This document shows, one piece after another, positions 1 to 64,000 of a stretch of DNA of 64,000 bases (positions are counted from its first letter, which is position 1; each line of letters begins with the position of its first letter). This DNA comes from Elsinoe ampelina. Lineage: Eukaryota. The stretch is from assembly GCA_010093995.1 (NCBI GenBank), contig ML992516.1, positions 185,413 to 249,412 of the forward strand. The letters run 5' to 3'. The translations under genes and the position numbers were made by a program. The notes beneath the pieces are model-generated. The model did not search any database, was not told the DNA's origin, and worked only from the letters and a program-made list of their open reading frames with translations.

Positions 1-184
1 AAGATTCTCCAAGATTTCCTTGTCCACTGCCAGCTTCAAACGCCCATCTACCCCTCCATCTCCGCGATATCTAGTTGCAGATCCCCGCATCCAACCATAC
101 AGCTTCAAGCTGCGGTCACCCGATAGGGGTTGATCCGCCACACACCATCACCGACCCGTTTTATCAGCAGAGTCATTTGCAACA

Positions 185-1805
185 ATGGTTTACGCTTCTT
201 CTGTTTCCTCAAATGAGGCTTCCTCCTCATCCAACAACAAGAGATCTGTTGCAGACAAACTCAGGATGAAGAGCACACGACCACAGATCCGAATCGCCAT
301 TGATGGCGCCGAGGATTCTTGGGTCATGACATACTCGACTCTCGACAGGATTGAGGGGAAAGTCTACATCACATGCCCAGTCAAGACCAACATTGAGAGT
401 CTGTCCATCGACTTTATCGGTACGCATAATGGTGGCGAGTGATATTCAATTTGCTAATGTTCCCACAGGCACCACAAAGACATTCGTAGAGAAGCTCAGT
501 ACTGCGACAGCCATCAGTGGCCGAACAGAAGCCATGCACCAATTTCTCAAGCTCTCACAACCCATTCCCCAGGCTTCATGGCCCACAGGCAGAGTGCTCG
601 AAGCCAACCAAACATACGAGTTCAAGTTCATTTTCGTTGTTCCAGCACAGTTGCTCCCACGTATCTGCCGTCACAACGTCACCAGCAGCACAGTACAACA
701 GGAACACCTCAAGCTTCCACCTTCGCTTGGCGATCGTACCGTCTCAGGTCGGGGCAAGACACTTCTTGACGACATCAGCCCGGACATGGCGAGGATCAAG
801 TACGGGATTGTCGTCGCCGTCCAGGAGTCCGACACTAACGGTCCCTTCTACGAGCCGGTGACCAAGATCAAAAAGGTTCGCATCGTACCTGCCGTGGACG
901 AAGCGCCTCCTCTCACCGTCGAGGGACCCGACAACGACTACAGACTCCGTGCCGAGAAGGATATCCGCAAGAACATCTTCAAGCCCAAGCTCGGCACTCT
1001 TGTGGTCGAGGCAGCTCAGCCAAAATCCCTACGCGTGCCCTCACACAAGTCGGAAGAGGCCAGCATTGAGAGCACAGTGGCAACCATCAACCTTCGCTTC
1101 GACCCTGCCGATGCAAAGGCACAGCCTCCCAAGCTGGGCGGCCTCGGAACCAAGCTCAAGACGACAACCTTCTTCTCCAGTTCGGCCCGATGCCGAGTAC
1201 CATCCAAGAACGACATGCAGTGGGACTTCAGCCAGGGTATGCACTCGGAGAGTATCAGTCTTGCTTCTCGCTGCATGTCTATGGTCAAGTGGGACTTTCA
1301 CGAAGACACCTCCCGTCCGAACAGCCTAGAGCGCCGCGACTCAACTTCGTCTACCTCTTCTGCCCAAGCCGGTACGATCGAGGCAAGCTCGAAGTACAGG
1401 GGCAACGGCTACTACACCGCAAAGGTCCTGGTACCCATCAGCCTTCCCGCAAACAAAGCCTGGATCCCGACTTTCCACTCTTGCCTCGTCTCCCGCGTCT
1501 ACGCTCTCTACATGCACCTCAACGTTGCTTCCGGAACCATGGGCGGCATCGACCTCAAGATCCCAGTTCAGATCTCCAGCGAGGGCAACCCAGAGGTCTT
1601 GACCGAAACCCGCAACTCGCTTACCCTCGAAGAGCAGGCCATCGAGGCATTTGACGCAGACGAGTTCTTCCTCCCTAGAACCGTCAGCCCAATGGACGCG
1701 AGACTGGCACTCAACAGCAACTTGAGCAACCAAGCCTCTGCTGATCTACCTCCCGAGTACGATGCCTTTCCTAGGACTGGATCCAGGATTCCCGTCATGG
1801 TATAA
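185..1805 (+). CDS. Alpha-arrestin (arrestin-N / Bul1-like) ubiquitin-ligase adaptor
   Basis: ORF 185-442 (YSTLDRIEGKVYIT) joins ORF 351-1805 via intron 420-468 (GTACGC...GCTAAT...CAG). Motifs HQFLKL, YEFKFIFVVP, LPPSLG, PTFHSCLVSRVY; C-terminal PY motif LPPEY. Confidence 0.8.
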
Positions 1806-2861
1806 CTTCAGAGTGAGGAGGGAGATGATAACGAAGATAATGATGAATTTGCGATTGTTACGACACGGATATATTGATCACCTGGCGTTCTTGTCTTGAT
1901 TTACCGTCTCTTCGACATAATTATTCAATCAGCTTCTTCGTTTCAAGCGGTCATTCGACATTCTTGTTTCAGGCACACTTGAGCGATATTATCAGGATCT
2001 TGGAAGATTGGTTACCTTGTTGCTGCTCGAGTGCGATACCCAAGATACCCAAAGATGCTTTTGGTTGGCGTTGGTCAGATTGATTGGTTTCCCTTGGGAT
2101 TTATGGTTCCTTTGATAGAGCGTTTTTCGACGCAGCACATACAAACAAAATGCAGATAATTTACAGGCTAGCCTTAATCTCGTATTCCCCTGACATCAAA
2201 ATTGCCATGCGTGAGAAGCATTTGCCAAGTTCTAACTTTGCTGACCGGACAAACCCCTTGAGAAGCCACCAAACCGTGGTCACTTGCAAACCTTCTCCAA
2301 CTTCATCGCGCATGCAAGTCACGGTCGACATGTGTCAACATATTTGCCGGGCAGGGCATAACCAATGATCAGGTAGCTTTGTTCCCATGCAAATCAGGCT
2401 GATCAGATTTCCATTTATCAAGTACGTTCCACCAAATCAGAACCTCCCAATCTCATGCTCGACCATGACAGGCTGTGACATCACGACCACACCATCAGTT
2501 TTTTTTATGCCCGCTAGCCAACTGCAGTGTAACCCGACGACACAGGAACGCAAACAACACGATCCAAACAGACGAATAGGCATCTCCTAACGAGCTGTTC
2601 CTGGCCTCATCGGCAGATTGAGACATGTCAAGTACCACCCGTTCACGCCGCAAGGTCCACCTTTTGCCCGCCGCCGCCACCAGATCACGCAGGCCGTGAT
2701 GCCGTTATGATTGTACGTGACGTAGGTAAGCTATGAAGATGCGGTAATGTACGGTGTGGGAAGGAGGATATAATGCTTGCCTGTGCCGTTCCTGGAGAGT
2801 AGCTCTGCAACTACCTCTCCTCTGAAAACACCTCAAAACATCCCACCACCAGATCTTCATC

Positions 2862-4358
2862 ATGGCAATGTCCCAGGCTGCCTTCAAGGCAGAGCAAGCC
2901 ATCGGTCACAACGACAACGCTACTACTGCTCAGGATGTCACCAACCCAGCTAACGACAGGGAGAAGTTTGGCGACTCCAGTGAGACCATGAAGGCTCTTT
3001 GTTGGGAGGGGAAGAATACCGTCAAAGTCCGCAAGTACATTCGGTAGTCAAGCAAACATACCCAGCATCTGACTTGGCCAGGCGATGTTCCCAAGCCAAA
3101 GGTCATCGAAGACCGCGACGTCATCCTCAAGATCACCGGTTCCACCGTCTGCGGCTCGGATCTCCACTTGCTCCACGGCACAGTAGTCCAGCTCGCCAAG
3201 GGCGATATCCTCGGCCACGAGTTCTGCGGTATCGTCGACAGCGTCGGATCAAAGGTCTCAAAGGTCAAGCCTGGTGACCGTGTGGTCGCTTCGTTCCAAA
3301 TCGCTTGCGGAGACTGCTATTTCTGCGCGAACAAGCTTTCGTCCCAGTGTGAGAAGACCAACAGTAATGCCATAGAGAATGGCATGTATGGAGGGAACAC
3401 GGCTGGTGTAAGTTCATATATTGGGGAGCCACAATTCTCATACTGATTCGTTTGCTAGATGTTTGGCTACTCTCACTTTACCGGTGGTTTCGCCGGTGGT
3501 CAAGCAGAGTACACCCGTGTACCGTACGGCGATGTCAACCTTCTCAAGCTACCGGATGATGTCCCAGATGAGAAGGGTCTTTACCTTTCCGATGTTGTCG
3601 CCACTTCCTGGAACTGCGTAGTCGACACAAAGGTCTACGACGGAGACGTCGTTGCCATTTGGGGAGCTGGCCCTATTGGTCAGATGGCTGCTGACTTTGC
3701 TTTCATCAATGGTGCCAGACGAGTCATCATAATTGATCAAAACTGGAGACTGGATTTCATCAAGTCGAAATACCCCAAGGTCGAGACTGTCGACTTCTCG
3801 AAGCTCGAGAAAAGTGAGACTGTTGTCAGCACGCTCAAGAAGATGGTCGATGGTCGTGGACCCGACGTCTGTCTCGAGTGTGTCGCCGGTGAATATCCCA
3901 AAGGCTGGGCACACACCATCGAAATCGCCGTCGGTCTTGAGACAGATACCAGTGAGATCCTCAACGAGATGATTGAGAGTTGCAGAAACTTCGGTCGTGT
4001 CGGTATCACTGGTGTCTATGTTGGCTACGTAAGTGTATTCTCAAGCTCATACCTGATCAGCTATTAATGCCACTTCCAGACCAACCACTTCAACATTGGC
4101 TCAGTCATGGAGCGTGGTATCCGCTTCATCGGCAATGGTCAAGCACCAGTCCACCTCTACTGGGAGGACCTCCTCAAGAAGATCCAGAGCGGCGAGATTG
4201 ACCCACTCAAGATGGTCACCCACCGCGTCCGCGTCGAAGATCTTGACAAAGTCTACTACAAGTTCGAGAAGAAGGAAGATGGTATGCAGAAGGTTTTCGT
4301 GGAGACCAAGTTCTCAGCGCCACGCTGCAAGGGCAGCCCTGCTTTGACGACATACTAA
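2862..4358 (+). CDS. Zinc-dependent MDR dehydrogenase (formaldehyde/alcohol dehydrogenase-like)
   Basis: CGSDLH, GHEFCG, CGDCYFC..C structural Zn site, GAGPIG Rossmann motif. Introns 3031-3081 (GC-AG), 3408-3458, 4029-4079. Confidence 0.9.
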
Positions 4359-5155
4359 GCGAGACATGCTGGAAGGCTGGCACGACAGAGAGCATGGACG
4401 GATTGCACAGTAGAGACAGATCAGGTCAACGGCACCCAGAAAGGAGACACTGTACATAGACACCAGGGGGCAAGTTGACAGATGGTTTCGGAGTTTGGTG
4501 AATGGCATGGAGATGAGAAGATACCAGATGCATGAAAAGGAGCAGATATCAGTGATTAGGCAGAAGAGTAATTGATCAGCGACCTGTTCAATCACGTGTG
4601 AATTCGTTGGCATGCGATTCAGTGTTTGTCCAACCTGAGGTATCTTTCTGCTCAACCTCACCTCTTGTCCATCTCCACGTCTATAAATCTGGACCTCCAC
4701 CAAACTTTTCTTCATCCTTGACACAGCACGAATATTTTGGATGCAACCATAACAATCACGACAAACACGATCTGCTAGGCGATCAGCGCATATATAATAC
4801 CATACATCTTCCGGCGTCTCTGTGAGACCGCGTCGTCAAGTCCAGTGTTGCCTGGCGCATTGCTGTCCTGACGCGATCGTGAACGGATACACAACACAAT
4901 CACACAGCGAACCATTCAAACCAGCACTCAGAACGTAACCCCAAGGACTCGTTAGCCTCGTCGTCATCCAGTCGGAAGCGTCCAAGTACGCTATCGCTGC
5001 CAGTCCTACCGCCACCTCGAGCACTCTTCTGCGCCCCGCACCGCTACCCCTCCGCCTTTCGCACTTGGTCGACATCAGTCAACGTTGCTCGCGACAACGA
5101 GCATTTTGCGCGATATCTTCTCACTTTCTCACTTCGCACCACACCGTCTCAAGAT

Positions 5156-6775
5156 ATGCCTCCTCTGTACAACGACTCCGATTCGGAGGATGAGTACCTG
5201 ATGCGCGCGGCGAGAGGCTTGTTGACACCTTCACCCCCTCCCCAGGCCGCAGCTAGTACTTCGCAAACGCTTCCAAGAATAGGCAGGTCTATTCCTACAG
5301 GGCCAAGAAGCATGGTAGCAGGTCGAACAATTCCGACTAGACCAGCAGATAGAATCGCGGACACGGTGGTATCGACTTCCGTCTCACGCGATAATGAAGC
5401 TCGTCGACAAAGTGGAGCGAGTGTCAACGACTCTAGAAGAGGCTCCACGGACGGCATCTTCGTGGGGAAGAACAGTTCCTCCGGTACGAGTACGAGTGCA
5501 AGCTCATCAGCTGCGAGGCCCAGCGCTGGCTTCGCCATAAGAGGTGCGGCCAAGACGACAAGTGCACCAGGCATGAGCGAGAATGTGATCCCCAGCAAGC
5601 GAAAGTCGGAACCTAGTTCGCCTGCCATTGGCACAGAGTCTTCAGCGGGGACAGCTAGCAGCACTTCTTATGAGGGTCCGTTCAGAATTCGGAAGCGGTC
5701 AAGGACCGAGGATCAGCCCATCAAGTCGGAATCCTCATCAAGAAGATCATCAGGGGCAGGACTACCAACACCGGCTGCTGCAATGACAAGGTTGACGTCG
5801 TCCTCGACAGCCGATGTTCGTGTCACTATACCGGAGTGGTATACTCGCCTCAAGAAGAGCAATACCCGCCAGAAGGTCACGAGCGGAGCTGACACCACTC
5901 TTGGTCGGCTCAAAGACCTCATCAAACAGTCCATGGACACCAACCTACCCGGTCGACAGAATATACTCGACAGCCTCATACAGCGAATCCACGACTGTTT
6001 CTTCACCCCGGTCACAGGACAGCTGATCCGAGATCACTTCCTCTTCCACCCTGCCGGCCTACCGAGCATCATCCAAGCTCCACGTACTATCTCCTTCCCC
6101 TTCTATATCCGTCTTGATGCCGAGAATCTATTCCACAAATGGGCCAACCGCGACTTTGGCACCGACCTACTCCACGGGCTCAACTACTCAGCAAAAGACA
6201 ACCTCAGCCTAAAGGACAACTACGCCCTCAAACGCCCCGGTGCCGTGCACGGCAACAACGATCTCGTAAACGGCCAGTGGTGGCCCTTCCAAATGTGCCT
6301 CGTCCGCGACGGCGCCCACACCTCCGCCATGGGAGGCATAGGCGGACGCACCGGCTCCGGCGCCTTCTCGGTGATCATGGCCGGCGGGCTCGACAGCGAG
6401 AACAGACCCTATCCCGATGACGACCAAGGCGACACAGTTCTCTACTGCGGCACCGACGGCGCAGACGGCAAACTCACCGCCAACACCTCCTTGTTGCTCG
6501 AGAACATCGACCTCGGCCGGCCGGTGCGGTTCATGAGGAGTGCGAAGGTGCATTCCAAGTACGCGCCTGAAGTGGGCATTCGATACGATGGACTGTACAG
6601 GGTGGTGGATTTCGAGGTGCTGGATAGGGGGAGACAGAGGTATAGGTTCGAGTTGAAGAGGGAGGCCGGGCAGGATCCGATCAGGTGGGAGGGGGAGGGG
6701 AAGAGGCCTACGAGGCAGGAGGTGGAAGCTGTGGAGAGGTTGAGGAGGGAGAAGAAGTTTGTTGTTAGTGAGTAA
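5156..6775 (+). CDS. SRA-YDG (PUA-like) domain protein with disordered N-terminus
   Basis: C-terminal NGQWWPFQMCLVRDGAH...GGI...AFSVIMAGG...DDDQGDTVLYCG...RPVRFMRS...GIRYDGLYRV matches the SRA/YDG pattern. Confidence 0.85.
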   Translation: MPPLYNDSDSEDEYLMRAARGLLTPSPPPQAAASTSQTLPRIGRSIPTGPRSMVAGRTIPTRPADRIADTVVSTSVSRDNEARRQSGASVNDSRRGSTDGIFVGKNSSSGTSTSASSSAARPSAGFAIRGAAKTTSAPGMSENVIPSKRKSEPSSPAIGTESSAGTASSTSYEGPFRIRKRSRTEDQPIKSESSSRRSSGAGLPTPAAAMTRLTSSSTADVRVTIPEWYTRLKKSNTRQKVTSGADTTLGRLKDLIKQSMDTNLPGRQNILDSLIQRIHDCFFTPVTGQLIRDHFLFHPAGLPSIIQAPRTISFPFYIRLDAENLFHKWANRDFGTDLLHGLNYSAKDNLSLKDNYALKRPGAVHGNNDLVNGQWWPFQMCLVRDGAHTSAMGGIGGRTGSGAFSVIMAGGLDSENRPYPDDDQGDTVLYCGTDGADGKLTANTSLLLENIDLGRPVRFMRSAKVHSKYAPEVGIRYDGLYRVVDFEVLDRGRQRYRFELKREAGQDPIRWEGEGKRPTRQEVEAVERLRREKKFVVSE

Positions 6776-6790
6776 GTGTCGGGGGAAGAA

Positions 6791-6835
6791 NNNNNNNNNN
6801 NNNNNNNNNNNNNNNNNNNNNNNNNNNNNNNNNNN
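6791..6835. other. Assembly gap (45 N)
   Basis: Run of N directly after a G-rich tract. Confidence 0.99.
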
Positions 6836-7212
6836 ATGTGGGCGGTGTTGACATGGCTGGGCCATGGCAAGGGCATCCATCTCCTTGCCAGTCAGACCTC
6901 ACGGCCAGGAAGAGCCAGACGATCTTTTGCTTCCAAGATACCCAGACTACTTCACCACATGAGAGACGAAGATGATTGCTTCTGTACATTAGCACAGCGA
7001 CAGAGAACCCAGCAGGTATAGCTCCAGCAAATTTACAGCAAGAGGCCCAATCGCCCAAGTCAACGATCATAATGCATCACTCTTCCTCCCTGTGTCGAGC
7101 AACTAGTCTACGGGTATCATATGCTTTTTCCCAAACGCCCTGGTGCAAGCAAATCATGTATGCCATTTTCCCCCTCCACCATCTCCCGCAACCATCACAT
7201 TCAAAGCCAGCC

Positions 7213-8418
7213 TCACCCGACAAGCCTCCACTCCCCCTCCTCTTCGTCCCACCCGATCAAGTCCAGCTCAACATTCATCCCCTTGAGCATCACACCCATC
7301 GTGAACCCTTGCCCATCTTCCTCCGCCCGCTGCTCAGCTTCGCGCTGTCTCTGCTCTTCTCCCATGCCGTCATGCCTGCTCATCCGCCTCTCCCCTTCCT
7401 CCTTCTCACGAAAAGCTCTCCCGTCGCGCTCCTCCCCACTTCTGACCGTGTTGTTCCCCCTCCAGCTTCGGCCAGTCCCTCCGTCGCTTTCCCCATCGTG
7501 CGCCACTTGTCCTCGACTACGTCCTTCATCGTCTAGACCACTTTTCCCTCCTCCGCTGTCCCAACCTGATCGCTTGCTGGAGTCCCTCAGAGCACCCATC
7601 CCTCCGGCAGCTTCCACCCGGTCCTTCACTCCAGGGAAGAGGATATCAGCTGCTTCCTGCGCGGCTCTTGTCCATGTCTTGATCAGAGAGGGGAGGTCTT
7701 GCGCCCTCGAAGCGGAGGAGGAGTGGGACAGAGAGGGGTGGGAGGAGAGGAGGGAGATATCGTCTTTCAGGCGTTGGATCTCTGAGGCTTGCTGGCGAGG
7801 GGCGGGAGGGTGGCGTTTGGTTGGGGAGGAGAGGGAGGTAGGTGCGGGCTTGGAGGGGCTGGGTGGGCGGAAGGGGGAGTGGGTGTTGTCTTTGAGAGGG
7901 TGGGGTGGGTCGGTTGTAGGTGGGGGAAAGGTCGAGGCGGGTGTGAGTGTTGGTGCTTGGTCGTGGGCGAGGGAGGTGTCTGGGAGGGTGGGAGAGAAGA
8001 GCGAGAGAGGGGAGGCTTCGTCTTCCGAGTTGGGGATTTCTGTCCTGCCTGCTATGCTTGCAGAGACGGGTACAGTATCTGCGTCGGCGGGATCAGGAGA
8101 TATGACATGCTCATCATGTCCGCGTGAGGGGGGTATTCCATGCTCTTGCGCCTTCCGTGCCTCTGCTTCATGGTGGAATCCAGTCTGGACGCAGAGATCT
8201 TCGCGCTCAAGACAGACATCCTTGACTGGTACAGCTCGGTCGTGGTGTGCAGATGGGCTATCATCGACACTTCTCGACGCACCAAGTCTGCTGGGGCTCT
8301 TGCTCTTCAATCCTTGTCCAGGCGTGGTCGGTACAGTCCGAAGAGGGGAGCGGAAGGGTCTATGTAGTGCTGAAGCAGAGTCGTTCAAGCGCCGTCTTTT
8401 GGCGTGAGGTGTTGACAT
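7213..8418 (-). CDS. Mei5/Sfr1/Dds20-family recombination accessory protein
   Basis: N-terminal KRRRL..ALHRPFRSPL; C-terminal LIKTWTRAAQEAADILF and FTMGVMLKGMNVELDLIGWD, typical of fungal Mei5/Sfr1. Confidence 0.75.
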   Translation of the reverse strand: MSTPHAKRRRLNDSASALHRPFRSPLRTVPTTPGQGLKSKSPSRLGASRSVDDSPSAHHDRAVPVKDVCLEREDLCVQTGFHHEAEARKAQEHGIPPSRGHDEHVISPDPADADTVPVSASIAGRTEIPNSEDEASPLSLFSPTLPDTSLAHDQAPTLTPASTFPPPTTDPPHPLKDNTHSPFRPPSPSKPAPTSLSSPTKRHPPAPRQQASEIQRLKDDISLLSSHPSLSHSSSASRAQDLPSLIKTWTRAAQEAADILFPGVKDRVEAAGGMGALRDSSKRSGWDSGGGKSGLDDEGRSRGQVAHDGESDGGTGRSWRGNNTVRSGEERDGRAFREKEEGERRMSRHDGMGEEQRQREAEQRAEEDGQGFTMGVMLKGMNVELDLIGWDEEEGEWRLVG

Positions 8419-8640
8419 GGTCCTTCATGATGGATCTGCTGAACGTACACGAGCGCGTGAGGTCGTGAGGTGGAGAGTGCGAGAATTCTTGCTAGAGAGA
8501 GACGTGCAGGTCGGAACTCTTGAGGTGGAAGATGCGGAGCTTGCTGTTCTCTCCTCTTGCTGACTATGAATGACAGGATGACATTCAATAATTATATACT
8601 ATAATTTTTCTACTCTGTGCTATAATCTACTCAATCTGAG

Positions 8641-10259
8641 CTACAGTTTGATGCTGATGTTGAAATGGTCCAATGCCAATGCCACTCCTGTCAAGGTCGC
8701 CAAATACCCAGCTAGCACTCCCATGGCTGGGATGTCTGCCATGTCGATTGTCCTCAGACTCATATTCACCAACCCGGTGAGCAGGTTCGCCAACAAGAAG
8801 ATAGCCAGGGCATTCCGATTGTATGCTCCAAGGACTCTCGAGGTGGCCCTTTTCACCCTCTCGACCTCGACCTTCTTGTGTCTCGCCAGATAAATATCGC
8901 CAAAGAACAAGCTCTCAATGGTGCAGAAGATCCAGAGCTGGACACAATTGAAGGCGCATACCCAAGCAACATATGACATGTTGGCGAAACGTCTGGAGAC
9001 CACCATCCTAGGCCCATAGAAGCCGGTCAGGAAATAGTAGAAAACACAGGTGATGCCAGAGTATTTTGCGAGGTTCAGCCAGGCAAATTGACGGTGCGTC
9101 TGGCGCATCTCCTTGACCTTTTCTGATCCTCCGAGAGTCTCAGCTAACCACAAGTCGTTCTCAGCGTCGGCCGCATCAGGATCCTGGTCACGAGGAAGAA
9201 TGTCCATGCCGAGACTCTGACCTGCCAGGAAGATGGCCAAGTAACCAGGAATGGACACTAGACCTTCCTTGTTGGCCGAGAGAAGGTCATCCCGGGGAGC
9301 GAATGCTACCCAGGAAAGCAGATCGGAATAGGTAAAGAAGGTCTGCTGGACGAGACTGACCACGAAACCGATGATAGCATATGAAGGAACCAAACTCAGA
9401 AGCGGCTGGAAGAGCGCAACGAATGGCGGGATCACTGCAAGAGTGAAGAAAAAGTTCCAGTGCACACCATACTCTGTGACATGCTCAACGTAGTTCAGCT
9501 TCTTGACCGAGTAGAGACGGGCCAGACCGAGGAGAAGTAGCGGCAACGCATGTCTGAAAGAGTTCTTGAGACGAGCGATGAAGAAGCTCCGTGGGATATC
9601 GCCATTGATTTCCTTGAGCTGCTGACGGACTGATACGACGCCAGCAGAGAATACGAATGATCCAACTCCGAGATCCATGACCGAGGTGCCAAGTGATTCA
9701 GTCTTTGCAAAGCGTCGAGGAAAGACCTTGAAGTCGACAGCTAGGATACAGATGCAAGTGATGACAATCATGGCACCTCTGTAATGGGTGACAAACGGCT
9801 TGACTGGCAAGGTATCGATGACTTCGAGGTCAGCAGGGTTCTCGTCCTTGGACTCGGTCGATGGCTTCCTTGGGATCTTTCGTGGTTCTGGACTGTTCGT
9901 ATGCGCGAAGATGAACAGTGTTGGTAGTAGGAAAAGGCCGTTCAAGACCAAGGTATTCTCCGAGTAGATTGTGACGGCGAAAAGGATAGCGGCGCCATTG
10001 AGGAGAAAATCGGCTAGGTAAGCCTGCGGAGTGTATGGATCAAAGAACCTTCGTCGGACCTGGAGAATGGACCATAGTAATACCGTAGCCTGACATTCAT
10101 CAGTATAGTCAACATAGAGGGGATGCAAGGACTTACAGGTGCGATAAAGGTGACCTTGTTGATGTCCCAAACAGAGCTGCCGTAATGATCAGACACGAAT
10201 GCTTCCTTGAGCTTTCGGTATTGCTCTTCGTCCGCCGCAGAACCCGTAGCGGATACCAT
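8641..10259 (-). CDS. GWT1: GPI inositol acyltransferase (GPI-anchored wall transfer protein 1)
   Basis: YRKLKEAFVS; CILAVDFKVFPRRFAKTE; MDLGVGSFVFSAG; YVEHVTEYGVHWNFFFTL; NKEG; VSRRFAN. Intron 10090-10136. Confidence 0.95.
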
Positions 10260-10992
10260 GATCACTTCAGTGCTTCTAGATGATCGACTGTAGATACATG
10301 AGTGAGCGGACGGGAATGGATTGTCGTGATGCTTGTAGTTGTTAATGGAGACGTGGCAGAAGACGCGAAGTTTTGCGCATGGAGAATTTCCGACTTCACC
10401 TCCTGAACTCATCCTCTTCCATCAACATCCGACCCGACCAGAAAACATCAAAACCATCCAGCAGAGCGCATGAGAGGTAGCGCCAGGCTAATTGGTCAAT
10501 TGGAGAGGTTTGATCGTTGTTTGAAGTGTTTGGGAGTCAGGTCTGTGGCTGGAGCCATACCACATCCATCGATGCTACTCGAGTGGTGTAATCATAGGTA
10601 CAGGGACAGTCTATCTCCCCAATTTGCTGATGAGAGGTCGTAGAGGCAATCTATGTGATATGGTGCTGTACCTGAAGGTGACAGGGGTCTTCACATGTCA
10701 AGGCAAGTTATGTGCTGGCACGCTTCTTCGACTTCACCTATACGCCTCATCTCCTTTCCTCATTCACCCACTCACCTACAACATCACCTTTCACCGCTAT
10801 CAAATCATCAGAATTTCTTCAGAACATCCATACAGCTCTTTAAAAGCTCGTTAGACCATATACAGCACCCAAAGAAGCATCAGAGACTCGGAGAAGCTCA
10901 ACTCACATCATCTCTCACACATTCTCGCCATATCACATACTCACAACTCGCCTCAAACTCACAAGAGTATAAACTGTACAAGTCTTCACAAG

Positions 10993-11460
10993 ATGAAGCT
11001 CTTTGAAAAGGTATCCCTCTCCAAGCCCTCTGCCGCCGCCATTGCACCTGCCCGCAAAGAATCAGCGAAACCAATATCGATCCTCACGAAATATCCTCTC
11101 CGCGTGGTGAAAAGCATGACCAGCCTGCGAACTCCGACTTCACCTGCCGATATCAAGCTCCCGGAAACACCAGAGAATAAAGGACCAGAATGGATCGAGA
11201 TGAAAGGACTCGACAAGAAGGACGCCACTCCAAGCAGCGTCGGAAGCAACAAACCACTACCCCCTCTACCAGCAAATGCCAACCAGGAGCATATATGGAG
11301 CGTCCGCAACTCACTCGACATGTTCAACTACCAGGCATTGTCGACACCCAAGGCGGACCGAGCAAGCACTAGTGCGCCAAGCAATCCGGCTGCAAGCACA
11401 CCAGGGATTGGCAGCCAGGGGAGTGAGAACTACCAGACTCCGACTTCTAAAGGTACGTGA
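10993..11460 (+). CDS. Hypothetical protein (possibly a first exon; GTACGT donor at 11453)
   Basis: 155-aa ATG ORF after a CA-rich leader, containing NKPLPPLP. No family recognised; any downstream exon (11947-12387?) is uncertain. Confidence 0.35.
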   Translation: MKLFEKVSLSKPSAAAIAPARKESAKPISILTKYPLRVVKSMTSLRTPTSPADIKLPETPENKGPEWIEMKGLDKKDATPSSVGSNKPLPPLPANANQEHIWSVRNSLDMFNYQALSTPKADRASTSAPSNPAASTPGIGSQGSENYQTPTSKGT

Positions 11461-11534
11461 ACAATTCTTTGATTTCTAGTATTATCACATTTGCTTTTGC
11501 CACTTCATTGCCTGCTGTCCTTCGCCGCCGCTGC

Positions 11535-11845
11535 CGTGTGAATACTACCACACCGTCGTCACCATGGTCACCACTGCTTGGACTCGACTGCTGGACTCGA
11601 CCTCTTCCAAAGGAAATTACTACCACACCTCCATGTGGACTCGAGAATATACATATCGTACCGTCCTACCAGGCCAAAAGGTACTACCAGAACGACCGCA
11701 TCGACTTGCGATTGACCCAGCGAATGGCATTACCCTTCCCACATTGGAGCAAAGAAATACTACCAGACCTACCACTCCAATCCCGATTTCTCCAGAAAAC
11801 GGCACCTCTGGCCTCACCTAAGATCAAAAATATCCTACCAGACCA
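11535..11845 (+). repeat. Periodic motif array A: ACTACCA(C/G)A at ~75-bp spacing
   Basis: Core at 11544, 11619, 11683, 11759, 11834 (CCTACCAGACC); gaps 75, 64, 76, 75. Most cores are preceded by an A-rich AAAGRAA(T)-like segment. Confidence 0.7.
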
Positions 11846-12501
11846 CCCACCCCTCGACAGCCCTCCTCACCCACCACGTCTCTGCTACCATCCTGGCCTG
11901 CACATCCAACCACACCAAACCTCCAACATACCCCACCGCTTTCCACATGGACCTCCCCTTCTTTTTCCCCTCTCCCTTTCCCCCCACCTCCCTCTACCAA
12001 GTACACAACACCTCCCCCATCGCCTCCTCCCCCCAAGCGTACAAACCACTGACCAACCCCGCAGACAGAACCCCGCACACCCCCTCCCCGCTCTCCTTCT
12101 CCCGGCCCCGCCCCGCCCCCACCCCCCGCCCCTCCCCAAGAGAAGCCTGGTGGCTCTCCCCCTCCTCTCCCGCCGCCGGAGAGCCCACCGACAAGCAGGG
12201 GGAGTCGCCGGCCCCGCTGGAGGGGTGCGGGGCCAAGTCGACGGGGGTGGACGTGTCGGCGCTGGTGGAGTGGGTGGGGCGGACGAGGGAGGAGATGAAA
12301 GGGTGGAGGCACGGGGGGGACAAGACGCGGGTGATGAGGGCGGTGGGGTTGGTGGAGGGGGCGGTGGGGGAGTGTTTGGGGGAGTAGAGGGGGGTCGGGT
12401 TAGGGGAGGCAGTGGGGTGGACATGGGGGTCGGATGGGGCGCAGAACATGGGGATATGGTGGTGGGGAACTTGCTTGATACTTCAGTGGTCATTGTGTAT
12501 T

Positions 12502-14010
12502 CTACATCGTCATGCTACATGATTCCGTCAGCTTTGCGCTGAACGTGTCCCATCGTTTCGAGATCCACCCGCTGGTCCATAGCTGGGTGTTGAGTACTGA
12601 ATTCGGGGCATTGTTGCCGTTGTTTCCGTCGTCTTCCCATTGGTTTAAGCCTCGATACGTGCCGAAGCGGTAGAGTCGGCTGAGGTAGCATAGTCCCCCT
12701 TGGTTGATCACCGTGTCGTCGATGACGAAGCGTGCGTCAAAAGCCATGTGCGAGAATTGCATGCAGTCGCGGAAGGCGTTGCAGGCGCGGGCGCAGTCGT
12801 CGGCCGTGTGGTTGGGGTCTTCGGGCATGTCGGCTATGAGGCCTTTGTCTCGAGTCGCAGCATCGCGCCAGTCGATGGCCCATTCGCCGTCTTCGAGCGA
12901 GGCGCGGTTGTCCCATTTTTCGACTTTGGTGTAGGAAATGGGTGAGTCGGGGATGACGCGGGTGGTGCCCGGGTTGATAAACAAGAGCTCGTGGAAGAGG
13001 TCCTTGAAGGCGAGGAACTCTTTTGGAGAGAGGTATTTAAGGGCTTGTTCCCGTCCCAAGAGCCGAAGAGCCAGGTCCGAGGTGATGTTGGAGAGGGCCA
13101 CGACTGGTTCGCACCACATATTGGTTTGAAAGGGGACCAAGCCTGGATTCTCCCCAATCATGATCGGCCAGGTGTTTGTGAGGGTCAGGTTCAACTCTGC
13201 GTTGACGGCCGTGGCCACAGCGTGATGTCCACTCTCCATGAAAGGCATCCTCCTGTCCCACTCGCTCACGATAGACTTGCCAGAGCCCATCAATGCCCTG
13301 ACCGCCACTCCGGATAGTATGAAACCAGTCTCTCCATGTGGTATGTCCAAATCCGACTGTGGGATCCTTGTCGCTCTTGACAGAAATCGAGGTCTTGTAG
13401 CGTCCTGCTCTTCCAAATATCTCACAAGTCCCGGCCAGACATAATATGCAGAGGCGTCGGTAAAGACGTACCAATCCTTGTCTGGGTGCATCTGCCACAT
13501 CTTCTCCACCATGTGCATGAACTTGTACTTGTCCAGATTCTTGTAAGCCTCCCTATTGTCTACGGGTAAGTCTGATGACAAGACCGGCGTCTGTTGTACA
13601 TCCCTCACGCTCAATCCCGACTTTGCCAGCTTCTTCTGTTCTCGATATAGGGTAAAGTCGTGGTGGAGCTTGAGGAGGTCCGGGCTGATGTCTGACACGG
13701 CATCGTGGAGCTGGTACGAGCCCAATGTCTGTTCGAGGTCGGAGAAGAATACCAGTTTGTCTGATCGCAGACAGTGGAATATAGTCGCGACTCGATTCAA
13801 TTGTTCCAAAGAGGCTTCCGCGGCGCTCGTCTTCACCGCGACTGCAATGTTGCCCGGATCGGGGTATGCCGCACACCTCGCGTCGTCCTTTGTCGGATCG
13901 TGGTGAAAAAGATAGCCTCGCTGTGGTATTATGTTGCTCCCATAGATTACATATAGACAGAAGAAACACGCCAAAAGAAAAGCCCGCTGGATAGAAAGAA
14001 TCATCATCAT
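12502..14010 (-). CDS. Glycosyltransferase family 31 (fringe-like), divergent
   Basis: N-terminal TM anchor; IAVAVKT, FSDLEQ, LDKYKFMHM, PDKDWYVF, GFILS, WCEPVV, C-terminal CARAC..CMQF Cys cluster. Confidence 0.8.
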   Translation of the reverse strand: MMMILSIQRAFLLACFFCLYVIYGSNIIPQRGYLFHHDPTKDDARCAAYPDPGNIAVAVKTSAAEASLEQLNRVATIFHCLRSDKLVFFSDLEQTLGSYQLHDAVSDISPDLLKLHHDFTLYREQKKLAKSGLSVRDVQQTPVLSSDLPVDNREAYKNLDKYKFMHMVEKMWQMHPDKDWYVFTDASAYYVWPGLVRYLEEQDATRPRFLSRATRIPQSDLDIPHGETGFILSGVAVRALMGSGKSIVSEWDRRMPFMESGHHAVATAVNAELNLTLTNTWPIMIGENPGLVPFQTNMWCEPVVALSNITSDLALRLLGREQALKYLSPKEFLAFKDLFHELLFINPGTTRVIPDSPISYTKVEKWDNRASLEDGEWAIDWRDAATRDKGLIADMPEDPNHTADDCARACNAFRDCMQFSHMAFDARFVIDDTVINQGGLCYLSRLYRFGTYRGLNQWEDDGNNGNNAPNSVLNTQLWTSGWISKRWDTFSAKLTESCSMTM

Positions 14011-14818
14011 GGTTTCGTCAAGGACAGAGGGAATGGGGTGCTAGAGAGTGAAGCAACCGCATCAGCGGTGAGGGATAGGAATGCCAGAGATGTGAGAGAA
14101 AGATGCAAGAGGAAAAGAAACAAGACTTGCACCAGGGATAATATCCACTCCCGTTGAAAGACATTAAGCCTTTTCCCCAGGTAGGCGATAACAGACCAAG
14201 GCTACGCTGCAGGGCGGCGGTTTGAAAGGAGAGCCAACAGTCGACCAACAGTGAATTTCCAGTGTAGCCTTTACTTCGTAGGGACTTTGGGCCCCGCACG
14301 TTCTTCTAGCCGCTCCCAAAGGCACTGAAAGGCTACGCCGCTTTGGTCGCCGAGACCCACAAAACCGAGATGAAACAGAGGTGCGAGGCACTTGTCCCTC
14401 TTGTGAATGGTGCGGCAGTGACCGACGCCATCGCCTTGCTCGACTGGAGTTTCTGGACGTGGTTGGAATCGACGCCCGTCGTTTGATCTTCGTCCACTGC
14501 TCCAGTCGAGATATGTAACAGCACGCCATCCAACACCTGTAAGCGACATGGGAGTCTGCGACGGTTGGCGACTCGAGCAGGCATGTTGCGAGATACCGGA
14601 CGTTTTGCGTTGCATATGAATATCCGAAAAGGACAGCATGTAGAGCCGAGATCCAAGGATAAAATATTCGTCGAGGACCAACATCCGAAGAACCATGTCG
14701 CGTGTCGATCGTTCGGTCAATAATATGCAGATGGAAAGCACTGCCGAAAGTGACGGTCTTGCTGGAAACAATCCTGGTGGTAGGACAGGTTGTACCATAC
14801 CAACTGTCAGTAGGGAAA

Positions 14819-15225
14819 CCTAGTAGTGTCCTGAAAGAAAGTACTACCAGAATGCTCATGCAGGATCATGGAGCAACAATGTTATAGTTTTTGAACCTGA
14901 TAGTCTGATAGCGCAATACTACCAGAATGTTGAGGCGACTTCACAGGAATAGCATAATTACGGTCAAGTCGGGCATTGTCATGTCAGGTACTACTACCAG
15001 AAAGCCAGGGCAAATTCCACATGAATAGCACAGTCATCCTTAGACCTAGTGGTATATCTCTAGAAAGAACTACCAGAATGCCAAGCCATAAACAACACCA
15101 TGAGATTGGCATTGAGCCTGGTAGGATCAGATCAGAAGGTACTAACAGGACCAGGAGAGCTTCACGCAATATGACAGAATCGTCCGAGTAACTGGTGGTA
15201 GATTGCACCAAGAACTACCAGCTAT
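14819..15225 (+). repeat. Periodic motif array B: CCTRGTRGT-N13-15-ACTACCAGAATG at ~75-bp spacing
   Basis: Core at 14843, 14918, 14993, 15069, 15141 (ACTAACAGG), 15214; gaps 75, 75, 76, 72, 73. Degenerate inverted partner 22-24 nt upstream at 14819, 14896, 15045, 15117, 15191. Confidence 0.8.
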
Positions 15226-15426
15226 ACTACACATGCCCCTCACACCATGGAGAGGCGGAAGCCGCACACATGCCTCTCCTTCCCAACAGGCACTGCAGGT
15301 GCCACTGCGGCACGCGGCGCATTGCTTCCCCCTTTCACTCCTTGATTAGCCCTCCCATCCGCTCCTCCACCCCCTCCTCCATTCTCTACACCTTCCTCTC
15401 GCCTTTCCCTCGCCTACATCTCGCCC

Positions 15427-15446
15427 NNNNNNNNNNNNNNNNNNNN
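15427..15446. other. Assembly gap (20 N)
   Basis: Run of N inside a C-rich tract. Confidence 0.99.
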
Positions 15447-16007
15447 CCATCTTTCTCTCCCCCTTCTATCCTCCCTTCCCCGCCACCACGGGCACCGCCA
15501 TCAAACCCTCCAGCATCCTCGCCGTCCCCTCCCCCTTTTCCTTTCCCCTCTACCCCTCCGCTTGCCCCTTCACTTCCTCCCTCGCTACTGCTCGAATACC
15601 AACCACTCTCCGCCCCCACAACCCCAGCCGTAATGCAGGTACGGCGTCGAGGGAACGTCACCTTCTGGTAGGTATGACTGGAATGGAGGGTGAGGGAGGG
15701 CGTAGATCTTCCTAGGGAAAGGAGGGGGAGGTTCCGTGGCCGTGGTGGCCAGTGGCGTATGGTGCTGCTGGTAGGAGTGGCGGGTAGATGAGATGCAGCG
15801 GCCTTGGATGAGCTGAGAGTGAGGTGAGCCTGCGCTGATTCCAGGACATGGCAGACCAGCAGCGGTCCTGTGGACTTGGTCCCTTGCTGGAGGCTCTGCT
15901 TCTTTAATCTCGTTTCCCTCACGTGTGCTGGCAGACAATAGCTAGCTAGGAGAAAGTGCAATTTGCCATTGTGGGATCACATGTCAGAATGTCCATTGAT
16001 CTGCCAG

Positions 16008-16901
16008 TCAACGTGGCTCCGTCCGAATTCCGATTTCTGGCCCATCCAGAGTGTCCCCAATCTCGACCAATGTCTTGTCATATACCTTTGCGACGTCCAT
16101 ATCCCAGCCCTCATCGTTTGTATGTCCAGCATCGTCGACATCATCAAGCACCAGGTCACCTTCCAGATCCTCTTCGGCCTCATCTTCTTCCTCTTCGTCC
16201 TCAACATCGCCAGCAGCCATGACATTCGCCACGGATATCCTGGTTCTTTCTATCAAGCTCTTGATGCGCACTTTCTCCGTCGTGCTCACCTTGCGACCAG
16301 TCGAGAAGCCTGGAAGCGGCTCCCCAGTATCCACATCTCGACCTTGGAGTAAGGAGGCGAACGCATGGTCGAGCTTACCGATCGAACGAAAAAGCTGTTT
16401 TGGGGAAGCAGGAAAAGCAGGTATTATTGTGTTGACCAGGAGGGCGATTGAGATAAGGTAGGGGATCTGAAGTGAGGCTAAGAGGAGTCAGCGGCTATGT
16501 ATACACAGTATGGACAACGACGTACGAGTACCGCTTATCCAAACGATTCCCAGCAGTTCTTCCACATCACGCGACGCTTCTCCAAAAGTGGTATAACCAG
16601 GAACATCTTGCCATTGCTGCGATTTGTCAAGCTTGATGCTTGCAATGCCAGGATCTATTGATCGACCTTGCTCATCCGTCTCCGGGACTCCGGCATCAAG
16701 TTTTGTATCACGCTTTGCGAAACGTCTTTGGATGTACAAGATTTGTTGATCTACAAACCTGATGAAGCTCGACTCTTTTGACCCACCAGGTTTTAGAGGC
16801 GATGATCGGGGCTCCGGTAGAGCGTTGAATTGTCTCGAAGATGCTACAGACGACGGTGGGGGCGAATAGGGCAGAAAACCGCCAGCTTCATTCATTGACA
16901 T
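16008..16901 (-). CDS. TFIIH subunit Tfb6-like protein
   Basis: LPEPRSSPLKPGGSKESSFIRFVD...RRFAKR. Intron 16478-16525 gives WISGTPSLQIPYL. Also KLDHAFASLLQGRD, VSTTEKVRIKSLIERTR, acidic tail and VYDKTLVEIG. Confidence 0.7.
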
Positions 16902-17258
16902 GAGAGAATTGATCAACGAGCCGTGTCAAAAAGCTTTTGGAAGCTATGGTGTGTTTGAAAAAGCGAGCTTGACGGAGATGCCCCCGCAAATGGCGGTCCA
17001 TCGCCCTGACGCCAAGTACACGGCAGTGCGGATAGTCATGGACGGCCCTCATACTTCAACCTCATATCCGCCCAGCAATCGTTGTTCTACAGAGCTCAGA
17101 GTAGTCTCTTTCGAGATCATATTCTCAAAGATCGCAAGGAAGGTCCAACCCAGCAAGAGCACGCAGTAGAAGAAGATCCCAGGGCAAGCTCCACTTGCTC
17201 ATTGTAAGGTCTCTCAAAAAAGACTATATATTTTATTGACGTCTCCCGCAATCAAAAT

Positions 17259-17387
17259 GGCAACGTGGCGGAGTGGTTAACGCGCGGGCCTGCTAAGATA
17301 TGTATCACAATTCTTCACAACGAATCTGCGCTGACTCTCCTTCACCCCGTTCCTTCGGGAGCGAGTGTTCGAATCACTCCGTTGTCG
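17259..17387 (+). tRNA. tRNA-Ser (anticodon GCT at 17292-17294) with a 48-nt intron
   Basis: Acceptor stem GGCAACG/CGTTGTC plus G73; A-box TGGCGGAGTGG; long variable arm TTCC-TTCG-GGAG; T arm GAGTG-TTCGAAT-CACTC. Intron is 17296-17343 (37/38 model) or 17298-17345 (AT-AC model). Confidence 0.93.
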
Positions 17388-17398
17388 ACCGAGAAATC

Positions 17399-17405
17399 TT
17401 TTTTT
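17399..17405 (+). terminator. RNA polymerase III terminator (T7)
   Basis: Run of 7 T starting 12 nt after the tRNA 3' end. Confidence 0.75.
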
Positions 17406-17800
17406 CATCATGGGTGGCCGTTGTCGTTGTAGTGAGGTCCAAATGGGCATCTCGGGCTTTTTGCTTTTGGGCCCCAAATAAGAGCAGTGCATTGTGAGCA
17501 CACCTCTTTTTATGAAAAGGGGCTTGAGCTTGGAGGAACGATCACTCCAGCATCCTATCAAAATTCATCACCGGTCTGCTGTAACCTGCTTCACACCTGC
17601 GAATCGTCGGAATCTCAAGATGCCATCAGCACGATAAACACACCGGATCAGTGTCTTGGATGTCTTGACATCTACTACATTGTGTCTGGCTCCAGAGGAG
17701 TGTCGACGCATGGGCTTGACAGCTTACCGATTACAACCCTAGCGAGATCTTCAGACTTTGAGTGCAGCTTCTTCCTGATCAAGATCCAGCGTTGGTTGAC

Positions 17801-20428
17801 ATGGCTCGAAGACCATCTGGTCAATCGCGAATAGCAGACAGCGCTTCAGAGGTACAAGCAAACATCGAACAAGCTACCGTCCGCTTCCACGGTTCGAGTC
17901 TTACCAGTCCAATCGGTGAGCAGATACACAAGTTATGCAGTCTCCCAATTGTACGCGAAGCTGTTGTACGAGACCTGGGCACTTTTAGGCTCAACCACGC
18001 CCGAAGGGTTTTAGCGAGTGTAGCTCAACGTCGCACTGAGCTGTCGGAAACACCTTGCGAACGATGTCGCAATGAGGAAGGGGCTTTCGTTGAGTGTGCA
18101 AAAATTCATGCTGCGGCCAAGACATGTGCGTCCTGCTACTATCTGGCAGTCGCATGCAGCAACGATAGCAGTACGTTCATGCATCTCAGAGGATTAAACC
18201 CAGCTTCTGACCTGAGCACAGGAAAGAGATTTGCTCGCAGCTGCGCTGAAAGGCCAAATGATGGACGAACAGATCCATGCAAGAGAAGAGCTGACAGTAA
18301 TGAACACAGGGTGAAGTCGCCGAGTGGCCGGCAGTCCGCCACATTCAAGGCACCAATTTCATATGCTGGTGTGCACTTGAAAGGACCTGGCATCCGCGGG
18401 GACTTCAAAATCATGGGTGAGCTATTCCTACCCGACCCACATCTAGCAGGTCTCTCGGACCTGCACCTGAAAGTCATACAAAAGATACTGCCGGGTCTGC
18501 GAGCTTTGGAGTCTCGTCCGCACGGTTGTGAGTCTCAAATGACAACCCCAACGGGCACCGACTGATGAACACAGGCCTGCGTAAGACTGTCCACGACATC
18601 TACTCCAGTTTCACCGACTTTCGGACCAGTGAAGAAGCAACATGGAAGGTTCTCGAGGGTCAAACCTCTCGGCTTTCGAAGGAGCCATATCTTGTCTGTC
18701 CTTCTGGACCACTCGAATCGCGCTTGATCCATCGGCTGCACCAGCCGTCCATGCATTGCGCCGATCCCTGTTTCGCCGAAACCGCCGACGCCTCAAATGG
18801 ATGTATAGCCATGGTGATGGGCAATGCCTATTGCCGGGAGTCTACGATGATTATCGATAATCTGCATCGGCGCCACATGCAGTCAGAAGGATACCGGGAC
18901 TACCCTGCTGAAATCACCGCGATGCATGAAAGATTCACTCAGAGCATCATGGACTCGTCGGAAGCTAAAGTAGAAGTGGTCTATGGTAAAAAGGTTCAAG
19001 CAAGGCTACGTGACATCCGGTGTGATGTGCTCCCTCTTTGGGGCTGTTATCAAGGTGTAACACTTCTGCTCGTTCACGAGTCTAATTACGGAAACGCCTT
19101 GGAAGATTATGCGTACCGTCGTATCATGCTTTTCGCCACTCATCCTCAAAGGCTTTTCTACGAGCCCCGAGGAAGTCCCGTGGCGGACATGCAGGCCAAG
19201 ATTCTATCAGCTACTGCCTGTATGGCTGGCAGTATTCCTCTAAGGGAGGGCTATTTTGAGGATAAACTTTGGATCAACGACATGCCAGGGGTGATCCAAA
19301 ATATCGCCCGTGCAGCTTTTGCTGACTGCAAGGTTGGACATGAGCGCTCGGGCGACATTAGAGCCCGTGATAGTTGAGGATATGGAGGAAGTTGTAGAGG
19401 ACGATGAAGGGGATTCAATATGGTACAGTAGACCACATAGCAATGCGGTCCTACGGAATCTCGTCTGTCCTGCTTTGAGCGCTTTGGACCGGCACCCTAG
19501 CGATATCGACGACTGGTCCGCTGTTCCAACCGAAACATTCGAATGGCTCAAGGGTCAACGGGAGATAGCATTTTACAATTCTACAGTGCGAGACATTCCC
19601 GACTTGGTGAAGTCGCTCAATGTCATATTTGGGACGCGGCTCTGTGCTGAGGGCAAGGCACCATTCCAGTCTCCGAAGCTGGCTCTACGACAGCTCTTAC
19701 GATGGCAACAAAGTGACCTGGAAGCGATCGCAAGGGTGGCTCACGAAGACTACTGGCATAGCCGTTTCGACGACTGTGAGTTGCTCATATGTTGCGAGAA
19801 ATGTGGCGCGCTGTTGCCGTCGGAGAAGCATTACAGATGGATGGTCAATATGCCGGGCCACCTCGCTCTGAGCAGGGAGAAGCATTGTTCTTCCGACATG
19901 TGTCAAGGAAGGAGCTCTCTATCCGTGCCTGTGGACAGCAATGTGAGATACATTAGAATCAAGGACGCTACCACATGGCTACGCACGGAAACACAGCAAG
20001 ACTTTGACGTACGGCCCTTTCAACTTTCAACAACAAGCATACTCAAGATGTCTTTACCCTCATTGGTGCGATATTGGTGCATCAAATGTCGTGAGGACAC
20101 GGAGACCGCCACTGGTGCCCGATATTGGGTAGACGAAAATCCGAGATGGACCCTCGGGTTGCAGAAACCTCTATACATCGAACGAAAACCAAGATGTCTC
20201 AATTGCGTTCGAAATGGGATTACTTTGGGAAGAAGCGTGCCGATTGATGGAAGCATTGGCTCGATCTATGCATCACAATATAAAATATACCTCGCGCCCT
20301 TTATGGATTTGGACACACGCACACTTGCCATTCTGGCGGACAGTATCCCACCATCCGTACGGTTTCCGCGGATGATGAATAGCAAGCGCAAGGAGAACTC
20401 GTCAAACAAATTCAGAACCAAGGCTTGA
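17801..20428 (+). CDS. Mosaic protein: DUF3716-like Cys cluster + uracil-DNA-glycosylase-like fold + two zinc ribbons; frame break near 19310-19377
   Basis: ORF 17762-18565 (CERC...GAFVEC...CASC...CS) has an in-frame intron 18171-18221. Intron 18528-18574 (GTGAGT...ACTGAT...CAG) joins it in frame to ORF 18565-19377. ORF 19310-20428 (+1 frame) has CEKC/CSSDMC and CIKC/CLNC. Start codon uncertain. Confidence 0.55.
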
Positions 20429-20864
20429 GCAGAAATCTTACAATCTCGAATGTCTAGCGGCGGATCTGCCGCACCCATGTATCTCATGTTGTAGACATCC
20501 CTCAATATCATAGAGCGCATGCACTTCGATACCTTTGACGCCGGCTTTGATTAGAGCAAAGCCGCTTCATTACAGAAGTTCCCGAAATGTCTGCTTTTGC
20601 TGACGGTCTGTGCGCGTTCACATGTCAACTGTTCTCCGCAATCTGGTTCCAAAGTTCCCAGGCCGAGGGTTCTCCAAGGGGCAGCCTCTTGCGGCCTTCT
20701 CACACTTCATACATCAAGCACCTGCCCCATCCGAGCCTGCTGCTGCCAGACATCATCCTCGCCCATTTCGCACGCGGTCAGCACGCTTGCTATACAAGCC
20801 CTCTCTGAACTTACCCGAAGCTCTTGCCAGTTTTCCGCAAGCCCACCGAATTGGTACCAGAACA

Positions 20865-21350
20865 ATGTCACTCAAGAACAGTATGACGTGACCTGAGAGG
20901 CGTTGGACGTATATTGATGAAGCCAGGCGCCTTTCCCTCCTCAGCAGGTTTCGATGCTATCAATGCTGCATTGAGCTCGTCCGAAGCTGAGCGCAAGGAT
21001 GCCATCAAGAAGGGAGGAAATATCTTTGGCTTCACCCTCAAGAACACGGCCGGCGAGACCGAGAGCTGGTACATCGATTTGAAAGAGACGGGAACTGTCG
21101 GAAAGGGTCCAGCACCAGAGGGAAAGAAGGCTGCAGGTAAGCGATATCAAGAGACATTACGTGAGATTGGCTGACACCGACGGTAGTGACGCTCAACCTC
21201 TCCGATGACGACTTTGGCAAGCTCCTGACGGGCAAGGCGAATGCTCAGAAGCTCTTTATGAGCGGCAAGCTCAAGATCAAGGGAAATATGATGTTGGCGA
21301 CCAAGCTGGAGCCCGTACTCGCAAAGGCAAAGACCTCGGCGAAGCTGTAG
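20865..21350 (+). CDS. SCP2 sterol-carrier / fatty-acid-binding protein, likely peroxisomal
   Basis: Introns 20881-20926 and 21137-21186. [35 protein letters not shown]-terminal AKL PTS1-type signal. Confidence 0.92.
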
Positions 21351-21484
21351 ACAACTCTGTACAATATAATCTATCCAAACCCGTATGCTTCTCATCAGTG
21401 ATCGTGTGAGTATAATATGCTATGCCGTATGCCTCGTGTACTTCCTCAACTCCATAAACTCATGAGACGCCGTATATGATCCAT

Positions 21485-22278
21485 CTAGTCGACTCTTCGA
21501 AGACCGACGACCCTAGACATCCTATCCTCAGTGACTGCTACACCGTGTCTCATATCATCAAGGAGGTCTTTATAGGAGTGGAGCATACAAGCAATCTCAC
21601 CAACTTGCCGGGCTATCCTTCGAGTTCTGGTCCTGTCAGTAGCTTCCTTCTCACTAATGGTAGCACTTACTGCACCCTGTTCACTGCGTTCAACATGTCC
21701 ATAGCCTCACTCCGACAATTCAACCAAGTGAGTCTTCTCCTCAAGCTGATGGTGCTGTATAGATCTTCGACTCTGTCCTCATCACTTTCATATCCATCTG
21801 ATTGATACCTCTTCGCCTTCTCAAAGTCATACTCGCCCCCTGGTCCACGAGTACCACTCCTGCCCCTACTCAATCTCCTCCTCTGCCTCGCCTTCCTTTT
21901 TGCTAATTCATTTTCATCCGCCAAGAAAGGTCGCTCCATATCCTCAAACCTCCTCGTCAGTCGTCTGACCGTGGTCTGCAAGTTCCGAAGAGCAGATTCA
22001 TCCAGCTCGGGGCCCTTGAAGACGTCCTGAGAACGCTCAACACCTCGTGATCTTCGATGTCGTTTGATTTCCCGCAACGAACAGCGCTCTTCTTCCAGCT
22101 CTATCCGTAACGTGGTGAGTATGTTTTTGGATTCCCGGCCTGCTTTGAACGTGGTGGTGATGTTTTCCCAGAAGACCCTGAGGAAAGTCAACAGGGTAAA
22201 GGCGAAGGAGATGAAGCCTGTTATGCTCGAGGCGAAAGACAGAGGAGCGAGTTGGGCTGTGGAGTTGACTATGCCCAT
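21485..22278 (-). CDS. Conserved fungal hypothetical protein with N-terminal TM helix and coiled coil
   Basis: ASSITGFISFAFTLLTFLRVFWENI. Intron 21626-21670 continues the frame as VQTRRIARQVGEI...RVVGLRRVD*. Confidence 0.7.
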
Positions 22279-23345
22279 GTTGCTCTCTGAGCACTGAAAT
22301 CAGCCTTTAGATATTTGCCTCGGTCACGCGAGTGGAATCAAGAAGTGTCTGTCCAGTCCATTCAATGTCACCGACAAAACATGATGCGCGGCAAGGTGAA
22401 AAGTGAAGAGAACCTCGATGTGGGAGATGGTAAACACTGCTGCCACCTACCTGCGCGTGATTACACGAATCTGATGTCCAGACAGACATCCCGGGAGTTG
22501 ATCACGTTCAGGTGTGGGTTTACGCCAGCCACTCCCCGCCAAGGATTTTTCCTACTGTGTGTCAGTCACCGGGGCGAGACGATCAGCGTGACCATCTCTT
22601 CTAATCATCAGACATCAAATTCATGGCGTCGTCATTTTGTTCAGCCCTATGGTTGATCAAGGCATTATCGGACCTTGCCCTCATTGCCGACGTTGACATC
22701 GTTGAAAGCTACACCCAAAAGAGCTGACTGCCTAGATTCACGGGTCCTGCCAATCGACTATACCAGGACAGCGGACATCGAGGCTCCATCTCCAGAACAT
22801 TAATTGTCATTCCATCAAGCCATTTGGTGATAACATGACCTCGATCGTCTACCAGTCAAGCCCCTTCGATGGACTTATCTTGGTTGATCAAACAAGATGT
22901 CTCTCAAAGACGCCTCATCCAAGCCCATATCAACGCTTCTACCCGTGGAGCAACCAGACAACTCCACAACCGCTCAATGAACGCATGGTACTCTTTAAGT
23001 TCATCTCAAATACTATGTCTGCATGAGGCTGTAAACGTTCATAATGTCAACCCAGATCACAGCCAATCTGGTGTAGGAACTTGGGTCAACGGGCGGGAAC
23101 CGGTTCATCGTCTGCCACTGAAAGCCTCGAATGCCATGGACAATTCGCCCAGAGTGTATCAGTTGTCGTCAAGGCTGTTGGATCTATAGCAGATCTTTAC
23201 CGGATGGTTGCAAAGCCGGTAGAGGTTCAAGAATGGTAGGTGATGGAATATGTATGCCATGTGGGACCCCTAGTCTATCTTTTTCACGAGCTCTTGATAT
23301 TTGCAGAGGCATTGACGACCTGCCTTACTTTAGCCTGTCGTCAAG

Positions 23346-25280
23346 ATGGAGTCGAAAGCTCATGTCGCTCGGGAAGTGAAGATTGGTACACAAACTTACC
23401 ATTACGAGCCTTATGACGTCTACTTCTGGTTTGGTGCCCTAGTGGTGCTCTTCCTTGCTGCAGGCATTCAGCGATGGCAGCAGTTCAGGTTGTGGCTAAG
23501 GTGCGCCCCAAGCGGAGGATGCATGTCCAAAACACTGTCACTGACCTTGACCAGATTACGGAGTGTCGCTGCTGGAGGACCCATTGCATTCAAGCCAACT
23601 AGTGTATTTGACAGAGTGTTTGTGCGTACCAGACAGATCTTCCGATCAATCGGCTATGCCCAAGCAACACCCAACTCCCGCGTCTTCAGCATGCCACCAC
23701 TGGGTACTACATTGCTCATCACTTGCTACGTTGCATTCCTGCTAGCCCTTGAATTTTACCCAACATCGACAGGCCTGGAGTCGAGCGGGTATCGTGCAGG
23801 ATGGCTTGCTATTGCTCAACTCCCCCTCCTCATTGCACTGATCAACAAGAACAATGTCATCACTCTCATGACAAGGATATCGTATGAGCGTCTAAACACC
23901 CTCCATCACTGGGTAGCTCGAGCTCTGCTCCTTCTGGCTCTGATTCACTTCGCTTACCTCTACGTCGCCTTCTCTCCTGACGGCTCGATCTTCGACTTGG
24001 AATGGACTGGCCGCCAATGCGTCCCTACCGGTCTCGCAGCGCTCTGTCTTCTCATCTGGATCAACCTCTCCACCCTGGCCCCAATTCGGCGTCTGTGCTA
24101 CGAATTCTTTGTCATTCAGCACATCATTTGCTGGCTCGTCCTCATTGGTCTGCTCATCACCCACGTTCCCAGCTCAGAAGAGCCTCGCCTCAAGATCTAC
24201 CTCTACATCCCACTCACCTTGTATCTCATCGACCGCCTCTGGCGAGTTATCGTCCTCCTCCACCGCCGCTCCGTCGGCACACCAATCGCCACCCTCCAAC
24301 CCTTCCCCGACGACTCATCCTCCTCAGAAGGCTTCACCAAGATCACCATCCCCAAACCCAACTTCATCTGGCAACCAGGCAGCCATGTCCTCCTCTCCTT
24401 CCCGTCCTTCGCACCAGGCGAATCCCATCCCGCCACCATCGTCTCCACACCCACCTCGCACAACGGCGCCATCATCTGCCTCCTCAAAGCCGAAACCGGC
24501 TTCACCCGCATCCTCAGCCGCTACACCACCCGCACCGCCTCAGACACCACCCGCTCCACCGCCCAAGCCAAAGTCCTCATCGACGGACCCTACGCCAGCC
24601 ACTGCCCCTCCCCCGCGGCATTCGAATCCGTCCTCTTCATCGCCGCCGGCAGCGGAGTGACCTACACCCTGTCCCACCTGCAAGCCCTCGCCGAGCGCAT
24701 GGCGGCCGGCACATGCGTCCTGCCCGTGCGCAAAGTCCGCTTCGTCTGGGTCGTGCGCAGACTCTGCATCGTGCGCACCCTGCTCGGGGAAGTAGCGGGG
24801 GCGATCAAGCGGTTGGACGCCAAGGGTGTGGAGGTTTCGGTGCAGATCTACGTGACGGGGCGGGAGGAGAGTGCGCAGCAGGAGGAAGGAGGAGACGCGG
24901 GGAGCCGTGGCACGGATGGCTCGACGGGGGAGGACGAGAGGGGGATTGTCAAGGCTTTCACGCCGGTCATGGCGACGAGGGAGGCGAGTGTGGTTGCGGA
25001 TTCGCAGGATTTGGAAAAGGGGGAGTGGAGGTTGTATGCGGTTAGGATGCAGAGTGTGGTTGGGCAGGAGGGGCCGAGGTTGGCGGAGGTGAGGAGGGGG
25101 AGGCCGGGGGTTGGGGAGTCGGTGAGGGAGGTGGTGGATGGGGCGGAGGGGGAGGTGGGTGTTATTACGTGTGGGCCGGGGGGGTTTGTGAGGGATGTGA
25201 GGAATGGGGTGGCGGGATTGGGGTGGAAGGGGGAAGTAGGGGCGGGGGTGTGGTTGTGGGTGGAGGGGCAGGGTGCTTGA
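23346..25280 (+). CDS. Ferric/cupric reductase (FRE family)
   Basis: RAGWLAIAQLPL, KNN, SYERLNTLHHWVAR, YEFFVIQH, WQPGSHV, SHPATI, IDGPY, IAAGSGVT, CGPGGF. Probable in-frame intron 23501-23554. Confidence 0.9.
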   Translation: MESKAHVAREVKIGTQTYHYEPYDVYFWFGALVVLFLAAGIQRWQQFRLWLRCAPSGGCMSKTLSLTLTRLRSVAAGGPIAFKPTSVFDRVFVRTRQIFRSIGYAQATPNSRVFSMPPLGTTLLITCYVAFLLALEFYPTSTGLESSGYRAGWLAIAQLPLLIALINKNNVITLMTRISYERLNTLHHWVARALLLLALIHFAYLYVAFSPDGSIFDLEWTGRQCVPTGLAALCLLIWINLSTLAPIRRLCYEFFVIQHIICWLVLIGLLITHVPSSEEPRLKIYLYIPLTLYLIDRLWRVIVLLHRRSVGTPIATLQPFPDDSSSSEGFTKITIPKPNFIWQPGSHVLLSFPSFAPGESHPATIVSTPTSHNGAIICLLKAETGFTRILSRYTTRTASDTTRSTAQAKVLIDGPYASHCPSPAAFESVLFIAAGSGVTYTLSHLQALAERMAAGTCVLPVRKVRFVWVVRRLCIVRTLLGEVAGAIKRLDAKGVEVSVQIYVTGREESAQQEEGGDAGSRGTDGSTGEDERGIVKAFTPVMATREASVVADSQDLEKGEWRLYAVRMQSVVGQEGPRLAEVRRGRPGVGESVREVVDGAEGEVGVITCGPGGFVRDVRNGVAGLGWKGEVGAGVWLWVEGQGA

Positions 25281-26271
25281 GAGTGGGTATACTTGAGGTT
25301 TCTTCTGTTGATACTGCTGAGGTGTAAGATTAGAGATGCCCGGGAACGAGGCTGTACTATACATAATAGATCAAGTCGTACAAGGTCGCTGACATCCCGA
25401 TGCTTTTAGAGCAATGAACAGACAAGTTACGATCGACATGGTCAGTGGCTGGCCCAAATGTGGAGAAATTGTGCCGACCCAAGCGACGGCACGGTCCATT
25501 CTTTCTTTCTCTCTTTTTTGACTTTCAGGAACCACTTGAATCTGACTCGCCAGGCTCGTCGTGTTCCTGGCGGCGACAGACGAGGGGACGCTTGCGTGTT
25601 CCACTCTGAGACGGCCGTGACTTTCATCAGCATCCACGGCCGTTTCCTCTCGACAGCTTGTCACGACTTCAAAGTTTGCATACACTTCACCTTCTCCACT
25701 ACAATCTTCTCAGGGCATCTCGATGGATACCAGACTTGCTTACCGTAACTTACCTTGGAGGTCATTTCCGCAGATTTTCGAAATTACAACGCAATCCCAA
25801 CCAAGCTAGACATGCGGGCTCATGTGAATCTGCAAAGCTTGTCGCCCGTCCGCTGTTTCACAACACGCCACCCTGCTCCCTCCACCCACTCGGATTCCTC
25901 CATTCTCACAGTAGCCTTTGTCTTCAGCCTTTTCCGCGCCCGCCGAGATTGCTTGCATACCCATTTTCATCACCCATCTCACCTGGCCCATGTCCACAAT
26001 CACGGGAGAGCCCTTCCCTCACAACACTGCCCTGGTCGAGGTAGGTCTGAGCATGATGCGCCGACTGGCCGGGTTGCCAGTCAGGAACCATTTCTCCATA
26101 TCACCTGTGTTTCTTCCTCTGTCTGACTTTGCTCCCACCCACGTCTACCTCTGTCACTCATTCACTCGTTACAAGACTCTCTGAAGTCGTCCATTCTTTA
26201 CAGATAGCATTCACGACACAGGTCTGGGACCTCGGATTTCACTCTCTCTTCCAACTACCAACTCCGTCAAC

Positions 26272-27720
26272 ATGTCCATGAAGACCGTTGCTGTTTTGGC
26301 CTTGGCCTCTGGCTTTGCCAGCATTGCCAGTGCTCAATCATCTGGCTCTGGCAAGACCACTCGTTACTGGGATTGCTGCAAGCCTTCTTGCGGTTGGTCA
26401 GGAAAGGCTGACGTCTCTGCTCCTGTCGCCCAGTGCGATGTCAGTGGCAACCCATTGAAGGCTGGTGATGATACTCAGAAGAACGGTTGCGAGGCTGGAG
26501 GAAGTGCATACATGTGCAACGACCAGACACCTTGGGAGGTCAACGACAGCTTGGCTTATGGTTATGCCGCCGTCAAGCTCAGCGGTCAGGCCGAGAGTGC
26601 TAGCTGCTGTGCATGCTACGAGTAGGTGGACATGGATACTGGGTGTTGACATCGGACTAACATGTCTAGACTTACTTTCACGAGCGGTACCATCGCCGGC
26701 AAGAAGATGATCGTCCAGTCTACCAACACTGGTGGTGACTTGGGTGACAACCACTTCGACCTTGCCATCCCAGGTGGTGGTCTTGGTATCTTCGACGGCT
26801 GCTCCAAGTCGGTTCCTGCCGCCCAGCAGGGTCAACGCTACGGCGGTATCAGCGATGCCAGCTCTTGCGCGTCATGGGGTGCTCTCTCCGGTGGTTGCAA
26901 CTTCCGCTTCAGGTGGTTCGAGAACGCCGACAACCCGAGTGTCGACTGGAAGAGGGTTGCTTGCCCTGCTGAGCTCACTGCCAGGACTGGTTGCAAGCGT
27001 AATGACGACTCCAGCGCTCCAGCTGCCCCTGCTGCTCCTGCTGCCCCAGCTTCGTCTTCTTCCACCTACGTCGCTCCCGCCGAGACCCCTGCGCCAGCTC
27101 CTTCTTCATCTACCGCTCCTCCTGCCACCTCCGACATCATCTCTGCGCCAGCCGGTACCCTCCCAGCTGTCACCGAGGAGCCCGTCCCCAGCTCCACTAC
27201 CGCCGCCACTCCAGCCCCGACTGGCAACGCCTCCTGCGGACAGAAGGGCTACGACCTCCAGAACCCACCAACCTCGTACTTTGACGGTTCCGGGCAGTAC
27301 GCGACTTTCGACACATGCAAGGCTCTCTGCACCCAGCAGACCGCCCAGTCCTTCGGCTTCGGCAACGGCCAATGCCTCTGCTACCCTGCCCCGATCGCAG
27401 GCAACCTCAACCCGGTCGCGGACAGCCCCATTACCTTCTACGACATCAGCTGCACAGCCGATGCTCCTGCGCCATCCAGCTCCGTCCCTGCGTCCACCAC
27501 TGGTGCCGCAAGCACCTCCACCTCTGCTCCCGCCACCTCTGTCCCTACTGGTGCCGAGCCAGTCCCCACCGCCACCGATGAGGTCCCTGAGCCGACCGCG
27601 TCCGAGTACCCCGAGCCAACTGCCACTGATGTCTCGCCCGTGCCTACCGAGGCGCCGGAGCAGCCAACTGAGGCTCCTGCTTGCCCAGTCACCTACGTGA
27701 CTGTCTATGATGACGAGTAG
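26272..27720 (+). CDS. Secreted GH45 endoglucanase with P/A/S/T linkers and a C-terminal Cys-rich PAN/apple-like module
   Basis: Signal peptide; [42 protein letters not shown]. Intron 26622-26669. Confidence 0.95.
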
Positions 27721-28990
27721 ATGTTTGCAACTTCAGGGACGATATGGAAGGGGAGAGGAGGATGCTTCCAAGCGTGAAAATCAAGGTTCACTTCGGATTA
27801 TATATTCATAAATGTCTAGTTTCTCTCGGTGTGAGGACTTGAATTGAATCCAGTCTCTATTTTTTGTGTTCTGCTGTCGGTTGTGTTGAGTAATGGTCAT
27901 GTGATCTTCAAGTTCTGAACTCGAACGTTCCTCGCATCTACGTCCGCTCGCTGTGATGTACAGTATCTTGCCATGTTGTCAAACATACACACTGATCTCT
28001 ACTCGTTCAATTTTGGCGAAAGTATCATTCCCATCTTTCAAACTCGTAGCCCTCAGGCAGCTGCCAGCACGTTTCCCCTCCTTCAACGCCGTCGGCCCTG
28101 CAGCTTCTCCAGGCCTTCAGCTCCTAATCAAGACAGCAAAACTCCTTCCACGCGATACATGTACAATCCCCATAGCACAGACCTACCCTCTCCTTGCACC
28201 ACCCTCATACCTCGCCCAAAGTCCATCGCCCCCCCGAGTGCCATCCCAACCGGTACCTCCCCGTACCCTGCCCCAACCCACGTGTTGGGATCGACCCATC
28301 CCGCCAATCCCCTCACGGCCCGTCCCCCATCGTTCATCTGGACCATCTATCCACTACATCATCACGCAGCACCTCCTCGACAACCAACACTTGCCATCGC
28401 TTCTGACATCGCGATAGGCAAGTCCCGCCACATCAACTCGCCATCACTCGCGGAAGCACAGCACACGGCGTCGCTGCTCAGGCAAGTATGCATCCCCCTT
28501 CGCGGCCCCCCAGAGATGCGCCCCCCACGGTCCTCAGCCTCGTGGCCGTGGACGTCGCGCTAGTGTCCAGCTGGTTTTCCTGTCCCTTGTTGGCTGCGCT
28601 ATCTGCTTTGCACCGTCGTATCGAGGTTGCTCGCGACTGGTGGACGGGTGGGCTTGGGCCGGAGCTGGTGCATCTGGTCTGCTGCTAGGGAGGTGAGTTC
28701 GCTTAAACTGTGCTGTATTGGTTGGAGGGGAGGGGAGTTGGGTGAGGGGAGGGGAGACAGTGCTTGTGAGTACTTTGATCGTACGCAGGGTTTGTACTGT
28801 GCGGCTGCTGTAGGGTCTTGAGGTGGGTGAGGGTAGGATAGATACTGCGTCCTGGCCTGGTGGGTTGGGTTTTCTTTCTCCTCGTTGTAGAAGTCGTTGT
28901 ATCTTTCCCGTTCCAGTTCCATGCTGGAGACACTGATTGTGAGGGCTCATACTCTGGTATTACACGACGATCACTGCTGGGATTTAGGTC

Positions 28991-30320
28991 ATGGTTCTCG
29001 GGGGCTCGTTGACGCCTGGTCAGTTGCAGGCTATCACTGTCACGGAGAGGGTGAACTCGGCGATTTCTGTCGCGAGTATCATCTTTATTGCGATCACGTA
29101 TCTCACCGTAGCGGGCTTCAATAAGCCTATTAATCGACTCATCTTCTTTGCTGGGTTTGGAAATTTGGGGACATGTATCGCTGCTCTGATCGCAGATGCA
29201 GGACCGCTGGCGGGACAGGAGAGTAGTGTGTGTCAGGCGCAGGCATTTGTCGTTCAGATGTAGGTGACGAGATAGTGTTGAAGGTTCAAGCTTATAAGCA
29301 GCAGGTTCCTAGGTGTGGATGGACTATGGGCATTCTGTATGGCTATCAATGTCTATCTGGCCTTGTTCCAAGGGTACTCCGTCGAGCAATTCAAGCGACT
29401 GGATATGTGGTATCTGCTGTGTTGCTACGGCCTTTCCTTCCTCCCAGCATTCGTCTTTATCTTCGTCTCCGCCACGGATCGAGGTCGCATCTATGGCCCG
29501 GCGACAATCTGGTGTTGGATCAGCGAACGCTGGAATTTCATGCGATTCGCCTTTCTCTACGCTTGGATATGGCAAGACTTCCCCTATCCTACCACCTTGC
29601 CTCCTACTGACAGCCCCCAGGCTTGCCATCCTTTTCGCCCTCATCATCTACATCCGCGCCGCCCACCTCATCTACCGCCGTCGCCACCAGCTCTCAGGCT
29701 ACCTCAACCCCCTCAACGAATCTCCGTTCAAAGCCACCGTCACCACCTCCGTCGAAGTCACCAGCGAACCCTGCCTCTCCGCCCCAATGCCCATCGCCAG
29801 CGCCGCCCCTCCTCTCCCCTTCGACCCGGACCTCGAGACATCCATCCCGCAATATCACATCGACGTCGACGCCCAATCAACCCACAGCATCAAATCTCTC
29901 AATCACCCCGACGTTCCCTTTCCGGCCATGTTCCGCGTCCGATCCTACACCCGAAAAGTCGCAGAAGAAAGCATCAACCCCGACGCATGGCTGTACGCCC
30001 GCGTGGCATTCCTGTTCTACATTGCGCTGATCGTGACGTGGGTGCCGAGTAGTGTCAACAGAGTATACTCGCTCGTGAACCCGGGCAAGGTGAGCTGGGA
30101 ATTGAGCTACGTGGCGGGATTCATGTTTCCGTTGCAGGGGTTTTGGAATCTGGTGGTGTATTTGATCACGAGTCGGACGGCGTGTAAGGGGTTGGTGAGG
30201 ACGTGGTCGTGGAGGGTCAAGGGGGAGAGGCCGGAGGGGTTGAAGAGGCCGGAGGGGTTGAAGAGGCCGGAGGGGAGTAGGGAGAGGTTTGGGAGTGAGG
30301 ATGCTATTGTTTGGAGGTGA
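28991..30320 (+). CDS. cAMP-receptor-like G-protein-coupled receptor
   Basis: FNKPINRLIFFA, CQAQAFVVQMF, MAINVYL, IYGPATIWCWIS, TWVPSSVNRVY, PLQGFWNLVVY. Introns 29260-29304 and 29572-29620 (GC-AG). Confidence 0.88.
30226..30275 (+). repeat. 18-bp coding tandem repeat (RPEGLK x~3) in the GPCR tail
   Basis: AGAGGCCGGAGGGG(TTGA) at 30226, 30244, 30262. Confidence 0.9.
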
Positions 30321-30582
30321 TGGGATGAGGGGAGATGTATGATATGGATGTTTGTATACTAATCTCGAGCTTAATCTTTGATCGTTCACGTTCTGCTTAC
30401 ATGTGAGAGAAGGATGGGTCTACTTCCACACCACGGAGACCGAGGGCGGAGTTTCTGTGGAGCCAATGGGCAATTGCATCATCGTTTCTGGATTGGAGCT
30501 CGGGTTTTCCGCAGCGTCCCTGCAGCTCATTCTCAATCTTTCACTCCGCTCACATCTGTCCAATTGCACCTCTACAACAATC

Positions 30583-31651
30583 ATGTTCGCCAGGTCATTC
30601 CAGCGCACTGCGCGCATGGCACAGAGCGTGAGTCTTTCCACCTCCTAGCAGTCCGAGAGCTTCAAGCTTCAAGCAGTTCAAACCTCTACAGTCCAGCTGA
30701 CAAACACAGCAAATCCGCCGCTACGCGACTGAACCACCAAAATCCTCCTCCAATGCCCTCCTCTTCGGCGGTGTTGCCGCCGCCGCTGCCACAGGGACCT
30801 ACTACTACCTCAACAACGACACACCTGCCGCGGTGACTGACGCTGCCTCGAAAGTCGGCCTCACCCCCTCCAAGACCTTCAAAGGCGGCGACCAAGGCTT
30901 CGTCCCTCTCAAGCTCACCAACAACACCCAACTCAACCACAACACCTATAAACTCCGCTTCACCCTCGACGATGACAACGCCGTCTCCGGCGTCGACGTC
31001 GCCTCTGCCCTCATCACCAAGTTCAAAGGCCCAGACATGGAAAAGCCCGTCATCCGACCCTACACCCCGGTAAGCGATGAAGACGCCCGGGGCTACCTCG
31101 ACTTTATCATCAAGAAATACCCGGGCGGACCTATGAGCACGCACCTCGTCGACCTCAACCCAGGCGAGACACTCGAGATCAAAGGGCCCATCCCCAAATA
31201 CCGTTGGGAGCAGAACAAGCACGACCACATCGCGCTGATCGCAGGCGGCACCGGCATAACCCCCATGTGGCAGCTCTGCCGCGCCATCTTCAAGAACCCA
31301 GGCGACAAGACGAAAGTGACGCTCGTCTACGGCAGCGTGAGCGAGGACGACATCATCCTCAAGCAAGAGCTGGAGGAACTCGAGCGCTCATACCCGGAGC
31401 GATTCAGGGCTTTCTACGTGCTCGACAACCCGCCCAAGGGGTGGAAGGGCGGCAAGGGCTTCATCACAAAGGAGTTGTTGAAGACGGTGCTGCCGGGGCC
31501 GGGAGAGGGCAATGTCAAGGCTTTTGTCTGTGGACCGCCCGGGTTGTACAAGGCTGTCAGTGGGACGAAGAAGAGTCCGCAGGATCAGGGCGAGTTGGAG
31601 GGATATCTCAAGGAGCTGGGGTATGGGAAGGAGCAGGTTTACAAGTTCTAG
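30583..31651 (+). CDS. MCR1: Mitochondrial NADH-cytochrome b5 reductase 2
   Basis: Presequence [12 protein letters not shown]. Intron 30628-30709. [48 protein letters not shown]. Confidence 0.9.
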
Positions 31652-32104
31652 AGGGTGGAAGGGGGAATGTACAGTGGGGGATAGATATAGAATTCATGAT
31701 CAACAGTTATCGATCTGAGATACGGCGTGCCTATATGAGAATTGTCTACCTTAACCCGAGCTTATGTCCACGTTTCGCAGAAGGGGATCCTGCCCGGACA
31801 CCGGGCTTATATACCGATGAGCAAGGAGTAGCGACAGCATCACACCAGCGCCAATTCCTTTCCAATAAACGAGGAGGTGACCTACCATGATATGATACCA
31901 GCACACGCAGTGACGACTTCCGAAAGCAAAGCGACAGAAAGGCCTGAACAGAGAAACCCAATTTTTCATTATCATCACACTTTCCTCAGACCAAATTTCC
32001 CATACCACATGCCTTGCCCAATTCTATCGTACAATGCCCCCCCCCCCCCCAAAGCATCACATTACTTGTCGTCCCCTTCCCCCCACCAGACCAGCCCAAG
32101 CTCA

Positions 32105-34161
32105 CTAAAAACTCATAACCACACTAGCCCTCACGCACGCATCGACCAGTTCCCGCCTGAACCCCGGCGCCCTCCCCAGGCAAACACTCCCCAACACCAA
32201 CCCCTTCATCAACTTTGCCACCTCGATCGTCACGTTGATGATCTCCTCCCCGGGCACCGGTTTACCGCTCATCAGACTCTCCACGGACGTCACGCTGCTC
32301 GCGCTCCCGGCGCTACCCCCGCCGCGTCCCTCGCTCCCCGCCCCCGAGCCGGCGCCCGAACTCACCCGCCCTGCCGACGGCGGGGAGGCGGCTTCGTAGC
32401 TCGCTGTCCCTGGGATGGTGAAGAAGTGCAACGCCGGGCTGTCCATGAGGTCTGTCAGGGAGCCGAGGTCGAGTTGGCCGAGGTCGGCGCTGTAGAGGCC
32501 TAGGCTTGCTAGGTCCAGGTTGCCCGTGCTGGGGCGGGCGGAGGCGTTGTTGGGTGGTGCTTCGCGGTCGGTGATGCGGGCGGGGGAGACGGCGTCGAGG
32601 AAGCGGCGGTGGAATTCTTCGGCTGCTTCGAGCGGGGGCGTCGAGGGGTCGAGGGAGGCGATGTGCGCTTCCACACGGGTGAGGTGGGCCGGGGAGGTGA
32701 GGTAGGAGATGGGTAGGCGGGCGTGGATGAATGAGTTGGCGCCGTCGACTTTGATGCCTCGTTGGTGGAGGTAGCCTTGGACGTCGTGGGGGTCGAGCCA
32801 TTCGCCTTCGAACCCGGGGATGGTCGAGGCGATGGTGTCGAGGAGGGCGGCGGTGGGGGCGGGTGGGGTGGTGCGCCGGCAGCCGGAGCGGTCGTCGAGG
32901 AAGTGGAGACCTGCACCTCCGACGTGGGATAGGGGCGATTGGACTGAGTCTAGGGTGTCGTTGATTGTGCGTTTAAGTGCGAGGGCAAAGGCTTGACGCA
33001 TGACGGCATGAGATCGGCCAAGCAGTTGTGTAAGACGGAAGACGCGGTTGTATGTTTGCGGAGCGCGAGATGGGTCGTTGATGAGTTCCCAACCAGTCTC
33101 GATGCAGCCACGTTGAAGGCGGCGCGCGAATGACTTTTCAAACTGGGCGTATGTGCGCTGTGGAATGAGGCTTCTTGAGCGAGGTACCAGAGAAGACTCG
33201 TAATTGGATGTGTCGAGGAAAGGTTGGGCGATGTGGGAGAGTTGTGACTCGAGTTGCTGCTCTTCCGTGAGGATCTCATCTTTCGCCGAGTGCACAGGAG
33301 AAGGATAGAGGCTAGGTCCCAGGAAAGGTACCGGATGTGGAGCTTGGTAGTCCTGATGAGAACTATGACTATCGATGGGACTTGACAGTTTCGTGTCTGT
33401 CTCTTGATAGTCTTGTGACATGTCCTGTGACATGTCTTGTCCGTTGAGCATCATGGAGTATCCCATACCGATATCGACATGCTCGTCTTGAATTGCGCTC
33501 TCCGTCACGTCATTGTATGTCCCATTCAGAGGATCGACAGTGACAGCGCTGATGTTCTGTATGAGCTCCGATCCAGGTACGTGAGGGAATTTGCCAGGGT
33601 TCCTCGCGGTTGTGACGAATGGTGCAAGCTTCTGTACCATCTCATCCAGCTCCGATTTTGTCTGCTGTGGCAGACCTCGTCTATTTGCATTCTTCGCAAA
33701 GTCTTGCAATGATCTGTTCATCATCTCGATTGTGGTGGTGAGCTCGGATACTCTTTGGCGCAACTCGTCGATTGTGGTTTCCTTTCTTTGGCGATATGCT
33801 CGCTGAGCGAGTCGGATCTGTGTCCGCCGACGCTGGAAGACTTGTCAGAGCCATGCTTGCGACGGTGAGGTGGGTTTTGAACGAGGACGCGCATCCACAG
33901 CGAGTGTAAAGTTGATGATCGCCGAGACGTTGTGTCTCGAGGTTACATGAGACCACACAGTCGTCTGCATTGCGTACACATATTTGAAGACAATGCTGTT
34001 GAGTGATCATACGAGTAACTCACCTCTGCAGCGGATTCATCCTTGGAGTTCTTGCGTGGTCGTCCTCGAGGCTTCTCATCTATGTCGGCTTCGGCCGCCT
34101 TGCGCTTTCGGCCCTTTGAAGGTAGGGCAGTAGTAGTCATGGTGGCAGCGACGGTAGCCAT
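32105..34161 (-). CDS. bZIP transcription factor with AT-hook-like motif
   Basis: KPRGRPRK. Intron 33833-34023 joins AAE|RRRTQIRLAQRAYRQRKETTI. Also FARRLQRGC, GEWLDPHDVQGYL, CLGRAPGFRR. Confidence 0.88.
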
Positions 34162-35215
34162 GATGGGTGTAGATTATGTCGAAAGGTTGGCGAAGAGGTC
34201 GGTAACGTCTCCTTTTGTCGGAGGTGATCAGGGAGAAAAGGCAGAGACAATTACAACATTCTAGATCGGTTACTGACCACGAACCGTTGGAGATGGAGGG
34301 CAGAGACAGATGCAGAGGATACAAGCCAGTACCCGGTCAGATTAGGGTGCATGGAACTTACCAATCGCCCCACGCCAAAGCGTTTGTACGGCCGTTCGTC
34401 CTTCGATCCAGCAACAATGCGTGGAAGCTCCCAGGGTTCGCGCGAAGTGGAAAGAGGGGTGGTGTAGGGCCAGTCTCAGCGAGAAAAAGCGATGAGTGAT
34501 CAGGAAATGTCGCAGGACCGTGGACCGTGGACCGGCGCAGCGTTTGGTTTTCGTGGCATGTTCCGCCCGATTCGATGGCGGTCGACATTCTGGCAGATGC
34601 CGGATCTCTCTTAGTAAGATGCAGCTAAAAGATGCATCACGGAGGAAAGACTGGCCGTTCTCGAACGGCCATGGAAGGTACCCGGTACGTCAACGGATGT
34701 ATGCCCTAATTCACCCTTGAGCAGTAACTTTGCCGTCAAGTTGTCCAGGAACCGGACCACTGTCGGATGCGAACCCGACAGCACGCAGGCGAAACATGTG
34801 AAGGATCTCATCAGCCCTGGATCGATGTTGAAGGGTGTCCAACTTATTTCGAGCACAAGTTGACGACAAGGTACCTTTGTCACCGCACAGCATTCGCTAC
34901 CAATGTCGGGAGATTGACGGATCTTGCGCGTTAAGCTTAACCGTCTCAAGGATTGTGCGCTTGGACATCTCATGCCTTTTCAAAGTCGAAAGCTTCCCCT
35001 GCACGGGTACACCCACGTCCATGCGATGCGCGTGGCAGACGGTTTTATCTCCCGCTACCAGGTAAAGGTTGTGCCACGTTCCATTGTGGTGAACCGTCAC
35101 GCGAGCGTTGGGAACGATGAATCGGATTAGGATCGATAGGTGTCGATGATATATGCATGGCGTTGTCGTCTGGTTACGCGTATCTGCTATCTTCTACCAC
35201 CACATGCGTGCTGTT

Positions 35216-36271
35216 TCATTGCAGGGGTGCAATTTCCAAAACTGCCTTGCCAAAGTTCTTACCTGAGAACAGTCCAAGTAGACCCTCGATCGAGTTGTCA
35301 ATACCCTTGGTGATGCTCATTCTTGGCTTATAGGTCCCTTCATGAATCCATTTTTGGACGTTTTTCTGGTGGTCTGCTGCATACTTTGGTCCCATGTTTG
35401 CATCGCTGACGATGAAGCCTCGGATAGTCAACCGCTTGCCGACGACTTGCATGAGGTTCTTGACACCGTAGCTCTGATCAGGCGGCAAGTTGTACTGAGA
35501 GATCATCCCGCAAGCGACGATTCTGCCGAAAGGCTTGAGTGCTGTGATGGCTGCCTCGAGTGTGTCGCCGCCGACGTTCTCGTAGTAGATGTCGATACCA
35601 TCTGGGCTGAGCCTCTTCAGAGCATCACCAGTCTTCTCCTTCTTGTAGTTGAATCCCTCAAAGCCAAGCTCTTCTGTGATGAACTTCAGCTTCTCGTCAT
35701 CACCGACAGACCCAATGACCCTGAGTCCTTCATGCTTTGCGATTTGACCAACAAGCTGACCAACAGCACCAGATGCTGCACTGACAAAGATGACCTCGCC
35801 CTTCTTTGGCTGACCAATGTCGTACAGACTGCTGTAAGCGGTCAACCCCGGCATGCCCAGTGCACCGATGAAGAGCTTTGGGTCGAGGTTGTAGGGGTTG
35901 TCCAATTGCTTGATATCCTTCTCGAGCTTCTCTTTCTGAACCACCTGGTACTCTTCCGTGGTCAACATGTCTCCGACGACTACATCACCCGCCTTGAACT
36001 TTGGATTGTCCGACTTCACAATAGTCGCGATAGCTCGGTTGGTGATGGGTTGACCGATGGTGAATGGTGGGGCGTATGACTTTACCTCCGGAGCTCGTAG
36101 TCGTCCTCGCTGGTACGGGTCAAAGGAGACATAGTTGGTCTTCAGAGTGGCTCCTCCAGATGGTGGTGCTTGGTCGACATCAAATTCGCGGGCTTCGACT
36201 GCTAGATGCTTCCCCGCTTCTGGGAGACCAGTGGGCACTGCCTTGAAGATGAGACCTTTGTTCTGAACCAT
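35216..36271 (-). CDS. NADP-dependent alkenal/double-bond reductase (PGR/LTB4DH-like MDR)
   Basis: SFDPYQRG, LGMPGLTAY, VSAASGAVGQ, GIDIYYENVGG, CGMISQYN, GKNFGK. Likely start MVQNK at 36271. Confidence 0.92.
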   Translation of the reverse strand: MVQNKGLIFKAVPTGLPEAGKHLAVEAREFDVDQAPPSGGATLKTNYVSFDPYQRGRLRAPEVKSYAPPFTIGQPITNRAIATIVKSDNPKFKAGDVVVGDMLTTEEYQVVQKEKLEKDIKQLDNPYNLDPKLFIGALGMPGLTAYSSLYDIGQPKKGEVIFVSAASGAVGQLVGQIAKHEGLRVIGSVGDDEKLKFITEELGFEGFNYKKEKTGDALKRLSPDGIDIYYENVGGDTLEAAITALKPFGRIVACGMISQYNLPPDQSYGVKNLMQVVGKRLTIRGFIVSDANMGPKYAADHQKNVQKWIHEGTYKPRMSITKGIDNSIEGLLGLFSGKNFGKAVLEIAPLQ

Positions 36272-37417
36272 TGTAGTAGTGAGTGATGAGTATGATCGGA
36301 TTGGTAAGCGTGAAAGATTTGTCGGTCTGAAGAGAGGTTTTAAAGACACATGACAACAATTCTGCTTGGAAATGACGAAATACCTGGCCATGGAAAATAT
36401 GCAGAGGGACCCCTCAGTCGGCCGAGAAGAGCTTGTGTGATCACTCAACTGGAATTCAGGCACTACCGATGGATTGACGGATCAATTGAACCATCCGAGC
36501 ACAATCCTACATGTCGCTGTTCAGGCGGAGAAGATGCTCAACAGCTGGCACCTCTTGGGCTTGTCAGCGAGCATGTGTGAAGGCATAAGGATATTCTCCA
36601 TTGCTCATAGGAGTGGCCGGACGTAAGGTATGACAGCATCAACCTCGGCTCGAAAAGCTTGTCTGAACTTCCAAGCCGTGGTGGGGCGCGACTACATTTG
36701 ACCTCGACAGAGTTGTCGGCGGTGGAAGAATCATTTCTCTTGTGCTTTATCTGAACGACATGAGCACTTCTTTTATCTTTATGGTGGCACGTTGTATCCT
36801 TCGCTGTCTTGTTGGGATGGACATCAGCATCAGGACCCACGATGCGGTATGATTCCGCGTAAAAATGTCCTATTTCCGCGTTGAGAAGACGTGCGATGTC
36901 GGGTTTGTAGCATGTTGATATCGCCAGCGGTACGTGCACATTATTCCCTTATCTCGTTCGCGGCCTGTGATGCACCTTTGTTTGAGGTGTCGAACAACGC
37001 TTTCAAGAAACGAAGAAAGGGCGGACAGCTCAAGATGTGGCCATACCGCTCATGCAAGATGGTGAGCATGTCTGCGGCACTAGATGCACGCTCATGCGCG
37101 ATGTCGCTCAACCCCTCAATCATTTGCAGCCTGTCCAGAAACATGCAGCCACATCATTCCTGCCGCCAATTAGCAGCTCATGTCGCGTCTTCAAGGGTCC
37201 GGATCGACAGAGATGGAACCATGTTGAACTCTGCTCGCCTACCCCAGAATTGCTTATCTCTCTAGCTTTGACAGCGGTTCATCTCCGTCGTCTTTGCATG
37301 TACCTATAGAAGGGCCATCTCGAGCTCTTCTTCGTCCCCCTATCGACACAAGAACGAGCTGTTGAAGACCTCAATTGATATCGCTTCGCAAGTAAGCAGC
37401 TAACATACACGCTCACA

Positions 37418-39112
37418 ATGGCATCCAGACGAAAGTCTGTGGAGGATGATGCACAGCTCGCCGCTTTCGGCATCAGTGCCGAACTTCACCGTCAATTCTC
37501 GCCATTGGCTATGCTTGGACTGGCCTTTACCATTCTCAATACATGGACTGCTCTAGCTGGTAGCTTCTCACTCGCTCTGCCTAGTGGTGGATCAGTGTCA
37601 GTCGTCTGGGGGTTTCTCACTGGTGGTATATGCAATTTATGCCTGGCGGCTTCTTTGGCCGAGTTCCTCTCAGCATATCCAACAGCTGGTGGACAATATC
37701 ATTGGGTTGCGATAATTGCACCCGAGAAATGGAGACCTTTACTGTCGTATGTCACGGGCTGGATCAACACTTCTGGATGGATAGCTCTCATCGCCGCTGG
37801 TGGTCTGCTCGGTTCTCAATTCATCTTCGGCATCATATCGCTGCAGAACCCTGACTTTGCCCCTCAGCGATGGCAACAGTTTCTGATCTATTGTGCCTAC
37901 AACCTCTTCTCATTCGTCATCAACGCATTCATGAATTCGTCTCTGCACATATTCAACCAATTCACAATCATTTGGTCCACCGCGGGTTTTGTTATCATTT
38001 GCATCGTGGCACTTGCCACTGCAGCACCAAACTTTAACAGCGCTGATGTGGTATTTCGACTGTTCATCAACGAGACTGGTTGGCCCGATGGAGTCGCATG
38101 GCTGTTGGGATTACTTCAGGGTGGATTGGCCTTGACTGCCTTCGTGTGTACATCCGCGGCTCTTGTAATGACATTGCTGACCATGACCAGGATTCTGTTG
38201 CACACATGATTGAGGAGATCCCGAATGCCGCCATCGAAGGTCCCAAGATCATGGTCTATGCGGTTGCATTTGGTCTGGCCACCGGCTTCGTCTTCTTGAT
38301 ATGCATGCTCTTTGCCGCAGGTAACCTGGACGATGTCATCACTTCACCCTATGGGCCACTTCTTCAGATCCTGTACAATGCAACCAACTCGAGGGCTGGA
38401 TCAATCTGTCTACTGATATTTCCATTGGCATGCCTTCTCTTTGCCAACACATCTGTACAGACCGCAGCTACAAGGATGACCTGGGCTTTTGCCCGAGATA
38501 GAGCACTACCTGCCTCTCACTTCTTTGCGAAGGTGCATCCGAAGCTGGGAGTACCCCTGAATGCTTGCATTTTGGGCAGTGTCATTGTCACAGTATTCGG
38601 CTTGATCCTGATCGGTAGCAGCAGTGCCTTCAACGCAATCATCAGCGCGTAAGTCCCTCCCTCCCTCCTCTCGTAATGCATTTGGCTGACACGACTTCAG
38701 CTCTGTTGTCGCTCTAGGAGTGTCTTATGGCATCCCGATTGCTGTGAATGTAGCTTATGGCAGGAAAGCCCTACCTAAGTCTCGCCATTTCATCCTTCCA
38801 GAACCACTTGGCTGGATTTGCAACTTACTCGGCCTGGCCTATGTCATCGTCACCACGGTCCTGTTCCTGTTCCCACCTATTCTACCGGTGACAGGCAGCA
38901 GCATGAATTACTGCATAGTCGCATTTGGCATCATCCTGATTGTCGCGGTAGTTCAATGGTTTGTCGACGGGCGGAAGAACTACACAGGTCCAAAAATGGA
39001 TCTTGATCATAATGTGCTGGTGGCACCGAGGACCAATGATGAGGCCGCTGGTCAGAGCGAGTACTACAGTAACGCGAAAGAGGCAGAAGTCGAAGCCGAC
39101 TCAAAAGTGTGA
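37418..39112 (+). CDS. APC-family amino acid/choline/GABA permease
   Basis: LAEFLSAYPTAGGQYHWV, DSVAHMIEE, RMTWAFARD, MNYC. Introns 38144-38190 and 38649-38700. Confidence 0.92.
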
Positions 39113-39351
39113 TACAGACTAGTAGAATGTGCAGTCAATCCACAGAATGAATTGAATCATTTCTACAAACATTCTTTGTTAGTCATTGTTGTTATCTACG
39201 GATTCGTGAAGCTATAGCCCTTATCTCACCCCCGCTTTCACGCATGCGGCTACAACGGACACCACCAACTCCCACAAATCCTATACCAAGCGAATTAATC
39301 CATACAGCATGTTCGATTAGCTCAAGAACATCACAACAAAACATAGCCAAG

Positions 39352-41285
39352 ATGCAATTGGCCCCAAGAGAAGTGCGCGATGGCTCAATGCTTAACCCTG
39401 CACCTCCCCGCTGACCAATACCAAACAGCTCGACAAACTCGTCATATCCCAGCTCGGCCTGCTCGCCCAACGCCGTCTCGCCCGCGGCGTCAAGCTCAAC
39501 CATGCAGAAGCACTCGTTCGCCCCTCCCTCCCCTGCTCCCACCGCCCACTAACCCCCGCAGGCTCTCATCGCCAACAACCTCCACGAAGTCCGTCCCTTC
39601 TCCCCCGTCGCCTCCCTTTCCCTCCCCTCTCCCTTCCTCCCCTGCGTATCTGACCCCCTCCCCAGCTCATCCGCGATGGCACCCACTCGGTCGCCACCCT
39701 CATGTCGCTCGGCCGCACCATGCTCGGCCGATCCCACGTGCTCCCCAGCGTCGTCGCCTCGCTCACCGAGCTCCAAGTCGAAGGCACCTTCACCACCGGC
39801 ACCTACCTCGTGACCGTACACAACCCCATCGCCACTGACCACGGCGACCTCAGCCGTGCGCTGTACGGTAGTTTCCTGCCCATCCCGGACGCGGGGCTGT
39901 TCACCCTCCCGGATGCGGAGGCGTATGAGCCCCAACGGCAGCCCGGGGCGGTGGTCGTGGTCAAGGGGAAGGAGGGGAGGGTGGTGCTTAATGAGGGGAG
40001 GAGGAGGGTGAGGTTGAGGGTGGTGAGTAAGGGGGATAGACCGGTGCAGGTGGGGTCGCATTATCATTTTGTGGAAGTCAATCCGCAATTGGAGTTTGAT
40101 CGGGTGAGGGCGAGGGGGTATAGGTTGGATATTCCCGCGGGGACGTCGGTGAGGTTTGAGCCGGGGGATGCGAAGACGGTGACGTTGGTGGAGATTGCGG
40201 GGAGCCAGGTGGTGAGGGGCGGGAATGGGTTAGGGAATGGGAGGTTGGGGGAGGCGTTTGATGAGGAGGCTTTCATGGGGAGATTGAGGGATGGCGGTTT
40301 TGGGCATGTCCCTGAGCCTGCAGGCGATGGGGGGAAGATTGATTGGTTTTCGATGGAGAGGGAGGCGTATGTGAGTATGTTTGGGCCGACGACAGGGGAT
40401 CTGGTGAGGCTTGGGGCGACGGAATTGTGGATCAAGGTTGAAAAGGACTTTGCGAGGTATGGAGATGAGTGTACATTTGGTGGTGGCAAGACTGTGAGAG
40501 ATGGGATGGGCCAAGCAAGTGGGAGGGCAGATAAGGATTCTCTGGACACGGTGATCACGAACGCACTTGTGGTGGACTATACCGGGATCGTCAAGGGAGA
40601 TATTGGTATCAAGGATGGTCTTATTGTGGGCATCGGCAAGGCAGGCAACCCGGATGTGATGGAAGGAGTTCATCCAGACTTGGTCGTGGGATCCATGACT
40701 GACGTGGTGGCTGGCGAGGGTAGCATTGTCACTTACGGAGGATTTGACAGCCACATTCACTTCATCTGTCCACAACAAGCCAACGAAGCTATCGCATCCG
40801 GCATCACTACCTTCCTTGGAGGTGGTACAGGACCGACCACAGGTACCAACGCCACGACTTGCACAGCCAGCACCGACATCATCAAGAAGATGCTTCAAGC
40901 CATTGATCATCTCCCTCTCAACATTGGCATCACAGGCAAAGGTAACGACAGCGACACCGGTCCACTCCACGAGCAAGTCGCCGCCGGCGTCTGCGGTCTC
41001 AAGCTACACGAAGATTGGGGCACCACCCCATCCGCCATCGACAGCTGCCTCACCGTCTGCGACGCCGAAGATGTCCAATGCCTCATCCACACCGACACCC
41101 TGAACGAATCCGGCTTCGTCGAAACCACCGTCGCCGCATTCAGGAACCGCACCATCCACACCTACCACACCGAAGGCGCCGGAGGAGGCCACGCACCCGA
41201 CATCATCTCGGTCGTCGAACACGCCAACGTCCTCCCATCCTCCACCAACCCCACCCGTCCCTACACCCGCAACACCCTCGACGAA

Positions 41286-41317
<32 letters not shown>

Positions 41318-42100
41318 GTCGCGCAACATCCCCGAAGACGTCGCCTTTGCCGAATCGCGCATCCGCGCCGAGACCATCGCAGCCGAAGACGTCCTCCACG
41401 ACCTCGGCGCCATCAGCATGATGTCCTCGGACAGCCAGGCCATGGGCCGCTGCGGCGAGGTGATCCTGCGCACCTGGCACACGGCGCACAAGAATAAAGT
41501 CCAGCGGGGGTTCTTGCCGGAAGACGAGGGTACAGGCGCGGATAATTACCGTGTCAAGCGGTACGTGAGCAAGTACACCATCAACCCGGCAATCGCGCAA
41601 GGGATGAGCCACCTGATTGGCAGCGTGGAGAAAGGCAAGCTCGCGGATCTCGTGGTGTGGAAGCCGGCGGACTTTGGGACCAAGCCAAAGCTGGTCATCA
41701 AGGGTGGGATGGTGGCGTGGGCGCAGATGGGGGATCCGAATGCGTCGATCCCGACAGTGGAGCCGGTGGTTATGAGGCCGATGTTTGGGGCTATGGTGCC
41801 GAGTACGGGGATTACGTTTGTGTCGAGGAGGGCGAAGGAGGAGGGGGTTGGGGAGAGGTATGGGTTGAGGAAGAGGGTGGAGGCGGTCAAGGGGTGTAGG
41901 ACGGTGGGGAAGGCAGATATGAAGTTTAATGATAAAAGACCGAAGATGAAGGTGGATGCGGAGAGTTATGTGAGTATTCGTGGTGAGAAGGGAAAGGGGG
42001 ATTTGCTAACGAGTGATAGACTGTGCATGCTGATGGGATGCTTTGTGAGGCGGAGCCAGCGACGAGCTTGCCGCTGGCTCAGCAGTACTTTGTGTACTAG
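39352..42100 (+). CDS. URE1: Urease (fused gamma-beta-alpha type)
   Basis: [69 protein letters not shown]. Introns 39373-39428, 39516-39561, 39589-39665, 41970-42019. Confidence 0.98.
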
Positions 42101-43279
42101 CGAAAAGGAAATAGGAGAGAGATATGGTCACCTACCTGATTTGCGAGATCTTGTCGGCCATACAGCTGTGATGGCAAAGCTGGGGGAAGCAGAAGTGAGA
42201 TCATGCGAGCATGTAGTGCTATTTGCAAGAATATTCATGCAATCCGTCCATGTTCCGCTTGCTCCGTGGCCAAGCTTGTGAGGCTGTCAATGTGCTGTCA
42301 TGCTGCAGTCAATCGAGGTTCGTGATGTTGACAAAACATTGTTGAAGCCTTAGTGGACCGCACCCCATGGGGACGGGGGACGACCCACCGATCTGTAATA
42401 GCGGAGCGAGGTAGGGCTCGAAAAGGTTGTGAACATGCATGATGGTGTCGCCTGTATGTTCGTGGCCACAAGCTCATATCGGTGTATTACCCAGAAAGGA
42501 TTCGCTACTGCACACTTGCACAATGGAGGGAACGACAACGAGTATTCCCCTGCCGGAAAAGACCATGACTAACATCGCGTTCAGTAGGTACTTGTGCATC
42601 TTGCACTATACATCGCGACTGTTCGATCGTCGTTCCAAATCGCGTGCGTGCCGTTGTCTTCTGCCACTGTTCACGCAGCGGTTGTGCATCGGCTATCAGT
42701 AATGAATAACCTCGGTCAAGTGCCGTTCATGAGTAGCGGTTGTGGGATGCTTTGTAATGCAAGGCACCTCAGAGGGAACCACAAGTGCCGATCTTGTACC
42801 CCACCATCACCGGGTCGAGACCATAATCAAGGTCTGGGCGCTCATCATTCGTTCAGTAAACACTGTGGCTTTTTCGATCTTGCGGTAGGTGAAGACGGTA
42901 TGTTCTTGGGCTTTCTGTATGTTGTGAATAGAGGCCTTTCGATGTTGCTGTCTCATTCAGTGCGTTGTAAGATGCCAATACAAACGGTCAGATCTGAGCG
43001 GGGAGAGCAGTAAGACCAACGGTGAAGGAGCTCCAAAGCTCGCGCAGGGGACATCATCTGGCGGGGCAGAGGGGGCTGCATGGACCAGTGAGGGGCTCCC
43101 ACATTGTCCCGGAACTCACTCCAAAATGCGTGGCAACCAAGAGCTAGCCTGACCCTGCGCTGGATTGACCGCTGGTACAAAGATCACCTGCCGTCCTGTT
43201 TCTTTGCCGGAGTCCATCTTTTCCCCGTGTACCCCTACTCCCACCCACCATATACCAATCGCAAACACGAGAACCCAAA

Positions 43280-44775
43280 ATGTCTCCAGGCAAGGTCTCC
43301 AACATCGAGTGGGACAAGTTCTACAACATTGTTGATGGCAAGAACCGCAGTGGTGACAAGTTCCACCAGGGTGTGAACCCAATCAACAAGCAGAAGAACG
43401 CCGATGTGCCCATCGCTACCCAGCAGGATGTCGACGATGCCGTCGAGGCCGGAAACAAGGCTTTCAAGAGCTGGTCGCAGACACCAATCGAGAAGAGGAA
43501 GGAGTACCTCATGCAGTACTGCGAGGTATGGGGACAATACGTCGACGAGATGACCGATCTCCTCGTCAAGGAGACTGGCAAGCCCCGAAACTACGCTGCC
43601 TTTGAGGTCAGGGGTATTCCTCTCTGGTTCCACCACCACGACAAGCTCGATTTGCCCACAGAGACTGTCGAGGACGATGAGAAGGTCATCACGACCAGGT
43701 ATAAGCCCCTCGGTGTGGTCGGTGCCATCTGCCCCTGGAACTTCCCTCTTATTTTGTCCATGGGCAAGGTCATCCCAGCTGTTCTCACTGGGTGCACAAT
43801 CATCGTCAAGCCTTCTCCCTTCACCCCCTACACCGCTCTCAAGGCCATCGAGATCGCACAGCAGGTCTTCCCACCTGGAGTCATCCAGGCTCTTGGTGGT
43901 GACGACCGCCTCGGCCCCATGATGACTGCTCACCCAGGCATTGCAAAGATCTCCTTCACTGGTTCCATCGCCACTGGCAAGAAGATCATGGCCGCTTGCG
44001 CCAGCACCCTCAAGCGTGTCACTCTTGAGCTCGGTGGTAACGACGCCTCTATCGTCTTCCCCGATGTTGACGTCGAGAAAGTCGCCCCTGAGCTCGTTCT
44101 CGGCGCCTTCCAGAACTCCGGACAGGTCTGCGTCGCCACCAAGCGTATCTACATCCACCAGGACATCTACCAGAAGACCCTCGACGCCATGGCAGCGTTC
44201 GCCAAGACGCTCAAGGTCGGCAACCCCGACGATGCTGGCACCCAGATCGGCCCAGTCCAGAACGAGATGCAGTACGACCGCGTCAAGGGCTTCTTCGAGG
44301 ATGCGAAGAAGAACGGCTACAAGATCGTTGCTGGTGTCGACACAGTCGAGGAGAGCAAGGGCTTCTTCATCACCCCTACTATCATCGACAACCCGCCCAA
44401 TGGATCCAGGATCATCGAGGAGGAGCCTTTCGGCCCGATCGTTCCAACCCAGCCCTGGTCGGATCTCGAGGAGGTCATCGAGCGTGCCAATCGCACCAAC
44501 ACAGGTCTCGGTGCTTGCGTGTGGAGCAAGGATGTCAAGAAGGCCGAGGAGGTCGCTCAGAGGCTCGAGGCTGGTTCAGTCTTTGTTAACTCGTGGGAGA
44601 AGCCAACGCCGCAAGCTATATTTTCCGGGGTTAAGGAGTCGGGAAAGTTCTACCCCTGCCATGTTCTATACAACGGAATACTAATTTTTTCTCAGGTATT
44701 GGTGGTGAATGGGGCACTCAAGGTCTCCTCGCTTACTGCAACGCCCATGCGACTCACGTCTACAAGCAGAAGTAA
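43280..44775 (+). CDS. Aldehyde dehydrogenase
   Basis: PWNFP, KPSP, FTGSIATG, LELGGND, NSGQVC, EEPFGP. The terminal exon GIGGEWG...YCN needs intron 44643-44695 with a GA donor. Confidence 0.93.
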
Positions 44776-45400
44776 ATTTCATGATCAGAAGAAGGAGGCT
44801 CGTCGATTACCTACAGGTAGAATTGAAGATATCCAATATTTCGACCATTCCATGTGCAACAGAAAATTGTCTGTATCATTGAAGTCCTCATCCAAAGCTT
44901 TCGCTTGTCCGGCACATGCACGTAAATAAAGACGAATCACCGCTGTACATCACCGAGCTCTCACCAGAGGGTACAAGAGTCTTTGCTGCTGGCATAGCTA
45001 CTATCACCAGGCCGGAAAGACAATCCAGATGAGGTTTTGGGTTATGATACACGGAGCGCGACGACTACATGCGAGGCATGTTACACGCAACGAAAGCCGC
45101 TTCTGAAAGGCGGATACAAGTGGGCCGCCTTGTGATATACCGATTCGATGAAGACATTGCAGGAGGAGGAAAGGAGAGTGATTAAAAGACAAAGGCGTGA
45201 AGTGGAGCTCCTGCTTCGGAGTTCGGAATTTGGTGACGCTTCGGGAAGGTCACCGACCAGGGCAACCTTGGAGAGGAGAAGCATAACTTGATGCGTAAGC
45301 GTGCTCGACGAGTTGCCCTACTGTAGCGACATCAAGGTAAGGTGTCTGATCCTTGAATCTTCTACCGTCCCTTCACACATATCCTCACCGACTGCCCGCC

Positions 45401-46721
45401 ATGACAGCACACATTGATGTAAAGGCAATCCGCCAGCGCTTCCCCGCTCTTGATAAGGAGCAGGTCTATTTCGACAATGCAGGAGGGAGTCAGATTCTAG
45501 CAGATGTTGCAGAAGCGTAAGCACTTCAACACTTCCTGCATGGTCACCTGCTAACCCAAAAGCGTCTCCAAATACCTCCTCACCACCAACGTCCAACTCG
45601 GCGCCTCCTACCCCATCGGCCAACTCTCCACCACCTCGTACAGCACCGGCTACCAACTCGCAGCATCCTACATCAACGCCACCCCCAACGAAATCGTCTT
45701 CGGCCCCTCCACAACCCAACTCTTCCGCAACCTCTCCCAATCCCTCTACAACCACCTCACGCCCGGCTCCGAAATCATCCTCTCCACCCTCGACCACGAA
45801 GCCAACCTCGCCTCCTGGGTGCACCTCGCCACCCTCCGCTCCCTCTCCATCAAATGGTGGCGGCCCTCCTCCCCGGGCACCAACCCCCACCTCACCCCCT
45901 CCGACCTCCGCCCCCTCCTGTCCGGCAAAACCAAACTCGTAGCCTGCACCCACACCTCCAACATCTTGGGCAGCATCACGCCCGTCCGCGCCATCGCCGA
46001 CCTCGTGCACACCTTCCCCCACGCCCTCCTCTGCGTCGACGCCGTAGCCTACGCCCCCCACCGCGAAGTCGACGTGCGGGCGCTCGGGGTCGATTTCTAC
46101 GCTTTCAGCTGGTATAAAGTCTACGGGCCGCATATCGCCATGTTGTACGCCAGTCCGGCGGGGCAGAAGGCGATGACGACGTTGGGGCATTTCTTCAAGG
46201 GGAGCGAGACGTTGGAGGATAAGCTCGGGTTGGCGGCGGCGAGTTATGAGCTGGTCGCGGGGGTGAGGCCGGTGGTTGGGTATTTGCAGGGGTTGGGAGG
46301 GGGAAGGGAGGTGGGGGAGACGGTGGATAGGGAGGCGCTGGGGAGGGCGTGGGAGAAGATCGCGGCCCATGAGGAGGTGTTGCAGGGGATGGTGGTGGAG
46401 TATTTGAATAGTAAGCCGCATGGGAAGGAGGTCACGATTTGGGGGGAACCGGTGAAGGATAGGGAGAAGAGGGTGCCGGTGATTAGCTTTACGGTCAAGG
46501 GGTGGGGGAGCAAGGATCTGGTCATGGCGGTGCAGGAGAAGAGTCAAGGGAGGCTGGGGTTCAGGTGGGGGAGCTTCTATAGCAATCGGTTGGTAGGGGA
46601 TGTGCTGGGGCTGGAGGATGTGAACGATGGGATTGTGAGGATGAGTTTGGTGCATTATAACAGCGAGGATGAGGTGAAGGAGTGGGTGAAGACTCTGGAC
46701 GAGGTACTAAAGTCCTCTTGA
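45401..46721 (+). CDS. Class V PLP-dependent enzyme (cysteine desulfurase-like)
   Basis: RFPAL..VYFDNAGGSQ. Intron 45517-45562 (AAG acceptor). FGPSTTQL, DHEAN, SNILG, VDAVAYAPH, FSWYKVYGPH, RMSLVHYN. Confidence 0.9.
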
Positions 46722-46790
46722 GTGGCAGCAGGATGACATAACGATCGATACATGATCGATTGATGATTGGCATTACTCGTATACATGTAC

Positions 46791-48212
46791 TTAGAGATAA
46801 ACCCTCTTTGCCTCTCGAGGATTTGACTCGTTTGGGCAGTAGCTGCACTTGAATCTGTGTCGTGTTAGTATTGGTACAGCAAGCAAGCTTCGGGACTTAC
46901 TTTGCACCACGACTGACCCTCTCCAACGACTCCTTTGCAATTACATGGCCACATGGCATCATCATGGGCGGGTTCTCATCCGTCCCTTGTTCCTTGCTGA
47001 CAGGACAGACGAAGATCGAATGAAACAGGTATGCAGGAGGAAGCGGTATCTCGACAGGAAGCTCATTAGCGCTGGTCCACTGTCCACCAACCTCCCCCAT
47101 GACCCGCTCCAGCTTCTCCAAGGTAGGCAACGCAATACCGCCGGCTGTGACTGCCGTATACAGCGGGCTCTTCTCACTCAAGCCGAGCAGGCCACAGAAT
47201 TCCCGGGTAAAGTTGTTCGCAACATCCTCGAAGACATCGGAATCACAGAACGTCTTCCTGTACGGCGAAGACTGTATCGCGGGTGCGTATGCCAAAGAAG
47301 TCGCCAGTGATGCCGTTTCCTTGAAGTATCGCCGTGAGAAGCCAGGGAATACTTTACGGGCATACTCCAGAGCCCGTAGAGGTCCAGAGCCATCATTGGC
47401 TAACCCACCGTATGCATCATCCCTGCCTCCGTGATAAAGCTCCACGAACCGTAATCGACAGAGCTCAAACTCCAAGTTCGACCCTCGTGCTTCCAGTGCG
47501 TCGCTATTTTGTTTCGCCCATGCTATGGCTGGCTCCAGAGTGTTGTCCACGCGAAGAGCATGTAAAATCCTGTACATCTCGGCGAACTTGCTCTGTAGAT
47601 CGGGAACGTCCCCATCGTCGTCCATATCCTCGTCAGAGTCGTACTCCTCCAAGCCTGTTCTACGGAGGCCCCTAAGGTTCCAGAACCTGCTCTTATCTTC
47701 TGCTGTCATGAGATCTGCATGCTCGCTTGCCTCGTCGACAAATGTCGAGGCCACATCGAAAAGTCCTTCTCGTAACAGATGCATCCCAATTGCTCGATTC
47801 GTGAGGTGCGTGTGGGTTGCGATCGGGTCCAGCGAGGTTTGAGGCGCTTTGAGCGGCTTGAACTTCTAGTAGTATGTTAGGAGCATTCGCGAAGTGTGAG
47901 GGTGCCTTTCTGACCTTGTCCAGCTGCTTGCCATAATTCGTGATCGAGGTGTGTAGTTCCTTTGCATCCTTGTTCAAGCTGTCGAAGTTGCCCTTGATGT
48001 TGCTTTTGAGCTTGGTGAGAGCAATGGCTGGCTCGGACTCTCCTTGTAATTAATCAGCAAAAGCATATCAACACCTTGTGGTCCAACGAACCACCTGCTA
48101 TATCATCTCTAGTCTTGGTCAAGAGATCAATCATGGCCTGGACGTCGTCGATGGTCTTTTCCAGCCCATTCTGCCGCTCCCACTTTCTTTGCGAGGCTAT
48201 AAGACCTTCCAT
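46791..48212 (-). CDS. RMD5: GID/CTLH complex RING subunit Rmd5/Gid2
   Basis: LisH-like AIGMHLLREG, CTLH SNLEFELCRL, FHSIFVCPVSKEQ..NPPMMMPCGHV..FKCSYCP. Three introns at approximately 48043-48094, 47866-47914 and 46855-46900. Confidence 0.9.
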
Positions 48213-48494
48213 AACTGAGAATGCCCACCCAGCGTGGTGATCAAAGACTCAGACAATAACGAGAGAGCCGATAGCGGCGATGTAGGTATACAGATCCACC
48301 TCAGCGTGACAACGGGGGAAAGTCGGCCGAGTCATGTGGGGTAGCTCAGCATGTGCTCGCTCATTTGGACCACATCTTGATGTGAGACACATGTCGTCCT
48401 TCACGTCGATCTTCATGAGCCTCTGCCCATTCATCAAATTCTGACGCGACATTCCTCTAGAACATGAGATCAGGGTCAATATCACACCATCTGC

Positions 48495-50950
48495 ATGTCA
48501 GAAGGTCGCAAGTCCCGTTCTTGGAGCCGAACCAGGTCAATCGACAGTGACGGCGAGAGACCAAAACGCAAGTCCAAGGATTTGAGGAGGTCTGTCGATT
48601 ATGGCAGACTCAGCAGACGTAGCGAAGATGCGTCGATTCAGCGATTTGTCCTTACAGATCCGATAGCATTTCGGTAAGTATGTCTACACAAGCATCTCCA
48701 ACCATTTCTGATGAAAGCAGATACCTGGAAGACGATTCTTCTGTAATAGTCCTGGAATACAAACGTGAGATATCTGGGTACCAGAGCTATGTCGTCGAAC
48801 AGTGGGCCACCTCAAGAACACATCCCACTTTCACCATCACGACCTACACAGGAGACTCATCGGATCGGATTATCGCCAGTGTGCTCGGTATTCCTAAGGA
48901 CGAGACTACCTGGTCACGAAAGCTCAAAGTCTATGTTAGAGCTCTTAATCACTTCCATGCTCGACGTCGAGATACTCCGGATGGTATCATTATGGTCACC
49001 AGTCTACCCGGTTTTCCTTCGTCTCTCACAGTCATCCATGTCCCGGACGGCGATGTTAGCAAACACTATGCTGACTTCTTTGTGAACGAGGACTTGAAGC
49101 GGCTTGGCTGTTCAGGTCGTGTAGGTCTGACGCTCGCATATCCAAACAATGCCACGATCGCAAAATATCACCAGCTCTACCGGACATCCGAGCGAATTGC
49201 ACTGTACAGCTCGGTCATTGAACTTGTCAGAATGTGTCAAATGGCCCTGCATATGTTTGACCTTCTAGAGAACGATTTTGTGGACGGACTGCTATGCGAT
49301 GTGACTGAGAAGGCTATTGTTCAATGGTGGACGAAATTCGGTTCCGAGGTGTATAGTATCGAGCCGCACGATGGAATACTCGGACCTTCAACCGTAGCGG
49401 GACTCTTAGGTCTCTATTGCGGTGCTAGGAACCGGCTCCACGCGCTGGCAGCTTCTGTCCCCAAGGATGCATTCGATATTGAGCACATGAAACGAGCAGT
49501 CTATCATTTTCAGAAAGCACAGAAGCTCCAAAGGACTCGACGGCTGGATGACAAGACCTTGTTCAAATTGCATGCCCTGACGGAAAAGGCTGCCAACGCT
49601 GAAGGTTGGCGAATCCCGAGAGCAGTAAAGACGACAGTGGCGGAGCTTTCAGGCAGAGGGGAGGAGATGGTACAGGAAGGTACTGGGCGGAAAACTAAAG
49701 TGGGGATTGCCGATGTCGAGACTACCGATATCGAATCATTCGAGCAGTTGGTCTCAGGAGAGCGCTGCAAATGGCTTTGGCAGGGCAAAGCGCTCAAGCG
49801 GACCAACACTGCTGCGCTGGGTGAAGCGTCTCTCGATGGCCTCGTAGCGAAGAGCACTGCGATCCCTGTGGACGAATCGCAAGAGAAGAAGAAACGATAT
49901 TCGGAAGGCGACCAAATAAGAGCCCTTGAGGAGGCTCTTGGTTTCAAAGCAATCAGAACCAGTCTGGAGGAAAGTAAACCAATCCGTCGCCATCACACTC
50001 ACCGGGATGGAGCGACAAAGCGGGCTCAAGGTGTATTCGATGAGGGACGAGCAAGCATAGATCGTCTGCGCGGAGCCGTCACAGTTCACAAGCGTCCGTT
50101 GGGATCTGAGCGAACCGAAGCACCACTTGTGTCCCCAATTCGACCGACTCATTCGAGTGAGCCTTCGAAGCGACCTGTGCCACTCAGATCACATACTTCT
50201 CCAGTCAGTAGTCCGCGGAAGATATCGCCGCTTGCATCATCCCCTGGACAGAACAGTGAGAAGTCACCTGTGAGGACGCCATTGGGCCGCAACATGACCA
50301 GCATCGAAGAGAGGCGGACTTCATTCACAGAACAAGAAATACCAACCAGTCTGCGCAGGACATGCTCCGAAGATCTGTCATCTGCGAAGAGACACTGGAT
50401 GGAAGATCATTCGCATATTGTACAGCGACGTCTGAGCTTCAGTATCGCCGAAGGAAGCATGTATCTTTCCGAAGAGCACTCTCCCACTCTTACAAAAGGC
50501 GATGACCTTGAGCAGCAATTCATCCAGCAACGGTATCTGTCACAGAAGTTGAAGGTACTCCGGGAAGCCATAGCCCGCCTCTCCAAGAAAGAAGCGAAAT
50601 GGACGAACATTCAAATTGACGCCTTAGGATCACATCTCCGACAGGCGAACGAAGACCAGGATGTGCTGCGAGAATATTATGACTCTCCAGCACAGGCCGC
50701 CCAGAACCTGCGAGACATGGCAACGGCTGTGCTCCGAGATGAACAGGAGATGCTTAGCGAAGGAAAACGCGAGCTGGAGACATTGGCGGCCAAGTTGGAT
50801 TACGAGATAGCGAATTTGAGAGGCAAGATTGAAGACGTCGAATTGAACGTTGACGATTTTGAGCGAGCGGTGATGGTGGCTGAGCAGCGGGTGGACGAGG
50901 TGGAACGGGAGATTGAAGGCAAGGCGGGATGGAGCTGTGTCGTCTCTTGA
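48495..50950 (+). CDS. Sin3-binding STB2/STB6 family protein
   Basis: FVLTDPIAFR|YLEDD (intron 48674-48720), GYQSYVVEQW, NEDLKRLGCSGR, DGLLCDVTE, EPHDGILGPST; C-terminal coiled coil ending CVVS. Confidence 0.85.
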
Positions 50951-52047
50951 TCTTTGTCAATTGTGATACCATGTTCTATTAATTGTAATGAGAATCGCGC
51001 CGTCATTCGGCATCTTTGAGTGCACGAGGATTATTGGTAGGCACGTGAAAGACCCTGGTCGTGATCCTGCACGATGCTGATCTGGCCGATGACCATGCCT
51101 GATTTTACAAATTACTTGCATGTATATCTGCAGTACTTCTATAGCTGATCTATTCTGATATGACTACGTAAGCTGCCTTCTGAGCCTTACAGGTTGCTGC
51201 ATTGCATACTGCTGATGTTGACGTATCGATTTTGCCTTGTTTTGTGAGCAGAACCCCGATCACAGCCTCACCCTTGGCTGAAGGACTGCAGGTGCTTGGA
51301 AGCTCTAGGGTGACGATCTTTGGCTGGCGAATCCGCTGCACATTGTTTCTGCATGTATCCCGGCAGCTGCAGCCTCAGGCGAAGAGACATCTGAGGAGCA
51401 CATGCTCGCAGGATGCACAAGCTGAAATTGAGACGGGTGAACCTTGAGGGTCAAAAGAGGCTTTCGAAACAGACGGGTTGATCCCCTGTCAACCTCGTCC
51501 TGCGGCCCTTTTGTGCCCTGTCAAGGTTCAACTGTCCGAGTCCCCACCAAAGGACCAGGACTCGCCAAGCCTTGTCGCGCAAGACCGAAGACCTTTGCCC
51601 ATCAATCACACAAACGAGTCTCGCATCTCTTGCAACCTTGAACCACCCGGCCCAGCCTACGACTACGTCGACACCTCACCACTTCGAAACCTACACTCCC
51701 CTTTGTCTCTCAATAAACCTCACGCTATCCGTCCAGCCGACCACCCACTCAATCTCAGCTCGACTCACCCTGCAGTCCGGACCCTTACTTTCCTTCTTCA
51801 CCCGGTTACATCACCTCCCCCCTCCGCCCCGACCTTTGTTGCACAAAAAAAGGCCGCTCTGTCTCAGGCGGCCCTCCCCTCCACCAAAACGTCAGGACAC
51901 AAGAAACGCGTCTCCTTGCTGGGAGGCAGCCCGACTTCACATCACGACTACTACCCGATAGAGCGGGAGATTGCGCCGGGAGGGTATCATGACCGGAACG
52001 GCATACTGCCTGCGACGACCCCGACGACTCAGGTGAAGCGAAAGAAG

Positions 52048-53194
52048 ATGTATTGGCCCAATTCGACGTGGACGTGGAGTTTGTTCCTGGTGGTGATAGG
52101 GCAGGCGGTGATTGGACTTGCGCTGGAAGGGTAGGATGCGTCTCTCGTCAGTGTTGGGGAGAAGTGCTGACGGTGTGTAGATTTGTGTTCAGCAGGTTTA
52201 TTCAGGCATTACGAGGAGGACCACACACCCCGGAAGTCCGGTCGATCGACACCTTCCTCTCGCTGTTCATTTTTGGTTTCTTGTACGAGGTGTATTTGAC
52301 GTGGGATGCGCTCAAGAACAAGAACACAATTCAGGTCATAGGGTTGTGTGCGTATAATGTTGGGTTGATCATCTACGCTGCAATTCAGGTCAATCAGATT
52401 GAGGACTCGATCATCACACTGGCTTCGAACGGCACGGCGATTACGGCGGATCTGTGGCCGATCCTTCGGCCATTCCTGGTTGCGATACCGTGTGTGACGG
52501 CTCTGGGTACTGTCTTGATCTGTATAGTGGCGTGGAAGCTATACGATGAGTTCTCTTGGTCCATTTACAAGAATATCTCGGCAGATGTGGCCATGCGGAG
52601 ACGGTATCTCGTCTATCTGGTATGTTATGTGTTATAGAACTGGTTGGGTCATGCTTCTAATACTCTCAGATCTACATTACCCTCCTCAAGTTCGACTTTT
52701 TCTTCTTCATCTCCTTCACCGTCCAATTCACAGTCGTAGTACTGGAAACTCGAGATATCGAATTCGCGCTCACAATCGCCGCGCTCCCCATCATCATCAT
52801 TGTTCTTTTCCTGGCCGCATTCTGGGCAAGAAAAGAGTCGGCACCAGGCATGATCGTCGTCATGGTCATGTACCTGGGAGCCATGGCATACTTCCTATTC
52901 AAACTAGTCCGAATGTACGACGTAAGCAGTCCAGCAGCCCAGGCGCGAGTAGATACGTACATCCCCTCGCGGAGAAGTTTGACGACATTCGCCGTTGTCA
53001 CCTTACTTCTGCTGGTAGCAACCATCTTCAACGCAATGTGGTGCACGCTCAACTTTGGCAAAGGTCTAAAGCCACATCTGGAACGGAGAAAGTTGCAGAA
53101 CGTGGAGGACAAGGTGTACCCTTATGAAACCAATGTGCCATACAACGGCGCAGTCCCTCTCGGACAAGTCACGACACGTATGACGATTGATTAG
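52048..53194 (+). CDS. UPF0658-type multipass (Golgi) membrane protein
   Basis: DALKNKNTIQVIGL, KLYDEFSWSIYKNISAD, LLKFDFFFF, NFGKGLK, RMTID*. Introns 52131-52180 and 52620-52669. Start may lie further upstream. Confidence 0.8.
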
Positions 53195-53861
53195 AGTCGA
53201 TTCTGCAGGCAGCGACAATTGATTTCTGGGTCTCTATGAATGATGTATCTAGGAGGCGTTTCATCTCAGTCGAGGATTGAGATAAGGACATCGACTTCTT
53301 GGGGGGATACCACCACATTTTGGTTCTTCTATTCACGGCCTACCTTTGGATTGATGGGAGTATAGATAGCTCTTATCTCTCAATGACCACAACCTCTTAT
53401 TTCAAGCTGTTGAACAACCAGACCGCGACTCAGGTACAGTGAAGCCACAATTTGTTAGGGCTCGATCATCAGGGTTGAATACTCGCAATCATGTCCGAAG
53501 TTCGAGCCATATATTTTGACAGGTCCCGCGGGATCTGTACACGGAGAAATAATCAAGAACGAATCGAAGAGCATGCATCCCGCCAGATCACTTCTGATTC
53601 GACCCTAGCGCCTTCATTCCAATCGACCATTTGCACCGCCACAGCCATCACGGACCGGCGTCACCCTGCATCACTGCATCACTTTGCGGCGCTCCAACCA
53701 GGCCATGTGAAACTTGATTCCACAGCTTGGACAACGCAGAGCAACATCCCACCTGACTAACGCCGCTTACTTAGTCTATTGTGTGGACGCCTGGAATTTA
53801 TTCCCAGTCGACATGCGCTTTTTGATGTTCGACCAGTGCTCCAGTTGAGCAGTCGAATATC

Positions 53862-56800
53862 ATGCCTCCGAACGAGAAAGAAGCCGCCGCGACTGCGAGT
53901 GCAGATGGCGGGGCAGCTCCTGGTGTTTTTGAGTCTGTCGTAGCGCAGGCTGCGAATGCCATAGCTGCTGGCAACCAGGCGGATGGGCAGGATGGTAGAG
54001 GGTATATTAATTGGTACAAGCTCTCCAATTATGGGTTTACTGACACAATCACAGCTCAGATCCAGCACCTCCCACTCGAGGCCCCGCGCAAGTCGAGGAT
54101 AGCGCCCACGATCCACCACCGGCTTATGGAGAAGAGCTGTTCCAGATAATCAATGACGACCGCAACCTAGGAGTGGACACACAGGCGAAGATCACAGAAG
54201 ATGGACGTGTCAATATCAACATCAATCAGAGATCGAGGAGGCTCTCCACTATCCTCACGCCGGCCCTTCATGCTCAGTTGGAGACTACACCATCCGAGGC
54301 CGAACCCTTGCCGCCGCCTTACATCCCTCCCTCGCTGGGAGGTGAAGAAGGTCAGACACCGCCGCCACCTATGAACGTCGTCATCCACGTCGTCGGATCA
54401 AGAGGAGATGTACAACCTTTTGTCGCTCTAGGAAAGGTGCTGAAGGAAACATACGGCCACAGAGTCCGACTAGCGACCCATCCCACCTTCCACGATTTTG
54501 TCCTTGAGAATGGCCTGGAATTCTTCAGCATAGGTGGCGACCCTGCCGAGCTAATGGCATTCATGGTCAAGAATCCCGGACTCATGCCTGGCTTCGACGT
54601 GCTTAGATCAGGAGATGTAGGCAAGCGGAGAAAGGAGATTGCGACTATGATCAAAGGCTGCTGGAGGAGTTGTATCGAGACTGGCGACGGGACTGGTGTT
54701 GAGGTCACGGACGACACCGTGGAGGACTGGATGAATAGCACGACTGCGAGCTCACATTCGACCGATCCAAGAGACAACATCAATCGTCCGTTCATTGCTG
54801 ATGCGATCATTGCCAATCCGCCGAGTTTCGCGCATATTCACTGTGCTGAGAAATTGGGGTGTCCGCTGCATGTCATGTTCACGTATGTCGAGCTCGAAAT
54901 GGGTATTGGACAACTGCTAATGAGGTCGTAGTATGCCTTACTCTCCGACACAAGCATTTCCTCATCCGCTTGCGAATATTCAGAGCTCAAACGCCGATAC
55001 AAGCATCACCAACTACATGTCTTACGGTCTGGTCGAGATGATGACCTGGCAGGGTCTGGGAGATGTTGTCAATCGCTTCCGACAGAACTCGTTGGGTCTT
55101 GATCCTATCAGCATGATATGGGCGCCAGGAATGCTCGCACGGCTGAAGGTGCCACATACTTACTGCTGGTCTCCTGCACTGATTCCCAAACCAAAGGACT
55201 GGAAGAGACATATCTCGATATCTGGTTTCTACTTCTTGTCACTCGCATCAAATTACCATCCCGATGCAGAGCTGGACGCTTTCCTAAAAGCTGGACCGCC
55301 GCCGGTTTATATAGGCTTTGGCTCAATCGTGGTCGATGACCCGAACGCCATGACCAAGATGATATTCGAGGCCATTCAGAAAACTGGTCAACGAGCACTC
55401 GTTTCGAAGGGCTGGGGCGGTATCGGTGCAGATCAGCTTGGCATACCAGAAGGCGTCATGATGCTTGGAAACGTACCACACGACTGGCTCTTTCAGAAGG
55501 TCTCGGCGGTGGTTCATCACGGTGGCGCTGGAACGACGGCAGCTGGGATTACATCTGGCAAGCCAACGGTCATTGTGCCATTCTTCGGGGATCAACCATT
55601 CTGGGGAGCAATGGTGGCCAAAGCTGGAGCTGGACCGGATCCGATTGCATACAAGGATCTCAATGCGGATAAGCTGGCTGAACAGATCAATATTGCTTTG
55701 AAGCCAGAAACACTGGACCGAGCGAAAGAATTAGCTGCCAGCATCGCTCATGAAAATGGGTGTCAGACCGGAGCACAGAGCTTCCATCAGCAGATGGAGG
55801 TCGATACTGTCAGATGCACACTTGCGCCCAGTCGAATCGCGGTTTGGCGACTGAAGAGGACAAAGGTCAGACTCAGTGCGCTTGCAGCGACTGTGCTAGG
55901 TAACGAAGGCTTGCTCGATTTCAAGGATCTTAAGTTGTTCCGCGCCAAAGAATACGAGCCGGATACTGGCCCAGTCGAACCGATCTCTGGCGGTGCGAGC
56001 GCGCTCGTTGGCACTGCGAGTGGTGTCCTGATGGGCTTCGCTGACTTCCCTGTGGAGGCAATGAAGGCTCTGCATGTTCACCCGGCCACAGCGAAGAAAA
56101 GCAAGGGCAAAGGGAAGGAGCAGGATAAGAACAAGGATAAGATGACCAGTACGGACGACTCTTCAATTCATACCGTCGATGGTCCTCATAGTTCGAGTGG
56201 CACAAACACGCCTCGCATGTCCACTGAGAACGTATCTCTCACCGATACTCGCTCTTCTGATGCAGCATCAATGCGATCGCAAGAGTCTCTCGTGTCTCCA
56301 ATCTCGACACAGACGTCGCAATCACAGTTCAACCTCAACGAGAGTCTTGCTGCTCTACAATCGCCTACAGCGGAGTCCCCTGGTGGGGACCAGTCATCTC
56401 GCGGCAACTCCATGCGTATGGCTCTGCGGGACCAGCTTTCCTCCGAATTCGTCCGCCGCACATCCGAGCAATCACAGTCACCGACACGCTCCCGTAGCCG
56501 ACGACGCTCACAATCTCCTTTCAGGCGGAGCGATACGTCATCCTCTAACCCAGTGGACACTGCGATTGGTACTTCGAAGGGGGTCGGTCGCATCCTGGAG
56601 TCCTCATTCCGCTCACCCATGGATTTTTCGCACGCTCTTGCACGTGGTTTCCACAATGCTCCACGACTGTATGGCGATGATACAGTCCGGAAGCAGGATA
56701 AGATCACAGATTTCAAATCAGGTGTGCGCGCAGCTGGTAAGGAATTCGGGTTTGGTATGTATGACGGCATTACGGGCATAATCACTCAGCCGCTCCAAGG

Positions 56801-58034
56801 TGCGAAGAAGGAAGGTGCGGTTGGATTTATCAAGGGCATCGGCAAAGGCATTGGAGGCATAGTCCTCAAGCCGCAAGCCGCAGCCTTTGGTATTCCAGGG
56901 TACATGATGAAGGGTGTGTACAAAGAGCTGCAAAGTACTTGGGGATCCAGTGTGCAGAACTACATCATCGCTGCGCGGACTGCACAAGGTTTTGAGGACT
57001 GGCACGGTAGTACCCACGAAGAGAGGAGTGATATTGTCCAACGCTGGGCCGTGTTGCAAGAGACGATCAAGAAGAAGAAGAACATCGACGAAGTGGTGGT
57101 TGAGTGGGGCAAAGAGCAGAAAGTCAAATCCGATAAGCGACGACTGGAAAGGAGGAGAAAGATCAAGGAGTGCCTCGACACGACCGACTTCCGTGGTTTG
57201 ATGGGCAAGCAGAAGAACATTGGACGCATCGAGGCCGGACCTGCGCATGAACCGCGCCGAAGCGAGAGCATATCTTACCAGTCCGAAACGCCTAGCGATG
57301 TTGATGTTCTTACGCCTGCGAGCTCATTCGATGAATCACGAGAACTGGGACATGTACCGTTGCAGCACCGCTCGACCACTGAGACGGTCCGCGAGAGCCA
57401 TGTCGAGGTTGAAGACGAAGACCTCGAACTCGCGATCCAGAGATCAATCCAAGAAGCTTCCTCAGGCGACAGGGAAGAAGACGAACTGCTCGAGCGAGCG
57501 ATCAGAGAGTCAGTCCGTCAGCTAGAGGAACGACCCGAGCACGACGACGACGAGGAAAGCCGAGCCATCGAGGCCGCAATGCAAGCTTCCCTCCGCGAAG
57601 CCGAACGTCTCCAACGACGAGGCCACCAAGGAGAATACGGCGGCTTCGGCACCCTGACCAGTGAAAGCAAAGGTCGCATCGAAGACGGCCGCTCCGGCGC
57701 CGGTCCAAGCAGCGCCGACACCAATCAGGAAACCGGCGTGATCAACCCCTCGGAACAACCACCTGGGTACGAAGCCGCGACCGCGACAGGCAGTGGGTCA
57801 GGTGAAGCAGCGGGGGAAGGAGAGAGCGAAGACGATGAGCAGCGCCTCGCGGACGCGATCAGGCAGAGTCTCCAGGATCATGAGCTGAAGGAGCGCGAGA
57901 GGACGGAGGAGGAGATTGTGATGGAGTATGTAAAGAAGCAGAGTTTGTTGGAAGAGCAGCATAGGAAGAAGATGAGTGGGGAGGGGAGGGGGAGGGATGT
58001 GGAGGCTGGAGAGGGGGGAAGTGGAGGGTCGTAG
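53862..58034 (+). CDS. Sterol 3-beta-glucosyltransferase-like GT1 with ATG_C-like segment and UIM-like repeats
   Basis: VGSRGDVQPF, GHRVRLATH, IIANPPSFAHIHCAE, YIGFGSIV, HHGGAGT, PFFGDQPFW. Intron 54883-54931 and a likely intron starting near 54014. Confidence 0.9.
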
Positions 58035-58658
58035 GTAGGGAGGGGAGGAGATGTGGGGAGGAAGGGAGAGTGAGTGGTTAGATAGATACCCAGATGTCTA
58101 ATGTGAACATATATGAAACCACAGACACACCGAACATCATGAAACTTGAACAAGTATGCTCTGTGAAGTAAAAGCGGAATGGTCCCGTTGGAACGCAGAT
58201 GTGACGACACAAGATCAAGTTTGGGTCCACAAGCAGGGATGACAGCCACACCTACGCCACTATAAATTCGAGGTCAATTGTGGCGTCACATCTTGATATC
58301 GACACTACATCGCATACGAGAATAAAGCATTTTCATGAGAATCATGGCAGCTTAATGACCTTCTCCTTCCATCGGCTTCATACCGACACCGTAAATCCGT
58401 ACTGGAACAGCCACAAACTGCACTTCTCGGCCGTCACATCGACCCATCATCCTGGATCTCGGTCACTGTAGTGCGACTCCTCTGCACCTGAAAGGTACAG
58501 GATTGATCAACCTCTTCCACACTCTTCAGGGTCACACCCTCACAGGCCTCCCCCGTCCCTGCTTCACCCTCACAATCCCTACCTTCACCCACTCCCACCC
58601 TCTCTCGCCCCCTCTCGTCCCACACCGTCCCTCCCCAAACACACCGGCCCCCCCAAAA

Positions 58659-59462
58659 ATGGACTTCATCCTCGGCCTCGGCATCTCCCTCCCCGTCGTC
58701 ATGGGGAGCGGCATCGCCGTCGTGACCGGCGTAGCAGAAGGCGTCTCACACCAACGAAAAATCAACGAAGAAGCCTCGTCCGAAACGCGCCAATTGAAAT
58801 TCCACATCGACGTCACCGCCTCCCTACCTTGCTCCACCTCCCCGTCCGCGCGGGCCCGCTCCCGCTCCTCCTCCCGCGTCGCCGCCGTCACGGGCTCCAT
58901 GGTGGTTTTGCACGGCGATAGATTGTGGCTCGAACCCATGGACCCCGCGACCAGGCAGCCGGGGCGGGGACATCCGTTCACGGGGTTTTATATCCCTTAC
59001 CCTGACGAGGAGAGGGGGGGAGTCAGGGGGTTGGTGAGCACGATCAGTCGCGATCCGCCCATGTTGAATTGGGTGTATGTGGAGAGGGAGACGTTGAGGG
59101 TCAAGTACAGTAATCGGACGGGGAGTATTCGGCATCATGTGGGGCCGTGGGATTGGACTGAGGAGAGTGGGCCGGAGAGTTGTGTGACGTTTGATGGGTG
59201 GGAGGGGTTTGTTGCGGTGGAGGAGGAGGGGGAGGAGGGGGAGGGGAAGAGGTGGGGGTTGTATTTTGATTTGGAGGATGATGGGTTGAAGAAGCAGAAG
59301 GGGGGGAGGAGGAGTGTGGAGGTTAGTTTGTTTAGGAGGGTTATTAGTGAGCAGGAGGTGAATAAGTGGGGGCTAGGGGCGAGTGGGAATTTGGGGGTCA
59401 AGAAGACGGAGCATTCGGTAAAGGGGAAGGATATGATGGAGAAGGATGAGGATGGGGGATGA
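58659..59462 (+). CDS. Conserved fungal hypothetical protein
   Basis: GVAEGVSHQR, HPFTGFYIPYP, GLVSTISRDPPMLNWVYV, GPWDW, WEGFVAVEE, LYFDLEDDGL look like conserved blocks; no function recognised. Confidence 0.7.
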   Translation: MDFILGLGISLPVVMGSGIAVVTGVAEGVSHQRKINEEASSETRQLKFHIDVTASLPCSTSPSARARSRSSSRVAAVTGSMVVLHGDRLWLEPMDPATRQPGRGHPFTGFYIPYPDEERGGVRGLVSTISRDPPMLNWVYVERETLRVKYSNRTGSIRHHVGPWDWTEESGPESCVTFDGWEGFVAVEEEGEEGEGKRWGLYFDLEDDGLKKQKGGRRSVEVSLFRRVISEQEVNKWGLGASGNLGVKKTEHSVKGKDMMEKDEDGG

Positions 59463-59602
59463 GCTGGGGCCTAATCGAGTTGATGTTGCGTTCTGGGACT
59501 GATTGAATCTGCTACGATGATACTGTACAGGTATGACAGTCTGCGGCTACGACATGTTTCCTTTCACTACAGCTTCGCCACCTTCTGCCACAACCCGGCT
59601 AG

Positions 59603-60206
59603 TCAGTAGTTTCCCTGCTCACGCAGATGCGACTGGTGCTTATCGATCTTGCCCCAGATCTCTGGATCAGTATCGACCTTCTTGTCGTCGGGGATAACCG
59701 CCTTGCCATACTTGCGGCTCTCAGCACCGGCTCCCTGTGGCAGTAGCTCGTCGTAGCGGCGCAGGTCCATAGGGTCGACGATCAGGGGGATGAAGTAGTC
59801 GTTGAATCTCGACCAGTAAGGGTTCTCGAGGTGATATTTGGTGGCCTAGAAGGGATTAGCAAGAGCATAAGGGAAGCTTTGATTGAATGACGATCCAGAC
59901 GATCAAATGGTGTGGCCAGAGCGATTTGATGAGTATAGGAGCGAGCTATGTAGGTAGTAGAGGTACTCACATCTTTGCTGTCGTAGCGCTCAACCACAGT
60001 GAAATTCCTCGGTTTGCCCTCTTCCTGCATGACAAACCTGCGGAGCCATTAGTACAACTGTGTCAGTAGTGACGATACATTTCATACCAGTCAATGGTAC
60101 CCTTGTCACGGTTGTAGACCAGGGCAGCTTCTACAAGCTTTGCATGCAGCTTGGGAATAGCATCATCGTCTTTGGCTGTAACGTGGACGACAAGAGTGTA
60201 GACCAT
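59603..60206 (-). CDS. ABM / dimeric alpha-beta barrel protein
   Basis: MVYTLVVH...KLVEAALVYNRDKGTIDW|FVMQ...FTVVERY...|YHLENPYW..F...MDLRRYDE. Introns 60038-60087 and 59846-59970. Confidence 0.8.
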
Positions 60207-60502
60207 GGTTGTGATTGCTCAACTGATGTGATACACAGATGTCGAGTTGAAAGGGGACAAATCACAATGTCGATGATGCTTTAATGGTTGAACAAGGTGT
60301 GGTCGGTCATTTGGGGAACCGTTTGCCCTACATTTGGTAATGAGGGGCAGACGCGGGGGCACTCCCCCGTCGCTTGAGGACGCCCCCCAATGGTTGCTTT
60401 TGATCACGGTCATTTATGCATGGCTTGCATAAGCTGCCTCAGAACCGCTGAATCACATGCACGCTGGTTGTGGGTATCTTCGAGATTTGATGTTGATTGT
60501 CC

Positions 60503-62090
60503 TCACCGCTTCGATTTTGACGCTTTCGACTTGGCCACGAACCCTACCAAGTTCTCGATCACGCCTTCAAACGCTTCCTTGTCCCCCAATGCAGAATCTT
60601 TCCGATGTAGCCAGTATTCCAGCACTTGGTTGGCTTCTGTGATGATGTTCTCGAGCTTCCCGACATGACCCTTGAGTTCGACATCGGAGAGATTCGTCAA
60701 AGCTGCAACCGTGGTCTTGCTGATGAGAGATGCTGCGTTCGTGTCAAATGTCGGCGGAGGTGGAGGTCCTGATCGCTCTGGTGGTCCTTTCTTCCTTCGC
60801 TCTCTCTTTGGCTCTCCCGTCTTTGAGTCAGTCGTCACTATTGATGTTGATGATGCGTTGTTCTGCATCGTGCGTGCCAATTGATTCGAGCCTCGTGGTG
60901 TTTCTCCATTGAGATGTATCGATGGTAGTATAAGCTTCTTCTGTTTCGAAGCCGGAAGTATCTCGTCGAGGTCAACGGGTACACCTAACGAGACGAGGAA
61001 TAATCTCCGTATCCGTGATTTGATCCAGTTAGGAGGTTGGAGAGGTGGAGGCGCTACTAGTTGTGACCAGAGCGCTGAACTCCGGTCCGTGAGTAGCGGC
61101 TCTGGTGCATTGAATTCGGTAGGTATTGTAAGGTCGTCAGTTATATCGGGAAACAGTTCTCGCAAGTAAGGTGATATCGCATCCTCTATCTCCTTGGTCG
61201 AGTCTAATGAAAGTAGATCAAGAGAGGGCTAGGTGGTATCAGTATTGCCCAAATTGTGACGGCAACGATACTTACAAGATCTGCCAGCGGATTCTGCAAT
61301 ACTGGCTGATGCTCTTGTGGTTGTGGTGTTGCTTCTTCCGTTTCTCCAAAGTCGCCAAAGTCGTCCCCTTCCACTTCCTCCCCATCCTCAAAATCGTCAA
61401 AGTCGTCTCCAAACCCGTCATCATCCTCCACCTGATCGTCCTCATCATCACCATCATCGTTTCCATCAGGAGGTCGATCGACATCCACCGTTACTTCCTC
61501 CGACCGCTCTTCGTCGGCGATACGTTCGGAATCAGATCTGTGTTCGGTTGGTTCACCTTCCGCTGTCAAAGAATGACCTGATGGGTCAGACTGGGTAGCT
61601 TACCTTCCAGGTTCATTCGTGCCTTGATTGGTGATGTGAGGACCTCATCCGGCTCTGCGTCTGCTCGTCTCTTTTCGTATGCCTCTGTGCCAGGCACTTC
61701 CCCATAACTTGGATTCTCGGGCTCCACTTTCTCCACGATCGTCTTTGGAATCATTGTGCCTCCGGGTGTCAAAGGTCGGTCTGACTCTGAAAGTCTGGAA
61801 GCACTCCTACTACGGGTGCCTTCCGGAACAACCTCTATCTCGTCCGGTACCGCGTCTTGTGCCCTCATCTTGTATGCTGCCGTGCCCGGGACTTCGCCGT
61901 ATGCCGGTGTGTCGTCCACTCGCTCTACTCTCATGACTGGTACAGGTGATGTTGCTGAACGTGGACGGCCAGTCTTCTGCTCCCCTTCTGAAGCATCGGA
62001 GAAGTGATCATCTGAGGACTCTCCCAGCTCGTGAGCTCCTGGGTCGAGCTTCTCATGCTGCTTGTTTCCTGGTGGTGCCAATCCTGACAT
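60503..62090 (-). CDS. DUF5102 / Laa2-like protein with FGDF motifs (putative AP-1 accessory)
   Basis: Three ORFs joined by introns 61563-61603 and 61229-61275. YGEVPGT repeat x2, FGDDFDDF/DDFGDF, LWSQLVAPPPLQPPNWIKSRIRRLFLVSLGVPVDLDEILP. Confidence 0.75.
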
Positions 62091-62501
62091 CTTGAGTCTG
62101 TTTGATGGAGGATCTATCTTTGATGGTTAAAAGATGTCCAAACAAAGAAGAGAAGCGAATTGATGGGAAGGATGGACATGAGTGTGGCAGTACAGACACA
62201 AGCGCTTGGCTGACGGGGATAGCTTCCCTGTCTGCTCTCTCCCCTGCCATTTCGCACGGGCCACATCAACTTGTGAGAGCCGAATGTCAAGCTTCGAAGC
62301 TCCAACAACGCGTCCTCCACAATTTCTCATCTCACTTTCACGAACCATTGCGAATGACCGACCTTTTCTGAACGCTCGAAATAGTACGAGAATCATCGGA
62401 GAGAAGCGATAGCTAAAGATACCCCCTGCGGAATCGCCCTCGTGCCGGGCTAGGCACTTGGCGCATATCTCTTGCGATCCCTTGCGTCGACCATCACAAC
62501 C

Positions 62502-64000
62502 ATGTCGAATCCGCCCAAATTCACCTTTGGTGCTCCGGCATCCTCAGCTGGCTCTTCTGGAGGTCTTTTCGGTTCGTCGGGCGCCACGAAACCTCTTTTC
62601 GGCCAGAGTACCGGCGAGACGCCAAAGCCTGCTTCTACTGGACTTTTCGGGAGCACACCCTCCTCTGGTGGTGAACAGAAATCGCTATTCGGGGGAGGCG
62701 CAAGTACTGGGGGTACATCATTCGGTTTCGGAGCTGCAAAACCGACAGAGGGCAGCAGTGGTGGAGGTCTTTTTGGTGGAGGCGCAAAACCGGCGACACC
62801 AGGCGGCTTCAGCTTCACCAAGCCAGGTGAAATAACATCCACAACCCCGCTACAGACTCCTTCAGCGACTTCAGCGCCCAACATGTTTGGCCAGCCGTCC
62901 ACGACTTCGGCGCCAGCGTCCGGCGGCTTGTTTGGCAACTTGAACAACGCGGCCAGCTCTTCCCAACCAGCTAGTGGCACTGCAACACCTGCTCCTAATA
63001 AGCCAGCTCCCCTCTCATTCTCTACCACACCTGCCGGACCGCCGCCAAGTAGTGGCAACAACCTCTTTGGTGGATCGAAACCGGCAGAAGGTGGATCGGG
63101 TCTGTTTGGTCAAAAGTCGGATAAACCTGCCTCGTCCCCGTTTGGACAACCGCCATCTGCTGGAGGAGGGGGTGGTGGACTATTCGGTGCAAAGTCCACG
63201 GAACAGCCTGCGAGTGCTGGTCCGACAACGCCATCATTCTTCGGAGGTGGCGCTACAGCCTCCTCTCAGCCAGCTAGCAACCTTTTCCAGAAGCCGACAG
63301 CCCCTGCTTCAGCGACAGCGGAGGGCCAGAAGCCCACCTTCAGCTTTCCATCGTCGAATGCGAGCAAACCATTGTTTGGCGAAGTGAACAAGACAACCGA
63401 GAGCGCGCCTGCAAAGCCTTCATTCAGTCTGGGACAACCGGCCGCATCAAAAGAGCAACCCAGTCCAGCGACCACAACGCCTTCCGCGCCAACGAGTCTG
63501 TTCAGCCTAAACAAGCCTGCAACGACCCCTTCCACATCTTCCGCACCAACCTCAACACTCTTCTCCCAGAACAAGGACACTGCAGCGACTCCGGCGTCAT
63601 CGGCGCCAACTACTTCCTTCTTCAACAAAGACAGCACATCACAACCGCAAACATCCGGCAGTGCTCCGAGTGGCGGTTTGTTCAAGCTGGGTGGTCTTGG
63701 TGGTGGGGCAGCAACATCCAGCTCGTCCACAGCACCAGCATCGACTGCGACAACGGCGCCGACGACATCCTCCGCTCCAGCCCAGCAATTCTCAACATTC
63801 CCAACAGCAGTCCCCAACTTCCAACAAGGTCTTCAGGCCGCTCAAAATCCAGGAGCGTCCACTACTGGACCAGCGCCACCAGCAGCATCACGTCTGGCTG
63901 CCAAGTCTCTAGACGAGATTCTGACCCTGTGGACTACTTCGCTTACTACGCATCAGAAGTCGTTTGGTAATATGGCTACTCGTATCTCGGCATGGGACCG
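62502..64000 (+). CDS. NSP1: FG nucleoporin Nsp1 (runs off the window end)
   Basis: ATG at 62502 (MSNPPKFTFG), GLFG/FSF repeats; same frame as SRLAAKSLDEILTLW...HQKSF...ISAWD (Nsp1 C-terminal coiled coil). Confidence 0.9.
   Translation, partial: MSNPPKFTFGAPASSAGSSGGLFGSSGATKPLFGQSTGETPKPASTGLFGSTPSSGGEQKSLFGGGASTGGTSFGFGAAKPTEGSSGGGLFGGGAKPATPGGFSFTKPGEITSTTPLQTPSATSAPNMFGQPSTTSAPASGGLFGNLNNAASSSQPASGTATPAPNKPAPLSFSTTPAGPPPSSGNNLFGGSKPAEGGSGLFGQKSDKPASSPFGQPPSAGGGGGGLFGAKSTEQPASAGPTTPSFFGGGATASSQPASNLFQKPTAPASATAEGQKPTFSFPSSNASKPLFGEVNKTTESAPAKPSFSLGQPAASKEQPSPATTTPSAPTSLFSLNKPATTPSTSSAPTSTLFSQNKDTAATPASSAPTTSFFNKDSTSQPQTSGSAPSGGLFKLGGLGGGAATSSSSTAPASTATTAPTTSSAPAQQFSTFPTAVPNFQQGLQAAQNPGASTTGPAPPAASRLAAKSLDEILTLWTTSLTTHQKSFGNMATRISAWD

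Follow-up and report, generated by a model that had tools for sequence, protein, structure and literature searches.

The window, by which we mean the whole 64-kb stretch of DNA analysed, contains a single tRNA gene, a tRNA-Ser(GCU) at 17259-17387 (+). The Rfam model RF00005 matched the same interval on the same strand with 40.4 bits, above its gathering score of 29; its alignment left a 52-nt insert unaligned in the anticodon loop and flagged one non-standard pair in the anticodon stem. At default settings ARAGORN called no tRNA in the window, which is an effect of the settings, as the gene was found in intron mode as tRNA-Ser(gct) with an intron of 48 nt at position 38. Once the intron is removed, the 81-nt tRNA-Ser(gct) of ARAGORN and the Rfam alignment give a cloverleaf with a GCT anticodon, a long variable arm and a discriminator G. 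The surroundings of the gene have a fungal look, with RNA-proven introns of 47-51 nt and a single-chain urease gene of 859 aa elsewhere in the window, the nearest protein-atlas clusters of which are in Basidiomycota and Ascomycota.

The 5′ exon (tRNA nt 1-39; 17259-17297, +), as placed by Rfam, ARAGORN and the homologue alignment, reads from the acceptor 5′ strand GGCAACG and TG at positions 8-9 through the D arm GCGG AGTGGTTA ACGC and G at position 26 to the anticodon stem 5′ strand CGGGC and the loop CTGCTAA, and is ended by G39 when the intron is placed at 39/40. The boundaries fixed by homologues put a 48-nt intron with the termini AT..AC at tRNA position 39/40 (17298-17345, +), so that it interrupts the anticodon stem in its 3′ strand. 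Its sequence is ATATGT...GCTGAC and then TCTCCTTCAC: the 5′ splice site ATATGT (17298-17303, +) follows the exon end AAG, the branch-site motif CTGAC (17331-17335, +) contains the putative branch A17334, after which 11 nt of the intron remain, and the pyrimidine-rich tract TCTCCTT leads to the 3′ end CAC (17336-17345, +). The 3′ exon (tRNA nt 40-73; 17346-17387, +) comprises CCCG, the variable arm TTCCTTCGGGAGC, the T arm GAGTG TTCGAAT CACTC, the acceptor 3′ strand CGTTGTC and the discriminator G.

Elements that resemble Pol III signals accompany the gene. A TATA-like element lies about 30 nt upstream of tRNA position 1 (17225-17235, +; matches at -34 and -32), and TGGCGGAGTGG (17266-17276, +) and GTTCGAATC in the T arm (17367-17375, +) are what we take, from their consensus, to be A-box-like and B-box-like internal promoter elements. 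A run of seven T, similar to a Pol III terminator, is located 11 nt past the tRNA 3′ end (17399-17405, +). Among the matches listed in the homologue search described below, a TATA-like match within 60 nt upstream was present in 18/62 GC-rich homologous loci, and four or more consecutive T no further than 40 nt downstream in 65/69. The latter include two loci of special interest here, L009 and L018, in which the TATA-like matches are at -48/-46 and -43, respectively. The TATA-like element may have a role in Pol III start-site choice.

Intron boundaries and homologous tRNA-Ser(GCU) genes

An earlier note on this DNA, made from the sequence alone, had described two models for the intron. In the canonical one, a 37/38 cut (intron 17296-17343) leaves A38 and CCCCG at positions 39-43 opposite CGGGC at 27-31, so that the C31:C39 mismatch described in the note does arise; the intron thus defined indeed has no AGC and has T as its third-last base, as the note had said. 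In the other, a 39/40 cut (intron 17298-17345) gives CGGGC-CTGCTAA-GCCCG, a perfect 5-bp anticodon stem, and the intron signals that the note had pointed out, namely ATATGT, GCTGAC, the pyrimidine tract and CAC, are all present. ARAGORN called an 81-nt tRNA-Ser(gct) for both spliced forms, and thus a tRNA finder cannot choose between 37/38 and 39/40. A GT..AG intron within the insert was ruled out: AG is absent from 17298 to 17359, which leaves no GT..AG pair capable of restoring the tRNA.

We searched a metagenome collection with the D-arm/anticodon pattern, placing no constraint on the stem, and obtained at least 119 loci. This set is mixed, with many AT-rich loci, and the scan pattern also had matches in the genome contig collection, all of them in eight archaeal MAG contigs; the AT-rich loci are therefore probably archaeal or otherwise non-fungal, and for this reason counts are also given for a fungal-like subset, defined by a variable arm with at most three mismatches to that of the window gene (56 loci, and three more with an interrupted variable arm, among the matches listed). 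Positions 31 and 39 form a Watson-Crick pair in all 118 evaluable loci among the matches listed (114 C-G, three A-T and one G-C; one locus is cut off and falls outside this number), including 56/56 of the subset. The ten listed loci with the 5′ strand CGGGC all have G39 (nine GCCCG, one GCTCG), and none of them has a 37/38 intron. Three intronless loci (L022, L043 and L113) equal the window exons from position 8 through the end of the T arm. Against these, the window insert lies exactly after G39 with zero substitutions required, and 17298-17345 are the sole boundaries that reproduce the homologues' CTGCTAAG|CCCG, as sliding either way alters the product. Alignment to intronless homologues thus demands the boundaries that the note had proposed for its 39/40 model.

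The acceptor stem of the window gene (GGCAACG/CGTTGTC) differs from that of the homologues (GGCACTT/AGGTGTC) in three pairs, all of them compensated, which points to a tRNA kept under selection. The window intron was absent from all of the loci among the matches listed (at least 119), and the exact window-type junction had 0 matches in the genome contig collection. A BLAST comparison of the intron with the window and every listed locus revealed no second copy, and hence there is no sign of an introner-like repeat.

Canonical 37/38 introns are present in 21 loci of the gene family among the matches listed. They are 17-26 nt long, contain AGC, the complement of the anticodon, in 21/21 cases, and have G at -3 opposite C32 in 17/21. 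The window insert of 48 nt, without AGC and with T at -3, can form neither canonical pairing, and placing it at 37/38 leaves C31:C39 instead of an intact anticodon stem. We also applied a gapless geometric test for a bulge-helix-bulge, which gave at most 6/11 pairs with 1/4 in the central helix for three boundary choices in the window and found no such structure at any of the four L009/L018 introns, but this strict test is also failed by the canonical fungal introns of the family and is a poor discriminator.

A U12-type intron was considered and rejected. The U12 consensus consists of the 5′ site ATATCC and the branch site TCCTTAAC 10-15 nt from the 3′ end. By this consensus the window intron does not qualify, since its 5′ site is ATATGT, which the note had already said is not the U12 donor, and its only TCCTT-like stretch, TCCTTCAC, lies right at the 3′ terminus.

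Splicing signals and RNA over the gene

Contigs of four runs covering 14500-20500 contained three joints, two of GT..AG on the plus strand and one of CT..AC, which represents a minus-strand intron; the GT..AG-joined contigs indicate that the four runs are in fact RNA. The mRNA introns verified in this way are 48 nt (16478-16525, -; GTACGT, GCTGAC, TAG), 51 nt (18171-18221, +; GTACGT, TCTGAC, CAG) and 47 nt (18528-18574, +; GTGAGT, ACTGAT, CAG), with 10, 11 and 9 nt after the branch A, respectively. The tRNA intron (17298-17345, +) has 48 nt, ATATGT, GCTGAC, 11 nt after the branch A and CAC. Its length thus falls into the range of the mRNA introns verified by RNA (47-51 nt, n=3), its CTRAY motif is at a comparably short distance from the 3′ end and is followed by pyrimidines, and AAG|ATATGT (17295-17303), with an exon ending in AG, fits the GTRNGT-type consensus except at position 1. 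The likeness in size and spacing to the mRNA introns of the window, noticed earlier from the sequence, therefore holds against RNA-verified introns. In the tRNA intron, A at +1 is combined with C at the last position, which is the combination of U2-dependent AT-AC introns. In yeast, the +1 and last intron positions rescue each other.

The pattern ATRHGT...CTRAY...YAC occurs five times in the window against 5.3 expected from shuffled sequence. As this is the shuffled rate, the weight of the evidence rests on the coincidence of the pattern with boundaries set independently by the tRNA alignment. The joint probability of the pattern at the alignment-fixed boundaries is ~4e-7, for which a factor of 10 to 100 is to be allowed for motif definitions picked post hoc; even after this factor the splice-signal coincidence is far below chance.

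Among the joints of the four RNA-type runs, taken from contigs in which short mature tRNAs are poorly captured and rare forms do not show, there was none across 17298-17345, and the mature tRNA was not represented by any listed contig either. The only RNA contig over the intron, from run X1, extends from 17273 into the downstream gene (17273-18170 and onward) and carries the tRNA intron unspliced, with the two downstream mRNA introns removed. The intron is without RNA cover in runs X2, X6 and X7. Low-depth RNA was found over 16922-17295, and the downstream contigs of X2 and X6 start at 17372, inside the tRNA. A second tRNA-Ser(GCU)-like sequence, which has G39 and the common GGCACTT as its acceptor strand, is also present in the RNA contigs of the organism. 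This RNA evidence is thin and points, if anything, away from splicing, yet it is compatible with it.

Interrupted tRNA-Ser(GCU) genes in metagenomes

Five loci among the matches listed (L009, L018, L042, L020 and L032) fit neither the intronless nor the canonical pattern; four of the five come from one metagenome, and their introns are known here from DNA alone. L009 and L018 share one layout. Exon 1, GGCACTTTGG, has 10 nt and ends with G10, and is followed by a putative D-arm intron of 53 or 54 nt (GTAAGC...CTAAT...CAG or GTAGGT...CTGAC...CAG), a middle exon of 37 nt that starts at C11 and takes in the first half of the variable arm, a putative variable-arm intron of 51 nt (GTAAGT...CTAAC or CTTAC...TAG or CAG) and a last exon of 34 nt to the discriminator, with a T run 8 nt beyond. 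ARAGORN called no tRNA in the unspliced sequence of either gene and an 81-nt tRNA-Ser(gct) in both of the two genes tested when both introns were removed. The variable-arm intron recurs in L042, the truncated 5′ end of which reads ...ACAG|C, as if a D-arm intron were present too. The exons of these three loci agree at 37/37 and 30-34/34 positions, the variable-arm introns share 39-40/51 positions with their signals retained, and the D-arm introns, as read by eye, cannot be aligned beyond their signals. Conserved exons and signals with a diverged intron are the pattern expected of introns that need splicing.

In L020, as read by eye from the listed sequence, the D-arm intron is two nt further on (GTAAGG...CTGAT...TAG), and the T stem has three C-to-T changes; this gene may be dead. 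L032 reads ...GCGAG|GTAAATA at the end of its contig and may have a T-stem intron. Together, the five metagenomic tRNA-Ser(GCU) genes thus seem to be interrupted by GT..AG introns that have branch sites and are located in the D arm, the variable arm and perhaps the T stem. According to excerpts of a 2023 review, the four-subunit eukaryotic TSEN removes only introns between nucleotides 37 and 38 (PMC10485636); under that limit it cannot serve positions such as those in L009 and L018. A small class of tRNA-Ser(GCU) genes with predicted spliceosomal-type introns at several positions is supported by these sequences.

Removal of the intron and comparison with known systems

The window intron is probably a U2-type AT-AC spliceosomal intron in a functional nuclear tRNA-Ser(GCU) gene, removed from a Pol III precursor by the spliceosome. 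The earlier note had suggested that this tRNA may be matured by the spliceosome, and the suggestion gains support from the boundaries set by homologues, the resemblance to mRNA introns, the contrast with canonical tRNA introns and the apparent GT..AG introns at other non-canonical positions in related tRNA-Ser(GCU) genes. We infer the polymerase, the action of the spliceosome on the transcript and the order of steps as follows. The gene would be transcribed, most likely by Pol III, as the upstream TATA-like element, the A- and B-box-like elements and the T7 terminator suggest. U1 and U2 would recognise AAG|AUAUGU, CUGAC with A17334 and the pyrimidine tract ending in CAC; the intron would leave as a lariat and G39 would be joined to C40. 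The product would be an 81-nt tRNA with the perfect CGGGC/GCCCG anticodon stem, and end processing and CCA addition would follow. The intron itself probably goes back to the insertion of a spliceosomal intron into the tRNA gene; one possible route, already suggested for U6, is reverse splicing with subsequent reverse transcription and recombination. Against a spliceosomal removal of the intron stand the minor place of the AT-AC class among splice sites in fungal annotations (PMC7072748, in excerpt), the normal action of the spliceosome on Pol II transcripts, with U6 as the main Pol III precedent in the excerpts of a review on its introns (PMC5855946), and the contig data, in which no spliced joint was seen and the X1 contig carries the intron unspliced.

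Part of the same evidence could be read differently. The intron may be of spliceosomal origin and located at 39/40 and yet have lost splicing, AT and AC having disabled a former GT..AG in a young pseudogene while another copy serves the cell. We regard this as unlikely, though worth keeping in mind: the sole RNA contig over the intron is unspliced, the RNA contigs of the organism contain a second tRNA-Ser(GCU)-like sequence (G39, GGCACTT), AT-AC introns are rare in fungi according to excerpts of PMC7072748, and L020 shows that decay is possible in such genes. However, the 81 exon nt are intact, as are the T7 run, the TATA-like element and the box-like elements, and the acceptor stem has its three compensated pairs; moreover, two random hits in a 129-nt gene would have to fall on the first and the last intron base and give A and C, for which our own estimate is ~1e-5. 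The transcript may instead be the Pol II leader of the highly expressed downstream gene, spliced co-transcriptionally, with the tRNA then released by RNase P and RNase Z. To this we give a slim chance. The X1 contig does run from 17273 through the downstream gene with both introns of that gene spliced, and low-depth RNA covers 16922-17295, but one contig over two genes does not prove a single transcript, Pol III is suggested by the box-like elements and by the T7 run just past the tRNA, and the X2 and X6 downstream contigs start at 17372, within the tRNA.

Removal by a nuclease is the remaining type of explanation. An ordinary TSEN intron at 37/38 (17296-17343), in which C31:C39 is tolerated and the look of splice signals is coincidental, is decidedly unlikely in our judgement, even though both ARAGORN in intron mode and Rfam put the insert at the canonical site, the eukaryotic TSEN takes its measure from the body of the tRNA and makes few demands on intron sequence (excerpts of PMC10485636), and the canonical fungal introns of the family likewise fail the strict bulge-helix-bulge test. 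It needs a G39-to-C change, which 0/118 homologues among the matches listed show, a G at intron position +2 by chance and the ~4e-7 coincidence of splice signals, together with an intron that exceeds the 21 canonical ones two- to threefold in length and is devoid of an anticodon complement and a C32 partner. Very improbable is a 39/40 intron cut by a protein endonuclease at a non-canonical site, or by another nuclease with a ligase, and no spliceosome. Non-canonical tRNA introns cut by endonuclease occur in archaea and some red algae (PMC10485636 and PMC4090602, in excerpt), but neither reading of the window intron nor any of the four L009/L018 introns has a bulge-helix-bulge, the fungal-type four-subunit TSEN is said to be limited to 37/38 (excerpts of PMC10485636), and the splice signals are left unexplained.

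The wider claim is that some fungi mature nuclear tRNAs by the spliceosome and that tRNA-Ser(GCU) has repeatedly gained mRNA-type introns, at 10/11, 12/13, 39/40, the variable arm and perhaps 53/54 and including the rare U2-type AT-AC, in genes that eukaryotic tRNA-finder settings miss or misannotate; we lean towards this claim, if only slightly. Eukaryotic-mode tRNA finders miss such genes, as with L009 and L018, or give a wrong mature sequence, with C39 for G39, and excerpts of the tRNAscan-SE 2.0 paper describe a search for non-canonical introns in archaea only (PMC8450103). Where fungal tRNA sets seem to have gaps or contain peculiar mismatches, further cases may be concealed. If spliceosomal removal is correct, translation of AGY serine codons would depend on splicing in such fungi, and the spliceosome would be shown to cope with a Pol III transcript that is highly structured and has very short exons (10 nt for the first exon in L009/L018). 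It would also provide a natural system for intron gain by reverse splicing and for U2-type AT-AC splicing.

In the excerpts of reviews, tRNA introns and spliceosomal introns are treated as unrelated classes removed by separate machines (PMC12530127, PMC10275265, PMC10485636); a 2025 paper among them describes the three eukaryotic intron types as completely unrelated and assigns the spliceosomal ones to Pol II transcripts (PMC12530127). The divide between TSEN introns and spliceosomal introns confined mainly to Pol II would fail if our reading is true, and the abundant, structured Pol III tRNAs would not only be open to intron gain but also serve as substrates of splicing. The non-mRNA hosts of spliceosomal introns listed in the excerpts of the U6 review are U6, U2, U5, U1 and rRNA genes, a list from which tRNA is absent (PMC5855946); tRNA would then join this short list. 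The note had remarked that such maturation was not known to its author to have been described, and in agreement with this a full-text literature search, with subscription journals largely outside its reach, found no paper on spliceosomal introns in tRNA genes.

The closest known system is the U6 snRNA intron of Schizosaccharomyces pombe (Tani and Ohshima 1989, 1991, reviewed in PMC5855946) and other fungi, which is likewise a spliceosomal intron in a short, abundant and structured Pol III ncRNA, has conserved splice sites and an unconserved interior, and has been proposed to originate by reverse splicing; in contrast to U6, the host here is a tRNA with a splicing pathway of its own and the termini are AT-AC instead of GT-AG (excerpts of PMC5855946). 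The spliceosomal introns of ascomycete rDNA (Bhattacharya et al. 2000, cited in PMC5855946) similarly interrupt a fungal gene for a stable RNA outside Pol II, but their host is a Pol I transcript and a different RNA. With TSEN/Trl1 introns the window intron shares a nuclear tRNA gene, a place near the anticodon loop and a canonical call by tRNA finders (excerpts of PMC10485636 and PMC10275265), whereas it differs in its position at 39/40 instead of 37/38, in having neither anticodon pairing nor a C32 partner, in its 48 nt versus 17-26 nt in the 21 canonical homologues and in its spliceosomal signals. U2-dependent (type II) AT-AC introns begin with A and end with C (PMC7072748), and the window intron resembles them in its 5′ site, ATATGT versus GTATGT, and its U2-type branch site; in the excerpts of PMC7072748 and PMC1557818 such introns are those of protein-coding genes, mainly of animals and plants, whereas the host here is a fungal tRNA gene. 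Archaeal and red-algal tRNA introns are also located away from 37/38, sometimes several in one gene, and are missed by eukaryotic settings (excerpts of PMC4090602 and PMC10485636), but in place of their bulge-helix-bulge the genes described here have GT..AG or AT..AC termini and branch sites.

A second tRNA-Ser(GCU)-like sequence among the RNA contigs

A second tRNA-Ser(GCU)-like sequence, designated locus Z, was found among the RNA contigs of the same organism as the window. Contigs from three of the RNA-type sequencing runs, X1, X2 (373 nt) and X7, carry this sequence and match the window at 17266-17297. In these contigs, locus Z has the common acceptor strand GGCACTT and G39 (CTGCTAAG|CCCGTTCCTTC), lacks an intron, and departs from the tRNA halfway along the variable arm. 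Beyond the tRNA part, the letters are codon-like (TTC AAG ATT GGC CAG GCC GAT). Locus Z could represent a tRNA gene that is truncated, or a coding exon to which the 5′ part of a tRNA is fused. As the X1 depth of 481 in the bin 17113-17313 far exceeds what the two listed window contigs account for, locus Z may be abundant.

The intergenic region and a possible start of the downstream mRNA

The window tRNA gene (17259-17387, plus strand) is located in a divergent intergenic region of ~450 nt, between a minus-strand gene extending to ~16920 and the downstream gene. The downstream-gene contigs of X2 (record 9) and X6 (record 13), two runs from different studies, both start exactly at 17372 without a loose end. 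This position falls within the T loop of the window tRNA, and it is possible that the 5′ end of the downstream mRNA lies inside the tRNA gene. The leader of the downstream gene contains a short upstream ORF (17411-17479; ATG at 17411, TAA stop near 17477), which is found directly 3′ of the tRNA terminator.

Metagenome loci and their overlap with archaeal tRNA-Ser

One metagenome locus (L032) ends with the seven bases GTAAATA, which follow straight after the 5′ strand of the T-stem and are the last before the contig end. The rest of this tRNA-Ser(GCU) gene is intronless and its anticodon stem is that of the window; judging from these letters, GTAAATA may mark a fifth intron position, 53/54. L032 comes from the same metagenome as three loci with GT..AG-type introns (L009, L018 and L042). 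Another tRNA-Ser(GCU) gene, L020, carries a GT..AG intron in the D-arm. Its T-stem 3′ strand reads TATAT instead of the expected CACAC, and the 3′ part of the intron is AT-rich. By sequence, these changes look like C-to-T decay, possibly resulting from repeat-induced point mutation.

The D-arm/anticodon pattern of the window's fungal tRNA-Ser(GCU) is letter-identical in tRNA-Ser genes of DPANN-type archaeal MAGs, and pattern scans for this tRNA-Ser(GCU) therefore give a mixed set. This overlap concerns the archaeal MAG contigs L120-L127 and the AT-rich members of the metagenome loci L001-L119.

An Rfam match within the urease gene

Rfam reported a 5_ureB_sRNA match (76.5 bits) at 40492-40788 on the minus strand. 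The match sits within the 859-aa urease ORF (39702-42281). It most likely represents conserved urease coding sequence rather than a small RNA gene, the Rfam family being built on sequence antisense to ureB.
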